This document shows, piece by piece, positions 1 through 43,250 of a DNA stretch of 43,250 nucleotides. Each line of letters starts with the position of its first letter. The stretch's first letter is position 1. The position numbers and the translations under genes were made by a program. The notes below the pieces were generated by a model that saw only the letters and a list, made by a program, of their open reading frames with translations, searched no databases and was not told the origin of the DNA. The stretch comes from Candidatus Saccharimonadales bacterium (lineage in GTDB: Bacteria; Patescibacteriota; Saccharimonadia; Saccharimonadales; 2-12-FULL-41-12), in contig JAYRJB010000014.1 of the NCBI GenBank assembly GCA_041906505.1, positions 1 through 43,250 on the forward strand. The letters run 5' to 3'.

Positions 1-423
1 ATTGCCGAGGAAGAAGTTCGGCTCGATAATGTACTTCAAAAATTTCGCGTGCACGCTGCTACGATGAGCGAGTATTTTAACAGTCCTAATGGAAAAAATA
101 AAATTGTTACTTCCTACAGTGTTACCCAAGAAATGACCCCTAAAGTTGAGGTTACTACCAACTATTCATCAAAGCTATACTGCTGGGACGAAAACGAAGG
201 TGTGTGGAAAAAAGTAAGAACCAGACTAGAGGAAATGTGGCATACGCTTGCAAAAGCCGATCGCGAGCGGGGCGAATCAGAGCTTAGTGGCGACAGCTTT
301 GTGGCGTGGTTCACTGCATATTGTGAAGAAGAAGGGGAAATGGCAGATATTGGTTTGCCGAACGTATTTACACAAGATCGGTTTAATGAAATTATGGATG
401 TGCTTGAGGGAGTCGGCAGTTAA
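1..423 (+). CDS. Hypothetical acidic protein, 5'-truncated by the window edge
   Basis: Frame 1 is open from base 1 (IAEEEVRLDNVLQKFRVHAATM...) to TAA at 421-423. No recognisable motif. Confidence 0.65.
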   Translation: MAEEEVRLDNVLQKFRVHAATMSEYFNSPNGKNKIVTSYSVTQEMTPKVEVTTNYSSKLYCWDENEGVWKKVRTRLEEMWHTLAKADRERGESELSGDSFVAWFTAYCEEEGEMADIGLPNVFTQDRFNEIMDVLEGVGS

Positions 424-428
424 GCGTT

Positions 429-1481
429 TTATTCGTGGTTTATCAACTCGTGCTCATACGCCAACAGCTTCTCGATGAGATCGTCGATGTTGCCATCTAG
501 TGCTGCGGGAATGTTAGATCGGCTGTAGCCGATGCGGTGATCGGTAATGCGGTCTTGGGGAAAGTTGTAGGTTCGGATTTTCTCGCTGCGATCACCCGAG
601 CCAATAAGTTTTTTTCGAGCGTCCGATAGCTCTGCTTGTTCGGCTTCTATTTTTTGGGCCAGAAGTCGTGCCCGCAGTACACTCATGGCTTTTTCTTTGT
701 TTTTTATTTGAGATTTTTCGTCTTGGCAAGTTACAACCGTGCCACTGGGAAGATGAGTAATGCGCACCGCAGAATCTGTCGTGTTTACGCTTTGTCCACC
801 ATGCCCACCAGAGCGAAACACATCAATTCGCAAATCGCTGGGGTTAATTTCTAGATCGGTTTCTTCAGCTTCGGGCATGACAGCAACGGTGGCAGTACTG
901 GTATGGACTCGACCCTGAGATTCTGTTACGGGGACGCGCTGTACGCGGTGTACGCCGGCCTCAAATTTTAGATTTTTGTAGGCTTCAAGCCCCTTTATCG
1001 CAAAACTAATTTCTTTGTAGCCACCAGCCTCCGACGGACTGTCGTCAATGTGCTCTACTTTATAATTGTGTGATTCTGCCCAACGGCTGTACATCCGAAA
1101 AAGCTCGGCTGCGAACAGACTAGACTCATCACCACCTGCGGCCGCCCGTATTTCAACAATTACATCTCGATCATTGTTAGGATCTTTTGGTGTGAGCGCC
1201 TCCGAGAGCGCTTGATTGGCTTGTGCACGCCGGGTTTTGATGTCTTCTAGCTCTTTATTTGCAAGTTCGGCCAGGTCGCCGCCGGATTCCAACATCTCTT
1301 GCGCAGTCTTTAGCTGATCGTCCAATCTTTTTAGCTCGTCAAACAACAAAAGGGTTTCTTCGAGTTCTTTTTGCCGCTTGGCCAATTTCGGGTACTTTGG
1401 ATCACTGTAGATAGCAGGATCTTTTAGTTGCTCAGTTAGTGTCTTGGCTTCCTCTCGAAGGATCTTTTCTTTAGCTTGCAT
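429..1481 (-). CDS. prfA: Peptide chain release factor 1
   Basis: [16 protein letters not shown] (GGQ), RF1-specific PVT (RVPVTE), [17 protein letters not shown]. Start placed at ATG 1481 (MQAKEK), 7 nt after TATACT. The ORF-track TTG at 1517 lies in the -35 box. Confidence 0.97.
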
Positions 1482-1488
1482 TATCAAC

Positions 1489-1539
1489 AGTATATCACCT
1501 CTGTTAAATATTGACAAAATTGCGATAATTTGCTATATT
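1489..1539. promoter_or_regulatory. Overlapping divergent sigma70 promoters (prfA / orphan pair)
   Basis: Plus: TTGACA 1511-1516, 17 nt, TG-n-TATATT 1534-1539. Minus: TTGTCA 1517-1512, 17 nt, TATACT 1494-1489. Confidence 0.75.
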
Positions 1540-1586
1540 AATACTCAAGACTGATAAAACAAAAAATAACAAAGGATACAAATAAA

Positions 1587-1862
1587 ATGACATCATTTAA
1601 AGAATATAAGCCCGAGGCACTAAAAACTGGTTTGCTGCTAGGACCTAAAGGAGTTGAACAGCTCGAGGGGGAATTTGGGCATGAAGTCGTAGAGGTTCAT
1701 CAAATAGACCCGGTCACAGCTCTAAAAAAAGCCCAGCAATCAGCCCGCCATAATCATTACGATGATTCAGTAACACCAGCTGAACAGGCGCGTGGTGATT
1801 ATGAAAGAACCCTTGAAGCTGGCGAAAAATATGACAACGTAATTGCTAAGGTGAAAGTGTGA
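1587..1862 (+). CDS. Hypothetical protein (91 aa)
   Basis: ATG ORF downstream of a near-consensus promoter. GTGA overlap with the next ORF. Confidence 0.65.
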   Translation: MTSFKEYKPEALKTGLLLGPKGVEQLEGEFGHEVVEVHQIDPVTALKKAQQSARHNHYDDSVTPAEQARGDYERTLEAGEKYDNVIAKVKV

Positions 1863-2551
1863 AAAGCAATCGCCAAGAACAACACAGTAGTCCAGAGCAA
1901 GAGCTTTCGTTCATTCAGCCTTTCGGTGGTGAACAAGGTGTTGTTAGTGAAAAAGAGCAACAAGTTGTAGCAGAACGCTTTATATCCCTCTTTGAGGAGA
2001 CATTGATGAATAACCCCACAGACGCACAGAATTTTTCCGATGATGTTTCAAAAAGCGAGTATTTGACTATGCACATCCAGAGCAAGGCAACCCCTCAAAT
2101 AAGGCATACATTAGCATTAAGGGCAACTGAAATGGTTACAGAGTCTGACTATGATTGGCAGCAAGCTGAAGAAGTAAGTAAGAGTATTGGCATACAAGTG
2201 GTGGAAGAAGAACGTGGTGGAAATATTTATGAATATCGTTTAGGTTCGGACGGTGTCGTGCGAAGGCATGATATTACGAAGCAGAAGCTAGAAGATCAAA
2301 GAGCGTTCAAAAAACTAGGTAAAACAGCGGTGCCTGGAGAAACACACGAGGAAGCTCTTGTGCGCGAGGCAGCAGAAGGCATAGAAGAGCTTTTGATCGG
2401 TGTGCAAAATTCTCGACTTGAAAGAGAGATGGGTCTCAATGATCAGCCGATAAGTCTCACTGAAATGGAGGGGCTGGAAGATTTTGTGCGCCAAGAAGGC
2501 TTTGAAGTACCCAGTATGCACCGACGATATCCTAAAGAGGGTAATGTTTAG
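1859..2551 (+). CDS. Hypothetical Glu/Gln-rich protein (230 aa)
   Basis: Long ORF coupled to the upstream ORF by GTGA. No recognisable domain. Confidence 0.75.
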   Translation: MKSNRQEQHSSPEQELSFIQPFGGEQGVVSEKEQQVVAERFISLFEETLMNNPTDAQNFSDDVSKSEYLTMHIQSKATPQIRHTLALRATEMVTESDYDWQQAEEVSKSIGIQVVEEERGGNIYEYRLGSDGVVRRHDITKQKLEDQRAFKKLGKTAVPGETHEEALVREAAEGIEELLIGVQNSRLEREMGLNDQPISLTEMEGLEDFVRQEGFEVPSMHRRYPKEGNV

Positions 2552-2623
2552 TTTTTTGCAAGAATAAAACTAACCAAAACACCGCCAAGTAAATTAAAAC
2601 CGCACTTTTTGAGCGCTTAGTTA

Positions 2624-2947
2624 TTAGCCGAGTTTTTGGGGTGCGGCTTGGGCTTTTTTGCTCTTCGCGGTCTTCTTGCTAGTTGCAGCTCGGGCTTTTG
2701 CAGCGGCTTCTGTTCTCGCTTTGAACTTATCGACGCGACCTTCGATGTCGAGTAATTTTTCTTGCCCAGTAAAGAAGGGGTGAGATGTACTAGAAATGTG
2801 TACGTTTACGAGTGGATACTCGTTGCCGTCGCTGTGCTTGATTTTCTCGGTTGTTTTGGCGGTTGAACGAGTTAAAAAGGTGGTCCCGTTCGAGAGGTCC
2901 TTAAAAACCACGAGGCGATAGTTATCTGGGTGAATATCTTTTTTCAT
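2624..2947 (-). CDS. rpmE2: 50S ribosomal protein L31, type B (no Zn motif), with Lys/Ala-rich C-terminal extension
   Basis: [17 protein letters not shown]...[24 protein letters not shown]. No CxxC. Confidence 0.95.
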
Positions 2948-2955
2948 ATCAGCCT

Positions 2956-3005
2956 ATTATAGCTCGAAATTAGTGTTTGATCAAGATTCGCTAATCTGTT
3001 AGAAT
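2956..3005. promoter_or_regulatory. Overlapping divergent sigma70 promoters (rpmE2 / rpsB) sharing palindrome TTGATCAA
   Basis: Plus: TTGATC 2977-2982, 17 nt, TG-n-TAGAAT 3000-3005. Minus: TTGATC 2984-2979, 17 nt, TATAAT 2961-2956. Confidence 0.75.
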
Positions 3006-3011
3006 GAAATC

Positions 3012-3126
3012 AATACTAACGTAGACAATCCTGGGAACATATCCTCCGAGAGAGAAATCCGTGTAGGACGCTCTTTCGGCCCCTAGGGTGAAGTGACCTC
3101 GGCAATCGAGGCAAGGAAGGATTATT
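3012..3126 (+). promoter_or_regulatory. Probable structured rpsB 5' leader (candidate S2 autoregulatory element)
   Basis: About 115 nt between the promoter and the rpsB ATG, with hairpins TTCGGCCCCTAGGGTGAA and CCTCG-GCAAT-CGAGG and SD-like AAGGAAGG. rpsB leaders are known autoregulatory RNAs in other bacteria. No covariance-model match was tested. Confidence 0.5.
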
Positions 3127-3861
3127 ATGGCATCAACAGATGTTGACGTAAAAAAATTGTTAGAAGCGGGCGCGCACTTTGGCCACAAAACCAGTCGTTG
3201 GCACCCTAAAATGGCTACCTATATCCATAGCAAAAGAGCCGGCAACCACATAATCGATCTTACGCAGACTGCTGAAAAACTGAATGAGGCCTTGGCATTT
3301 TTAGAAAAAACGGCTGCAGAGGGAAAACAAATATTGTTCGTTGGAACCAAAAGACAAGCCAAAGAAATAATTCAAAAAGCAGCCACGGACACGGACATGC
3401 CATATGTTTCTGAGCGGTGGATTGGGGGCATGCTCACAAACACAACGACCATCAGTGGACGTATAAAGCATCTAAAGGATCTCGAGCTAAGAATGGCCAG
3501 CGGAGCGCTTGAGGCGAAATACTCAAAACTTGAGGTCCAGCGCTATCAAGAAGAGATTGATACCATGAACTTCATGTATGGGGGCATTAAGCATATGGCG
3601 CAGCGGCCAGGGGCGCTGTACGTCGTAGATGTGACGAATGAGCTCAATGCTGTCAAAGAGGCGCGAAAGTTGAAAATCCCGATTGTTGCCATCACCGACA
3701 CCAATGCCGACCCGAGCTTAATCGACTATGTTATTCCCGCCAATGATGATGCGATTAAAACCATTCAACTGATCACGGACTACGTCATTGCAGCCGTAAA
3801 TGCCGGTAAAACAAGTGGCGCAAAAAAAGCTGAAAAAACCGACGAAAAAGGAGACAAATAA
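3127..3861 (+). CDS. rpsB: 30S ribosomal protein S2
   Basis: LLEAGAHFGHKTSRWHPKM, WIGGMLTN, DTNADP...IPANDDAIK. Confidence 0.98.
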   Translation: MASTDVDVKKLLEAGAHFGHKTSRWHPKMATYIHSKRAGNHIIDLTQTAEKLNEALAFLEKTAAEGKQILFVGTKRQAKEIIQKAATDTDMPYVSERWIGGMLTNTTTISGRIKHLKDLELRMASGALEAKYSKLEVQRYQEEIDTMNFMYGGIKHMAQRPGALYVVDVTNELNAVKEARKLKIPIVAITDTNADPSLIDYVIPANDDAIKTIQLITDYVIAAVNAGKTSGAKKAEKTDEKGDK

Positions 3862-3864
3862 CTT

Positions 3865-4455
3865 ATGGATATTGAGGCAATAAAACGGCTCCGCGAGCTT
3901 ACTGGTGTTGGAATTACCGATGCCAAAAAGGCCTTAGTTGATTCAAAAGGGGATTTTGATAAAGCGCTACAGGCAATGAGAAAAAAAGGTCTTACGAAAG
4001 CCGAGAAGCGAGGCGAACGGGAAGCACGCGCAGGTGTAGTTAGTACCTACAATCACGACAGTCGAATCGGCGTGGTGCTTGAAGTAAACTGTGAAACTGA
4101 TTTTGTTGCGCGCAATCAAGTGTTCACCGATCTCGTGAAGGACATAGCCATGCATATTGCGGCGTCTAACCCAGAATATCTATCATCCGACGAGGTAAGC
4201 GAGCAAGACAAAGTCCGTATTTCGAAAGAATTTAGCGACAAGGTGCGAGCTGAGGGCAAGCCGGATGCAATGGTGCCAAAGATAGTTGAGGGAATGCTTA
4301 AGAAATATTTTGCCGAGCGTAGTTTGCTTGAACAACCTTTTGTAAAAAATCCCGATCAAACAGTTGGTCAGTATGTGAAGGAAGGGATTGCCAAGCTTGG
4401 CGAGAACATTGTCGTGCGACGCTTTAAAAGATTTGCGCTTGGTGAAGTAGAGTGA
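3865..4455 (+). CDS. tsf: Elongation factor Ts (short form)
   Basis: IKRLRELTG...KKAL, EVNCETDFVARN, LHIAA-like MHIAA, VRRFKRF. Follows rpsB. Confidence 0.97.
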   Translation: MDIEAIKRLRELTGVGITDAKKALVDSKGDFDKALQAMRKKGLTKAEKRGEREARAGVVSTYNHDSRIGVVLEVNCETDFVARNQVFTDLVKDIAMHIAASNPEYLSSDEVSEQDKVRISKEFSDKVRAEGKPDAMVPKIVEGMLKKYFAERSLLEQPFVKNPDQTVGQYVKEGIAKLGENIVVRRFKRFALGEVE

Positions 4456-4489
4456 GGTACAATACACTCAGAATTGGAGGCAGGTGTCG

Positions 4490-5053
4490 ATGAGTCCCTC
4501 GGAGGTTGTAGATAGCGCAAAAGCAAAGCTCAAAGCCGCAATTGCTCATTTTGAAATAGAGATAACAAAACTTCGAACAGGCAGAGCACATCCAAGTATG
4601 CTTGACGGCGTGAGTGCCGAGGCATACGGACAGCAGATGCCATTAATCCAGCTTGCAACTATTACCACGCCCGAGTCTCAACTTATCCAAGTAACGCCGT
4701 TTGATCCGAGTAATATACAAGCCATCTCGAGCGCGATTCGTGACAACCAATCACTTGGCATGAATCCGATGGACGACGGACGTGTGGTTCGTGTGCCAAT
4801 ACCACCGCTGACGGAAGAGCGGCGAAAGCAAATTGTCAAACAACTTGGTGAAAAGGTTGAAGATTGCAATATTGCCATCCGCAATATTCGCCACGAAACA
4901 CTGAAACAGCTGGATCAAGCAAAAAAAGACAAAGACATTAGCGAAGATGAACACAAACGCGCAACCAAGCAAGTTGATGACACAATGACTGAAACAAAAA
5001 AAGAAATTGAACGACTCTCGACGAAAAAAGAAGCCGAAATAATGACGGTGTAA
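4490..5053 (+). CDS. frr: Ribosome recycling factor
   Basis: LRTGRAHPSMLD, IPPLTEERRK, IAIRNIR. GGAGG at 4476-4480 fits ATG 4490. Confidence 0.97.
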   Translation: MSPSEVVDSAKAKLKAAIAHFEIEITKLRTGRAHPSMLDGVSAEAYGQQMPLIQLATITTPESQLIQVTPFDPSNIQAISSAIRDNQSLGMNPMDDGRVVRVPIPPLTEERRKQIVKQLGEKVEDCNIAIRNIRHETLKQLDQAKKDKDISEDEHKRATKQVDDTMTETKKEIERLSTKKEAEIMTV

Positions 5054-5140
5054 TTTCTACGTCTAAACGAGACTTGGGTAATTTGCTACACTTCGTAGTG
5101 AAGATGGTGGGATAATAATCCAAGAGGTAGTTTTGTTTTT

Positions 5141-6184
5141 ATGAAGTCTGTAGAGATCCCCCCTCGACAAAAAAACGAAGTAGTTATCGCTGGTGGTGGG
5201 GTGTATCCAGAGTTGGCGCACGAAGTTGCGACCGAACTGGGCGTGGAGGCTGCGAGTCTAAATTTGCGACGCCACGCCAATGGTGAGCTGTATGTGAGGT
5301 TTCTTGATTCAGTTCGAGGCAAAGACGTGTTTATCCTGCAAGCTCATTGCTCTGCAAATGGCTACAGTACCGAAGAAGCAATCAACGAACACCAGTATCT
5401 TGTAAACGCGGCTGCGGGCGCCACCGCAAGGTCCGTAATGGCAATCGCGCCCTATCTGGGCCATAGTCGAGGTGATCGAAAATCCAAGGGAAGAGAGGTC
5501 GCCCCCGCAGACTATACAGTGCAGTGTTTTGAGGTGGCTGGCCAAAAAACAAAGTTTAGTATGATGAGTGTTGATTTGCATTCTCCCCCAACGGCGCAAT
5601 CGTTGCGTACCGGTAATTACGAGCTGCTAACTGCCCAACCAGAGGTACGGCGATCAGTTGTTCAGTATCTGGGCACACGGATTGAAGATTGCGTTGTTGT
5701 TGCGCCAGATTCTGGGGCGGTGAAGAATAACAATCGCCATGCCAAAGAGTTAAGTAAAGAAACTGGCAATGATATCGAAGTTATTTTTATGGGCAAAGAA
5801 AGAGCGAGAGATGATTCAAGTTTGCTCTCCAGGGCCAAAGCGGTTGCTGGAGTTGAGGGAAAAATATGCCTAACGTTTGACGATATGATAGACGGCGGTT
5901 CAACAATGATAACAGCCGCGGAAACCCTTATGGAGTCAGGGGCCTCTTCAGTCGTCGTTGGTGCCACACACCCAATATTGTCGCCAAATGCGCCAGAAAA
6001 ACTCGCGAATTCCGAAATTGAAAAAGTATTTTTGGCTGATACACTTCCGCTAGAAAAAGCCCAAGAAACTATGCAGGACAAATTAGAGATCGTTAAAATA
6101 GCTCCGCTTTTGGGTCGAGCTGTCTATGAGGTCGTAACCGACGGATCGCTTTCTCGACTGTTTGACGACCAAAACCACCGATAA
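5141..6184 (+). CDS. prs: Ribose-phosphate pyrophosphokinase (divergent)
   Basis: ANGELYVR, SVRGKDVFILQ, PYLGHSRGDRK, VDLH, VVVAPDSG, DDMIDGGST, ATH. Confidence 0.88.
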   Translation: MKSVEIPPRQKNEVVIAGGGVYPELAHEVATELGVEAASLNLRRHANGELYVRFLDSVRGKDVFILQAHCSANGYSTEEAINEHQYLVNAAAGATARSVMAIAPYLGHSRGDRKSKGREVAPADYTVQCFEVAGQKTKFSMMSVDLHSPPTAQSLRTGNYELLTAQPEVRRSVVQYLGTRIEDCVVVAPDSGAVKNNNRHAKELSKETGNDIEVIFMGKERARDDSSLLSRAKAVAGVEGKICLTFDDMIDGGSTMITAAETLMESGASSVVVGATHPILSPNAPEKLANSEIEKVFLADTLPLEKAQETMQDKLEIVKIAPLLGRAVYEVVTDGSLSRLFDDQNHR

Positions 6185-6199
6185 ACTTATAAGAGCGTT

Positions 6200-6232
6200 T
6201 CTCAGATGTACCTCAGTTTTTCGTGTTAGAAT
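6200..6232 (+). promoter_or_regulatory. rseP promoter with TCTCAG-N5-CCTCAG direct repeat and extended -10
   Basis: TCTCAG 6200-6205, CCTCAG 6211-6216, TG-n-TAGAAT 6227-6232, 9 nt before ATG 6242. Confidence 0.55.
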
Positions 6233-6241
6233 AGATCCAAC

Positions 6242-7363
6242 ATGTCACTAGTGCTTTTGATTCTTGGTGTTGTTCTTTTTGTCGGGCTTGTCGTTGTGCA
6301 CGAATGGGGCCATTTTATCGCGGCTCGTCGTGGCGGCGTTGAGGTTGAGGAGTTTGGAATCGGTTTTCCTCCTTCGGTGTGGAGGAGAAAAATTAAGACC
6401 AAAAAAAGCCGATTTGAATTTAGCGTAAACGCGTTGCCGCTTGGCGGCTTTGTCCGACTAAAGGGCGAAAATGACGCTGATACTCGGCCAGGTAGCTATG
6501 GTGCAGCGCCGCTTGGAACAAAGGTGAAAATTATGACTGCGGGTGTGGCAATGAATCTGTTAGTGGCGCTCATAATGTTTACCGTGCTTGCCTGGATTGG
6601 GATGCCAAAACTTGTAGATAATCAATTTACAGTTGCCGGGGACACAAAAGTTATTCAAGAGAAGCAAAATAAGGGTGTGGTGCTTGTCGGCAAGGTTCCC
6701 GACAACACACCAGCAAAAAAAGCTGATGTAAGAGTTGATGATCAGATAATTTCCTTGGCCGGTGTAACAATAACTGACACAGCTCAAGTAGGCGCCACTG
6801 CAAAAGAAAATGCCGGTAAAACGGTGAGTATGGTTATTAAAAGAGGTAGCGAAACTCTCACAAAAACCCTCACACTGAATGCTCAGAATAATGGTCAAGG
6901 TTATTTGGGGGTGGTCAGCTCGTCTGGAGAGTCTGGGCTTGAACTTCGACGCTCAACTTGGTCAGCGCCAGTTGTTGCTGTAGGAGTAAGTGCCCAGTTT
7001 ACGAAACTCACCTTTCAAGGACTTGGAACGGCGATCCAAAGCCTAGTTAAAGGAGATACCACCAAGGCGAGCGAGCAAGTTTCTGGGCCAGTCGGCATCG
7101 CGGTGATATTAAACGAAGGCAGTAAGCTCGGGCTAAGCTTTATTTTGATGATAATTGCGATTATCTCGCTTACACTTGCCATAATGAACATTCTGCCAAT
7201 TCCAGCCCTTGATGGGGGTAGATTGTTTGTGACGCTCGGGTTTCGGGCGGCAAAAAAGCCTCTTACAAGGCGAAAAGAAGAATTGATACATGGTACAGGA
7301 TTTGTGTCGCTCATTGGTCTTATGATTTTGATTACGGTGGTGGATGTGAAGCGATTTTTTTAA
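6242..7363 (+). CDS. rseP: RseP-like site-2 intramembrane metalloprotease (M50) with PDZ domain
   Basis: HEWGH, PLGGFVRL, AGVAMN, SGPVGI, NILPIPALDGG. Confidence 0.92.
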   Translation: MSLVLLILGVVLFVGLVVVHEWGHFIAARRGGVEVEEFGIGFPPSVWRRKIKTKKSRFEFSVNALPLGGFVRLKGENDADTRPGSYGAAPLGTKVKIMTAGVAMNLLVALIMFTVLAWIGMPKLVDNQFTVAGDTKVIQEKQNKGVVLVGKVPDNTPAKKADVRVDDQIISLAGVTITDTAQVGATAKENAGKTVSMVIKRGSETLTKTLTLNAQNNGQGYLGVVSSSGESGLELRRSTWSAPVVAVGVSAQFTKLTFQGLGTAIQSLVKGDTTKASEQVSGPVGIAVILNEGSKLGLSFILMIIAIISLTLAIMNILPIPALDGGRLFVTLGFRAAKKPLTRRKEELIHGTGFVSLIGLMILITVVDVKRFF

Positions 7364-8152
7364 ATGAAATCAACTGAAGTCCCAAAGGAAAAGTTAAAAC
7401 CCCGAAAAATTTTTGCAAGAAGAACTGGTTTTGGTCCTATTTCTGCGGTTCTGGTTGCTATTGGTGCCTATCTGGGTTCGCAGTTACTGGCTGGAATATT
7501 TATTGGACTATACGCGGCGCAGCGCAACCTAAACGAAGCGCAGATTTCAGATTTGGTTGAAAATTCGGTTGGTTGGCAGTTCGCCTTTATCTTAATAGTG
7601 GAGGTTCTCACTTTTGGAATTTTGTGGTGGTTTATGCGCGGACGCCGGATACGGTTTTCGGATATTGGTTTAGGTAGAAAGCCAGACTTGAGTGATGTAG
7701 GCAAGGGAATAATAACGTTTGGTATTTATTTTGTGATACTCATTATGATAATGGGCTTTTTGCAGTTGTTTGTGCCGAGCATCAATCTGGAGCAGGAACA
7801 GCAAATTGGCTTTGAGGCTGCAAAGGGCGTTGGAAGTTTGCTTATGGTTTTCATTAGCCTCGTTATTTTGCCGCCAATCGTAGAAGAAATAGTTGTTCGC
7901 GGCTTTATGTTTTCGGGCCTCCGACGGGGGATGGGGGTAGTGGCAGCAACGTTGGTTGCAAGCCTGTTGTTTGCGGTCGCACACCTACAACTAGGTAGCG
8001 GAGCGCCTCCTTTATGGGTTGCGGCGGTTGATACGTTTGTGTTGTCAATTATCCTTATCATGTTGCGACTTCGAACGGGGGCTTTGTGGGCGGGAATGTT
8101 GGTTCATGGACTAAAGAATGGACTGGCATTTGTGTTCCTCTTTGTTTTGTAA
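7364..8152 (+). CDS. CPBP (CAAX protease/Abi) family intramembrane metalloprotease
   Basis: EEIVVRG, FAVAH, HGLKN and multiple hydrophobic helices. Confidence 0.9.
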   Translation: MKSTEVPKEKLKPRKIFARRTGFGPISAVLVAIGAYLGSQLLAGIFIGLYAAQRNLNEAQISDLVENSVGWQFAFILIVEVLTFGILWWFMRGRRIRFSDIGLGRKPDLSDVGKGIITFGIYFVILIMIMGFLQLFVPSINLEQEQQIGFEAAKGVGSLLMVFISLVILPPIVEEIVVRGFMFSGLRRGMGVVAATLVASLLFAVAHLQLGSGAPPLWVAAVDTFVLSIILIMLRLRTGALWAGMLVHGLKNGLAFVFLFVL

Positions 8153-8178
8153 AAGTAAGACAGGTACAATAAGCCGTG

Positions 8179-9441
8179 ATGTTATCGTTAAGAATTTCGG
8201 AACTTCCGACTAAGACAAGCAAATCTCATCCAGCCGATGAAACTACAAAAAATGCGCAATTGTTAATACAGGCTGGGTTTGTCCACAAAGAAATGGCAGG
8301 TGTGTATGCCTACTTGCCGCTTGGTTTGCAAGTGGTTGAAAACATTAAACAAATTGTTCGAGAAGAAATGAATTCAATTGGTGGCCAAGAAATAATAATG
8401 ACCAGCCTTCAGCGCAAAGAGTTGTGGCAAAAGACCGATAGGTGGGATGACCAAAAAGTAGATGTATGGTTTAAAAGCCAACTTAAAAATGGCACAGAAG
8501 TCGGTCTGGCCTGGTCGCATGAAGAACCGATTACAGAAATGATGAAGCAATACCTGCAAAGCTACAAAGACCTGCCGGCATATGTCTATCAGTTCCAAAC
8601 CAAGCTGCGCAATGAGCTGCGCGCAAAAAGTGGCATCATGCGCGGCCGGGAGTTCGTTATGAAAGACTTGTATTCATATTCGGTTGATGAACAAGCTCAT
8701 GAAGAGTTTTATCAAAGAGTAAGTGATGCGTATATGAGGGTATTCTCTCGGGTTGGTTTGGGAGAAGATACCTACTTTACCTATGCATCTGGCGGGGCGT
8801 TTACTGAATTCAGTCATGAGTTTCAGACAGTTACCGCTGCAGGGGAAGATACTATCTATGTTGATCGTCAGAAAAAAGTCGCCATCAACCAGGAAGTGTA
8901 TGGTGGCGATTTAATCAAAAAGCTTGGTCTTAACTCCGAGGCGCTCGAAAAGGTAAGCGCGTCTGAAGTTGGTAATATTTTTAACTTTGGTGGCACAAAA
9001 TCAGAACAACTTGGGCTATATTTTACAGACGCAAATGGTGCACAAAAACCAGTAATCCTGGGCTCGTACGGGATTGGTATTACTAGATTGATGGGTGTGA
9101 TCGCCGAACATTTTGCCGACGACAAGGGGCTTGTTTGGCCATCTCAAGTCGCACCATCACGAGTGTATCTTGTCTGCATAGGGCAAAACCAGGACGTAAA
9201 GAAAAAAGCTGAAGAATTGTTTGAGACTTTTCAGAATGAAGGAGTTAGTGTACTCTATGACGACCGAGAGGTGCGACCAGGCGAAAAGTTTGCGGATGCA
9301 GATCTAATCGGCTTGCCGTATCGAGTGGTTGTGAGTGAGGCTGGGCTGCAGAATAATACCTACGAGCTAAAGCTACGAACAAAAGATGAAGTTGTCCACC
9401 TCAACAAAGAAAAACTTATCGAAACGATTTCTCAAAAATAA
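8179..9441 (+). CDS. proS: Proline--tRNA ligase, short form lacking the INS editing domain
   Basis: GVYAYLPLG, QFQTKLRNELRAKSGIMRGREFVMKD, HEF, GSYGIGITR, YDDR...GEKFADADLIG. ORF-track start is GTG 8176. Confidence 0.95.
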   Translation: MLSLRISELPTKTSKSHPADETTKNAQLLIQAGFVHKEMAGVYAYLPLGLQVVENIKQIVREEMNSIGGQEIIMTSLQRKELWQKTDRWDDQKVDVWFKSQLKNGTEVGLAWSHEEPITEMMKQYLQSYKDLPAYVYQFQTKLRNELRAKSGIMRGREFVMKDLYSYSVDEQAHEEFYQRVSDAYMRVFSRVGLGEDTYFTYASGGAFTEFSHEFQTVTAAGEDTIYVDRQKKVAINQEVYGGDLIKKLGLNSEALEKVSASEVGNIFNFGGTKSEQLGLYFTDANGAQKPVILGSYGIGITRLMGVIAEHFADDKGLVWPSQVAPSRVYLVCIGQNQDVKKKAEELFETFQNEGVSVLYDDREVRPGEKFADADLIGLPYRVVVSEAGLQNNTYELKLRTKDEVVHLNKEKLIETISQK

Positions 9442-9519
9442 TAATTCTTAAGTTTGATATAATTGAAAGGTTTCTAGAGCCAGCCACGATTGGTGGCTGA
9501 ATTGAGAGAAAGAACAGGG

Positions 9520-9981
9520 ATGAAGAAACAGTTTAGACTTACCAAAGATGGCATAGAAGAGCTTAAAGCGGAGCTTCAGAATTTGGTTGCAAAACGCTCA
9601 ACTATTGCCGATTCCATCAAAACTGCCCGCGAACAAGGTGATTTGAGTGAGAACGCCGAGTATCATGCTGCAAAGGATGAGCACGAGCGCAACGAGGGGA
9701 GAATTGCGGAAGTTGAAGGTATTTTGAGTAATGCTGAAATTATTAAAAAACCGAAGGGTGATAGCAAAGTACAGCTTGGCAGCGTCGTCGTGCTCACAGG
9801 AAGTGGTGGAAAAACCAAAGAATTCAAGGTCGTGGGTACTGTTGAAGCTGATCCTCTGAGCGGTAAAATATCCGACGAATCTCCGATTGGACAGGCTCTG
9901 CTTGGAAAAAAAGAGGGTGATGCAGTCGAAATCGTGACTCCAGCGGACACATCAACCTACAAAGTCACTGACATTAGTTGA
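9520..9981 (+). CDS. greA: Transcription elongation factor GreA
   Basis: LTKDG...AREQGDLSENAEYHAAK, EADP...ISDESPIGQALLG. Confidence 0.96.
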   Translation: MKKQFRLTKDGIEELKAELQNLVAKRSTIADSIKTAREQGDLSENAEYHAAKDEHERNEGRIAEVEGILSNAEIIKKPKGDSKVQLGSVVVLTGSGGKTKEFKVVGTVEADPLSGKISDESPIGQALLGKKEGDAVEIVTPADTSTYKVTDIS

Positions 9982-10041
9982 TACAGAACTAAAAGCAAGA
10001 ATATTCTAATTTAGAACTCCCATCGTCTATAATCAAACACT

Positions 10042-11562
10042 ATGGCTACACTTCGTGATTATCGTGATGAGAGGATCCGCAAGCTTGATGAGCTTACGCG
10101 CCTTGGAATAAATCCGTATCCTTCACACACTGAAAGGGATACTGAGATAGCAGAAATAACCCGCTCCTTCGAGCAACTTGAGGGAAAAACAAAGACGGTT
10201 GCAGGACGTATCCGTGGAATACGAAAATTTGGGCAGATAGCCTTTTTGGTTATTCGCGACCAAAGTGGCGAAGTCCAGATTTTTCTAAAAAAAGACAGCC
10301 TTGAGGCTGAAGCAAGCGTTGCAGCTAAAAAGGATGGGGGTCTAGGATTTGATCAACTACCGCTGTTGGATACCGGTGATTTTGTGGAGGTGTGCGGAAA
10401 AGTAATTAAAACCCAGACCGGTGAAATATCAGTACAAGCAGACTCTATGCGTCTTTTAGCCAAAGCGCTTCGGCCAATGCCGACCGCAAATGAAAGTTTT
10501 TCAAACAAAGAAGAACGTCTTCGAAGGCGATATATCGACACGAATGTGAACCGGGATGTACACGATCGATATATACGACGATCGAAATTCTGGCAAGCGA
10601 CGAGAGATTTTTTGAATCAAAACAATTTTATTGAGATCAATACCCCAGTACTCGAACATACTACGGGCGGAGCTGATGCCAACCCCTTTACTACTCACAT
10701 GGACGCACTCGACGAAGATTTTTTCCTTAGAATTTCGCATGAGCTTCCCTTGAAGCGTCTGATTGGTGGCGGATACGAAAAAGTCTACGACATTGGACCA
10801 CGATTTCGTAACGAAAACTATAGCGAGGAGCATCTTCCGGAGCACGTAGCTATGGAGTGGTACTGGGCATATGCAGACTGGGACGACGGCATGGCTTTTC
10901 AAGAGGAGCTTTTTAAATATGTGTTTGAGAAAGTGTATGCGACTCATAGTTTTCAGATCAAAGGATTTGACGTTGATTTGTCGAAAAAGTGGGACAGAGT
11001 TGATTACGCTGAGTTGGTACACAAACACTACAAAATTAACGTTTTTGATACAAACATCGAAGAGGTAAAAGCACAACTCAAAGCACATAAGCTAGAGGTC
11101 GAAGCTACCGACAACCTTGCCCGATCTATTGATAAATTATGGAAAAATTTGAGAAAAGATATTGCCGGGCCGGTATGGCTGATCAACACACCGCTTTTTA
11201 TTAGTCCGCTTGCAAAAATAAATCAAGCGAATCCTAAAACTGTTCAACGATTTCAGCCAATTATTGCCGGAACTGAGCTAGGAAACGGCTACTCCGAGCT
11301 TAATGATCCGATTGATCAACTCAACAGATTTCTTGAGCAACAGGCGCTACGTGACGCTGGTGACAGAGAAGCTCAGATGCTCGACATAGATTTTGTTGAG
11401 ATGCTTGAATACGGCATGCCGCCCACCTGCGGCTGGGGCCATAGTGAGCGCGCCTTTTGGATATTTGAAGGGGTAAGTGCTCGCGAAGGGGTTCCATTTC
11501 CTCATATGCGGGCTGAAATTGACCAGACTACCAGATCAATCTATCCATCGATAGACTTCTGA
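10042..11562 (+). CDS. lysS: Lysine--tRNA ligase (class II)
   Basis: OB-fold AGRI..IRKFG, GGADANPF, LKRLIGGG, FRNE, ELGNGYSELNDP, YGMPP. Confidence 0.97.
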   Translation: MATLRDYRDERIRKLDELTRLGINPYPSHTERDTEIAEITRSFEQLEGKTKTVAGRIRGIRKFGQIAFLVIRDQSGEVQIFLKKDSLEAEASVAAKKDGGLGFDQLPLLDTGDFVEVCGKVIKTQTGEISVQADSMRLLAKALRPMPTANESFSNKEERLRRRYIDTNVNRDVHDRYIRRSKFWQATRDFLNQNNFIEINTPVLEHTTGGADANPFTTHMDALDEDFFLRISHELPLKRLIGGGYEKVYDIGPRFRNENYSEEHLPEHVAMEWYWAYADWDDGMAFQEELFKYVFEKVYATHSFQIKGFDVDLSKKWDRVDYAELVHKHYKINVFDTNIEEVKAQLKAHKLEVEATDNLARSIDKLWKNLRKDIAGPVWLINTPLFISPLAKINQANPKTVQRFQPIIAGTELGNGYSELNDPIDQLNRFLEQQALRDAGDREAQMLDIDFVEMLEYGMPPTCGWGHSERAFWIFEGVSAREGVPFPHMRAEIDQTTRSIYPSIDF

Positions 11563-11637
11563 ACGCTTAATAATTAATAAAGTCGTAACCCCACATGCTT
11601 GCATGAAAATGACAAGCGTTTACAATGTGTGTTAATT

Positions 11638-12084
11638 ATGGAAAATGTGAGTCCCGCACCAAAGAATCCTGTTGAGCTTGCAGAACCGTTTGTATTTGAG
11701 TTATCGAAACGGGCAGATTTTGATTCATTTCAGCGATCTGATGCCGAAAGGAGTGTGTTGCGGACGCTCGATAGTATGGCGGATGACTTGGGGCTGGACA
11801 GCAAAGACTACCAAGTCGCCGCGGGGAGAGCATGGTCAATACCAAAATCATTTCGTATTGACGAAGAAGTCCCGATTGGCAACCATTACGGAGTTGAGTT
11901 TTTGGGAACATTTTGTAGCCATGCAATTGTGAAAATAAACGGACTTTGTGGTCGAGAAGATATTCGGGCGTTGTGCTTAACGTTCGACGACGTAGTGATG
12001 TTGCCAGAGCTAGATAGAGTGCCAACCAATAGGGCTGTCCATGTGCCAGTTCTGGCTGTCAATGATATAATCCCAACAGATTAG
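11638..12084 (+). CDS. Hypothetical protein
   Basis: The only long plus-strand ORF between lysS and the ABC genes. TACAAT at 11621-11626 favours ATG 11638. No motif recognised. Confidence 0.65.
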   Translation: MENVSPAPKNPVELAEPFVFELSKRADFDSFQRSDAERSVLRTLDSMADDLGLDSKDYQVAAGRAWSIPKSFRIDEEVPIGNHYGVEFLGTFCSHAIVKINGLCGREDIRALCLTFDDVVMLPELDRVPTNRAVHVPVLAVNDIIPTD

Positions 12085-12104
12085 TTGGAGGATATGAAAG
12101 CACC

Positions 12105-12803
12105 GTGATTACGCTAGAGGGGGTGAGTAAGGTTTATGGTAAAAGAGATGCCGAATTTAGGGCACTTGATGACATAAATCTCGAAGTTTCTAAAGGTTCG
12201 ATTGTTGCGATTGTTGGCAAGAGCGGTAGTGGCAAAAGCACGCTTATGCACCTCATGAGCGGTCTTGATAGTCCAACCACGGGCTCGGTAAAGGTTGGTG
12301 AGAATGATCTGTCAAAAATGAGACAGCATCGCGTGGATACGTTCCGCGCAAGTTCAGTGGGCTTTATCTTTCAATCATTTTTTGTTGAGCCAAAACAGAC
12401 GTGTTATCAGAATGTCGCACTTCCTCTCGAGATCAAGGGCGTGCCCTACATAAAGCGCCGAAAACTGGTGGGCGATGCGCTCGAGAGTGTAGGTCTAAGT
12501 GACAAAACCAATGAACAGGCGGGAAATCTGTCTGGCGGTCAAAAGCAGCGGCTGGCGATTGCTCGGGCGATTGTAAACAAACCAGAGTACATTTTTGCTG
12601 ACGAGCCCACCGGTAACCTCGATTCTGTGAATGGCGAAAAAATTATCAAACTACTTTTTTCGTTGAATGAATATATTGGAAGTACGCTGATTTTTGTGAC
12701 ACACGACCAAGAGCTTGCCAAGAAATGCCAAGTTCAGATCACCCTAAAAGATGGAAAAGTTGAGCACGTGAAAGAACAAAAACCAAAGAAGGATAAAAAA
12801 TGA
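12105..12803 (+). CDS. ABC exporter ATP-binding subunit (MacB/LolD family)
   Basis: GKSGSGKS, LSGGQKQRLAIARA, FADEPTGNLD, VTHD. Confidence 0.95.
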   Translation: MITLEGVSKVYGKRDAEFRALDDINLEVSKGSIVAIVGKSGSGKSTLMHLMSGLDSPTTGSVKVGENDLSKMRQHRVDTFRASSVGFIFQSFFVEPKQTCYQNVALPLEIKGVPYIKRRKLVGDALESVGLSDKTNEQAGNLSGGQKQRLAIARAIVNKPEYIFADEPTGNLDSVNGEKIIKLLFSLNEYIGSTLIFVTHDQELAKKCQVQITLKDGKVEHVKEQKPKKDKK

Positions 12804-14191
12804 AGTTGTCCGACCTAATCAAGAGAAGTATTAGAAATCTTCGCACTGCAAAGGCGCGCACCCTACTAACCGCCTTGGCGATTGCGGTTGGTGGATTTAC
12901 GCTGACCCTTACTCTTGGCGCAGGTAATGGAGTAAGAAATTACACTGATACTCTAGTTGCGACAAATTTTGATCCAGCTGAACTTATTGTTGGCAGAGAT
13001 CCCGAGATTTCGAACACTGGTGCGCCGTCTGAGAAGCCCAAGGAATATGATGAAACGGTTTCGAGTGTGGATTTTGGCGGGCCGGGTGGCTCGGTACAGG
13101 TTAAGAGAATTACTCAAAAAGATATTCAAGAGTTGAAGTCACTTCCGTTTATTGAACAAGTCAGAGAAAACTATCAAGTTGGTGTGCGTTACATAACAAT
13201 CGACGGGCAGAAGCGATACACTGCCGCTGGAGAGATTTTTAATCCAGCTCAAAAACCAGAAATAAAAGCTGGCTCACTTGGCCCCAACGGGGAGCTTGGG
13301 CAGGGCCGAATCCTGTTGCCGGAAAGCTATCTGGGCGTCCTAAATCTTGGTAGCCCACAAGAAGCAGTTGGTAAAGTGGTGCAAATAAATGTACAACAAC
13401 CTTTTTCGGCTGAATCACTGCAACAACTGCTCGGGCAGGCGCAGGCAGGAAATTTTTCAACCGCAAATTCCGATCCATCAAGTCTTAAACCAGCTGACAA
13501 AACTGTATCTCTTCGAGTGGCTGGTGTGACAAAAAAGCCCGCGACGAGCCTGGCGGTCGGTCAGCTACCTATCGTACTCAATAACGAGGATGCTCGAGAA
13601 CTATATGACTTTACCACCAAAGGAACCTCCGACTTCGAGAAATACCTCTACGTGAACACCCGTGTAAAAGACGGTGAAAACGCCGATAAATTGGCGTCAG
13701 CCAAGTCAGAACTTGAAAAAAGAGGTTATACGGTCCAAAGTTCGAAAGACATACAAAAAACTATCACCCAGTTTGTAAACATTCTTCAAACCCTTGTCGG
13801 AGTTTTTGCGATTATTACGCTTTTGGCTTCGGTTTTCGGGATCATTAACACTCAATATATCAGCGTTCTCGAGCGTACGAGAGAGATTGGACTGATGAAA
13901 GCGCTGGGAATGAGAAGCAGAGATGTCCGTAGACTGTTTATTTTTGAAGCAAGCTGGATTGGGTTCTTGGGCGGGTTCATCGGTGCAGTTGGTGCACTTG
14001 TTGCTGGGTCGCTTCTTAACCCTTGGATCACAAAAAAATTAGATTTGGGTAATGAATCGCTCATTATCTTCAAACCCTCACAGATCGTTCTTCTGTTACT
14101 CGGCCTAATGGCCGTTGGTGCGCTTGCCGGTTACTTTCCCGCAAGAAAGGCCGCAAAAATGAATCCTATTGATGCGCTTCGGAGCGAGTAG
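12800..14191 (+). CDS. ABC exporter permease (MacB/FtsX family)
   Basis: N-terminal TM after RTLLTALAIAVG, large external domain, ERTREIGLMKALG, PARKAAKMNPIDALRSE. Confidence 0.93.
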   Translation: MKLSDLIKRSIRNLRTAKARTLLTALAIAVGGFTLTLTLGAGNGVRNYTDTLVATNFDPAELIVGRDPEISNTGAPSEKPKEYDETVSSVDFGGPGGSVQVKRITQKDIQELKSLPFIEQVRENYQVGVRYITIDGQKRYTAAGEIFNPAQKPEIKAGSLGPNGELGQGRILLPESYLGVLNLGSPQEAVGKVVQINVQQPFSAESLQQLLGQAQAGNFSTANSDPSSLKPADKTVSLRVAGVTKKPATSLAVGQLPIVLNNEDARELYDFTTKGTSDFEKYLYVNTRVKDGENADKLASAKSELEKRGYTVQSSKDIQKTITQFVNILQTLVGVFAIITLLASVFGIINTQYISVLERTREIGLMKALGMRSRDVRRLFIFEASWIGFLGGFIGAVGALVAGSLLNPWITKKLDLGNESLIIFKPSQIVLLLLGLMAVGALAGYFPARKAAKMNPIDALRSE

Positions 14192-14194
14192 CGT

Positions 14195-14686
14195 ATGAAA
14201 AAGGCATTGTTTGGGGCCGGCTGTTTTTGGGGAGTGCAATATTATTTTGATCAAGTGCCCGGGGTTTTGCGGTCTCGCGCAGGCTACAGCGGTGGCCACA
14301 CAGATCAGCCATCCTACGAAGAAGTTTGCGCTCATTCAACCGGTCATGCCGAAGTAGTGGAGCTTTCGTTTGACGAAAAAGTAGTTAGCTTTCGAACGTT
14401 GGTACGGCATTTTTTTAGAATGCACGACCCGACACAACTGAACGGGCAGGGTCTTGATATTGGAGATAATTATCGATCAATACTGTTTTATTACGACGAT
14501 GAACAGCGGAAAATTGCCTTGGCTGAGAAACAAACTGCATCGAAACAGTTTGTCAAACCAATCGTCACAGAAATCGTGCCCCACAAGGAGTTCTTCGTAG
14601 GGGAGGCTTACCATCAAAAGTTTGCTGAGCGTACAGGAAGAGGTATGTGCCATGTGGCGTACTCGCCGCTTCCTATGGATAACTAA
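14195..14686 (+). CDS. msrA: Peptide-methionine (S)-S-oxide reductase
   Basis: GAGCFWG, GYSGG, YEEVC, GHAEVV, HDPTQLNGQG, AEAYHQ-like GEAYHQ. Confidence 0.96.
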   Translation: MKKALFGAGCFWGVQYYFDQVPGVLRSRAGYSGGHTDQPSYEEVCAHSTGHAEVVELSFDEKVVSFRTLVRHFFRMHDPTQLNGQGLDIGDNYRSILFYYDDEQRKIALAEKQTASKQFVKPIVTEIVPHKEFFVGEAYHQKFAERTGRGMCHVAYSPLPMDN

Positions 14687-14778
14687 GCCCGCCCGGTTGT
14701 TTTGTGGCTGCTTTTGGTGAGTATGCTATAGTGTTGGTAATTGATTAGATAGTTCATGCTGGGGAGGCAAAAAACGCT

Positions 14779-15657
14779 ATGGCAAAGGCTAAAAAGGCTG
14801 CAGGTAAAAAAGCGACAAAACAAAGCGAAGCAAAGAAGGTTACGACTGTTCCGTCAGCTGACGCAGTTAAGCAAACGACAAAAAGGAAGCAGCTTACGCC
14901 ACTGGAGAGAATAAAGGCGCTAAACAGTTTTTCGGCGATTGTGTACCTAGTGTTGGCGGTAGTAGTCGTGGTGGTGATGGCCTCTGTTTCAGCAAAAATT
15001 GGTCTAAGTATCAAAGCACCAGACATGCTTGCAAATTCGGGCGTTGATCCTCTTGTGCCGGCTTCTGAGACGCTCTTTGATGTGCAATTGCGTTATTTTC
15101 TGGCCGCGATTCTAGTAGTCGCTGCCGTGGGTTCGGCGCTGTTGTCTACAAGACTTCGCAAAGTTTATGAGGATGGCGTGAATAAGTCTGCCAGCGCGGT
15201 AAGATGGGTGATTCTAGGGCTTAGCGCAGGTCTTATGCTTGAGTTTGTCAGTCTTATTGCTGGCATTAATGACGTGATGACCCTAAAGCTCATAGGAGGC
15301 TTGATAGTAATAACCGCATTGCTGGGCTGGATATCCGATAAAGACAATAGCTCAAAAGGTGGCAAATGGTTGGCATTTGTGTGCGCATTAATTGCCGGTA
15401 CATTGGCATGGCTGCCGTTACTCGGGTCACTTGTTGGCACCGGTGTATATGGTGACGCAAGATTTGGTTGGCACGTCTATGCGCTTTCTGGGGTAGTATT
15501 GCTTAGTTCGATGTTGATTGCGCGTACGCAGTACTTGGGTATACGTCAGACGGCGACGGCGACCACATATGTTTCGAGAGAAGAAAAGTACCTCAAGATT
15601 GATCTTGTGACAAAAATTGCGGTGGTTTTGATTGTTTTGACAGCACTTTCATCCTAA
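14779..15657 (+). CDS. Divergent heliorhodopsin-like 7TM protein
   Basis: By-eye alignment to heliorhodopsin 48C12 as I recall it: LNSFSAIVYL~FNRIAGVFHL, YEDGVNKSASAVRWV~YSASLMKNQNIFRWV, AGINDV~CGIADI, LLGWISD~LFGWLQE, IAGTLAW~IAGIVPW, HVY~FVY, EEKYLKIDLVTK~GERAYIVLSLVAK. Seven hydrophobic segments. Confidence 0.8.
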   Translation: MAKAKKAAGKKATKQSEAKKVTTVPSADAVKQTTKRKQLTPLERIKALNSFSAIVYLVLAVVVVVVMASVSAKIGLSIKAPDMLANSGVDPLVPASETLFDVQLRYFLAAILVVAAVGSALLSTRLRKVYEDGVNKSASAVRWVILGLSAGLMLEFVSLIAGINDVMTLKLIGGLIVITALLGWISDKDNSSKGGKWLAFVCALIAGTLAWLPLLGSLVGTGVYGDARFGWHVYALSGVVLLSSMLIARTQYLGIRQTATATTYVSREEKYLKIDLVTKIAVVLIVLTALSS

Positions 15658-15663
15658 GCGTAC

Positions 15664-16917
15664 ATGCGACGGGTTTCTCAGATTGCTACTATCGACAAGA
15701 TGGTACACGGTGGCTTTGCGTTAGGAACATTGGAAAATGGCAAAAAAGCCTTTGTTTGGGGCGCCTTACCTGGAGAGCGCGTCATGTTTGTGGTGACAAA
15801 AAAACATTCTGGCTACGTCGAAGGCGTGACGGAAAAGGTGCTAAAACCGTCAGATCTTCGAGTCGCTCCCAAAGACGATGGATATCTCAGCACAAGCCCC
15901 TGGCAAATAATGCGCTATTCACAAGAAAATGAATACAAAAAAAGTATTCTGCAAGAAACGTTCCGCCGGGAAGGTGTCGATATTCCCCAAATATCCTTTC
16001 ATGCGCCCAGGCGTGAGTGGGGGTATCGCAACAAGATGGAGTACTCGTTTTACGGAGACGACGAGGGATTGCACTTGGCACTATATGGTCGAGGGAGTCA
16101 TAACAAACGGATTGTCTCTGGCTCAAGTATTGCCAGAAGGGAAATTGACCTGGTTGCCAGACAAGTTTGTGAGCTGCTGAATGCACAAAGAGTTCGAGCG
16201 AGCTCACTCAAGACGATAATGCTTCGTTGTGCTGCAAACGGCGAAGTGGCGTGTGTGTTATTCGTCAAAGACAAAGAGTTTATAAAACTTCCAGACTTAA
16301 AAAATCTGTGTAAGGGTAGTGCCGTTTGTTATTCTGACCCCAAAAGTCCTGCGAGTGTTCGAACGAAGGACTTATATATGTACGGAGATATATCGTTAAC
16401 TGATTCTATACGAGGCACCAAAATAAGCTACGATGTTTTTTCATTCTTCCAAGTTAATCTCGATATTTTTGAGCAAGTAATATCGCGCATTGATAGGGAA
16501 GTGTCTGGAAAGGGTGTAATTGATCTTTACGGCGGTGTAGGTACTATTGGTTTATCAGTTTCTGGGAATGTAAAGAAAATAATAGACAGTGATTCTGCGA
16601 ATATTCGCTGGGCAAGATTAAATGCAAAGGGAAGTGTGTCGGTAGTTTCCGCAAAAGCTGAGGACGCGATAGAGCATATTAACAATGTTGATATTGTCAC
16701 TGTTGATCCACCTCGGGCTGGCTTGCATCGAAAAATTATTGAGAAGTTTGCAAAAGAGAAACCGCCAAAAATCGTATACCTTAGCTGCAACCCGTCAACT
16801 CAAGCCAGAGATATTAAATTGCTTGAGCGGTCCCATAAACTAGAAAGTCTAGAAGGATATAACTTTTTCCCAAAAACTCCACACATAGAATCCCTTGCCA
16901 TTCTCACCAGAGTATAG
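15664..16917 (+). CDS. TRAM-domain RNA m5U methyltransferase (RlmD/TrmA family)
   Basis: GALPGE, YRNKME, FFQVN, DLYGGVG, VDPPRAG, YLSCNPST, FFPKTPHIE. The Fe-S cysteines are replaced by YLSTSPWQ. Confidence 0.9.
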   Translation: MRRVSQIATIDKMVHGGFALGTLENGKKAFVWGALPGERVMFVVTKKHSGYVEGVTEKVLKPSDLRVAPKDDGYLSTSPWQIMRYSQENEYKKSILQETFRREGVDIPQISFHAPRREWGYRNKMEYSFYGDDEGLHLALYGRGSHNKRIVSGSSIARREIDLVARQVCELLNAQRVRASSLKTIMLRCAANGEVACVLFVKDKEFIKLPDLKNLCKGSAVCYSDPKSPASVRTKDLYMYGDISLTDSIRGTKISYDVFSFFQVNLDIFEQVISRIDREVSGKGVIDLYGGVGTIGLSVSGNVKKIIDSDSANIRWARLNAKGSVSVVSAKAEDAIEHINNVDIVTVDPPRAGLHRKIIEKFAKEKPPKIVYLSCNPSTQARDIKLLERSHKLESLEGYNFFPKTPHIESLAILTRV

Positions 16918-17026
16918 CCAATATCTACGCTATAACACCTTAAAATACGTGACAAAAATACGCGGTCGCACCAAAAAGTCACACGAATGTTTGTTGGGTG
17001 CGCTTTCGCGTTATACTTGGTGAAGA

Positions 17027-17713
17027 ATGAAAATACATAGATTTTATGTTGGAGAACGATTTAAACTCAAAAAAGATTTTTGGGTTCATGAGGAATCTTT
17101 GTTGTGGCAGTGGAACAAGGTGCTGCGGTTTCGCCCAGGCCAGCAATTAGTGCTGTTCGATGGGCTACAGACCGACAGGCTTTATGAGATTGTTGAACTC
17201 AAAAAGACCGAAGCACACCTGGTGATGCAAACTGAACTGGATCGGGTGCTGCCAAAAAAACACATCTATCTGTTATGGAGCTTACTCAAAAAAGACAATA
17301 ACGACCTGGTGCTGCAGAAGTGTACCGAGCTTGGAGTTTCCAATTTTGTGCCGATTATCTCGGAGCGATCAATCAGAAAAGACTTTAACCTTGATCGAGC
17401 AAAAAGAATAATTATTGAAGCGGCCGAGCAGTGTGGGCGATCGACCATTCCATTTATTCGTGAACCCGTACATCTGCAAAAAGCAATGGATGAGTATAAA
17501 GATAAGTTGCCAATATTCGTTGCTCATCAAGGCGAGTCTAGAGATGTTGAAGTGCCAGATATATGTGGTGCTTTGATCGGTCCAGAAGGGGGTTGGAGCG
17601 TGACAGAATTGGAACTTTTCAAGGCGCTCGAGCTACCACATATGTCGGTAAGTGAATTTACTCTTCGAGCAGAAACTGCCGCTGTGGCAACAACCGCCAG
17701 ACTGCTACAATAG
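17027..17713 (+). CDS. rsmE: 16S rRNA m3U1498 methyltransferase
   Basis: KVLR, QKCTELGV, EAAEQCGR, IGPEGGW, LRAETAA. Confidence 0.95.
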   Translation: MKIHRFYVGERFKLKKDFWVHEESLLWQWNKVLRFRPGQQLVLFDGLQTDRLYEIVELKKTEAHLVMQTELDRVLPKKHIYLLWSLLKKDNNDLVLQKCTELGVSNFVPIISERSIRKDFNLDRAKRIIIEAAEQCGRSTIPFIREPVHLQKAMDEYKDKLPIFVAHQGESRDVEVPDICGALIGPEGGWSVTELELFKALELPHMSVSEFTLRAETAAVATTARLLQ

Positions 17714-17719
17714 ATGGCA

Positions 17720-18514
17720 ATGAGCTATAGCAGAGAGAGGACCCAGCCTTACTTGCCGGGACAGACCAAGCCGTTCAAGGTGAGTCGAACCAAGATAGAA
17801 GATTTTGTTACTTGCCAACGATGCTTTTGGCTAGATCGACGAATGAAGATTCCGCGACCAAGTTCGCCCCCGTTCAACATCAATAAAGCAATTGATGAAC
17901 TTTTCAAAAAAGAGTTTGACGCCCACCGAAAGGCAGGCACAAAACATCCACTGCAAAAGAAGTTTAAGATTGATGCAGTACCATTTACCCACGAAGAGCT
18001 AGACATCTGGAGAACGAATTTTACAGGAGTGCAGGCGTTGCATGAGCCAACAAACTTACTCGTGTTTGGCGCAGTCGATGATGTTTGGGTTAATCCAGGC
18101 GGTGAGCTTATTGTGGTTGACTATAAAGCCACGGCGAAGACAAAAGAAATTACCGATCTTGAACCAAAAGGCACATGGCACGATATGTATCGTCGGCAGA
18201 TGGAGGTGTATCAGTGGTTGCTTCGGCAGAAGGGCTTTAAGGTCAGCAACACGGGTTACTTTGTGTATGCCAATGGCGACGCCAGCGCCAGTGATTTTGG
18301 TGACGTGCTGCGGTTTCGCACCCATGTATTCCCACATGTTGGCGACGACTCGTGGGTTGAGCCAACATTAGAGAAAATGAAAGATTGCCTCGAAGGTGAT
18401 ATGCCGCCGGTTGGAAAGGCCGCAATGGGTGGCGACTGCGAGTTCTGTGGATATGCTCGTAAACGCACCGAATTAACTATTGACCACGTTCAAAATACAA
18501 GGAAGCAGATCTGA
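17720..18514 (+). CDS. PD-(D/E)XK (RecB/Cas4-like) nuclease family protein
   Basis: GAVDD, VVDYK, QMEVY, plus N-terminal CQRC and C-terminal CEFC. ATG 17720 lies 8 nt after TACAAT. Confidence 0.85.
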   Translation: MSYSRERTQPYLPGQTKPFKVSRTKIEDFVTCQRCFWLDRRMKIPRPSSPPFNINKAIDELFKKEFDAHRKAGTKHPLQKKFKIDAVPFTHEELDIWRTNFTGVQALHEPTNLLVFGAVDDVWVNPGGELIVVDYKATAKTKEITDLEPKGTWHDMYRRQMEVYQWLLRQKGFKVSNTGYFVYANGDASASDFGDVLRFRTHVFPHVGDDSWVEPTLEKMKDCLEGDMPPVGKAAMGGDCEFCGYARKRTELTIDHVQNTRKQI

Positions 18515-18532
18515 AGAGGTTATACTAGAGCT

Positions 18533-19777
18533 ATGATTGACATTCAATTCATTAGAGATAATCCGACGCTGGTCAAAGAAAAATCCAAACAAAAAGGCTA
18601 CGACGTCGACATTGATGCACTTTTGAAGCTTGATCAAGAGAGAAAGGACTTGCTGATCCAGGTTGAAACACTTCGCCAACAACGCAATGAAATAGCTGGC
18701 AGAATGAAGGGCGGTAGACCTGCCGAAGCTGATATAGACGAGGGGAAACGGGTCAAAGTAGAGCTGGCCGCGCGCGAAGAACTTCTAAATAAGACTGAGT
18801 CCGAATGGCTTGATCTGCTTAAGACGGTGCCAAATCCAGCAGCAGACGATGTGCCGGTCGGTGATGAAGACAAAAGTACAGAAGTCGGATCATTTGGCGA
18901 AAAAAATGCAGGGGCTACTGACCATCTCGACTTGGCTGAGAAAAAAGACTGGATAGACTTCGAGCGTGGTGCGAAGGTTGCTGGAGCCAAGTTCTATTAT
19001 CTGAAAGGTGATCTTGCGCTTTTGGAAAATGCGTTGACTCAATATGCCCTAGATTTTATTACCAAAAAAGGTTTCACATTTATGACAGTTCCGCATCTTG
19101 TCAGTTCGCAAGTTATGAGTGGTGCTGGCTTCTCGCCCCGTACGAGTGATCAAAGCGATGAGTATTTCATTGACGGCGAAGATCTTGGTCTTATAGCCAC
19201 GGCCGAAATCCCGTTGACCGGTTATCACAAGGACGAGATCATTGATGAGGAACAGCTGCCACTGAAGTATGTTGCTCTCAGTCCGTGCTACCGCAAGGAG
19301 GCTGGTGCGTATGGCAAGCATGCTCGAGGACTCTTCCGCGTCCACCAATTTAACAAACTAGAGATGTACGCGTTTACGACTCCAGATTCGAGCCAACAAA
19401 TGCACGAAGATATGTTAAAGATCGAAGAGGAACTTTGGCAGAGCATCGGTATTCCGTATCACGTTATTAACATCGCATCGGGTGATCTTGGTGCGCCCGC
19501 AGTCAAAAAGTATGACATTGAGTATTGGTCTAAGGTAGATTCCCAGTACCGCGAACTAACCAGTTGTTCTAACTGTACGGATTATCAAGCGCGAAATCTA
19601 AACATTCGAATGCGCCGCAAAGATGGTGGGATAGAGATACTACACACACTCAATGGCACAGCCGTCGCGCTCGCAAGGTCTCTAATAGCGATAATTGAGC
19701 ATTTTCAGACAGAGAATGGCGATCTTCGTATACCAGAGGTTCTAAAGCCGTATATGGGTAATCGAGACACGATTTAG
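18533..19777 (+). CDS. serS: Serine--tRNA ligase
   Basis: MIDIQFIR, PNP, ATAEIPL, YRKEAG, GLFRVHQF, ELTSCSNCTDYQAR, HTLNGT. Confidence 0.98.
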   Translation: MIDIQFIRDNPTLVKEKSKQKGYDVDIDALLKLDQERKDLLIQVETLRQQRNEIAGRMKGGRPAEADIDEGKRVKVELAAREELLNKTESEWLDLLKTVPNPAADDVPVGDEDKSTEVGSFGEKNAGATDHLDLAEKKDWIDFERGAKVAGAKFYYLKGDLALLENALTQYALDFITKKGFTFMTVPHLVSSQVMSGAGFSPRTSDQSDEYFIDGEDLGLIATAEIPLTGYHKDEIIDEEQLPLKYVALSPCYRKEAGAYGKHARGLFRVHQFNKLEMYAFTTPDSSQQMHEDMLKIEEELWQSIGIPYHVINIASGDLGAPAVKKYDIEYWSKVDSQYRELTSCSNCTDYQARNLNIRMRRKDGGIEILHTLNGTAVALARSLIAIIEHFQTENGDLRIPEVLKPYMGNRDTI

Positions 19778-19793
19778 ATAAAAGGAGGGTCCT

Positions 19794-20159
19794 ATGATCA
19801 AATCAATACAACTCAGCGGTGTTCACAGCCAAATTACTGATGACGAAAAAAAATATGTCCGCCGAAAAGTTGGTGGCCTTGAAAGATATGTGCCAAAAGA
19901 CGCCCGAAGAAGTGTGGCAGCCGAGGTAAAACTGAAGCAAAAGAAAGCCAAAGACAAACAGACATATGAGTGCGAAGTCATTCTAAATCTGCCAAAAGCC
20001 ACACTTGCTGCACACGAGAAAGCAACTACCGCGCTTGCCGCAATCGATCTTGTTGAGGCAAATCTACGCAACCAACTCAAGAAATATAAAGACAAACACG
20101 GATCATCCAGGTTCCGTCGACATATTATTGCCCGCTTTAAACGCAAAAGCCTGCGTTAG
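19794..20159 (+). CDS. hpf: Ribosome hibernation factor, short HPF/RaiA type
   Basis: S30AE-like fold pattern (ITDDEKKYVRRKV, AIDLVEANLRNQLKKYK), strong SD AAGGAGG, directly before secA. Confidence 0.85.
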   Translation: MIKSIQLSGVHSQITDDEKKYVRRKVGGLERYVPKDARRSVAAEVKLKQKKAKDKQTYECEVILNLPKATLAAHEKATTALAAIDLVEANLRNQLKKYKDKHGSSRFRRHIIARFKRKSLR

Positions 20160-20255
20160 ATTCGCCTAACAGAGTAATTACACTTACCATTTCACCTTCA
20201 CTGCGCTACAATATAAAGCAGTTTAGTAAAAACTAGCGAGGGAAAATCCTAATCT

Positions 20256-22862
20256 ATGAAGAATAAGGTATTGAAGCGTGTCCTTGGTGATCCTCAGATT
20301 CGTACACTCAAGCGGCTGAAAAAGCGCGTGGTCGACATCAACAAGCTGGAGAATAAGTACAAAAAGCTATCGGATGCACAATTAAAAGAACAGACTAGTC
20401 TTCTAAAAAAACGGCTTCAAAAAGAAACGCTCGACAAGATACTTCCCGATGCCTTTGCCTTAGTGCGGGAGGCTTCTGGTAGGACGCTTGGTATGCGGCA
20501 TTTCGATGTGCAGTTGATGGGAGGCATTGCACTGCATAACGGAAGCGTTGCCGAGATGAAAACGGGTGAGGGAAAAACACTGGTTGCAACTGCCCCAGTG
20601 TATTTGAACGCGCTTACTGGCAAAGGCGTCCACGTGGTTACGGTAAATGATTATCTTGCTCAAAGGGATGCGGGCTGGATGGGTGAAGTCTATGATTTTT
20701 TGGGTCTCAGTGTTGGCGTAATTATTGCCGAAGCCTCATTTCTCTACGATAAAAACCACAAGAATGCCGATCATGAGGATCGCCGCATGCAAAAACTGAA
20801 GCCTTGTACCAGGCAAGAGGCCTACAATGCGGACATTACCTACGGAACAAACAACGAATATGGGTTTGATTATCTGCGCGACAACATGGTTAGCCAAACC
20901 GAACAGTTACGCCAGCGCGAGCTAAACTTCGCAATTGTCGATGAGGTTGACTCAATCCTTGTCGATGAGGCTCGAACGCCGTTAATTATTTCGGCTCCCT
21001 CTACCGCGAGTGGTACAGCCTATCAGCAGTTTGCAAAGGTTGTGAGGGCTCTAGAGAAAGATGTGCATTACGAGGTCGACGAAAAACGGAAGTCGTCAGT
21101 ATTAACCGATGAGGGGATTGACCAAGTTGAAAAAGTCCTAGGAATCACTAACCTCTATGCCTCAACAAACATTCGTACGCTCTATCACTTAGAGCAAGCA
21201 CTTCGGGCTCAAGCGCTCTTTAAGCGTGATAAAGATTATGTTGTTACCACTGATGGCGAAGTGGTCATTGTGGACGAGTTTACCGGGCGCTTACTAAAAG
21301 GACGGCGGTACAACGAGGGGCTTCATCAAGCAATCGAGGCAAAAGAAGGGGTAGAGATTCAAGAAGAATCAATGACGCTTGCCACGATAAGTTTCCAAAA
21401 CTATTTCCGCTTGTATGAAAAACTTTCGGGAATGACGGGAACGGCAACAACCGAAGCTGAAGAGTTTCACCAAGTATATAAACTCGATGTGGTCGAAATT
21501 CCGCCGAATATGAAACTCATTAGGGTTGATAGACCGGATAGAATATACAAGACCGAAAATGGGAAGTTTCGATCCATTATTAAAGAGGTCAAACGGCTTC
21601 ACAAAAAGGGACAGCCGGTGCTTATCGGTACGGTGTCAATCGAGCGGAACGAGCGACTAAGCCGCCTCCTTAAAGAAGCGGGTATTCCACATCAAGTTTT
21701 GAACGCCAAGAATAATGAGAGAGAAGCGACTATTGTTGCCAAAGCGGGAAGAAAAGGCGCAGTAACGCTCGCCACAAATATTGCTGGTAGGGGTACTGAC
21801 ATTGTGCTTGATGATGATGCCAAAAAGGCCGGCGGGTTATTTGTGCTCGGTTCTGAACGTCATGAGTCAAGGCGAATTGACAATCAGCTTCGTGGTCGCT
21901 CGGGTAGGCAAGGTGATCCAGGTGAGACGCAATTTTTTGTAAGCTGCGAAGACGATCTGATGCGCATTTTTGGTGGGGATCGTATCCTAAGCGTCATGAA
22001 CAGGCTAAAAGTAGACGAAGAGACACCGATAGAGAACCGAGTTATTAGTAAGAGCCTAGAGGCCTCGCAAAAGAAGGTTGAGGGCTTTAACTTCGACGCT
22101 CGAAAAGACGTGGTGAAATATGACGACGTTATGAATCGTCATCGAAAAGCCACCTACAGCATGCGAGGCGAAATTCTTCGACAAGCGAACATTAGCAAGC
22201 GCGTGAACGAGTTTATTACATCAGAAGCCAAAGATTTGGCCCATTCACCGCTTGCAACCACCGAACAATACGAGGATGTGCTCAAGGAAGTGTTTCCGTT
22301 CGATGAAAAAACTCTGGATAAACTATTTGATGAGCCTTCTAACACCTTTGAGAAAGAGCTTGCCGTCCAGGCGAGAACGCTTTACAAGGAGCAAGAGGAG
22401 CGATTCGGAGAGGATATTCTCCGAAAGATCGAGCGCGACATCTACCTGGAGACCCTTGATAACTACTGGATGCAGCACCTTGAGAACATGGAGCATCTTC
22501 GCGAGGGTATCCGCTGGATCGCCGTTGGCCAGAGGGATCCTCTGGTAGAGTACCGACGCCAGTCACAACGAATGTTCGAGGAGATGCAGGTCAATTTGCG
22601 ACATGACGTTGTTCGCTCCCTGTATCACGCTCGCCCGATTGACGAAAGCCAGCTCGATAGAGCGGCAGAGACTGACCTTACGCGGGCTGCACGTAATGCG
22701 GTTGATAATGCCGATAAAATTCTTGATGCGGATGAGTTTAAAGAAGTTGACTTTATCTCTGAAAAACAACAAAGGTCACGGGCAAAAAAACAGGCCGAAA
22801 AGCGCAAAAAAGCCCGAAAAAGTGAGCGCCAAAACAAAAAGAAAGCCAAAAAGCGTCGCTAA
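20256..22862 (+). CDS. secA: Preprotein translocase subunit SecA
   Basis: MKTGEGKT, VDEVDSILVDEARTPLIIS, GMTGTA, ATNIAGRGTDI, QLRGRSGRQGDPG. No SEC-C motif, basic tail. Confidence 0.98.
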   Translation: MKNKVLKRVLGDPQIRTLKRLKKRVVDINKLENKYKKLSDAQLKEQTSLLKKRLQKETLDKILPDAFALVREASGRTLGMRHFDVQLMGGIALHNGSVAEMKTGEGKTLVATAPVYLNALTGKGVHVVTVNDYLAQRDAGWMGEVYDFLGLSVGVIIAEASFLYDKNHKNADHEDRRMQKLKPCTRQEAYNADITYGTNNEYGFDYLRDNMVSQTEQLRQRELNFAIVDEVDSILVDEARTPLIISAPSTASGTAYQQFAKVVRALEKDVHYEVDEKRKSSVLTDEGIDQVEKVLGITNLYASTNIRTLYHLEQALRAQALFKRDKDYVVTTDGEVVIVDEFTGRLLKGRRYNEGLHQAIEAKEGVEIQEESMTLATISFQNYFRLYEKLSGMTGTATTEAEEFHQVYKLDVVEIPPNMKLIRVDRPDRIYKTENGKFRSIIKEVKRLHKKGQPVLIGTVSIERNERLSRLLKEAGIPHQVLNAKNNEREATIVAKAGRKGAVTLATNIAGRGTDIVLDDDAKKAGGLFVLGSERHESRRIDNQLRGRSGRQGDPGETQFFVSCEDDLMRIFGGDRILSVMNRLKVDEETPIENRVISKSLEASQKKVEGFNFDARKDVVKYDDVMNRHRKATYSMRGEILRQANISKRVNEFITSEAKDLAHSPLATTEQYEDVLKEVFPFDEKTLDKLFDEPSNTFEKELAVQARTLYKEQEERFGEDILRKIERDIYLETLDNYWMQHLENMEHLREGIRWIAVGQRDPLVEYRRQSQRMFEEMQVNLRHDVVRSLYHARPIDESQLDRAAETDLTRAARNAVDNADKILDADEFKEVDFISEKQQRSRAKKQAEKRKKARKSERQNKKKAKKRR

Positions 22863-22892
22863 TCATTAACGAGTATTTCTGGGAGCCTCATA

Positions 22893-24179
22893 ATGAAACA
22901 CACAGTTAAAGAAGTCGTTTTAGACAACGGAGCGAAGGGCGTGCTCGTCCATGTCCCAGATGCATCAGTAATGTCCTTTCGGATTGACTTTAGGGCTGGC
23001 GAATACCTTGTCGATCGTAAGATATGGGAAGCGCCGCATATTATGGAGCATTTATTGCTCGGCGCGAATAAGCGAATTCCGAAAGCACGCGCTTTTCAAG
23101 CCGAGTTTGAGAAGAATGGAGCCTATTGCAATGCCAGCACTGGGCCGTACGACATTATGTATGAAGCAGAGTGTGCCGACTTTGAGTGGCAGAGAATAAT
23201 GAATTGGTTGCTGGTCGCCATTACCGAACCGTTGTTTTTAGAAGACGAGTACAAAGCCGAAGTTGGTAATGTAAGAGAAGAGCTGACCGCTAGATCGAAT
23301 AGTCACTTTCGTCACCTCAGTATTGCGCTCCGAGAAGCCTATGGATTTTTTAGCGTTACCGATCAAGAGCGCCTAAAGCTAATGAAAAACGTCTCGATTG
23401 ACGACATAAAAAACCACTACAAAGCCACCCACTATACGAGCAATATGCGGTTTATGATTTCTGGAAATATTACCCGTACCCGTCGCGAGCAAATCACCAC
23501 AGCCCTTAATTCGCTGGCTCTCCCAAAAGGGAAAACCCGCAAAGAGCTGCCCGTTGAGGTCCCGAAATTAATTGAGTCGCCACTAGTTATTCGGAATCGA
23601 ACGGTGGACAATTATTATTTTTATTTTGACACTTTTGTAAAGCGGCGAATGACAAACCAAGAACTTATTTCGATGAGCTTACTAAATGACATGATGACAG
23701 GCACCTTGTATTCAAGAATCTTGGGTACCGCACGGGAACGGGGCTTGGTGTACAGCATGAGCTCGGGAGTAAGCTTTGACAGAACGAGCACAGATTGGTG
23801 GTTTGGTGCCCAAGTCCGCCCGGATAATGCCCGCAAACTTTTCGAAGTCGTCGTAACTGAACTTGAGCAAGTTTTTGCCGGCAAAATTACCAAAGATGAG
23901 ATTGATGCTGCCAAAATGCACCGACTTGGTACTTATCAGAGGGGTTATCAAACTGTGGCGGCCCTCGGTGGCTATTATTCTGGACAGTACTTTTTTGATG
24001 ACACCTATGTGGATTACCATATGCTTCCAGAACGAATTAAGGAAGTCACAAAGCGTCAAATGGTTGCCTGTGCCAAGGAGTTGTTCTCTGAGAACATCTG
24101 GGGTTTTGGCTTGCTGGGAAATCCCAAGAAAGAAGAAGTGCAAGCAATACACGATCAGTTACGCCGACTGTGGTCCTAG
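22893..24179 (+). CDS. M16 (insulinase-like) zinc peptidase
   Basis: Inverted Zn motif HIMEH, NAST, VREE, RERGLVYS. Confidence 0.85.
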   Translation: MKHTVKEVVLDNGAKGVLVHVPDASVMSFRIDFRAGEYLVDRKIWEAPHIMEHLLLGANKRIPKARAFQAEFEKNGAYCNASTGPYDIMYEAECADFEWQRIMNWLLVAITEPLFLEDEYKAEVGNVREELTARSNSHFRHLSIALREAYGFFSVTDQERLKLMKNVSIDDIKNHYKATHYTSNMRFMISGNITRTRREQITTALNSLALPKGKTRKELPVEVPKLIESPLVIRNRTVDNYYFYFDTFVKRRMTNQELISMSLLNDMMTGTLYSRILGTARERGLVYSMSSGVSFDRTSTDWWFGAQVRPDNARKLFEVVVTELEQVFAGKITKDEIDAAKMHRLGTYQRGYQTVAALGGYYSGQYFFDDTYVDYHMLPERIKEVTKRQMVACAKELFSENIWGFGLLGNPKKEEVQAIHDQLRRLWS

Positions 24180-24214
24180 GTGCGGCGCTTGCTATACTTT
24201 AAGGAGAGCAGCCT

Positions 24215-25306
24215 ATGGAAAATCTTGAGAAGGAACTAGAGGTTTTTAGAAAAGAAGTGCATACTGCGCTCCAATCTTTTGGGTATGACAAGAAGTTGGG
24301 AACATATAAATCGCTAGTAGAGGTTTCTGAGCGGCCGGGTTTTTGGGACGATAGTTCTGAGGCCCAGAAACACATGCAACAACTTGCCACCCTCAACTCA
24401 AGCCTAGAACCATGGACGGAGTTGCGACGACAAACCGAAGAACTCAATGAGCTCGTAAAACTCGGCGATGATTCTCTGCGACAAGAGTTACAAGAAAATC
24501 TAAAACGAGCAAAAAATTTGTTCAACAAAATCAAAGTTGATCTTCGTTTTAACGGCACCCATGACGATCACAGTGCAATCTTGAGTATCTATAGTGGCGC
24601 AGGTGGGACAGATGCCCAAGATTGGACGCAGATGCTAGCAAGGATGTACTTTAGATGGGCAGAAAAACATAAGTTAAAGCTTGGTGTACTCGAGGAATCT
24701 CCCGGCGAAGAGGCGGGGCTCAAGAGCGTTCGTTATGAAATTGATGGCCCAAATGTCTATGGCAAACTGAGGGGCGAACACGGTGTTCATAGACTGGTTC
24801 GGCTTAGCCCATTTAATGCGAATAATCTTCGCCAAACAAGTTTTGCAAAAGTAGAAGTGCTTCCAAAAATTGTTGCAAAAACAGAGTTACCTTTGGACGA
24901 ATCTGACTTAAAGATAGATGTGTATAGAGCTGGCGGTCACGGTGGTCAAAGTGTAAATACGACTGACTCAGCGGTTCGAATCACGCACCTGCCGACGGGG
25001 ATTGTGGTAAGTATCCAAAACGAACGGTCCCAACTGCAAAACAAAGAAACAGCCATGACAATAGTGCGTTCAAAACTGGCACAACTGCAATTAGAACAAC
25101 ACAAAGAAAAACTGAGCGAACTAAAGGGTCCCAACCAGTCAGCCGAGTGGGGTAATCAGATAAGATCGTACGTGCTCCACCCTTATAAACAGGTTAAAGA
25201 TCTCCGTACGCGCTACGAAACTTCAGATCCAGATGCTGTGCTAGACGGTGACCTAGACGGTCTGATTGACGCCTATCTAGAGCACGACTTAAGTAAGGCA
25301 GCATAA
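24215..25306 (+). CDS. prfB: Peptide chain release factor 2 (no internal frameshift)
   Basis: GAGGTDAQDW, GEHGVHRLVRLSPF (SPF), GGQSVN, WGNQIRSYV. Uninterrupted 363-codon ORF. Confidence 0.97.
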   Translation: MENLEKELEVFRKEVHTALQSFGYDKKLGTYKSLVEVSERPGFWDDSSEAQKHMQQLATLNSSLEPWTELRRQTEELNELVKLGDDSLRQELQENLKRAKNLFNKIKVDLRFNGTHDDHSAILSIYSGAGGTDAQDWTQMLARMYFRWAEKHKLKLGVLEESPGEEAGLKSVRYEIDGPNVYGKLRGEHGVHRLVRLSPFNANNLRQTSFAKVEVLPKIVAKTELPLDESDLKIDVYRAGGHGGQSVNTTDSAVRITHLPTGIVVSIQNERSQLQNKETAMTIVRSKLAQLQLEQHKEKLSELKGPNQSAEWGNQIRSYVLHPYKQVKDLRTRYETSDPDAVLDGDLDGLIDAYLEHDLSKAA

Positions 25307-25384
25307 TTGACTTTGACAATAATGTCGAAGTTATGGCAAAATATTCTTCATAAGGTATAAGTGTGTGAGCTTAGGAGTTTTGGC

Positions 25385-26332
25385 ATGGAGATTAAGGGCA
25401 ACGGACTAACCGTACAAGTTGATCCCGCAGAACAAACGGATCAGTGGCTTGTGAGCGCGGCAACAGAAATTCGTGAAGCTGCTGAGGCGCGAGGCTTAGA
25501 AGTACCCGCCTTTACTGGCTTGGTGGCGGTAGAAGGTGCGACTGGTGAGATTGACGTAGATACAACCGCTGAGATCGAACGATATGAAGTTAATCCAGCT
25601 GACGTGAAAGAATCTCTTCTTGGGCAGCTTGATACTGCATTTCGTGGCTATAAGACAGTTGCCGAACACATCAATGGAGGTCGAAAGCCGAAAGAACAAG
25701 TCGCGGTAGCCGATCAAGAAACGGTAGCAACAGAACTTGCAACTTGGTTAACTGATGAAAAAGTTGAATACATTGCTCGCGCCCAAGGAGCTGACCCAAG
25801 CTTGCGCTGGACAGTAATTGCTTCGCCAAACAATGTTGAGGTTGATCCTAAAGAAGCCCAAAAGCTGGCGATAGAATTCGGTAAAAACCAATCCCATCAA
25901 GCCTTCACGTGGAGCTCCATCTGGAGCCCCATCTTAATACGCTATACGGCCGCAGAACTTTCCGGTACTGATGCTAGTAACGGCAATAAAATACGTTTTG
26001 CCGCTGTACCAAGCAAACCGACCCCAGAACTTTACGGTACAGTTGCTGCTCAGCGCGATGCGTTGGCTAAACTGCAAGCCGACATGCCCGATGTTAGGGT
26101 CTCTAGTTATTTAGACGATCTAGTGTACTGGCATACGCTCCGCGCCCAAGGTGATGATCTTGCTCATGGTGATGTCTTTGGTCGAACCTACAACTGTCAC
26201 TTTGACTTGCCCGAACAGAGCTTTGGCCGCGATAGCCACGTGCTCGACTCGTATGTCCGCAGCAGTGGCATGCCGAGCGTGGATGGATCGGATTTTCTCG
26301 GTGTCCACCACGGTCGTGCCCTGGTTGGGTAA
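25385..26332 (+). CDS. Hypothetical protein; candidate DGR target with a variable-region-like 3' end
   Basis: AGGAG at 25373-25377 fits ATG 25385. The final 36 codons are A-poor and mostly NNC/NNT. The DGR interpretation is inference. Confidence 0.7.
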   Translation: MEIKGNGLTVQVDPAEQTDQWLVSAATEIREAAEARGLEVPAFTGLVAVEGATGEIDVDTTAEIERYEVNPADVKESLLGQLDTAFRGYKTVAEHINGGRKPKEQVAVADQETVATELATWLTDEKVEYIARAQGADPSLRWTVIASPNNVEVDPKEAQKLAIEFGKNQSHQAFTWSSIWSPILIRYTAAELSGTDASNGNKIRFAAVPSKPTPELYGTVAAQRDALAKLQADMPDVRVSSYLDDLVYWHTLRAQGDDLAHGDVFGRTYNCHFDLPEQSFGRDSHVLDSYVRSSGMPSVDGSDFLGVHHGRALVG

Positions 26333-26374
26333 AACCTAACGCAAGCCAAACGGTTTGATGCTATAATAGTGCTA

Positions 26375-27055
26375 ATGATTCTGCTAGACAGGGTAACAAA
26401 AACATACACCAAAGAAGGAAACGCGCTCGAACGGATCAATCTTCATGTTGAGCCTCGAGAGTTTGTGATTGTCGTTGGCCCAAGCGGTGCCGGTAAGTCA
26501 ACTCTGTTAAAACTCCTCACCCGAGAAGAAAAACCCAGTAGCGGCAAAATAATTGTCGGCGGCATAGACTACGAGCAACTGAAAGACCGAAATATCCCAC
26601 AACTCAGAAGAAGAATAGGAGTCGTGTTCCAAGATTTTAAGCTGCTGCCTAACAAAACCGTTTTCGAAAACGTGGCCTTTGCGCTCGAGATTGTGGGAAT
26701 GAGCAACCGCGAAATTAAACACACCGTGCCAAAAGTGCTGCAAATTGTAGGCCTAAAAGACAAAGCCAAAAGTTATCCGCGGGAGCTTTCTGGTGGTGAG
26801 CGACAGCGGGTAGCAATTGCAAGGGCCATTGTCCGACAGCCAAAAATTTTGATCGCTGATGAGCCAACCGGCAATCTTGACCCAAAACACGCCTGGGACG
26901 TTATTCGTGTACTAGAAAAAATAAATCGATATGGTACCACCGTATTGTTGACGACACACAACCAAGAAATTGTAAATAAACTCAAGCGACGAGTGGTCAC
27001 CATCAAGGACGGCAAAATAATTAGTGACAAAGCCGGCGGGAGCTACGAGCTATAA
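26375..27055 (+). CDS. ftsE: Cell division ATP-binding protein FtsE
   Basis: GPSGAGKS, LRRRIGVVFQDFKLL, LSGGERQR, ADEPTGNLD. Precedes ftsX. Confidence 0.95.
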   Translation: MILLDRVTKTYTKEGNALERINLHVEPREFVIVVGPSGAGKSTLLKLLTREEKPSSGKIIVGGIDYEQLKDRNIPQLRRRIGVVFQDFKLLPNKTVFENVAFALEIVGMSNREIKHTVPKVLQIVGLKDKAKSYPRELSGGERQRVAIARAIVRQPKILIADEPTGNLDPKHAWDVIRVLEKINRYGTTVLLTTHNQEIVNKLKRRVVTIKDGKIISDKAGGSYEL

Positions 27056-27063
27056 GAGGGCCT

Positions 27064-28035
27064 ATGGACAAGAGACGATTTATAGCGTTTAGTCGAGTTG
27101 TACGAGCTGGGTTCGTAAACTTTGTTCGAAATGCGTCGCTCAGCATTGCCGCAACAGCAGTTATGACGGTCACCCTTACGATTGTCTTGTTCTCGGTCAT
27201 TGCCAACGCCACCCTTAATCACACAATTGATCAGATAAATGACAAAATAGATATCTCTGTGTACTTAAAAGATAGCGTGACTGAAGATCAGCGCGATAAT
27301 CTGATGGCCCAACTACGAAGTCTGGGAAACGTCAGAGACGTAAAGTATGTGTCGAAGGACGAAGCGCTGGCCCAATACCGAAAAGACAATCAAGATAACG
27401 TTGATTTATTGCTGGCAATTTCGCAAACTGACAATCCGCTGCCGGCGACAATTCAGATAAAACCAAATGATCCGGTCCAAATCGAGGAAATAAAAAAGGT
27501 GTTGGAGCGAAGCGACGTCAAAGCGCTTCAGTCGGATGAGACATCGTATTCTGGTGATCGAAAAGTCGCCATCGACAAGATCACGCGTGCCACCAAATTT
27601 TTTAGAGAAGCGGTGGGCGTGAGCATCATTGTGTTTGCCATAATTTCTATGCTAATTATCTTTAACACCATTCAGATGGCGATTTTCAACCGTCGAGACG
27701 AATTGACGATCATGCGACTTTTGGGGGCGGGGCCGTGGTATATCAAGGGGCCGTTTATCGTCGAAACCATGCTATACGGAGTGGTTGCAGCGGTAATTTC
27801 GCTCAGTCTATGTAATGCGATCTTCATTATTCAAGCGCAAGCTTTTGATGCGAGCAGCCTGGGGCTACTGGATCTTAAGTACGCCAACAACTATTTTGCG
27901 GATAACTTTTGGCTGATTATGTTTATGCAGCTGACAGCTGGGATGGCGATTGGCGCGATCTCTGCACTGATCGCGACGAAGCGTTATCTTCGGACAAAGC
28001 CATCTCGGCGAGCGCGACGTAATCTAAAAAAGTAG
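27064..28035 (+). CDS. ftsX: Cell division permease FtsX
   Basis: ISVYLK, YVSKDEA, NPLPA, IFNTI..AIFNRRDELTIMRLLGA, PFIVE. Confidence 0.95.
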   Translation: MDKRRFIAFSRVVRAGFVNFVRNASLSIAATAVMTVTLTIVLFSVIANATLNHTIDQINDKIDISVYLKDSVTEDQRDNLMAQLRSLGNVRDVKYVSKDEALAQYRKDNQDNVDLLLAISQTDNPLPATIQIKPNDPVQIEEIKKVLERSDVKALQSDETSYSGDRKVAIDKITRATKFFREAVGVSIIVFAIISMLIIFNTIQMAIFNRRDELTIMRLLGAGPWYIKGPFIVETMLYGVVAAVISLSLCNAIFIIQAQAFDASSLGLLDLKYANNYFADNFWLIMFMQLTAGMAIGAISALIATKRYLRTKPSRRARRNLKK

Positions 28036-28175
28036 AAGACGCTTATGCTACAATGTGGGTTCCGGGTGGAACCAAGACGCATTCTTAACAGGATTGGCAA
28101 CCACTCGACCATTAACAGATGAAGATGAGGTTGCATATTATGCGTATGTATGCTATTATAGATATACGAAATAAC

Positions 28176-29312
28176 ATGAAAAAACAAAAAATTTTATCGG
28201 TACTAAAGCGAATGCAGCCTACACACAAGGTATTGGTGGCAGGCATTGTTGGAGTTTTTGTGCTGGCTGGCGTCGTGGCACCGTTTGCGCGCGCCGATCA
28301 ATACGAAGCTCAAATTCAAGCGCTGAATGCCGAAAATGGCAATAAGCGGAATACCCAAAATCAGCTTGGCGCCGAAGCCGCTTCATTGAGCGATACGATT
28401 GCCAAGCTACAAGCCGAAATCAACGCCATTCAACAAAAGATCACCGACAATCAAAACCGAGTGAATGATCTTAATAAGCAAATTGCTGCTGCTGAGATTG
28501 AGCTGGAAAAGCAAAAGGACCTTTTGGGCGAAACCATCAAGGCAATGTACCTCGAGGGTGATATTTCAACAGTTGAGATGCTGGCTTCGAGCAAGAACCT
28601 CAGCGACTTTTTTGATAAACAGCAATACAGAGAAAGTGTACGCTCGAAGATAAAGACAACACTTGATAAGATTACACAATTAAAGCTTGATCTGAGTACC
28701 CAAAAAGATACGGTTGAGAAATTGATTGCTGAGCAGCAGACGTTGCAGGGCCAGGTGGTGGCCCAGCGTGCCGAAAACGATCGTTTGCTTGGGCTGAACC
28801 AAGAACAACGTAGCGAGCTTGATTCACAGATTAAAGCCAATAACTCCAAGATTTCACAACTCCGAGCCCAACAAGCAGCCGAAAATGCCAAGTTGTTCCG
28901 AGGCGTTCGTGTTATTGCCGGTTCTAACGGCAGAGACACCTATCCCGAGATTTGGCGCAATGCAGCCCAAGATAGTCTTATTGATAGCTGGGGTATGTAT
29001 AACCGAGAATGTGTGAGCTATACGGCCTGGAAAGTGCATGAAAGCGGCCGTTTTATGCCTTATTGGGGTGGTCGCGGTAATGCCAACCAGTGGGATGATA
29101 ACGCTCGGGCAGCAGGCATTCCCGTTGACGGCAGTCCTCGTCCGGGTGATGTAGCGGTAAGTAACTCGGGATATTATGGACATGTCATGTATGTTGAGTC
29201 AGTGAACCCAAATGGAACAATTAACATCAGTCAGTACAACTGGAGTCTCAACGGCACCTACTCTGAGGCCTACAACCTGCCAACTGCGGGCTTGGTGTTT
29301 ATTCACTTCTAA
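28176..29312 (+). CDS. Secreted coiled-coil + CHAP peptidoglycan hydrolase (PcsB/CwlO-like partner of FtsEX)
   Basis: Signal peptide ending ARA, long heptad coiled coil, CHAP catalytic ECVSY...GNANQW...GHVMYVE...SQYNW. Confidence 0.9.
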   Translation: MKKQKILSVLKRMQPTHKVLVAGIVGVFVLAGVVAPFARADQYEAQIQALNAENGNKRNTQNQLGAEAASLSDTIAKLQAEINAIQQKITDNQNRVNDLNKQIAAAEIELEKQKDLLGETIKAMYLEGDISTVEMLASSKNLSDFFDKQQYRESVRSKIKTTLDKITQLKLDLSTQKDTVEKLIAEQQTLQGQVVAQRAENDRLLGLNQEQRSELDSQIKANNSKISQLRAQQAAENAKLFRGVRVIAGSNGRDTYPEIWRNAAQDSLIDSWGMYNRECVSYTAWKVHESGRFMPYWGGRGNANQWDDNARAAGIPVDGSPRPGDVAVSNSGYYGHVMYVESVNPNGTINISQYNWSLNGTYSEAYNLPTAGLVFIHF

Positions 29313-29331
29313 AGAGTAAATCGTTAACAAA

Positions 29332-29388
29332 TCTCAGACATTTCTCAGAATATATGCGGTACCCTTAATAATAACCATAGGGTACAAT
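29332..29388 (+). promoter_or_regulatory. S41 protease upstream region: TCTCAG-N5-TCTCAG repeat, inverted repeat and -10 box
   Basis: TCTCAG at 29332-29337 and 29343-29348. GTACCCT 29359-29365 / AGGGTAC 29379-29385. TACAAT 29383-29388. Confidence 0.5.
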
Positions 29389-29408
29389 AAGGGTAATCAC
29401 GATTAATT

Positions 29409-30662
29409 TTGGAGGGGTCCTTGGAAGGGCAATCAACACAGTCTGTGTCTGAAAAAACAAAAAAAGGCTGGAAACCAACTTGGAAATGGGTCGGGAAGAC
29501 TGCGCTTAACGTCGCGATTTTACTTGCCGTTTTTGGGGTTGGCGTTGGCTACGGTAGCGGCAGAATTACCTGGGGACCCGATTCCGTATATCGTAAAACC
29601 GTACAAACTCAAAATAACAGCCTCAGCTTTGACGGGATTGAGCAGCTTTATCAACTGCTTCGCCAAAGTTTTGACGGACAGCTAGATAATGCAAAGCTAG
29701 AAGATGGTATGAAGGCGGGGCTAGTGAGAGCCGCTGGTGATCCGTATACCGAATATCTTAACGCTGAGGAAAACAAGGAATTCAATGAACAGCTCAGCGG
29801 CTCCTTTGAGGGAATCGGCGCCGAGCTTACCAAAGACAACGATGCAATCGTGGTTGTTTCTCCAATAGCAGGTTATCCAGCCGAAAAAGCTGGCATGAAG
29901 CCGAAAGACATCATAAGCAAAATTAATGGTGAGTCTGCATTGGACATCACCACTTCTGAAGCAGTTAAACGTATACGGGGGCCAAAAGGAACGACTGTAA
30001 AATTGGAGGTCGTGAGGGATGGTAAGGTGTTGAACTTTGAAGTACAACGAACGCAGATAAGTATCCCCAGCGTGAAGTACGAGATTACTCCTGCCAATAT
30101 TGGTGTTATCACCGTATCGCGGTTTGGAGAAGACACAAATCAACTTATGGTTAAGGCTGCGAATGATCTCAAATCAAAGAATGTGAGAGGGGTGGTGCTT
30201 GATCTTAGAGGTAACCCAGGCGGTCTGCTTGACTCAGCGGTTGCGATGTCGAGCCTTTGGCTACCCCGTGAGCAGACGATTCTTGAAGAAAAGAGAAATG
30301 ATCAACTTATTCGAACGTTTCGTGCAAACGGTAATAGCATTTTACTTGGAGTTCCAACTGTAGTACTGATTAACGAAGGTAGCGCCAGCGCCAGCGAAAT
30401 AACTGCGGGAGCACTTCGTGATAACGGTGTTGCGACGGTTATTGGGCAAAAAAGTTACGGTAAGGGCAGTGTGCAGGAGCTGAGAAGTTTAAGCAATGGC
30501 GGCGTTCTCAAAGTTACCATTGCCCGTTGGTTTACTCCAAAAGGGGTTAATATCGACAAAGAGGGTATCAAGCCCGATCAAGTGGTGGAGCTGAAAGAAG
30601 CGGATCTGCAAGCAAAAAATGACACTCAAAAGAATGCCGCATTCCAAAAACTAAAACAATAG
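29409..30662 (+). CDS. S41 family carboxyl-terminal protease (CtpA/CtpB-like) with PDZ domain
   Basis: N-terminal TM, DPYT, FEGIG, DLRGNPGGLL, SASASE (catalytic Ser), GKGSVQ (Lys). Exact start uncertain. Confidence 0.93.
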   Translation: MEGSLEGQSTQSVSEKTKKGWKPTWKWVGKTALNVAILLAVFGVGVGYGSGRITWGPDSVYRKTVQTQNNSLSFDGIEQLYQLLRQSFDGQLDNAKLEDGMKAGLVRAAGDPYTEYLNAEENKEFNEQLSGSFEGIGAELTKDNDAIVVVSPIAGYPAEKAGMKPKDIISKINGESALDITTSEAVKRIRGPKGTTVKLEVVRDGKVLNFEVQRTQISIPSVKYEITPANIGVITVSRFGEDTNQLMVKAANDLKSKNVRGVVLDLRGNPGGLLDSAVAMSSLWLPREQTILEEKRNDQLIRTFRANGNSILLGVPTVVLINEGSASASEITAGALRDNGVATVIGQKSYGKGSVQELRSLSNGGVLKVTIARWFTPKGVNIDKEGIKPDQVVELKEADLQAKNDTQKNAAFQKLKQ

Positions 30663-30728
30663 CAAAAAACTAAACCGCCTTACCATTTCGATAAACAGGG
30701 TAGTATCTAGCCTGTTAGCTGTTAAAAT

Positions 30729-31133
30729 ATGGGAAAGGAGATTGTTATGATCGATGTGTTTGCAAAAACGTACGAATACATTGACGGTAGGTGTTACGTG
30801 GACGGTATTCTGCAGTCATCAACCGATTCATGTGATGGACCAATTCGCGTTATTTTAGCGATTTTGGCAGTTATCTTTATTCCGCTAATTGTTTTCGGAA
30901 TTCTGTCGTTTGTGTTCTGGGTGTGGATGTTGGTCCACGCTATTAGGCATGATGACGTCAAGGATCGTACGCTCTGGTTAATAACGCTGATCATTAGCTT
31001 TCCGCTAGGACTTCACTGGTTAAGTGCGCCGATTTACTACTTTGCGGTCAAACGACCACATGATGCCGCAAAAAAATCACAGGTGCCGCCGGTCAATACA
31101 GTTACGCCAACCAAAACAACTTCTAAAAGATAA
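30729..31133 (+). CDS. Small membrane protein, PLDc_N-like hairpin
   Basis: TM segments, FWVWMLVHA...LW...IYYF pattern, basic tail. Confidence 0.6.
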   Translation: MGKEIVMIDVFAKTYEYIDGRCYVDGILQSSTDSCDGPIRVILAILAVIFIPLIVFGILSFVFWVWMLVHAIRHDDVKDRTLWLITLIISFPLGLHWLSAPIYYFAVKRPHDAAKKSQVPPVNTVTPTKTTSKR

Positions 31134-31258
31134 ATAAAATCGCAAAAAAAATTATTAATGCGTCGGTTGGTGCCAGCACCGTGCAATGTATTGCCGTTTG
31201 CTGATCAGCGCTAACTGAGGTACTATAAGTGCAACAAATTAGGGTTATCTCGAGAGTT

Positions 31259-32848
31259 GTGGCTAAGAAGCAAACGAAATACATCTTTGTGGTGGGTGGG
31301 GTCTTGTCGGGAGTTGGCAAGGGAATCACTGCCGCGTCAATCGGCAATATCTTGGAGGCCCGCGGACTCTCGGTAAATATTCAGAAACTCGACCCTTATC
31401 TGAATGTAGATGCGGGAACTTTAAATCCTGCCGAACACGGCGAATGTTTTGTGACTGCCGATGGTGCCGAAACGGATCTCGACCTCGGTCACTACGAGCG
31501 ATTTTTGGATATCGAGCTTACAAAAAAGAGTAGTGTCATGAGCGGGCGTTTGCTGCTAGAACTTATCCAAAATGAAAGAAAAGGCAAATACCTGGGCAAA
31601 ACTGTCCAAGTAATTCCTCATTTTACCAACAGTATTAAAGAGCAAATTCTCTCTGCGGGCGAAGGTCACGATGTTCACATTGTGGAAATTGGTGGGACGG
31701 TTGGTGATTACGAAAGCCCCGCGTTTATTGAGGCGATTCGCGAACTTGGTTTGCAGCTGGGGCGCGAAAATCGAATTTTTGTACATGTTGTCTACTTGCC
31801 GTACCTCGGAACGAGCAAAGAAATAAAGACCAAGCCGGCACAAAATGCGGTTCGTGACCTGCGCTCGGTCGGTATTGTTCCTGACATTCTAGCGGCCAGG
31901 AGCGAGGAAGTTCCCCCCGAAGAAGTAATTGATAAGTTGAGTTTGTATGGGGGTGTCGAGAAAAAAGCAATTGTTTTGTTGCCAAACGCACACACCATCT
32001 ATCAAGTGCCACTAACTCTCGAAGAAAATGGAATTGGCAACGTGATAACAAAACGGCTTGGATTGAAGACCAAATCAGCTAATCTCAAAGACTGGAAGAA
32101 AATGGTTGCCCATGCATCAGCAACGCCGAAAAAGACATATAGGGTTGCGGTCGTTGCCAAATACTTAAACAACCAAGACACCTATATGTCGGTATTCGAG
32201 GCGCTCAGAGCAGCCGCGTGGGCAGAAGGAGTGGGTCTGGTGCTTGAATGGGTAAATGCCGAGCAACTTGCAATACCAAAGGAGCTAGAAGGCTATGATG
32301 GTATCGTGGTGCCTGGTGGGTTTGGTCATCGTGGGGTCGAAGGCAAGATTGTTGCTGCGCGGTATGCGCTTGACAAAAAAATTCCTTATCTTGGGCTTTG
32401 TCTTGGCATGCAAGTTGCCGTTATCGCTGCTGCACGCAGAGCCGGTCTTGAGGACGCGAATTCGACGGAGTTTGATCAGAACTCAGCGGACCCGGTTATC
32501 AGCACCATGAGCGACCAGAAAGGCAAAGAAGGTACGGGTGGAACCATGCGACTTGGTAATTATCCCTGCAAGTTTGTGCGCGGTAGTTTGGCGGCAAAAA
32601 CCTATAAACAAAAAGAAGTTGTCGAGCGTCATCGTCATCGCTATGAGGCAAACAATGGCTACGTTGATCGATACGAGTCATGGGGTATACTCCCAACGGG
32701 GATGAGTCCAGACGAGAAACTCGTGGAAGTTATTGAGGCGGTAAACCATCCATTTTTCCTGGCCAGTCAGTATCATCCAGAATTTAAATCTCGGCCAAAT
32801 CGCCCCCACCCAATGTTTCACGGATTTATCAAATCCCTAAGCGGATAG
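31259..32848 (+). CDS. pyrG: CTP synthase
   Basis: KYIFVVGGVLSGVGKG, KLDPYLNVDAGT, GLCLG (catalytic Cys), ERHRHRYE, QYHPE. GTG 31259 preferred over 31229. Confidence 0.98.
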   Translation: MAKKQTKYIFVVGGVLSGVGKGITAASIGNILEARGLSVNIQKLDPYLNVDAGTLNPAEHGECFVTADGAETDLDLGHYERFLDIELTKKSSVMSGRLLLELIQNERKGKYLGKTVQVIPHFTNSIKEQILSAGEGHDVHIVEIGGTVGDYESPAFIEAIRELGLQLGRENRIFVHVVYLPYLGTSKEIKTKPAQNAVRDLRSVGIVPDILAARSEEVPPEEVIDKLSLYGGVEKKAIVLLPNAHTIYQVPLTLEENGIGNVITKRLGLKTKSANLKDWKKMVAHASATPKKTYRVAVVAKYLNNQDTYMSVFEALRAAAWAEGVGLVLEWVNAEQLAIPKELEGYDGIVVPGGFGHRGVEGKIVAARYALDKKIPYLGLCLGMQVAVIAAARRAGLEDANSTEFDQNSADPVISTMSDQKGKEGTGGTMRLGNYPCKFVRGSLAAKTYKQKEVVERHRHRYEANNGYVDRYESWGILPTGMSPDEKLVEVIEAVNHPFFLASQYHPEFKSRPNRPHPMFHGFIKSLSG

Positions 32849-32860
32849 GGCGCACTATTC

Positions 32861-32889
32861 TTGACTCATGAGTAGTTTCGTGGTAGCAT
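32861..32889 (+). promoter_or_regulatory. Leaderless sigma70 promoter of the response regulator
   Basis: TTGACT 32861-32866, 17 nt, TAGCAT 32884-32889, 7 nt, ATG 32897. Confidence 0.7.
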
Positions 32890-32896
32890 AAGCTTT

Positions 32897-33277
32897 ATGA
32901 ATGGAACACAAAAAACAATACTGTTAGTTGAGGACGATGATAATCTAGCAAGTGTTTATGAGACTCGTCTTCAAGCGGAAGGGTTTAATACAAAACGAGT
33001 TGCAAACGGTGAGGATGCTCTCGCAGCCGCAATGCAAGCGAAGCCAGATTTAGTGCTACTTGATGTGATGATGCCGAAGGTGAGTGGGTTTGATGTGCTC
33101 GATATTCTTCGGAACGCTCCAGAAACAGCTGATGTGAAGGTGATAATGCTCACTGCGCTGGGGCAGGATGCCGACAAGCAGCGGGCAGAGTCATTGGGTG
33201 TTGATGACTATTTGGTAAAATCACAAGTTGTGATTGCTGATGTGGTCGAACGGGTGAAGCAACACCTCGGCGTGTAG
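32897..33277 (+). CDS. Single-domain (CheY-like) response regulator
   Basis: LLVEDD, DLVLLDVMMP (phospho-Asp intact), MLTA, YLVK. Confidence 0.93.
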   Translation: MNGTQKTILLVEDDDNLASVYETRLQAEGFNTKRVANGEDALAAAMQAKPDLVLLDVMMPKVSGFDVLDILRNAPETADVKVIMLTALGQDADKQRAESLGVDDYLVKSQVVIADVVERVKQHLGV

Positions 33278-33327
33278 CTACGCTGCAAGTCGCACCGCAC
33301 GATACTCTACGATGAAAATGACTGTGT

Positions 33328-33600
33328 TTAAGAGACCGATACTTCGGTTCGTGACACAGAGCGACCAGAGAAAGTTTTAAATCTTCGAGGGGTAAACTGA
33401 ACGACCCCATCTTTTGTGGCGTGGATTGTAAAATTTCGACTCATCTTGGTGCCTGGACCAGATCGTTTAGTCATACCGATCTGACGAACAATCACTTGTC
33501 CGTTTTTTACTTTTTGTCCACCAAATAGCTTTACGCCAAGCCGTTGGCCCGGACTATCATGGACATTTTTGCTGGAGCCACCTGCTTTGACTTTCGACAT
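33328..33600 (-). CDS. rpmA: 50S ribosomal protein L27
   Basis: KAGGSSKNVHDSPGQRLGVKLFGGQ, GTKMSRNFTIHA. Confidence 0.96.
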   Translation of the reverse strand: MSKVKAGGSSKNVHDSPGQRLGVKLFGGQKVKNGQVIVRQIGMTKRSGPGTKMSRNFTIHATKDGVVQFTPRRFKTFSGRSVSRTEVSVS

Positions 33601-33614
33601 AGAATTTAAGTTCC

Positions 33615-34805
33615 TTATTTTCTTTCTAAAATCACGAGCTCGCGAGCAACGATTTGATTTGGTCTTCTGTAGATCAAATCCAGGTTCTGCGAGTGCTCAA
33701 ACTTGATACGATTATAGCCTAAATCTTCTAGTGAGGCAAGTATTTTAAGGTGTTGATAGCCATTATCCGTGTGCCACGTCGGGACAGCAATACACATTCG
33801 AAACCCAGCTTTTGTTTGCCGCGCTACATTTTCGAGAAACTTTCGGTGGATCGTGTTGCAATCAGACATTATTTTTTGTAATTCACCAGATGAGGGGGTG
33901 CTTGAAAGTGGTCGCCCCAGATAGGTCTCGGCAGCAATTGTAGAAGGGTCATCCCAGTGCGCCGAGGTTGCATCAGCCACTTTGAGCCTAAAATGTGCTT
34001 CTTCTGATTCGCTAACGTCAGCCTTTTCTTGCATCAGCCAAGAGAGGTTTTTGTGACTGTACTCGACCATGCGTTGGTCAATATCACTGCCAAGTGCGCC
34101 AAACCCCATCAATAGTGCTTCTTGCAGGATAACGCCAGTTCCACAAAACGGATCAAGAATTTTATGATGAGGCTCGGGCTTAGTATCTCCCACCGCTAGA
34201 TTGATAATTGTTTGGGCAAGTTTTGGAGGTAGCATGCCCACTCGAGCATCGCGCATTGGTCGTTCATGGTCTCGTTTTCGATATGCATCAATGTCTTGTA
34301 CCCAGTGGGTCTGAGCGAGTATTGTTTGTGTGCCGTCGGCAACAAAAAGCAACTCAAGGCCAGTCGCCGAAAGTAGCCCGCCATGCAATACCTGTGCGGT
34401 GTTAAGCGCTGGTTGCTTGTTGGCAATAACTCGCGCCGACCTCGCATGTTTGGAGATAATTTTTTTTACGCTCAACACGCCAGCGTTAAGTGCGGGCATG
34501 GAAACATCAATTCCATACGTACTCACACCAAGTTTAATTTTCCCCTCGGGAATATACCTAAGGTGCTCTGGAAGGGTTTGCTCAAGGTAGGTTTGTAGCT
34601 GTTTCCAGTCCGTGGTTTCTAGTACCGTAAGAAGTTTCGCGGTTTTTATAGCTCCACCTAATCGATTCGGCTGAATTTGCGATTGTGCTACCTCGACCCT
34701 GGCTGCGTGTGTGCCGACTGGCAGCACAGAGGCGGATCCGTAGAGACTTTCGAGTTCTGCCAACCCGATGGCAGGTTGGCGACCGAGGATGATAACTTGA
34801 GACAT
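33615..34805 (-). CDS. Trm11/TrmG10-like class I SAM-dependent RNA methyltransferase
   Basis: GMLPPKLAQTIINLA, ILDPFCGTG, GSDID, DAT, ETYLG. Confidence 0.8.
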   Translation of the reverse strand: MSQVIILGRQPAIGLAELESLYGSASVLPVGTHAARVEVAQSQIQPNRLGGAIKTAKLLTVLETTDWKQLQTYLEQTLPEHLRYIPEGKIKLGVSTYGIDVSMPALNAGVLSVKKIISKHARSARVIANKQPALNTAQVLHGGLLSATGLELLFVADGTQTILAQTHWVQDIDAYRKRDHERPMRDARVGMLPPKLAQTIINLAVGDTKPEPHHKILDPFCGTGVILQEALLMGFGALGSDIDQRMVEYSHKNLSWLMQEKADVSESEEAHFRLKVADATSAHWDDPSTIAAETYLGRPLSSTPSSGELQKIMSDCNTIHRKFLENVARQTKAGFRMCIAVPTWHTDNGYQHLKILASLEDLGYNRIKFEHSQNLDLIYRRPNQIVARELVILERK

Positions 34806-34853
34806 GCTAGATAGTATAAAGCACCTCTGAAAATAGCGTATAATAAACCAACA

Positions 34854-35891
34854 ATGGCCGAGGAAAAGCAGAGAAGGTGGAAAAAGATACTCACCCTCGT
34901 CACATTAGTGGCGCTGGGGCTTCTAGTGTATTTTCTTAGAGATCAGATTTCGGAGACGATATCTAATTTGGGCAGGGTGAACACGTGGGTGTTGCTTTTG
35001 ATTATTCCTTGGCAAGCACTAAACCACCATGGCTATGCTATGGTCTATAAATCAAGCCTGGCCATTCTAAAGAGTAAAATTTCGTATTGGTCTATTTATC
35101 GTGTGTCGCTTGAACTAAACTTTGTAAACAATGTATTTCCGTCCGCCGGTGTCTCCGGGTTTTCCTACTTTAGCTTTCGGATGAAGCACTATGGGGTATC
35201 CACTGGGAGGTCAACCCTGGTGCAGATGCTCAGATTTATCTCAGTATTTATGTCGTTTCAAGTGTTGTTGCTATTTGGGCTTTTCGCTTTGGCAATCGAG
35301 GGCAGGGCGAGCAATCTAGTGATTTTGGTTGCAAGCTCATTGGTGACACTTATTTTTGTTGGTACAGCACTTCTTGTTTACGTAGTCGGTAGTCGACAGA
35401 GGATTGATGGGTTTTTAACCGGTGCGACAAAATTTATTAATCGTGTAATTCAAGTGGTTCGGCCCAAGCACCCAGAAACGATCAATATTATGAGTGCGCG
35501 CACCGTCTTTTTAGAGCTACACGAAAATTATCTACTTATCCAAAAGGAGTATGCCCGTCTAAAGCGACCCTTCTTCTATGCGCTACTCGCAAATGTAACC
35601 GAAATCGCAACGATATATACGGTGTACGTTGCGTTTGGGGAGTATGTTAACATCGGCGCCGTTATTATTGCATATGTGGTCGCAAACTTTGCGGGATTAA
35701 TTTCGGCGCTCCCAGGTGGCGTCGGGGTATACGAAGCGCTCATGACGGCCGTGCTTGCGAGTGCGGGGATCTCACCCGCAGTAAGTATACCCGTTACCAT
35801 CATGTATCGAGTGCTCAGCAGCATGATCCAACTTGTGCCGGGATATATCTTTTATCACCAGGCGCTGAATAGTACAAAGAAAGCGACTTGA
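34854..35891 (+). CDS. Lysylphosphatidylglycerol synthase-like TM protein / putative flippase (UPF0104 type)
   Basis: Many TM helices, NNVFPSAG, LPGGVGVYEA, MYRV. Confidence 0.82.
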   Translation: MAEEKQRRWKKILTLVTLVALGLLVYFLRDQISETISNLGRVNTWVLLLIIPWQALNHHGYAMVYKSSLAILKSKISYWSIYRVSLELNFVNNVFPSAGVSGFSYFSFRMKHYGVSTGRSTLVQMLRFISVFMSFQVLLLFGLFALAIEGRASNLVILVASSLVTLIFVGTALLVYVVGSRQRIDGFLTGATKFINRVIQVVRPKHPETINIMSARTVFLELHENYLLIQKEYARLKRPFFYALLANVTEIATIYTVYVAFGEYVNIGAVIIAYVVANFAGLISALPGGVGVYEALMTAVLASAGISPAVSIPVTIMYRVLSSMIQLVPGYIFYHQALNSTKKAT

Positions 35892-37012
35892 AGGACAAGG
35901 TAATGATTGGCTCAATGCCCACATTTTCGGTATCAGAATTTGTTTCGGTATTTAATCAGTCGCTAGAAATTGCCTTTCCTTTTGTGGGGGTATGCGGAGA
36001 GTTATCCAACTTTCGAGTGAGCAAAGGCGCCTGGGTTTATTTTGACCTTAAGGACGAGCATTCTAGTGTAAAATTTTTTGGCTCAATACGAGTACTTCCA
36101 GGTCCCTTGCAGGAAGGGATGAACCTAGAGGTTGTCGGTCGGCCCTATCTACACCCAAAGTTTGGGTTTTCGATCCAAATCAACGCCTTGCGTCCGGTGG
36201 GTGAGGGGACAATAAAAAAGGCTCACGATCTTTTGGAGAAAAAATTAAGGTCTGAAGGGCTGTTTGACGTTGCCCGAAAACGAACCTTACCGTACCCACC
36301 GACAAAGATTGGACTCATTACATCGGCTGAATCAGCAGGGTACAGTGATTTTATGAAAGTGGCTGCGGCGAGGTGGCCAATGCTTCACGTTGTGTTGTTT
36401 GATGTGCTGGTACAGGGGCAAGAGGCACCGCGTCAGATAATTACAGCCATTGAAGAAGCAAATCAGTACGTTGGTCTCGACGTTTTGGTGCTTGTACGAG
36501 GCGGGGGAGCCACCGATGACTTACACGCGTTCAGTCACGAACAGGTCGTACGTGCCGTTGCAGCGAGTCGACTTCCAACTTTAGTAGGAGTTGGTCACGA
36601 GAGAGACGTTGCACTGTCAGAATTAGCGGCTGATAAGCGGGCCAGCACCCCGAGTAACGCAGCAGAGCTCCTTGTGCCGAGTCAACAGCACGAACAGCAA
36701 GCTTTAAGTCAAATAAAGGCACAGCTTAGGCAAATAGTCGTCCAAAAATTTGAGATGGAATTTGCTGAACTAAAAAACATTGATGCCAAAATTTCTTTGC
36801 GCGTTCAACACCTGCTTAAAATGGAGCGGGATGAACTTCAGCACTTACGTGAACTGGTTTCTGTGCTCGACCCAAAACAACTTCTGAAACGAGGCTATGT
36901 GCTCGCAATTTCCGATGGTGGCGAGATCATTCGGTCTGCCAAAACGGCTCGGGTTGCAAAACAATTTTCGCTGCGTTTTTGTGATGCTGATGTGCGCGTT
37001 GGGGTACAATAA
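35888..37012 (+). CDS. xseA: Exodeoxyribonuclease VII large subunit
   Basis: GELSNF, YFDLKD, IGLITS, VQG, RGGG, VGHE.D, STPSNAAE. The real start may be ATG 35903. Confidence 0.95.
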   Translation: MKDKVMIGSMPTFSVSEFVSVFNQSLEIAFPFVGVCGELSNFRVSKGAWVYFDLKDEHSSVKFFGSIRVLPGPLQEGMNLEVVGRPYLHPKFGFSIQINALRPVGEGTIKKAHDLLEKKLRSEGLFDVARKRTLPYPPTKIGLITSAESAGYSDFMKVAAARWPMLHVVLFDVLVQGQEAPRQIITAIEEANQYVGLDVLVLVRGGGATDDLHAFSHEQVVRAVAASRLPTLVGVGHERDVALSELAADKRASTPSNAAELLVPSQQHEQQALSQIKAQLRQIVVQKFEMEFAELKNIDAKISLRVQHLLKMERDELQHLRELVSVLDPKQLLKRGYVLAISDGGEIIRSAKTARVAKQFSLRFCDADVRVGVQ

Positions 37013-37020
37013 AAACAAAT

Positions 37021-37203
37021 ATGAAACAATCGTACGGCGAAATAAAAAATAAGCTTGACCAGGTAGTTGCTGCACTACAAGAGCCAAATGTCGGTGTCGA
37101 TGAGGCAATTAAGCTTCATGCCGAAGCCAAAAAACTGATTGCCGAACTCGAGACCTACCTAAAGTCAAAAGAGACAAAAATTACTAAAGCTACAAAAAAG
37201 TGA
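37021..37203 (+). CDS. xseB: Exodeoxyribonuclease VII small subunit
   Basis: 60-aa helical ORF directly after xseA, with the pattern LDQVVAALQ...VDEAIKLH. Confidence 0.8.
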   Translation: MKQSYGEIKNKLDQVVAALQEPNVGVDEAIKLHAEAKKLIAELETYLKSKETKITKATKK

Positions 37204-37685
37204 TAATTTTAATCCTACTTTCGTGCGTTCTGCTGTTTGGTTTAGTTGTTTTTGTGGGGGCTCCGTACGTGCCAACTCTAAAAAAGCAAGCCGATACGGC
37301 GGTGGAACTGCTATCACTGGCACCTGGTGACGCAATTATTGAGTTGGGTTGCGGTGACGGAAGGGTGGTGCGTCGATTTGCCGCAGCTGGATATCGCGTG
37401 GTCGGCTACGAGTTAAATCCCATACTTGTAGTTGTTGCACGTCTGTATACATGGCGGTACAGACAGCAGGTTACCATAGTTTGGGGAGACTACTGGCACA
37501 AAGAATGGCCACCAGCAAAAGGAATGTACGTCTTCTTGCTCGAAAAATACATGCTGAAGCTCGATAAAAAACTAGAGCAATATTCTAAAATAAATGGGCC
37601 AATCAATGTAGTCAGCTATGCCTTTCAGATACCAAAGAAAAGGGCCAAGACTTCTAGGGCCGGACTTTATTTGTATAAGTACTGA
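37200..37685 (+). CDS. Membrane-anchored class I SAM-dependent methyltransferase
   Basis: N-terminal TM, GAPYVPT, ELGCGDGR, GYELNP, VVSYAF. Confidence 0.85.
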   Translation: MIILILLSCVLLFGLVVFVGAPYVPTLKKQADTAVELLSLAPGDAIIELGCGDGRVVRRFAAAGYRVVGYELNPILVVVARLYTWRYRQQVTIVWGDYWHKEWPPAKGMYVFLLEKYMLKLDKKLEQYSKINGPINVVSYAFQIPKKRAKTSRAGLYLYKY

Positions 37686-37728
37686 TGTGTCTTGCTGCTA
37701 ACACCAATACTCTGTTACCATGAGCGGT

Positions 37729-38382
37729 ATGAGTATTCAAAAAAATGATTCTGGCGCAGTGAATGCGCTATTACTTTCTTTGATATTTTCGGTGATTTTG
37801 TTATTTTCGGCTGTAGGGTTCGGGGCGTGGGCCTACTCTAGCCAACAGGACTATAAAAAGAACAGTGACGAAAAGTCAGCCAAAGCAGTCGCGATTGCTG
37901 TGAAGAAGACTCAAACTGAGAAGGATAACGAATTTTTGGAGCGAGAAAAACAGCCCCTGCGCGACTACAAGGGGCTGGCAGGGCTCGGCAGCATCTCATT
38001 TAAGTACCCCAAAACATGGAGTGCAACCAGTAAAGATTCAGATAGTGAACTTTCACTTATCATGCATCCTCTTATTGTTTCGACGAACGATAAATCGCTG
38101 TACGCACTTCGAGTAGAAGTAATAAATCAAAGCTACGATAATCTCATTAAGCAGCAAGACGGCAATGTGAAAAAAGGCGTTGTAAGCGCCCGACCGTATG
38201 CCTTACCGAAGTTGCCGAATGTTGTTGGTATCCGATTTGACGGTGCGGTGAGCAAGGATAAGAACGGATCGGTAATCTTGCTGCCAATGAGAGATAAGAC
38301 GCTCCGAATTTCAACTGAGTCGCAAGAGTTTAAGCCCGATTTTGATAAGATTATTCTTCCAGAATTTAGCTACTCTCCTTAG
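37729..38382 (+). CDS. Membrane-anchored exported protein with pilin-like N-terminus and PsbP-like region
   Basis: KNDSG|AVNALLLSL hydrophobic helix, SFKYPKTW. ATG 37729 lies 7 nt after TG-n-TACCAT. Confidence 0.6.
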   Translation: MSIQKNDSGAVNALLLSLIFSVILLFSAVGFGAWAYSSQQDYKKNSDEKSAKAVAIAVKKTQTEKDNEFLEREKQPLRDYKGLAGLGSISFKYPKTWSATSKDSDSELSLIMHPLIVSTNDKSLYALRVEVINQSYDNLIKQQDGNVKKGVVSARPYALPKLPNVVGIRFDGAVSKDKNGSVILLPMRDKTLRISTESQEFKPDFDKIILPEFSYSP

Positions 38383-38467
38383 GAATCACCGGCGTAGTTT
38401 TTGCATTCTATCAGTGCTATAATTGTCCGTAAGTAATCGGGGTACTAACCAGTTGGAAGACAGTGGT

Positions 38468-39142
38468 ATGCAGGGGGGCGTTGAGAGGGAACGCGGCCTT
38501 TTGGCATTGGCGAGGGAGCTCCAGACGTCCTTGTACTATATCGCGAGGGAAGCTGAGCTTGGCTCCAAAGATGCCCTGCAGTCAATATCCGACTCGGCCG
38601 AATACGCACTGAGGCTGATTGATAGCTATTTAATTGCTTCGCAAGTCGAGCGCGGTCAATTACATTTAAATCTTGAACCAGTCGCACTTGGCTCCATCCT
38701 GCACGACACAAAGTATGCTCTTGCGGCTTCGTTGCAGACTGACGTTCGCATTAACATTCAAAATAAAGCTTCTTTGCCAATAATGACTCAAAAAGATGTC
38801 CTGCGCAGTGCGTTGGTCGCGTCTGGTATGTTGATTGCCGAGGCCGCAACAAAAAGCAAGACACTGGAGCTCCGAAGCTTTACTACAAGGAGTGGTGATA
38901 TTGGGGCTGGGGTGTTTGCAGAAGACATTCAGCTTTCAAAGCGTGAAATCGAATACGCATTGAGCAGTTCAGAGTACCTACACATGGCACTGCCAAAGCA
39001 CAGCGATACGACTGGCATCTCGCTGAGCATCGCTCATAGTCTTTGTCGCGCACTGGGGGGAAGGTTGGAGGTCAAACAACTCGGCCAACTTACAGGCCTT
39101 TCGACGCTACTACCAAAGAGCGAGCAACTGGCAATAATGTAG
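38468..39142 (+). CDS. Degenerate histidine-kinase-like protein (no phospho-His)
   Basis: H-box-like ARELQTSL, HK-typical LEPVAL, G2-like TTGISLSIAHSLCRALGGRL. No sensor domain. Confidence 0.75.
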   Translation: MQGGVERERGLLALARELQTSLYYIAREAELGSKDALQSISDSAEYALRLIDSYLIASQVERGQLHLNLEPVALGSILHDTKYALAASLQTDVRINIQNKASLPIMTQKDVLRSALVASGMLIAEAATKSKTLELRSFTTRSGDIGAGVFAEDIQLSKREIEYALSSSEYLHMALPKHSDTTGISLSIAHSLCRALGGRLEVKQLGQLTGLSTLLPKSEQLAIM

Positions 39143-39154
39143 AGAAATGAAAAA

Positions 39155-39529
39155 TTGAAACACGTTCTTGTTGTTGAGCCTAACTCTCGAATCGCTACTG
39201 TGCTAAGTGTTGCGCTGTCAAAAAGCTACACCGTGAGCACTGCACAGAGTGCGCAAGAAGCGATTCATCTATGTGACCGCAAGTTGCCAGACCTTGTGTT
39301 GCTTGAACTCAGTATTCCGAATCAAAATGGCTTGGCTTTTCTTCACGAACTTAGATCACATAATGATTGGGCAGGTGTTCGAGTTCTAGTTCACACGAAA
39401 ATTCCAAAAGCAGAAAGTGGGTTGCGCTCAAGTCAGTGGCAGCAGCTAGGGGTCTCAGACTATCTGTATAAGCCAACAACGACCCTAGCTGATTTAGAAG
39501 AAAGAATAAAAAAAGTACTCACAAAATGA
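39155..39529 (+). CDS. Pseudo-receiver response regulator (Asp to Glu)
   Basis: VLVVEP, DLVLLEL, NGLAFL, YLYKP. Confidence 0.82.
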   Translation: MKHVLVVEPNSRIATVLSVALSKSYTVSTAQSAQEAIHLCDRKLPDLVLLELSIPNQNGLAFLHELRSHNDWAGVRVLVHTKIPKAESGLRSSQWQQLGVSDYLYKPTTTLADLEERIKKVLTK

Positions 39530-40200
39530 TACAAAAAACAGATGTTGCAATTGTGCTATCACGGACGGACTACGGTGAAAAAGATAGAATAATTACCTTT
39601 CTGGGGCAGAACGAGGGCAAGCTGAGCGTATTGGCAAAAAGCGTACGAAGCCAGAAAAGCAAACTTGCAGCTGGTTGTGAGCTCCTTAGTACATCGCAGA
39701 TTAGTTTTGTGAGTGGTAAATCTCCTCTTTTGAGACTGACTGGCTCGCGGCTACTCACGCATTACGGAGATATTGCAACTGATTTAAATAGGATGAATCA
39801 AGCCTTCGGATTTCTAAAAATAATAGGTCAAGTATGTGAGCAGGGACATGGTCAAGAGTACTATTCTGTGGTCGACACCGCTTTAATGTGTCTCAATGAG
39901 CCTGCATATGACAACGGCCTCGTCGAGGTGTGGTTTAACGTGCAAATTCTTTACAAGCACGGTGTGTTTGCTCGGGTGAAACCTGTTGGCGAAGCGACGA
40001 CGAGCAACACTTTCGCTTTTGACCATGATTTACAGCGGTTTGTGTCAAGTGAGCACGGTGAATATAGTCAAGACGATCTTAAGGTCCTACAACTATCACT
40101 CCACAGTGAAAAACCGATAAAACTAAGATCCGAGCACAACAACGATGCAATTCTAAAGCTCACAAGATTACTGATGAAAACCAATGCCTTTGGGGTATAA
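39526..40200 (+). CDS. recO: DNA repair protein RecO
   Basis: AIVLSRTDYGEKDRII, GKLSVLAKSVR, SKLAAG. Lies upstream of glyQS. Confidence 0.9.
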   Translation: MIQKTDVAIVLSRTDYGEKDRIITFLGQNEGKLSVLAKSVRSQKSKLAAGCELLSTSQISFVSGKSPLLRLTGSRLLTHYGDIATDLNRMNQAFGFLKIIGQVCEQGHGQEYYSVVDTALMCLNEPAYDNGLVEVWFNVQILYKHGVFARVKPVGEATTSNTFAFDHDLQRFVSSEHGEYSQDDLKVLQLSLHSEKPIKLRSEHNNDAILKLTRLLMKTNAFGV

Positions 40201-40209
40201 TTGCAAACA

Positions 40210-41517
40210 ATGAATCAAAAAGTTAGTCTTGAAGATATTGTTTCACTCTGCAAACGTCGGGGGTTTATTTATCAAGGATCCGAGGTCTATGGCGGCCTTA
40301 GCGGTACCTGGGACTACGGTCCACTTGGCGTGGCTCTAAAGCGCAATATTACTGATTTGTGGTGGAAGACGTTTGTTGAGGATCGAAATGACATGTATGG
40401 AGTAGACTCGGCGATTCTGATGAACGCAAAGGTTTGGCAGGCAAGTGGCCACGCAACTGGCTTTAATGATCCTATGGTGGAATGTCTGCAGTGCCACTCA
40501 AGACTTCGGCAAGACCATATTGTCGACAATAAATGCAGCGTGTGTGGGACCCCCGACAGTTTTGGAGAGCCCAGACAGTTTAATATGATGTTTAAAACCA
40601 ATATTGGTCCTGTTGAAGACGAAAATTCGATAAGTTACCTTCGGCCAGAAACAGCACAAGGGATATTCACCAACTACAAAAATATATTGGACTGTTTTTA
40701 TCCAGACTTGCCATTTGGTATTGCGCAAATTGGCAAGGCGTTTCGAAACGAGATAAGTCCCAGAGACTTTGTGTTTCGATCTCGGGAATTTGAACAGATG
40801 GAAGTCGAATATTTTGTGAATCCTAGTAGTTGGGAAACCGCTTTTGAGGACTGGCGTGCCGCTATTCACGATTTTTTGGTGCAACTTGGACTACCTAAGG
40901 GGTCCGTGCACGAGCTGGAGGTAGGAGAAGAAGACAGGGCACACTACAGTAAGCGTACAATCGATTTTGAGTTTGATTTTCCGCACAAACGCGATGAATT
41001 ACTTGGCCTGGCGTATAGAACCAACTTTGATCTGGAGAATATTCAGCGCGAATCTGGCAAAAACATGGAATATCGAACAAAAGATGGCAGAGAGTCGTTT
41101 GTGCCACACGTTATTGAACCTAGTTTTGGTGTTGAGCGAGCAGTGATGGCTGTATTAGTCAGCGCGTACCACGAAGACGAGGTGAATGGCGAGAAGCGAA
41201 TTTTTCTCAGACTACCTAAGCATTTAGCTCCCGTGAAGTACGCGGTGAGCCCACTCCTTAAGAACAAGCCGGAACTGGTAGACAAGGCTCGTGCGGTCCA
41301 CAAGCAACTCAAGGAAAAATACGGTGCGGTGATGTGGGACGATAATGGAAACATTGGCAAGCGCTATCGTCGTCAAGATGAAATCGGCACGCCGTACTGT
41401 GTGGTAATTGACTTTCAGACGCTAGAGGACGATACGGTGACCATTCGCGATCGAGATACAACTGAGCAGCAAAGAGTTTCGATTGGCAAACTTGGCGATA
41501 GATTCACAGCCGAATAA
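40210..41517 (+). CDS. glyQS: Glycine--tRNA ligase (alpha2 homodimeric type)
   Basis: CKRRGF, DYGPLG, YLRPETAQG, FRNEISPR, REFEQME, RAHYS, IEPSFG, GKRYRRQDEIGTP. Confidence 0.97.
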   Translation: MNQKVSLEDIVSLCKRRGFIYQGSEVYGGLSGTWDYGPLGVALKRNITDLWWKTFVEDRNDMYGVDSAILMNAKVWQASGHATGFNDPMVECLQCHSRLRQDHIVDNKCSVCGTPDSFGEPRQFNMMFKTNIGPVEDENSISYLRPETAQGIFTNYKNILDCFYPDLPFGIAQIGKAFRNEISPRDFVFRSREFEQMEVEYFVNPSSWETAFEDWRAAIHDFLVQLGLPKGSVHELEVGEEDRAHYSKRTIDFEFDFPHKRDELLGLAYRTNFDLENIQRESGKNMEYRTKDGRESFVPHVIEPSFGVERAVMAVLVSAYHEDEVNGEKRIFLRLPKHLAPVKYAVSPLLKNKPELVDKARAVHKQLKEKYGAVMWDDNGNIGKRYRRQDEIGTPYCVVIDFQTLEDDTVTIRDRDTTEQQRVSIGKLGDRFTAE

Positions 41518-41670
41518 CCATAGCCACTTATCATTGCGATAATTTACTGAGAAATCTACAAAAATTTCAGCAGCAGACTCGCATTTCGTCTTTGCTCGAT
41601 TCAATATAAATTTCTATTGCCGTCGGCGCACGATATTTGGTCATACGAATGCTGCTATACTGATTGTGAG

Positions 41671-42960
41671 ATGAAAAAAATCAAAAACCCAAAACGGCTG
41701 CCGGCGAATTTCTTATGGGGGGCATCAACATCAGGGCACCAAGTTGAGGGAAACCTACTAGACCAATGGACAGTCTGGGAGAAAAAAACTGCAAAAAACG
41801 CTGCGAACGGCGCACCAGAAAGACTAGGCAAGCTTCCAAGTTGGGGCTATGTGCGCAGTTCGGCTGAAGATCCGCAAAACTATATATCTGGTGAAGGCGT
41901 AGGTCACGATGCTCAATATCAAGATGATTTTGATATTCTTCGTTCTCTCAATCTGAATGCCTACAGATTTAGTATTGAATGGTCAAAGATTGAACCACGC
42001 GAGGGACAGTGGGATAGCTCCGCAATTGCACACTATAAAAAATATATTACTGAGTTGAAAAAAAGGGGGATTGAGCCATTTCCAAACTTATGGCACTGGA
42101 CTCATCCGGTTTGGTTTGAAAAAAAGGGAGGCTTTACCAGAAAGAAAAATATTAAGTACTTTGAGAGATTTGTGCAAAAGGTGAGCCAAGAATTACTAGA
42201 CGGTATCACCTATGTCGTAACCATTAATGAAGCCAATAATTTTGCAACGCTCGGCTATATAACTGCAATATGGCCTCCAGGAAAGAGAAACCCATTGCTT
42301 GGCGTCAAAGTAATGCGCAACTTGGTTACGGCTCATAAGCGATCGTATAAAGTTTTAAAACAAGATCGACCACAGCTTCTTGTGGGGGTTGCGCATAGTG
42401 TGACAGCCAATGTTCCGCAAAATCCCCATAACGTTTTTCACGTCGTTACATCAAAATTAGGCGATTATTTTTGGGACGTATGGTTTTATTCAAGAATTCG
42501 AAACCACCAAGACTATATTGGGGCGAACTTCTATATGACGAACTATTGCAGACTCCTTACGTTTAAGAATCCGAGCGCTCCCGTGAACGACCTCGGGTGG
42601 TATATGGAGCCTGCCGCAGTCGGCTATGTGGTTCGTAGATTGTGGGCTCAACACAAAAAACCAATAATTATTACTGAAAATGGGGTTGCTGATCAGAAAG
42701 ACCAGTATCGTAAGTGGTGGCTTGATCAAACGATCAACGCTCTTTTAGATGCTCATCATGATGGCGTAGAAATAGTGGGCTACTTTCACTGGAGTCTCTT
42801 AGATAATTTTGAGTGGGCTGAAGGCTACTGGCCTCGATTTGGGCTCGTAGAGGTAAACAGGCAAAAAAATATGAAAAGAACCATTCGACCGAGCGCAAAA
42901 TGGCTTGCCGCCAGGATCAAACAAGTTACTACAAATTTTTCAACTAACTCTTTAGACTAG
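41671..42960 (+). CDS. Glycoside hydrolase family 1 (beta-glucosidase-like)
   Basis: FLWGASTSGHQVEG, YRFSIEW, TINE (acid/base), ITENG (nucleophile), WSLLDNFEW. Confidence 0.95.
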   Translation: MKKIKNPKRLPANFLWGASTSGHQVEGNLLDQWTVWEKKTAKNAANGAPERLGKLPSWGYVRSSAEDPQNYISGEGVGHDAQYQDDFDILRSLNLNAYRFSIEWSKIEPREGQWDSSAIAHYKKYITELKKRGIEPFPNLWHWTHPVWFEKKGGFTRKKNIKYFERFVQKVSQELLDGITYVVTINEANNFATLGYITAIWPPGKRNPLLGVKVMRNLVTAHKRSYKVLKQDRPQLLVGVAHSVTANVPQNPHNVFHVVTSKLGDYFWDVWFYSRIRNHQDYIGANFYMTNYCRLLTFKNPSAPVNDLGWYMEPAAVGYVVRRLWAQHKKPIIITENGVADQKDQYRKWWLDQTINALLDAHHDGVEIVGYFHWSLLDNFEWAEGYWPRFGLVEVNRQKNMKRTIRPSAKWLAARIKQVTTNFSTNSLD

Positions 42961-43008
42961 CGTTGCCGCCGCCGTTCAGTACACCATATGTTGTGTATTT
43001 TGTGAAAC

Positions 43009-43017
43009 TGTGGATAA
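43009..43017 (-). promoter_or_regulatory. Perfect DnaA box (TTATCCACA)
   Basis: Plus strand reads TGTGGATAA at 43009-43017, upstream of mraZ. Confidence 0.55.
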
Positions 43018-43060
43018 CCCAGTAGTTTTTAGGGGTATTTTGTAAAAAAAACGCTTGTGC

Positions 43061-43108
43061 GTGGGTAGTAATGGGTAGTATATTGCAGTCAGTGGGTAAT
43101 CGTGGGTA
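43061..43108 (+). promoter_or_regulatory. MraZ-binding direct repeats (GTGGG[TA]) in the dcw promoter
   Basis: GTGGGTA 43061, ATGGGTA 43071, GTGGGTA 43092, GTGGGTA 43102, in about 10-bp phase. GTGGG repeats are the known MraZ operator. Confidence 0.8.
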
Positions 43109-43176
43109 GGCAAAATAGCTACCCGAAGGACACGATCAAAAATAAAAACCACTAGTAACAACAACTAATACACCAC

Positions 43177-43250
43177 ATGGCCACGGTAGACTATTTCGAA
43201 AGGAAACTCGACGACAAACGGAGGTTAACAATACCCACCGAAGTTCGAGC
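43177..43250 (+). CDS. mraZ: Transcriptional regulator MraZ, 3'-truncated by the window edge
   Basis: MATVDYFERKLDDKRRLTIPTEVR matches the MraZ DxKxR motif and follows GTGGG repeats. Confidence 0.88.
   Translation, partial: MATVDYFERKLDDKRRLTIPTEVR

What the first reader, a model, noticed from the sequence alone, without database searches (positions are those of the whole stretch)
14779..15657. Heliorhodopsin-like protein with a type-1-style DxxxK motif and no helix-C counterion
Seen: a 7TM protein aligning by eye along its whole length to heliorhodopsins. The Schiff-base Lys is kept (K279, 15613-15615), but the HeR SxxxK motif is DLVTK (D275, 15601-15603), the DxxxK form of type-1 rhodopsins. 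The HeR counterion segment RWVEYS is RWVILG (E107 to I145), and the two conserved His are replaced (H23 to Y56, H80 to S119). A new Glu (E155) appears later in helix C. A roughly 45-aa Lys-rich N-terminal extension fits N-in topology. It has its own extended -10 (14724-14732) and SD, and follows msrA. No retinal synthesis genes are in the window. Inference: either a photoreceptor whose counterion moved to helix G (a different photochemistry) or a retinal-free HeR derivative repurposed as a sensor or scaffold. Rhodopsins have been reported in Saccharibacteria, and I cannot tell whether this variant is already described.
Basis: partly seen in the sequence, partly recalled or inferred. Interest (0 to 1): 0.82.

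Follow-up and report, generated by a model that had tools for sequence, protein, structure and literature searches.

The report
Rewired heliorhodopsin in Saccharibacteria
This gene from a tiny symbiotic bacterium encodes a heliorhodopsin-family (light-sensor) membrane protein in which the acidic partner of the pigment-binding lysine has moved to another helix and the pigment pocket is no longer conserved, so it may not be an ordinary light sensor.

Summary
ORF 14779-15657 (292 aa) matches Pfam Heliorhodopsin (E 8e-30) and models as a HeR fold. It keeps the Schiff-base Lys (K279) but has D275 for Ser237, I145 for Glu107, and Y56/S119 for the two His.

It is not a one-off. It sits in the ancestral msrA-HeR-rlmD slot of Saccharimonadales. 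It belongs to a monophyletic clade (100/100) present in 29 of 30 genomes of its family. It is under strong purifying selection (dN/dS 0.09).

New here: the genome also has a canonical HeR at another locus. Retinal-pocket sites evolve three times slower than other membrane sites in canonical Saccharimonadia HeRs, but no slower in this clade (1.02 vs 1.07), as in Lys-less relatives. The window protein lacks all three polyene-flanking aromatics. Two clade members lost Asp and Lys together and remain under equal selection (dN/dS 0.07).

So D275-K279 is a conserved, coupled buried ion pair. The clade's core function seems independent of the canonical chromophore pocket. Retinal binding with a schizorhodopsin-like helix-G counterion remains possible (about 40%). 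I found no paper describing this variant: a new variant of a known kind. Expression with retinal would decide.

The parts
14779..15657 (+). CDS of the divergent heliorhodopsin-family protein (292 aa plus stop)
   Evidence: ORF list and translation. Pfam PF18761 at 104 bits. AF2 model pLDDT 78; Foldseek top hits are 48C12 and TaHeR. dN/dS 0.087 for the core against the same-genus orthologue.
14779..14913 (+). Residues 1-45: polybasic, disordered N-terminal (cytoplasmic) tail
   Evidence: 13 K/R, net charge about +10, pI 10.6. pLDDT under 50 for residues 1-33. dN/dS 0.23. Present across the divergent lineage. The canonical copy of the same genome starts directly at the HeR core.
15202..15213 (+). 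R142-W143-V144-I145: helix-C motif RWVI in place of RWVE (counterion Glu107 replaced by Ile)
   Evidence: Gap-free alignment to 48C12. Position 107 is L/I/A/F/V/M/S and never acidic in 28 of 28 clade members. Its site rate is 1.56, i.e. fast.
15601..15615 (+). D275-L-V-T-K279: helix-G DxxxK. Asp at the BR-D212 / HeR-S237 position (GRN 7.46); Lys at the Schiff-base position (7.50)
   Evidence: GAT at 15601-15603 and AAA at 15613-15615. D in 27 of 28 and K in 28 of 28 of the clade. Both are among the slowest sites, rate 0.34. Both are lost together in L094 and L095.
14944..14946 (+). Y56 at the position of His23
   Evidence: Alignment table.
15133..15135 (+). S119 at the position of His80
   Evidence: Alignment table.
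15241..15243 (+). E155, a new polar or acidic residue in the extracellular half of helix C (48C12 position 117)
   Evidence: In the clade: E16, T5, Q3, and one each of S, N, V. In canonical HeRs: V/I/L.
15460..15483 (+). R228-A235 (RFGWHVYA): clade-specific, near-invariant extracellular EF-loop / helix-F motif
   Evidence: Invariant and nearly invariant columns. Among the slowest sites.
14724..14732 (+). TGCTATAGT, an extended -10-like sequence in the 92-bp msrA-HeR spacer
   Evidence: Read directly. Not supported by the promoter scanner, which needs a -35. No RNA data.
14761..14767 (+). GGGGAGG Shine-Dalgarno-like, 11 nt before the ATG
   Evidence: Read directly.
14195..14686 (+). msrA (peptide methionine sulfoxide reductase), conserved upstream neighbour
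   Evidence: PF01625 in relatives. msrA lies upstream on the same strand in many loci that hold canonical, Asp107, DxxxK or Lys-less forms.
15664..16917 (+). TRAM / tRNA-U5-methyltransferase-like (rlmD-like) gene, conserved downstream neighbour, starting 6 nt after the HeR stop

Best explanation
The gene is the orthologue, in its Saccharimonadales family, of the heliorhodopsin that sits in the ancient msrA-HeR-rlmD slot. In this lineage the Schiff-base region has been rebuilt. The helix-C Glu and both His are gone, and an Asp one turn below the Lys on helix G (D275, K279) now supplies the negative charge.

Shown:
- The fold, N-in topology and cytoplasmic polar cluster of HeRs are kept (R142, W143, Y130, D187, Y264, E268).
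- D275 and K279 are a conserved, evolutionarily coupled buried ion pair.
- The residues that wall the retinal in canonical HeRs are no longer under special constraint.
- Clade members that lost Asp and Lys together are still strongly selected.

Inferred: the function that selection maintains does not need the canonical chromophore pocket. Most likely it is a HeR-derived membrane scaffold or regulator. It would act through its conserved cytoplasmic face and polybasic tail, and perhaps through its newly conserved extracellular loops. The D275-K279 pair would serve as an internal salt bridge that is hard to lose one residue at a time. Retinal scavenged from the host might still bind in some members, but it is not what keeps the gene.
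For: Family membership and fold.

Clade and distribution:
- The clade is monophyletic at 100/100 and nested in a divergent lineage that arises among canonical Saccharimonadia HeRs.
- The same msrA / rlmD-like slot holds canonical, Asp107, DxxxK and Lys-less forms.
- It is present in 29 of 30 family genomes, 25 of 25 high-quality genomes and 8 of 8 genera. Only 5 of the 30 also have a canonical copy.

Selection: dN/dS is 0.087 for the core, against 0.077 for msrA.

Pocket constraint:
- Entropy, pocket vs other TM sites: canonical 0.23 vs 1.26 (p 8e-9); this clade 1.39 vs 1.57 (p 0.14).
- On a larger set the pocket/other ratios are 0.36 canonical, 1.03 DxxxK-type, 1.07 acid107+K, 1.07 Lys-less.
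- Tree-based site rates: canonical 0.32 vs 1.08 (p 8e-7); clade 1.02 vs 1.07 (p 0.42). Y108 and F209 are among the fastest sites and D275/K279 among the slowest.
- The window protein has L146, S244, I247 at GRN 3.46, 6.50, 6.53 (Y108, F206, F209). These positions are reported as well conserved in all characterised rhodopsin clusters (PMC13739731).

Charge coupling among non-canonical sequences: an acid at 107 or 237 occurs in 143 of 154 with Lys, 12 of 14 with Arg, and 6 of 34 with a neutral residue at 241.

Double loss: L094 and L095 have lost both residues (N+L, N+V). They keep the clade motifs and pocket residues, and their dN/dS is 0.066.

Habitat: activated sludge and digesters.
Against: - K279 is invariant in 28 of 28 and D275 in 27 of 28 of the first sample. 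Lys is lost in 8 of 21 sequences of the neighbouring divergent lineages (Fisher p 4.5e-4, not corrected for phylogeny).
- The Asp sits exactly where Ser237 hydrogen-bonds the Schiff base in 48C12 (PMC7049168).
- Schizorhodopsins show that a hydrophobic residue at 3.45 plus a single Asp at 7.46 gives a working pigment (PMC7148096).
- W143 (W105), A248 (A210) and Q251 (Q213) are kept, and the pocket is not filled by bulky residues.
- The genome keeps a canonical HeR, which implies that retinal reaches the cell.
- No experiment has been done. Loss of pocket constraint is an indirect argument, and the pocket list was derived from BR/48C12 equivalences in the literature, not from coordinates.
Confidence: 0.5

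Rival explanations
1. It is a working retinal photoreceptor with a relocated counterion. K279 forms a protonated Schiff base with scavenged all-trans retinal. D275 (GRN 7.46) is the sole counterion, as in schizorhodopsins. Light-driven changes are passed to a cytoplasmic partner (for example MsrA or another neighbour) through the conserved cytoplasmic cluster and the polybasic tail. The canonical second copy would sense light in a different way.
For: - K in 28 of 28 and D in 27 of 28, both at the slowest site rates.
- Ser237 contacts the Schiff base in 48C12 and equals BR D212.
- Schizorhodopsin precedent: F at 3.45 plus D184 at 7.46, and D184N gives no pigment.
- Asp and Lys are lost together, as expected for a functional pair.
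- HeRs and Saccharibacteria type-1 rhodopsins take up external retinal quickly (PMC9296517).
- HeRs are known to regulate partner enzymes by binding (PMC9529153, listed).
- The msrA adjacency is conserved.
Against: - There is no pocket-specific constraint, indistinguishable from Lys-less relatives.
- All three polyene-flanking aromatics are replaced in the window protein.
- The helix-E Pro172 is lost in 28 of 28.
- Arg241 variants keep the acid, so the ion pair persists without a Schiff base.
- Lys-less clade members are under equal selection.
- The habitats are dark or turbid.
- msrA adjacency is part of a long syntenic housekeeping block, so it need not mean a functional link.
Confidence: 0.38
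2. It is a transporter or channel built on the HeR fold. The former retinal pocket has become a polar conduit and D275/K279 is the ion or proton binding site. The mechanism is either light-driven (see the novel case) or light-independent.
For: - Pocket positions hold on average 6.8 polar residues, against 3.8 in canonical and 3.4 in Lys-less proteins.
- These include Thr at 141 and 240 in 22 of 28 each and Q213 in 21 of 28.
- Position 117 is polar or acidic in 26 of 28.
- A viral HeR is a proton transporter (PMC9448325, listed).
Against:
- E155 is only half conserved.
- Natural N/L variants persist under selection, which a transport site would hardly allow.
Confidence: 0.07
3. It is a decaying or functionless remnant of a heliorhodopsin gene.
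For: Many canonical HeR residues are lost.
Against: - The ORF is intact in 29 of 30 family genomes.
- dN/dS is 0.087.
- New invariant motifs have arisen.
Confidence: 0.02

Closest known systems
Canonical heliorhodopsins (48C12, PDB 6su3/6uh3; TaHeR, 6is6; Pfam PF18761)
   Same: - Best sequence and fold matches.
- 7 TM helices and N-in topology.
- Lys in helix G.
- R104, W105, Y92, E149, Y226, E230 equivalents are kept.
- Same chromosomal slot as canonical HeRs of related genomes.
   Different: - E107 to Ile, S237 to Asp, H23 to Tyr, H80 to Ser, N101 to Ser, Y108 to Leu, F206 to Ser, P172 to Ala, Q26 to Leu.
- The retinal pocket is not constrained.
- A 45-aa polybasic tail is present.
- It falls below the NCBIfam HeR equivalog cut-off.
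- The AB loop is not modelled as a beta-hairpin, at low confidence.
Schizorhodopsins (inward proton pumps; F-S-E motif, Asp184 at BR-212)
   Same: A hydrophobic residue at the helix-C counterion position (3.45) and a single Asp at 7.46 next to the Schiff-base Lys.
   Different: - No family relationship closer than the rhodopsin superfamily.
- Opposite membrane topology.
- No Glu at 3.56: it is Phe156, with Glu at 3.55 in about half of the clade.
- The aromatic pocket residues W154, W161 and P158 of SzR are not matched here.
Lys-less and counterion-variant HeR homologues of Saccharimonadia (uncharacterised); Lys-less rhodopsin homologues in general (Rh-noK)
   Same: - Same divergent lineage and same locus.
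- Same lack of pocket constraint.
- Two members of the very same clade are Lys-less.
   Different: The window protein keeps both Lys and a neighbouring Asp, so retinal binding is not excluded.
HeRs that regulate partner enzymes by direct binding (AbHeR with glutamine synthetase, PMC9529153)
   Same: A non-transporting HeR encoded next to a soluble enzyme gene (here msrA). The cytoplasmic face is conserved.
   Different: No interaction has been tested. The adjacency lies within a long syntenic block. The chromophore site is rebuilt.

Membership tests
Heliorhodopsin (Pfam PF18761) | Profile match above the curated gathering score over the whole domain | tested here: met
   104.4 bits against 26.7, profile positions 2-237 of 242.
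Heliorhodopsin HeR equivalog (NCBIfam NF038020) | Score at or above the equivalog cut-off of 100 bits | tested here: not met
   96.6 bits. The canonical copy of the same genome scores 328 bits on PF18761.
Heliorhodopsin | Seven-helix rhodopsin fold closest to solved HeR structures | tested here: met
   AF2 pLDDT 78, pTM 0.74. Foldseek ranks 1-10 are all 48C12 or TaHeR, with target-normalised TM-score 0.70-0.78 and E 6e-7 to 3e-5. Type-1 rhodopsins follow at E 5e-3 or worse.
Heliorhodopsin | Inverted topology (N-terminus cytoplasmic) | tested here: met
   Positive-inside count: 19 K/R on the N-terminal-side loops against 3 on the other side. Computational only.
Heliorhodopsin | Schiff-base Lys in helix G (K241 of 48C12) | tested here: met
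   K279 aligns with it.
Heliorhodopsin | Glu counterion in helix C (E107; RWxEY) | tested here: not met
   I145. Never acidic in 28 of 28 clade members.
Heliorhodopsin | SxxxK motif in helix G (Ser237) | tested here: not met
   DLVTK. Asp in 27 of 28.
Heliorhodopsin | His23 and His80 lining the Schiff-base cavity | tested here: not met
   Y56 and S119.
Heliorhodopsin | Conserved retinal pocket (Y108, M115, M141, W173, F203, F206, F209, P172) | tested here: not met
   The window has L146, M153, T179, W211, L241, S244, I247, A210. Pocket site rates equal those of other TM sites.
Heliorhodopsin | Binds all-trans retinal and has a slow photocycle without ion pumping | not testable with these tools
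   Needs expression and spectroscopy.
Schizorhodopsin | Hydrophobic residue at 3.45 with Asp at 7.46 as the only counterion | tested here: met
   I145 and D275. Feature definition from PMC7148096 and PMC13739731.
Schizorhodopsin | Glu at 3.56 (F-S-E motif), type-1 (N-out) topology, sequence membership | tested here: not met
   F156 at 3.56 (position 118), N-in topology, and the sequence and fold matches go to HeR.

The most novel reading that the evidence does not exclude
The protein is a light-driven proton transporter of a new kind. It would be a rhodopsin of inverted (heliorhodopsin) topology that uses the schizorhodopsin solution: a hydrophobic residue at 3.45 and a single helix-G Asp.

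Schizorhodopsins move protons from the side of the helix-C counterion position (BR Asp85) to the opposite, BR-Asp96 side of the retinal. The same structural direction in an inverted protein would carry protons outward. That would give an energy-conserving pump to a bacterium of the reduced, host-dependent kind, run on retinal taken from its host. The polar residues that have appeared in the formerly hydrophobic extracellular half (E155, T179, S244, Q251, T278) would form the exit path.
Probability: 0.05. Interest if true: 0.9.

Novelty: new variant of a known kind. Interest (0 to 1): 0.6.

Why it matters
What heliorhodopsins do is still largely an open question.

This lineage offers a natural experiment at one chromosomal locus, on one scaffold. 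Related genomes carry the canonical form, forms with the counterion changed or moved, and forms without the lysine at all. All are under purifying selection.

If the DxxxK form binds retinal, it is a heliorhodopsin with type-1 or schizorhodopsin-style counterion chemistry, of interest for photochemistry and tool design.

If it does not, then together with its Lys-less clade-mates it shows that the heliorhodopsin fold has a light-independent job. That job is important enough to be a core gene in a family of bacteria with genomes of 0.7-1 Mb.

Published surveys required SxxxK to call a HeR (PMC8612252; PMC9166423 checked the same motif). This clade has therefore probably been filtered out of earlier counts.

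Tried and rejected
- RNA evidence: two metatranscriptome runs from a sample that holds the genome gave no contig on the locus. This is uninformative.
- Promoter scan: no sigma-70 site. The extended -10 can only be read by eye.
- blh (PF15461) search of the genome: negative, but the control genomes were silent too, so it is inconclusive.
- Supplementary tables of the freshwater CPR survey: searched for DLVTK-type motifs with no occurrences. The SLVAK motif named in that paper's own text was not found either, so the motif table is probably not among the held files.
- Pocket side-chain volume as a discriminator: Lys-less proteins do not fill the pocket either (2988 against 2933 A3). The measure says nothing.
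- D275-K279 distance and cavity shape in the model: coordinates are not exposed by the tool, so not measured.
- Paralogue born in this genome: rejected. The window gene is the syntenic orthologue. The canonical copy is the one at a foreign locus, and it groups with HeRs of other orders.
- Pseudogene: rejected.

Full report
**1.

The window has an ORF at 14779-15657 (+) of 292 aa.

- It matches Pfam Heliorhodopsin at E 7.8e-30 over almost the whole profile.
- It falls just below NCBI's HeR equivalog cut-off, 96.6 against 100 bits.
- Its best matches among solved structures are 48C12 and TaHeR.
- An AlphaFold2 model built on 23 relatives has pLDDT 78 and seven helices. Foldseek ranks ten heliorhodopsin chains first (target-normalised TM-score 0.70-0.78), ahead of all type-1 rhodopsins.
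- K+R counts are 19 on the N-terminal-side loops and 3 on the other side, which fits the inverted N-in topology.

The gap-free alignments give these equivalences:

| 48C12 | Window protein |
|---|---|
| R104, W105 | R142, W143 |
| E107 | I145 |
| S237 | D275 |
| K241 | K279 |
| H23 | Y56 |
| H80 | S119 |

**2. It is a clade, not an oddity**

- A word-indexed search found 22 relatives at 38-89% identity.
- A full HMMER pass over 1.84 billion cluster representatives found 1238 family members at E up to 1e-3. About 27 of the best 150 (50%-identity clusters) have an acid at 237, no acid at 107, and Lys.
- In a maximum-likelihood tree of 93 sequences rooted on 48C12, the DxxxK sequences form one clade of 28 rows with 100/100 support.
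- That clade lies inside a 49-row divergent lineage (94/98) that branches among canonical Saccharimonadia HeRs.
- Its neighbours are forms with Asp107 plus Ser/Asn/Gly237, and several forms that have lost the Lys to R, Q, A, T, L or S.
- All named relatives are Candidatus Saccharibacteria, Saccharimonadales or Saccharimonadia MAGs.
- Runs holding the window sequence come from activated sludge, sludge and anaerobic digesters.

**3. Genomic setting**

- The gene lies between msrA and an rlmD-like methyltransferase, within a housekeeping block (GreA, aminoacyl-tRNA synthetases, RsmE, SerS, HPF, SecA). The block is conserved in an 89% and a 46% relative.
- Across 70 loci of the class, the same msrA / rlmD-like slot holds canonical HHESK heliorhodopsins, Asp107 forms, DxxxK forms and Lys-less forms.
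- The window gene is therefore the diverged orthologue at the ancestral locus.
- The window's genome (720 kb, 98.7% complete) also has a fully canonical HeR of 254 aa on another contig, with H23, Q26, S76, H80, E107, S237 and K241.
- That second copy is not next to msrA. In the tree it groups with HeRs of other orders, so it is probably a secondary acquisition.
- In the GTDB-type family of the window genome, 29 of 30 genomes carry the divergent gene (25 of 25 high-quality genomes, 8 of 8 genera). Only 5 of the 30 also have a canonical copy.
- No type-1 rhodopsin, phytoene synthase or carotenoid oxygenase was found in the genome. The blh test had no working control.

**4. Selection**

- Against the same-genus orthologue, the 7-TM core has dN/dS 0.087 and the tail 0.23. 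msrA next door has 0.077.
- The gene is clearly functional.

**5. What is and is not conserved**

Conserved in the clade:

- The cytoplasmic polar cluster: R142 (R/K), W143, Y130, E131, S139, D/E187, Y264, E268.
- The D275-K279 pair.
- New extracellular motifs: TLK at 168-170 and RFGWHVYA at 228-235.
- A shifted helix-E proline: P172 becomes Ala in 28 of 28, with a new Pro three residues on.

The retinal pocket is not conserved. I defined pocket positions from the BR/48C12 equivalences given in PMC7049168.

| Measure (pocket vs other TM sites) | Canonical Saccharimonadia HeRs | DxxxK clade |
|---|---|---|
| Mean entropy | 0.23 vs 1.26 (p 8e-9) | 1.39 vs 1.57 (p 0.14) |
| Tree-based site rate (IQ-TREE) | 0.32 vs 1.08 (p 8e-7) | 1.02 vs 1.07 (p 0.42) |

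- On a larger set the pocket/other entropy ratios are 0.36 (canonical), 1.03 (DxxxK type), 1.07 (acid107 plus Lys) and 1.07 (Lys-less).
- By this measure the Lys-keeping divergent proteins look like the Lys-less ones.
- The window protein has Leu, Ser and Ile at GRN 3.46, 6.50 and 6.53 (Y108, F206, F209). A 2026 survey reports these positions as well conserved in every characterised rhodopsin cluster (PMC13739731).
- The clade's pocket is also smaller in side-chain volume. It has half as many aromatics and more polar residues, 6.8 against 3.8.

**6. The Asp-Lys pair is a coupled ion pair**

- Among non-canonical sequences, an acid at 107 or 237 accompanies Lys241 in 143 of 154 cases. It accompanies Arg241 in 12 of 14 and a neutral residue in 6 of 34 (Fisher 8e-19, not corrected for phylogeny).
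- Arg cannot form a Schiff base. The acid/base pair therefore persists without retinal, and its conservation alone does not prove a chromophore.
- Inside the very clade of the window gene, two species of one genus have lost both residues (D to N with K to L or V). A third species has D plus R.
- The two double-loss proteins keep the clade's motifs and the same pocket residues as their Lys-bearing congeners. Their dN/dS is 0.066.
- So the function that selection preserves in this clade does not require the pair.

**7. Weighing the readings**

For a real pigment:

- The Lys and Asp are very well conserved in most of the clade.
- The Asp occupies the position of Ser237, which hydrogen-bonds the Schiff base in 48C12 and equals BR D212.
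- Schizorhodopsins show that Phe at 3.45 with a single Asp at 7.46 works, and their D184N mutant forms no pigment.
- The genome's canonical HeR implies that retinal reaches the cell. Saccharibacteria rhodopsins are known to load external retinal.

Against a real pigment:

- The pocket data.
- The missing aromatics.
- The Arg variants.
- The selected Lys-less clade-mates.
- The dark habitats.

I put the retinal-independent reading at about 0.5, the relocated-counterion photoreceptor at about 0.4, and the remainder on a transport function. The first two readings are not fully exclusive. Retinal could be an optional modulator of a protein whose main job does not need it.

**8. Novelty**

- Kovalev et al. 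2020 describe S237, E107, H23 and H80 as highly conserved in all HeRs.
- Bulzu et al. 2021 kept only SxxxK sequences as HeRs.
- Chiriac et al. 2022 checked the same motif and reported SLVAK, SLIAK and SFVAK as the most common in CPR.
- The 2026 numbering paper states that HeRs have Ser at 7.46 and describes new HeR-like clusters that still have H, H, E, S.
- Searches for heliorhodopsin with DxxxK, Patescibacteria, Saccharibacteria or lysine-less turned up no description of this clade.
- Within the open literature I could search, it is undescribed. Subscription papers were not searchable.
- Earlier AI notes of this scan reached the same reading on sister genomes. They are not independent evidence.

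**Verdict**

The feature is real and is a new variant of a known kind. It is of moderate to high interest, mainly as part of a natural series that could show what heliorhodopsins do without light.

Noticed in passing
Own genome, contig C1:38211-38939 (-), outside the window (locus L001 1492-2256): A second, fully canonical heliorhodopsin (254 aa; H23, Q26, S76, H80, E107, S237, K241; 328 bits on PF18761). It is not next to msrA. In the tree it groups with HeRs of other orders of the class, so it is probably a secondary acquisition.
   Followed up: partly
window 15664-16917; compare L003-L006 and L010: The rlmD-like (TRAM / tRNA-U5 methyltransferase) gene just downstream of the HeR gene is present here and in distant relatives. 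In the same-genus relative (89% identical HeR) only a 27-aa remnant matches. This is a presence/absence difference between congeners.
   Followed up: no
L094 (G403) and L095 (G405), same family, genus g3: Two members of the DxxxK clade have lost Asp and Lys together (INFASLL and INFATVL). They remain intact, are 84% identical to each other, and have dN/dS 0.066.
   Followed up: yes
P0023 (metagenomic protein, sister to the DxxxK clade): A charge-rearranged variant with Lys at position 107, Glu at 237, Glu at 80, and the helix-G Lys.
   Followed up: no
L025, L030, L033, L088 and 10 cluster representatives: Variants with Arg in place of the Schiff-base Lys keep the neighbouring acid in 12 of 14 cases. 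This suggests a buried salt bridge maintained without any chromophore.
   Followed up: partly
window 15406-15417 (residues 210-213) and 15460-15483 (residues 228-235): The helix-E proline of HeRs (P172) is Ala in all 28 clade members, and a new invariant Pro appears three residues later. An extracellular motif RFGWHVYA is nearly invariant in the clade but absent from canonical HeRs.
   Followed up: no
L020 (G265), P0085, P0107: Rare forms carry acids at both 107 and 237 together with Lys. They are possible intermediates in the move of the counterion from helix C to helix G.
   Followed up: no

What the first reader, a model, noticed from the sequence alone, without database searches (positions are those of the whole stretch)
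25385..26360. Candidate remote target of a diversity-generating retroelement between prfB and ftsE
Seen: an orphan gene with its own SD in a conserved core junction. By my count its last 110 nt (26221-26330) are about 62% GC and about 13% A. Of the last 36 codons, 27 end in C/T and only 1 ends in A (CGC GAT AGC CAC GTG CTC GAC TCG TAT GTC CGC AGC AGT GGC...GTC CAC CAC GGT CGT GCC CTG GTT GGG TAA), while A-ending codons are common upstream. The protein ends G-R-hydrophobic-x-V-G. Established: DGRs mutate template adenines, so AAC/AAT codons become NNC/NNT at the 3' end of C-type-lectin-fold targets, and CPR genomes are rich in DGRs including remote targets. Inference: this is a variable region whose template repeat and RT lie elsewhere or were lost. 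It could be a hypervariable ligand-binding protein. No TR, RT or clear GC hairpin is visible in this window.
Basis: partly seen in the sequence, partly recalled or inferred. Interest (0 to 1): 0.68.

Follow-up and report, generated by a model that had tools for sequence, protein, structure and literature searches.

The report
Frozen DGR variable region, retroelement gone
The odd, adenine-poor 3' end of this Saccharibacteria gene is a genuine variable region of the kind written by diversity-generating retroelements. Relatives still carry the template repeat and reverse transcriptase beside the gene, but this genome and its sister species have lost both, so the region is a frozen relic and not a live hypermutation target.

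Summary
ORF 25385-26332 (315 aa) ends in about 110 nt with 62% GC and 12.7% A. Of its last 36 codons, 27 end in C/T and 1 ends in A. No other long ORF in the genome combines these features.

The DGR reading is right about origin. The protein belongs to an unannotated Saccharimonadales family (375 cluster representatives). At least 12 homologues have a cassette of VR, a TR about 400-430 nt downstream, and an RT (sometimes with bAvd). Their VR/TR cores show 0-1 non-adenine mismatches against 7-24 adenine mismatches. The window's VR is colinear with these. Its NNC/NNT codons sit where relatives' TRs have AAC/AAT/GAC, and its fixed codons are nearly adenine-free.

"Remote target" is not supported. 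The 98.7%-complete genome has no RT, Avd or TR, and neither does its congener. ftsE starts 36 nt after the stop codon. In the congener the VR is identical on 34 contigs from at least 12 samples. DGR-bearing relatives, by contrast, vary only in the VR.

The rest of the gene is under purifying selection (dN/dS 0.19), so it is probably a working protein with fixed specificity. The C-type lectin fold is only weakly indicated.

The parts
25313..25342 (+). Promoter-like site upstream of the gene (TTGACA, 18-nt spacer, CAAAAT preceded by TG)
   Evidence: Consensus scan, 10 of 12 matches. This is a pattern match only; function was not shown.
25373..25377 (+). Shine-Dalgarno AGGAG, 7 nt before the ATG
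   Evidence: Read from the sequence.
25385..26332 (+). ORF of 315 aa (P0001). It is a member of an unannotated Saccharimonadales family whose other members are DGR variable proteins.
   Evidence: Translation. No Pfam, NCBIfam or PHROGs hit. 22 homologues. Profile match E = 3e-134. 375 cluster representatives.
25385..26218 (+). Conserved N-terminal and central part (residues 1-278), under purifying selection
   Evidence: Alignment A1. dN/dS is 0.19 against the congener. AF2 pLDDT is mostly above 85 for residues 70-315.
26219..26329 (+). Fossil DGR variable region (codons 279-315). Adenine-free scaffold codons (V286, S289, V291, G295, P297, S302, G310-R-A-L-V-G) are interleaved with about 18 NNC/NNT codons.
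   Evidence: Codon-for-codon colinearity with VR/TR pairs of 12 cassettes. The variable codons lie where relatives' TRs have AAC/AAT/GAC. The window's VR mismatches the closest TR at 18 of 29 TR-adenine sites but at only 17 of 76 other sites, p = 2e-4.
26309..26341 (+). Conserved VR 3' end (GGTCGTGCCCTGGTTGGG TAA) plus AACCTAAC. It resembles the IMH-like end and first post-stop bases of cassette-bearing relatives.
   Evidence: Comparison of VR and TR ends. Relatives have VR ...GTGGGGTAAAAC(T/C)T against TR ...GTGAGGTAT. In relatives a CT-rich tract and a hairpin follow; both are missing here.
26333..26368 (+). 36-nt spacer to ftsE. There is no room for a TR. Its last 23 nt are identical in the congener.
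   Evidence: In relatives the TR lies 399-432 nt downstream of the VR.

Best explanation
ORF 25385-26332 encodes a variable protein of a Saccharimonadales-specific DGR target family. Its last 37 codons are a variable region that was written in the past by mutagenic retrohoming. In that process a DGR reverse transcriptase copies a template repeat into cDNA, misincorporates at template adenines, and the cDNA replaces the VR.

In this genus the template repeat, Avd and reverse transcriptase are gone, so the VR is frozen in one state. The gene lies in the prfB-ftsE junction with its own promoter-like site and SD. The non-VR part is under purifying selection. It therefore most likely still makes a protein with a fixed binding specificity. 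That binding function is inferred, not shown.

Shown here: the family is a DGR target family; the window's VR is colinear with proven VRs; RT and TR are absent; the VR is frozen in the sister species.

Inferred: the timing and route of the loss, and the present function.
For: (1) Complete cassettes sit next to homologues. Examples are G014, G039, P0008 and P0013 (the last with bAvd), plus eight more. The 105-nt cores show 0-1 non-A mismatches against 7-24 A mismatches.

(2) The family co-occurs with RTs. 21 of 35 family-positive genomes have RVT_1, against 8 of 41 in a sample of relatives. The RT usually lies 1-2 kb downstream on the same contig.

(3) The window's VR matches the family scaffold codon by codon. 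Of its 19 codons at TR-adenine positions, 16 end in C or T. Its 18 fixed codons hold 3 A in 54 nt.

(4) The window's own genome has no second copy of the VR. An adenine-tolerant scan found no TR. There is no RVT_1 hit at E <= 1. tblastn with relatives' RT and Avd proteins found nothing. The protein profile picks up TRs in seven other genomes but none here.

(5) The congener G001 has the same prfB-X-ftsE layout with the same 36-nt spacer and also lacks RT and TR.

(6) The G001 gene was seen on 34 contigs from at least 12 samples, with 0 differences in the VR. DGR-bearing clusters (P0017/18/29, P0022/32-34) are identical except in the VR.

(7) In a tree built without the VR, window + G001 nest (97/97 support) among cassette-bearing members.

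(8) dN/dS is 0.19 outside the VR and 1.18 inside it.
Against: The assembly has 15 contigs, and DGR loci often break assemblies, so an RT on an unassembled or unbinned replicon cannot be formally excluded.

The window's own species is represented by a single contig.

Between the two congeners, the 18 variable codons differ at 22 of 36 first/second positions but at only 5 of 18 third positions (p = 0.04). This suggests DGR writing continued after the gene reached its present RT-less locus, which a simple 'one ancestral deletion' story does not explain.

The expected C-type lectin fold is only weakly supported.
Confidence: 0.85

Rival explanations
1. Live remote target. The VR is still diversified by a TR/RT encoded elsewhere in the same cell, on a replicon or contig missing from the assembly such as a plasmid, a phage or an unbinned fragment.
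For: The assembly is fragmented into 15 contigs. In relatives, contigs often break inside the RT gene at a tetranucleotide tract. The excess of first/second-position over third-position differences between congeners implies writing happened after the gene reached this RT-less locus. The IMH-like 3' end is largely retained.
Against: No RT half, Avd or TR was found in a 98.7%-complete genome. None was found in the congener either, which has 6 contigs and carries the gene on a 476-kb contig. The congener's VR is identical on 34 contigs from at least 12 samples. The CT-rich tract and hairpin that follow the VR in cassettes are absent. Wu et al. [quoted passage not shown]
Confidence: 0.08
2. Single ancestral loss followed by drift. 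TR and RT were lost once, before the two species split. All VR differences between them are ordinary substitutions at unconstrained positions.
For: Both species have the same RT-less junction, with 23 identical spacer nucleotides before ftsE. VR dN/dS is about 1.2 with dS of 0.4-1.1 in the region, close to neutral expectation. Scaffold positions have begun to drift: S302Q and V299I in G001, and A/V304F in the window.
Against: At the variable codons, first/second positions are far more diverged (61%) than third positions (28%). Third positions are still C/T in 16 of 18 and 17 of 18 codons. Neutral drift in an A-rich genome should have blurred this pattern. The 13 nt just after the stop codon differ strongly between the species.
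Confidence: 0.3
3. Not DGR-related. The adenine-poor, NNY-rich end is a compositional accident or an ordinary conserved C-terminal motif.
For: There is no TR or RT in the window. Ten other long frames in the genome reach the same codon-ending threshold.
Against: Homologues sit in at least 12 textbook cassettes. The variable columns coincide with TR adenines. Only this ORF combines the codon pattern with low A. Orthologues are hypervariable exactly here.
Confidence: 0.02

Closest known systems
Patescibacteria/CPR diversity-generating retroelements (CPR set of Wu et al. 2018, PMC5758913; DGR clade 2 of Roux et al. 2021, PMC8144416)
   Same: The homologues' cassettes have a C-terminal VR, a TR a few hundred nt downstream, an RT with or without bAvd, adenine-only mutagenesis, and a single uncharacterised target gene.
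   Different: The window has only the target gene. TR, Avd and RT are absent from the genome. Surveys that start from the RT cannot detect such loci (Roux et al. state this for remote targets).
Bordetella phage BPP-1 Mtd and the TvpA-type C-type-lectin-fold variable proteins (from my own knowledge)
   Same: A C-terminal VR of about 110 nt whose AAY-derived codons are interleaved with fixed scaffold residues and which ends in a G-R-x-x-V-G-like motif. The weak top fold hits are all C-type lectins.
   Different: There is no sequence similarity to Pfam Mtd, FGE-sulfatase or DUF1566 models. No significant structural match was found (E >= 0.3). The C-terminal 120 aa do not fold confidently on their own.
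Remote or non-adjacent DGR targets, e.g. the Treponema DGR with seven non-adjacent targets (Wu et al. 2018, PMC5758913)
   Same: A VR-bearing gene without an adjacent TR or RT.
   Different: Remote targets have a matching TR and an RT elsewhere in the same genome. None is present here.
Earlier finding of this scan on the congener's orthologue (e1-5129773)
   Same: Same gene family, same prfB-ftsE locus, same conclusion (frozen VR, retroelement gone).
   Different: It concerns a different species. The VR sequence differs at 16 of 19 variable codons.

Membership tests
DGR variable (target) protein | The VR pairs with a template repeat in the same genome, and differences are essentially confined to TR adenines | tested here: not met
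   No TR was found by blastn, by an adenine-tolerant ungapped scan of all 15 contigs, or by the protein profile that finds TRs in seven other genomes. The feature is met by at least 12 homologues.
DGR variable (target) protein | A DGR-type reverse transcriptase encoded in the same genome | tested here: not met
   PF00078 gave no hit at E <= 1, and the control genomes responded. tblastn with five relatives' RT pieces gave only chance hits to a Mur ligase and a membrane protein.
DGR variable (target) protein | VR scaffold homologous to VRs of proven targets, with variable codons at TR-AAY positions and adenine-free fixed codons | tested here: met
   Codon table. Mismatch to the closest TR is 18 of 29 at A sites against 17 of 76 at other sites, p = 2e-4.
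DGR variable (target) protein | IMH-like conserved 3' end of the VR and a downstream structure that guide homing | tested here: inconclusive
   The 3' end GGTCGTGCCCTGGTTGGGTAA is retained with two changes relative to P0008. The downstream CT-rich tract and GTCTTTGC...GCAAAGAC hairpin seen in several cassettes are absent. Function cannot be tested in silico.
DGR variable (target) protein | C-type lectin (or Ig) fold displaying the VR | tested here: inconclusive
   The AF2 model has pLDDT 83. Foldseek against PDB put C-type lectins at ranks 1-5 and several more below, but with E = 0.33-0.83 and TM 0.35-0.41. Nothing was found in BFVD. The domain-only model was poor.
DGR variable (target) protein | Population-level hypervariability confined to the VR | tested here: not met
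In the congener there were 0 VR differences on 34 contigs. It is met in DGR-bearing relatives.
Unnamed Saccharimonadales protein family (alignment A1; short ~300-aa and long 650-780-aa forms) | Full-length sequence homology, with the shared domain ending at the C-terminus | tested here: met
   Identity to 21 homologues is 32-75% over 83-100% of the query, and 96-100% for 17 of them. Profile E = 3e-134. 375 representatives, with the match always ending at the protein's end.
Remote DGR target (sense of Wu et al. 2018) | A cognate TR and RT present elsewhere in the same genome | tested here: not met

The most novel reading that the evidence does not exclude
Hit-and-run diversification. The gene was already sitting without a TR in the prfB-ftsE junction when a trans-acting DGR rewrote its VR independently in the two species. 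That DGR was possibly mobile, and possibly of the phase-variable type seen next to the close homologues. It then disappeared from both lineages.

If so, reduced CPR genomes would carry fossil VRs that record past DGR activity. Such fossils could be mined without an RT, and could show how a hypermutated binding site becomes fixed once a useful specificity is found.
Probability: 0.3. Interest if true: 0.55.

Novelty: new member of a known kind. Interest (0 to 1): 0.4.

Why it matters
DGR surveys start from the reverse transcriptase, so target genes that have outlived their retroelement go unseen. This locus shows that such fossils exist in reduced Saccharibacteria genomes. They can be recognised from sequence alone by adenine-free scaffold codons interleaved with NNY codons.

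The locus also adds an unannotated protein family (375 cluster representatives, no Pfam model) to the list of DGR variable proteins.

Finally, it offers a natural comparison. The same protein is live-diversified in some lineages and frozen in others. That comparison could help identify the ligand and show what happens to a hypervariable binding site once mutagenesis stops. For this genome alone, the practical result is modest: an annotation as a DGR-family variable protein with an orphaned VR.

Tried and rejected
- Pfam, NCBIfam and PHROGs scans of the protein, of all 22 family members and of a long-form homologue found nothing meaningful.
- A PDB sequence-profile search gave only one chance hit at E = 0.35.
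- Foldseek against BFVD found nothing.
- Folding the C-terminal 120 aa alone, to sharpen the C-type lectin test, gave pLDDT 55.6, so that model was not searched.
I used the genome search across the order instead.
- Weak tblastn hits of relatives' RTs to C2:171759-172205 and C10:72079-72288 were inspected. They are a membrane protein and a Mur ligase, not RT remnants.
- I looked for RT or TR remnants next to both G001 copies and found none.
- I first took the large VR difference between the two congeners as proof of post-split DGR activity. With dS of 0.4-1.1, neutral drift explains much of it. Only the contrast between first/second and third positions (p = 0.04) still favours DGR writing, so the claim was weakened.
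- A GC-rich hairpin after the VR is not present.

Full report
**Observation.** The ORF runs from ATG 25385 to TAA 26330-26332 and encodes 315 aa. AGGAG lies 7 nt upstream of the ATG. A promoter-like site, TTGACA-18-(TG)CAAAAT, lies at 25313-25342.

Positions 26221-26330 are 61.8% GC and 12.7% A, against 45.8% GC and 29.2% A for the window. Of the last 36 codons, 27 end in C/T and 1 ends in A.

This is unusual for the genome. At most 14 A in 110 nt falls in the lowest 0.5% of windows. The codon pattern occurs in 0.06% of 36-codon windows. Only this ORF couples the codon pattern with low A.

**What the gene is.** No Pfam, NCBIfam or PHROGs model matches. A protein search found 21 homologues, all hypothetical proteins of Patescibacteria.

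In their alignment the first ~278 residues are ordinarily conserved. The last ~37 show invariant scaffold residues (V286, S289, V291, G295, P297, S302, G-R-x-x-V-G at the end) alternating with columns that hold almost any residue reachable from NNC/NNT codons.

A profile search of 1.84 billion cluster representatives found 375 members. The matched domain is always at the C-terminus. Members come in ~300-aa and 650-780-aa forms. In the window's taxonomic order, 35 of 401 species carry the family, and its distribution across genera is patchy.

**The family is a DGR target family.** Homologues in G014 and G039 have an RVT_1 reverse transcriptase 1-2 kb downstream. A direct repeat of the gene's last ~110 nt lies 413-420 nt downstream.

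The same layout holds for P0008 (VR, TR at +423, RT) and for P0013 (VR, TR at +399, bAvd, RT).

In these pairs every mismatch in the core is at a TR adenine. A systematic pass over the loci fetched up to that point found 12 distinct cassettes with 0-1 non-adenine and 7-24 adenine mismatches in 105 nt.

Of the 35 family-positive genomes, 21 have an RT, nearly always next to the family member. In a general sample of relatives the figure is 8 of 41.

Proteins clustered at 90% identity from DGR-bearing lineages are identical except in the last ~35 residues (P0017/18/26-29 and P0022/32-34). Those lineages have a cis DGR in a convergent layout. This family therefore shows every hallmark of live DGR diversification elsewhere.

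**The window's VR.** Aligned from the stop codon, the window's last 38 codons are colinear with the VRs and TRs of the cassettes.

- Where at least 8 of 12 TRs carry an adenine at codon position 1 or 2 (mostly AAC, AAT or GAC), the window has GGC, CGC, CAC, GAC, TAT, CGC, AGC, AGT and so on. 16 of these 19 codons end in C/T.
- Where the TRs have adenine-free codons (GTG, CCG, TCG, GGY, CGY...), the window has the same or synonymous codons. These fixed codons hold only 3 A in 54 nt.
- Against the TR of the closest cassette-bearing relative (P0008), the window's VR mismatches at 18 of 29 adenine sites but at only 17 of 76 other sites (p = 2e-4).

The scaffold is adenine-free by design, and the variable codons are mutated AAY codons.

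**No retroelement in this genome.** The window is contig 8 of a 720,734-bp, 15-contig assembly estimated to be 98.7% complete.

- There is no second copy of the VR.
- An adenine-tolerant scan of both strands of all contigs found no TR.
- There is no RVT_1 hit at E <= 1, and the control genomes responded.
- tblastn with relatives' RT and Avd proteins found only chance hits.
- The genome has no tetranucleotide tract of 16 nt or longer.
- The protein profile detects TRs as short hits to positions 264-301 in seven other genomes but finds none here.
- ftsE begins 36 nt after the stop codon, which leaves no room for a TR.

The congener G001 has the orthologue (75% identity by BLASTP) in the same prfB-X-ftsE position with the same 36-nt spacer. 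It also has no RT or TR.

G001's gene was recovered on 34 contigs from at least 12 samples, in two alleles. These differ only in a 15-nt patch at nt 269-326. The VR shows zero differences. So in this genus the VR is frozen.

**Origin and timing.** In 12 of 22 other genomes of the same family, prfB and ftsE are adjacent, 25-103 nt apart. The gene is therefore an insertion specific to this genus.

In a tree built without the VR, window + G001 nest with 97/97 support among cassette-bearing members. Orphan copies arise at least five times in the family.

Between the two congeners the non-VR part has dN/dS 0.19, so the gene is maintained. The VR has dN/dS 1.18.

Synonymous divergence is high (0.4-1.1), so neutral drift could account for much of the VR difference. 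However, at the 18 variable codons, first/second positions differ at 22 of 36 sites while third positions differ at only 5 of 18, and third positions are still C/T (p = 0.04). This modestly favours DGR writing after the lineages separated. That would require a trans-acting or independently lost retroelement. The point is unresolved.

Some scaffold positions have started to drift: S302Q and V299I in G001, and A/V304F here. This is expected once a TR no longer rewrites them.

**Structure and function.** The full-length AF2 model is confident (pLDDT 83; residues 70-315 mostly above 85).

Foldseek against the PDB gives no significant hit. Ranks 1-5 and several lower ones are all C-type lectin domains, with E = 0.33-0.83 and TM about 0.4. 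That is a lead, not a demonstration. BFVD gave nothing, and the isolated C-terminal 120 aa fold poorly.

There is no N-terminal hydrophobic segment, so export, if any, is not by a classical signal peptide. This is inference.

By analogy with characterised DGR variable proteins, the VR most likely forms a ligand-binding surface. Here its specificity is fixed.

**Comparison with the literature.**
- Wu et al. 2018 describe 126 CPR DGRs, most with unclassifiable VRs and uncharacterised targets. They usually have one target gene, and remote targets were seen only in another lineage (PMC5758913).
- Roux et al. 2021 define a Patescibacteria-restricted DGR clade and note that their RT-anchored approach cannot see remote targets (PMC8144416).
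- An RT-less, TR-less VR is thus a state of a known system that standard surveys miss.
- An earlier agent of this scan reached the same conclusion for the G001 orthologue. I saw that note only after my own analysis.

**Side finding.** The RTs next to the ~300-aa family members (motif YDVWSCR) carry a long tetranucleotide tract (AGTC, AGAC, AGCC or AGCA; 29-121 nt). It lies inside the ORF between the motifs YDVWSCR and IGNLTSQ.

Of 12 complete cases, 3 are in frame and 9 are out of frame. The RT subtype next to the long-form targets (YDAWSCR) has no tract and is always intact.

In one species, with identical flanks, the tract is 121, 89 or 44+21 nt in three samples. This fits slipped-strand ON/OFF switching of the DGR.

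No paper in the searchable library links DGRs with tetranucleotide repeats. Several earlier findings of this scan describe the same kind of switch.

**Limits.** The window's species is known from a single contig. Absence of the RT rests on an incomplete, though 98.7%-complete, assembly.

Noticed in passing
L025 5349-5390; L029 8199-8253; L061, L064-L072, L078, L080; L119, L122, L123 (relatives, not in the window): The DGR reverse-transcriptase genes next to the ~300-aa family members contain a 29-121-nt tetranucleotide tract (AGTC, AGAC, AGCC or AGCA), always between motifs YDVWSCR and IGNLTSQ. 3 of 12 are in frame and 9 of 12 are out of frame. Within one species the tract is 121, 89 or 44+21 nt with identical flanks. 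It looks like a slipped-strand ON/OFF switch of the retroelement. Earlier scan findings describe the same phenomenon. Short-read assembly of long repeats is a caveat.
   Followed up: partly
L024 (G014), L042 (G340), L077 (G158), L044 (G110), L046 (G370): The long-form (650-730 aa) targets, with their intact tract-free RTs (YDAWSCR type), are nearly identical in genomes assigned to five different taxonomic families (end branches 0.02-0.13 in the tree). This suggests recent horizontal transfer of the whole cassette.
   Followed up: no
L031 (P0016), L032 (P0019), L048 (G186), L051 (G259), L052 (G011), L027 (G001 paralogue): Other family members also lack a TR within 1.5 kb, and several of their genomes lack any RT. 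Orphaned VRs are therefore recurrent in this family.
   Followed up: partly
L027 4163-5092 (G001:C1:105162-106091) versus own genome C2:194263-194307: G001 has a second, 41%-identical paralogue next to a stretch whose translation looks tRNA-like (judged by eye; no tRNA scan was run). It has no TR or RT. In the window's genome the flanking genes are directly adjacent (43 nt apart), so the paralogue is absent there.
   Followed up: partly
prfB-ftsE junction in L106, L109, L110, L113 (other genera of the same family): The same junction holds other, unrelated small genes in some genera. These include two apparently homologous 168/197-aa proteins and a 279-aa gene on the opposite strand. The site is variable.
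   Followed up: no
L081-L088 versus L089-L094, gene nt 269-326: The two G001-species alleles differ by 15 substitutions packed into 58 nt (residues ~90-109...HINGGRSREEQ versus ...HINGGRKKKEQ). The rest of the gene (939 nt) is identical. This looks like a recombination patch.
   Followed up: no
P0026-P0029: Some cluster members carry VRs that are half one allele and half another (P0027, P0028). The same VR also occurs on two different N-terminal alleles (P0026, P0029). These may be recombinants or metagenome-assembly chimeras of co-existing VR variants.
   Followed up: no
window 26369-27052 (ftsE) and 24215-25306 (prfB): FtsE is 100% identical in protein between the two congeners despite dS of 0.62 (dN/dS about 0.00). 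prfB has dS of 1.13. The inserted gene between them evolves far faster.
   Followed up: no
own genome C12:89924-94693 (minus strand): A 1,590-codon frame encodes Kelch-like 'YV(I/V)GG' repeats rich in N, T and G. About 300 of its codons almost never end in A. It is not adenine-poor overall, and it was not examined further.
   Followed up: no
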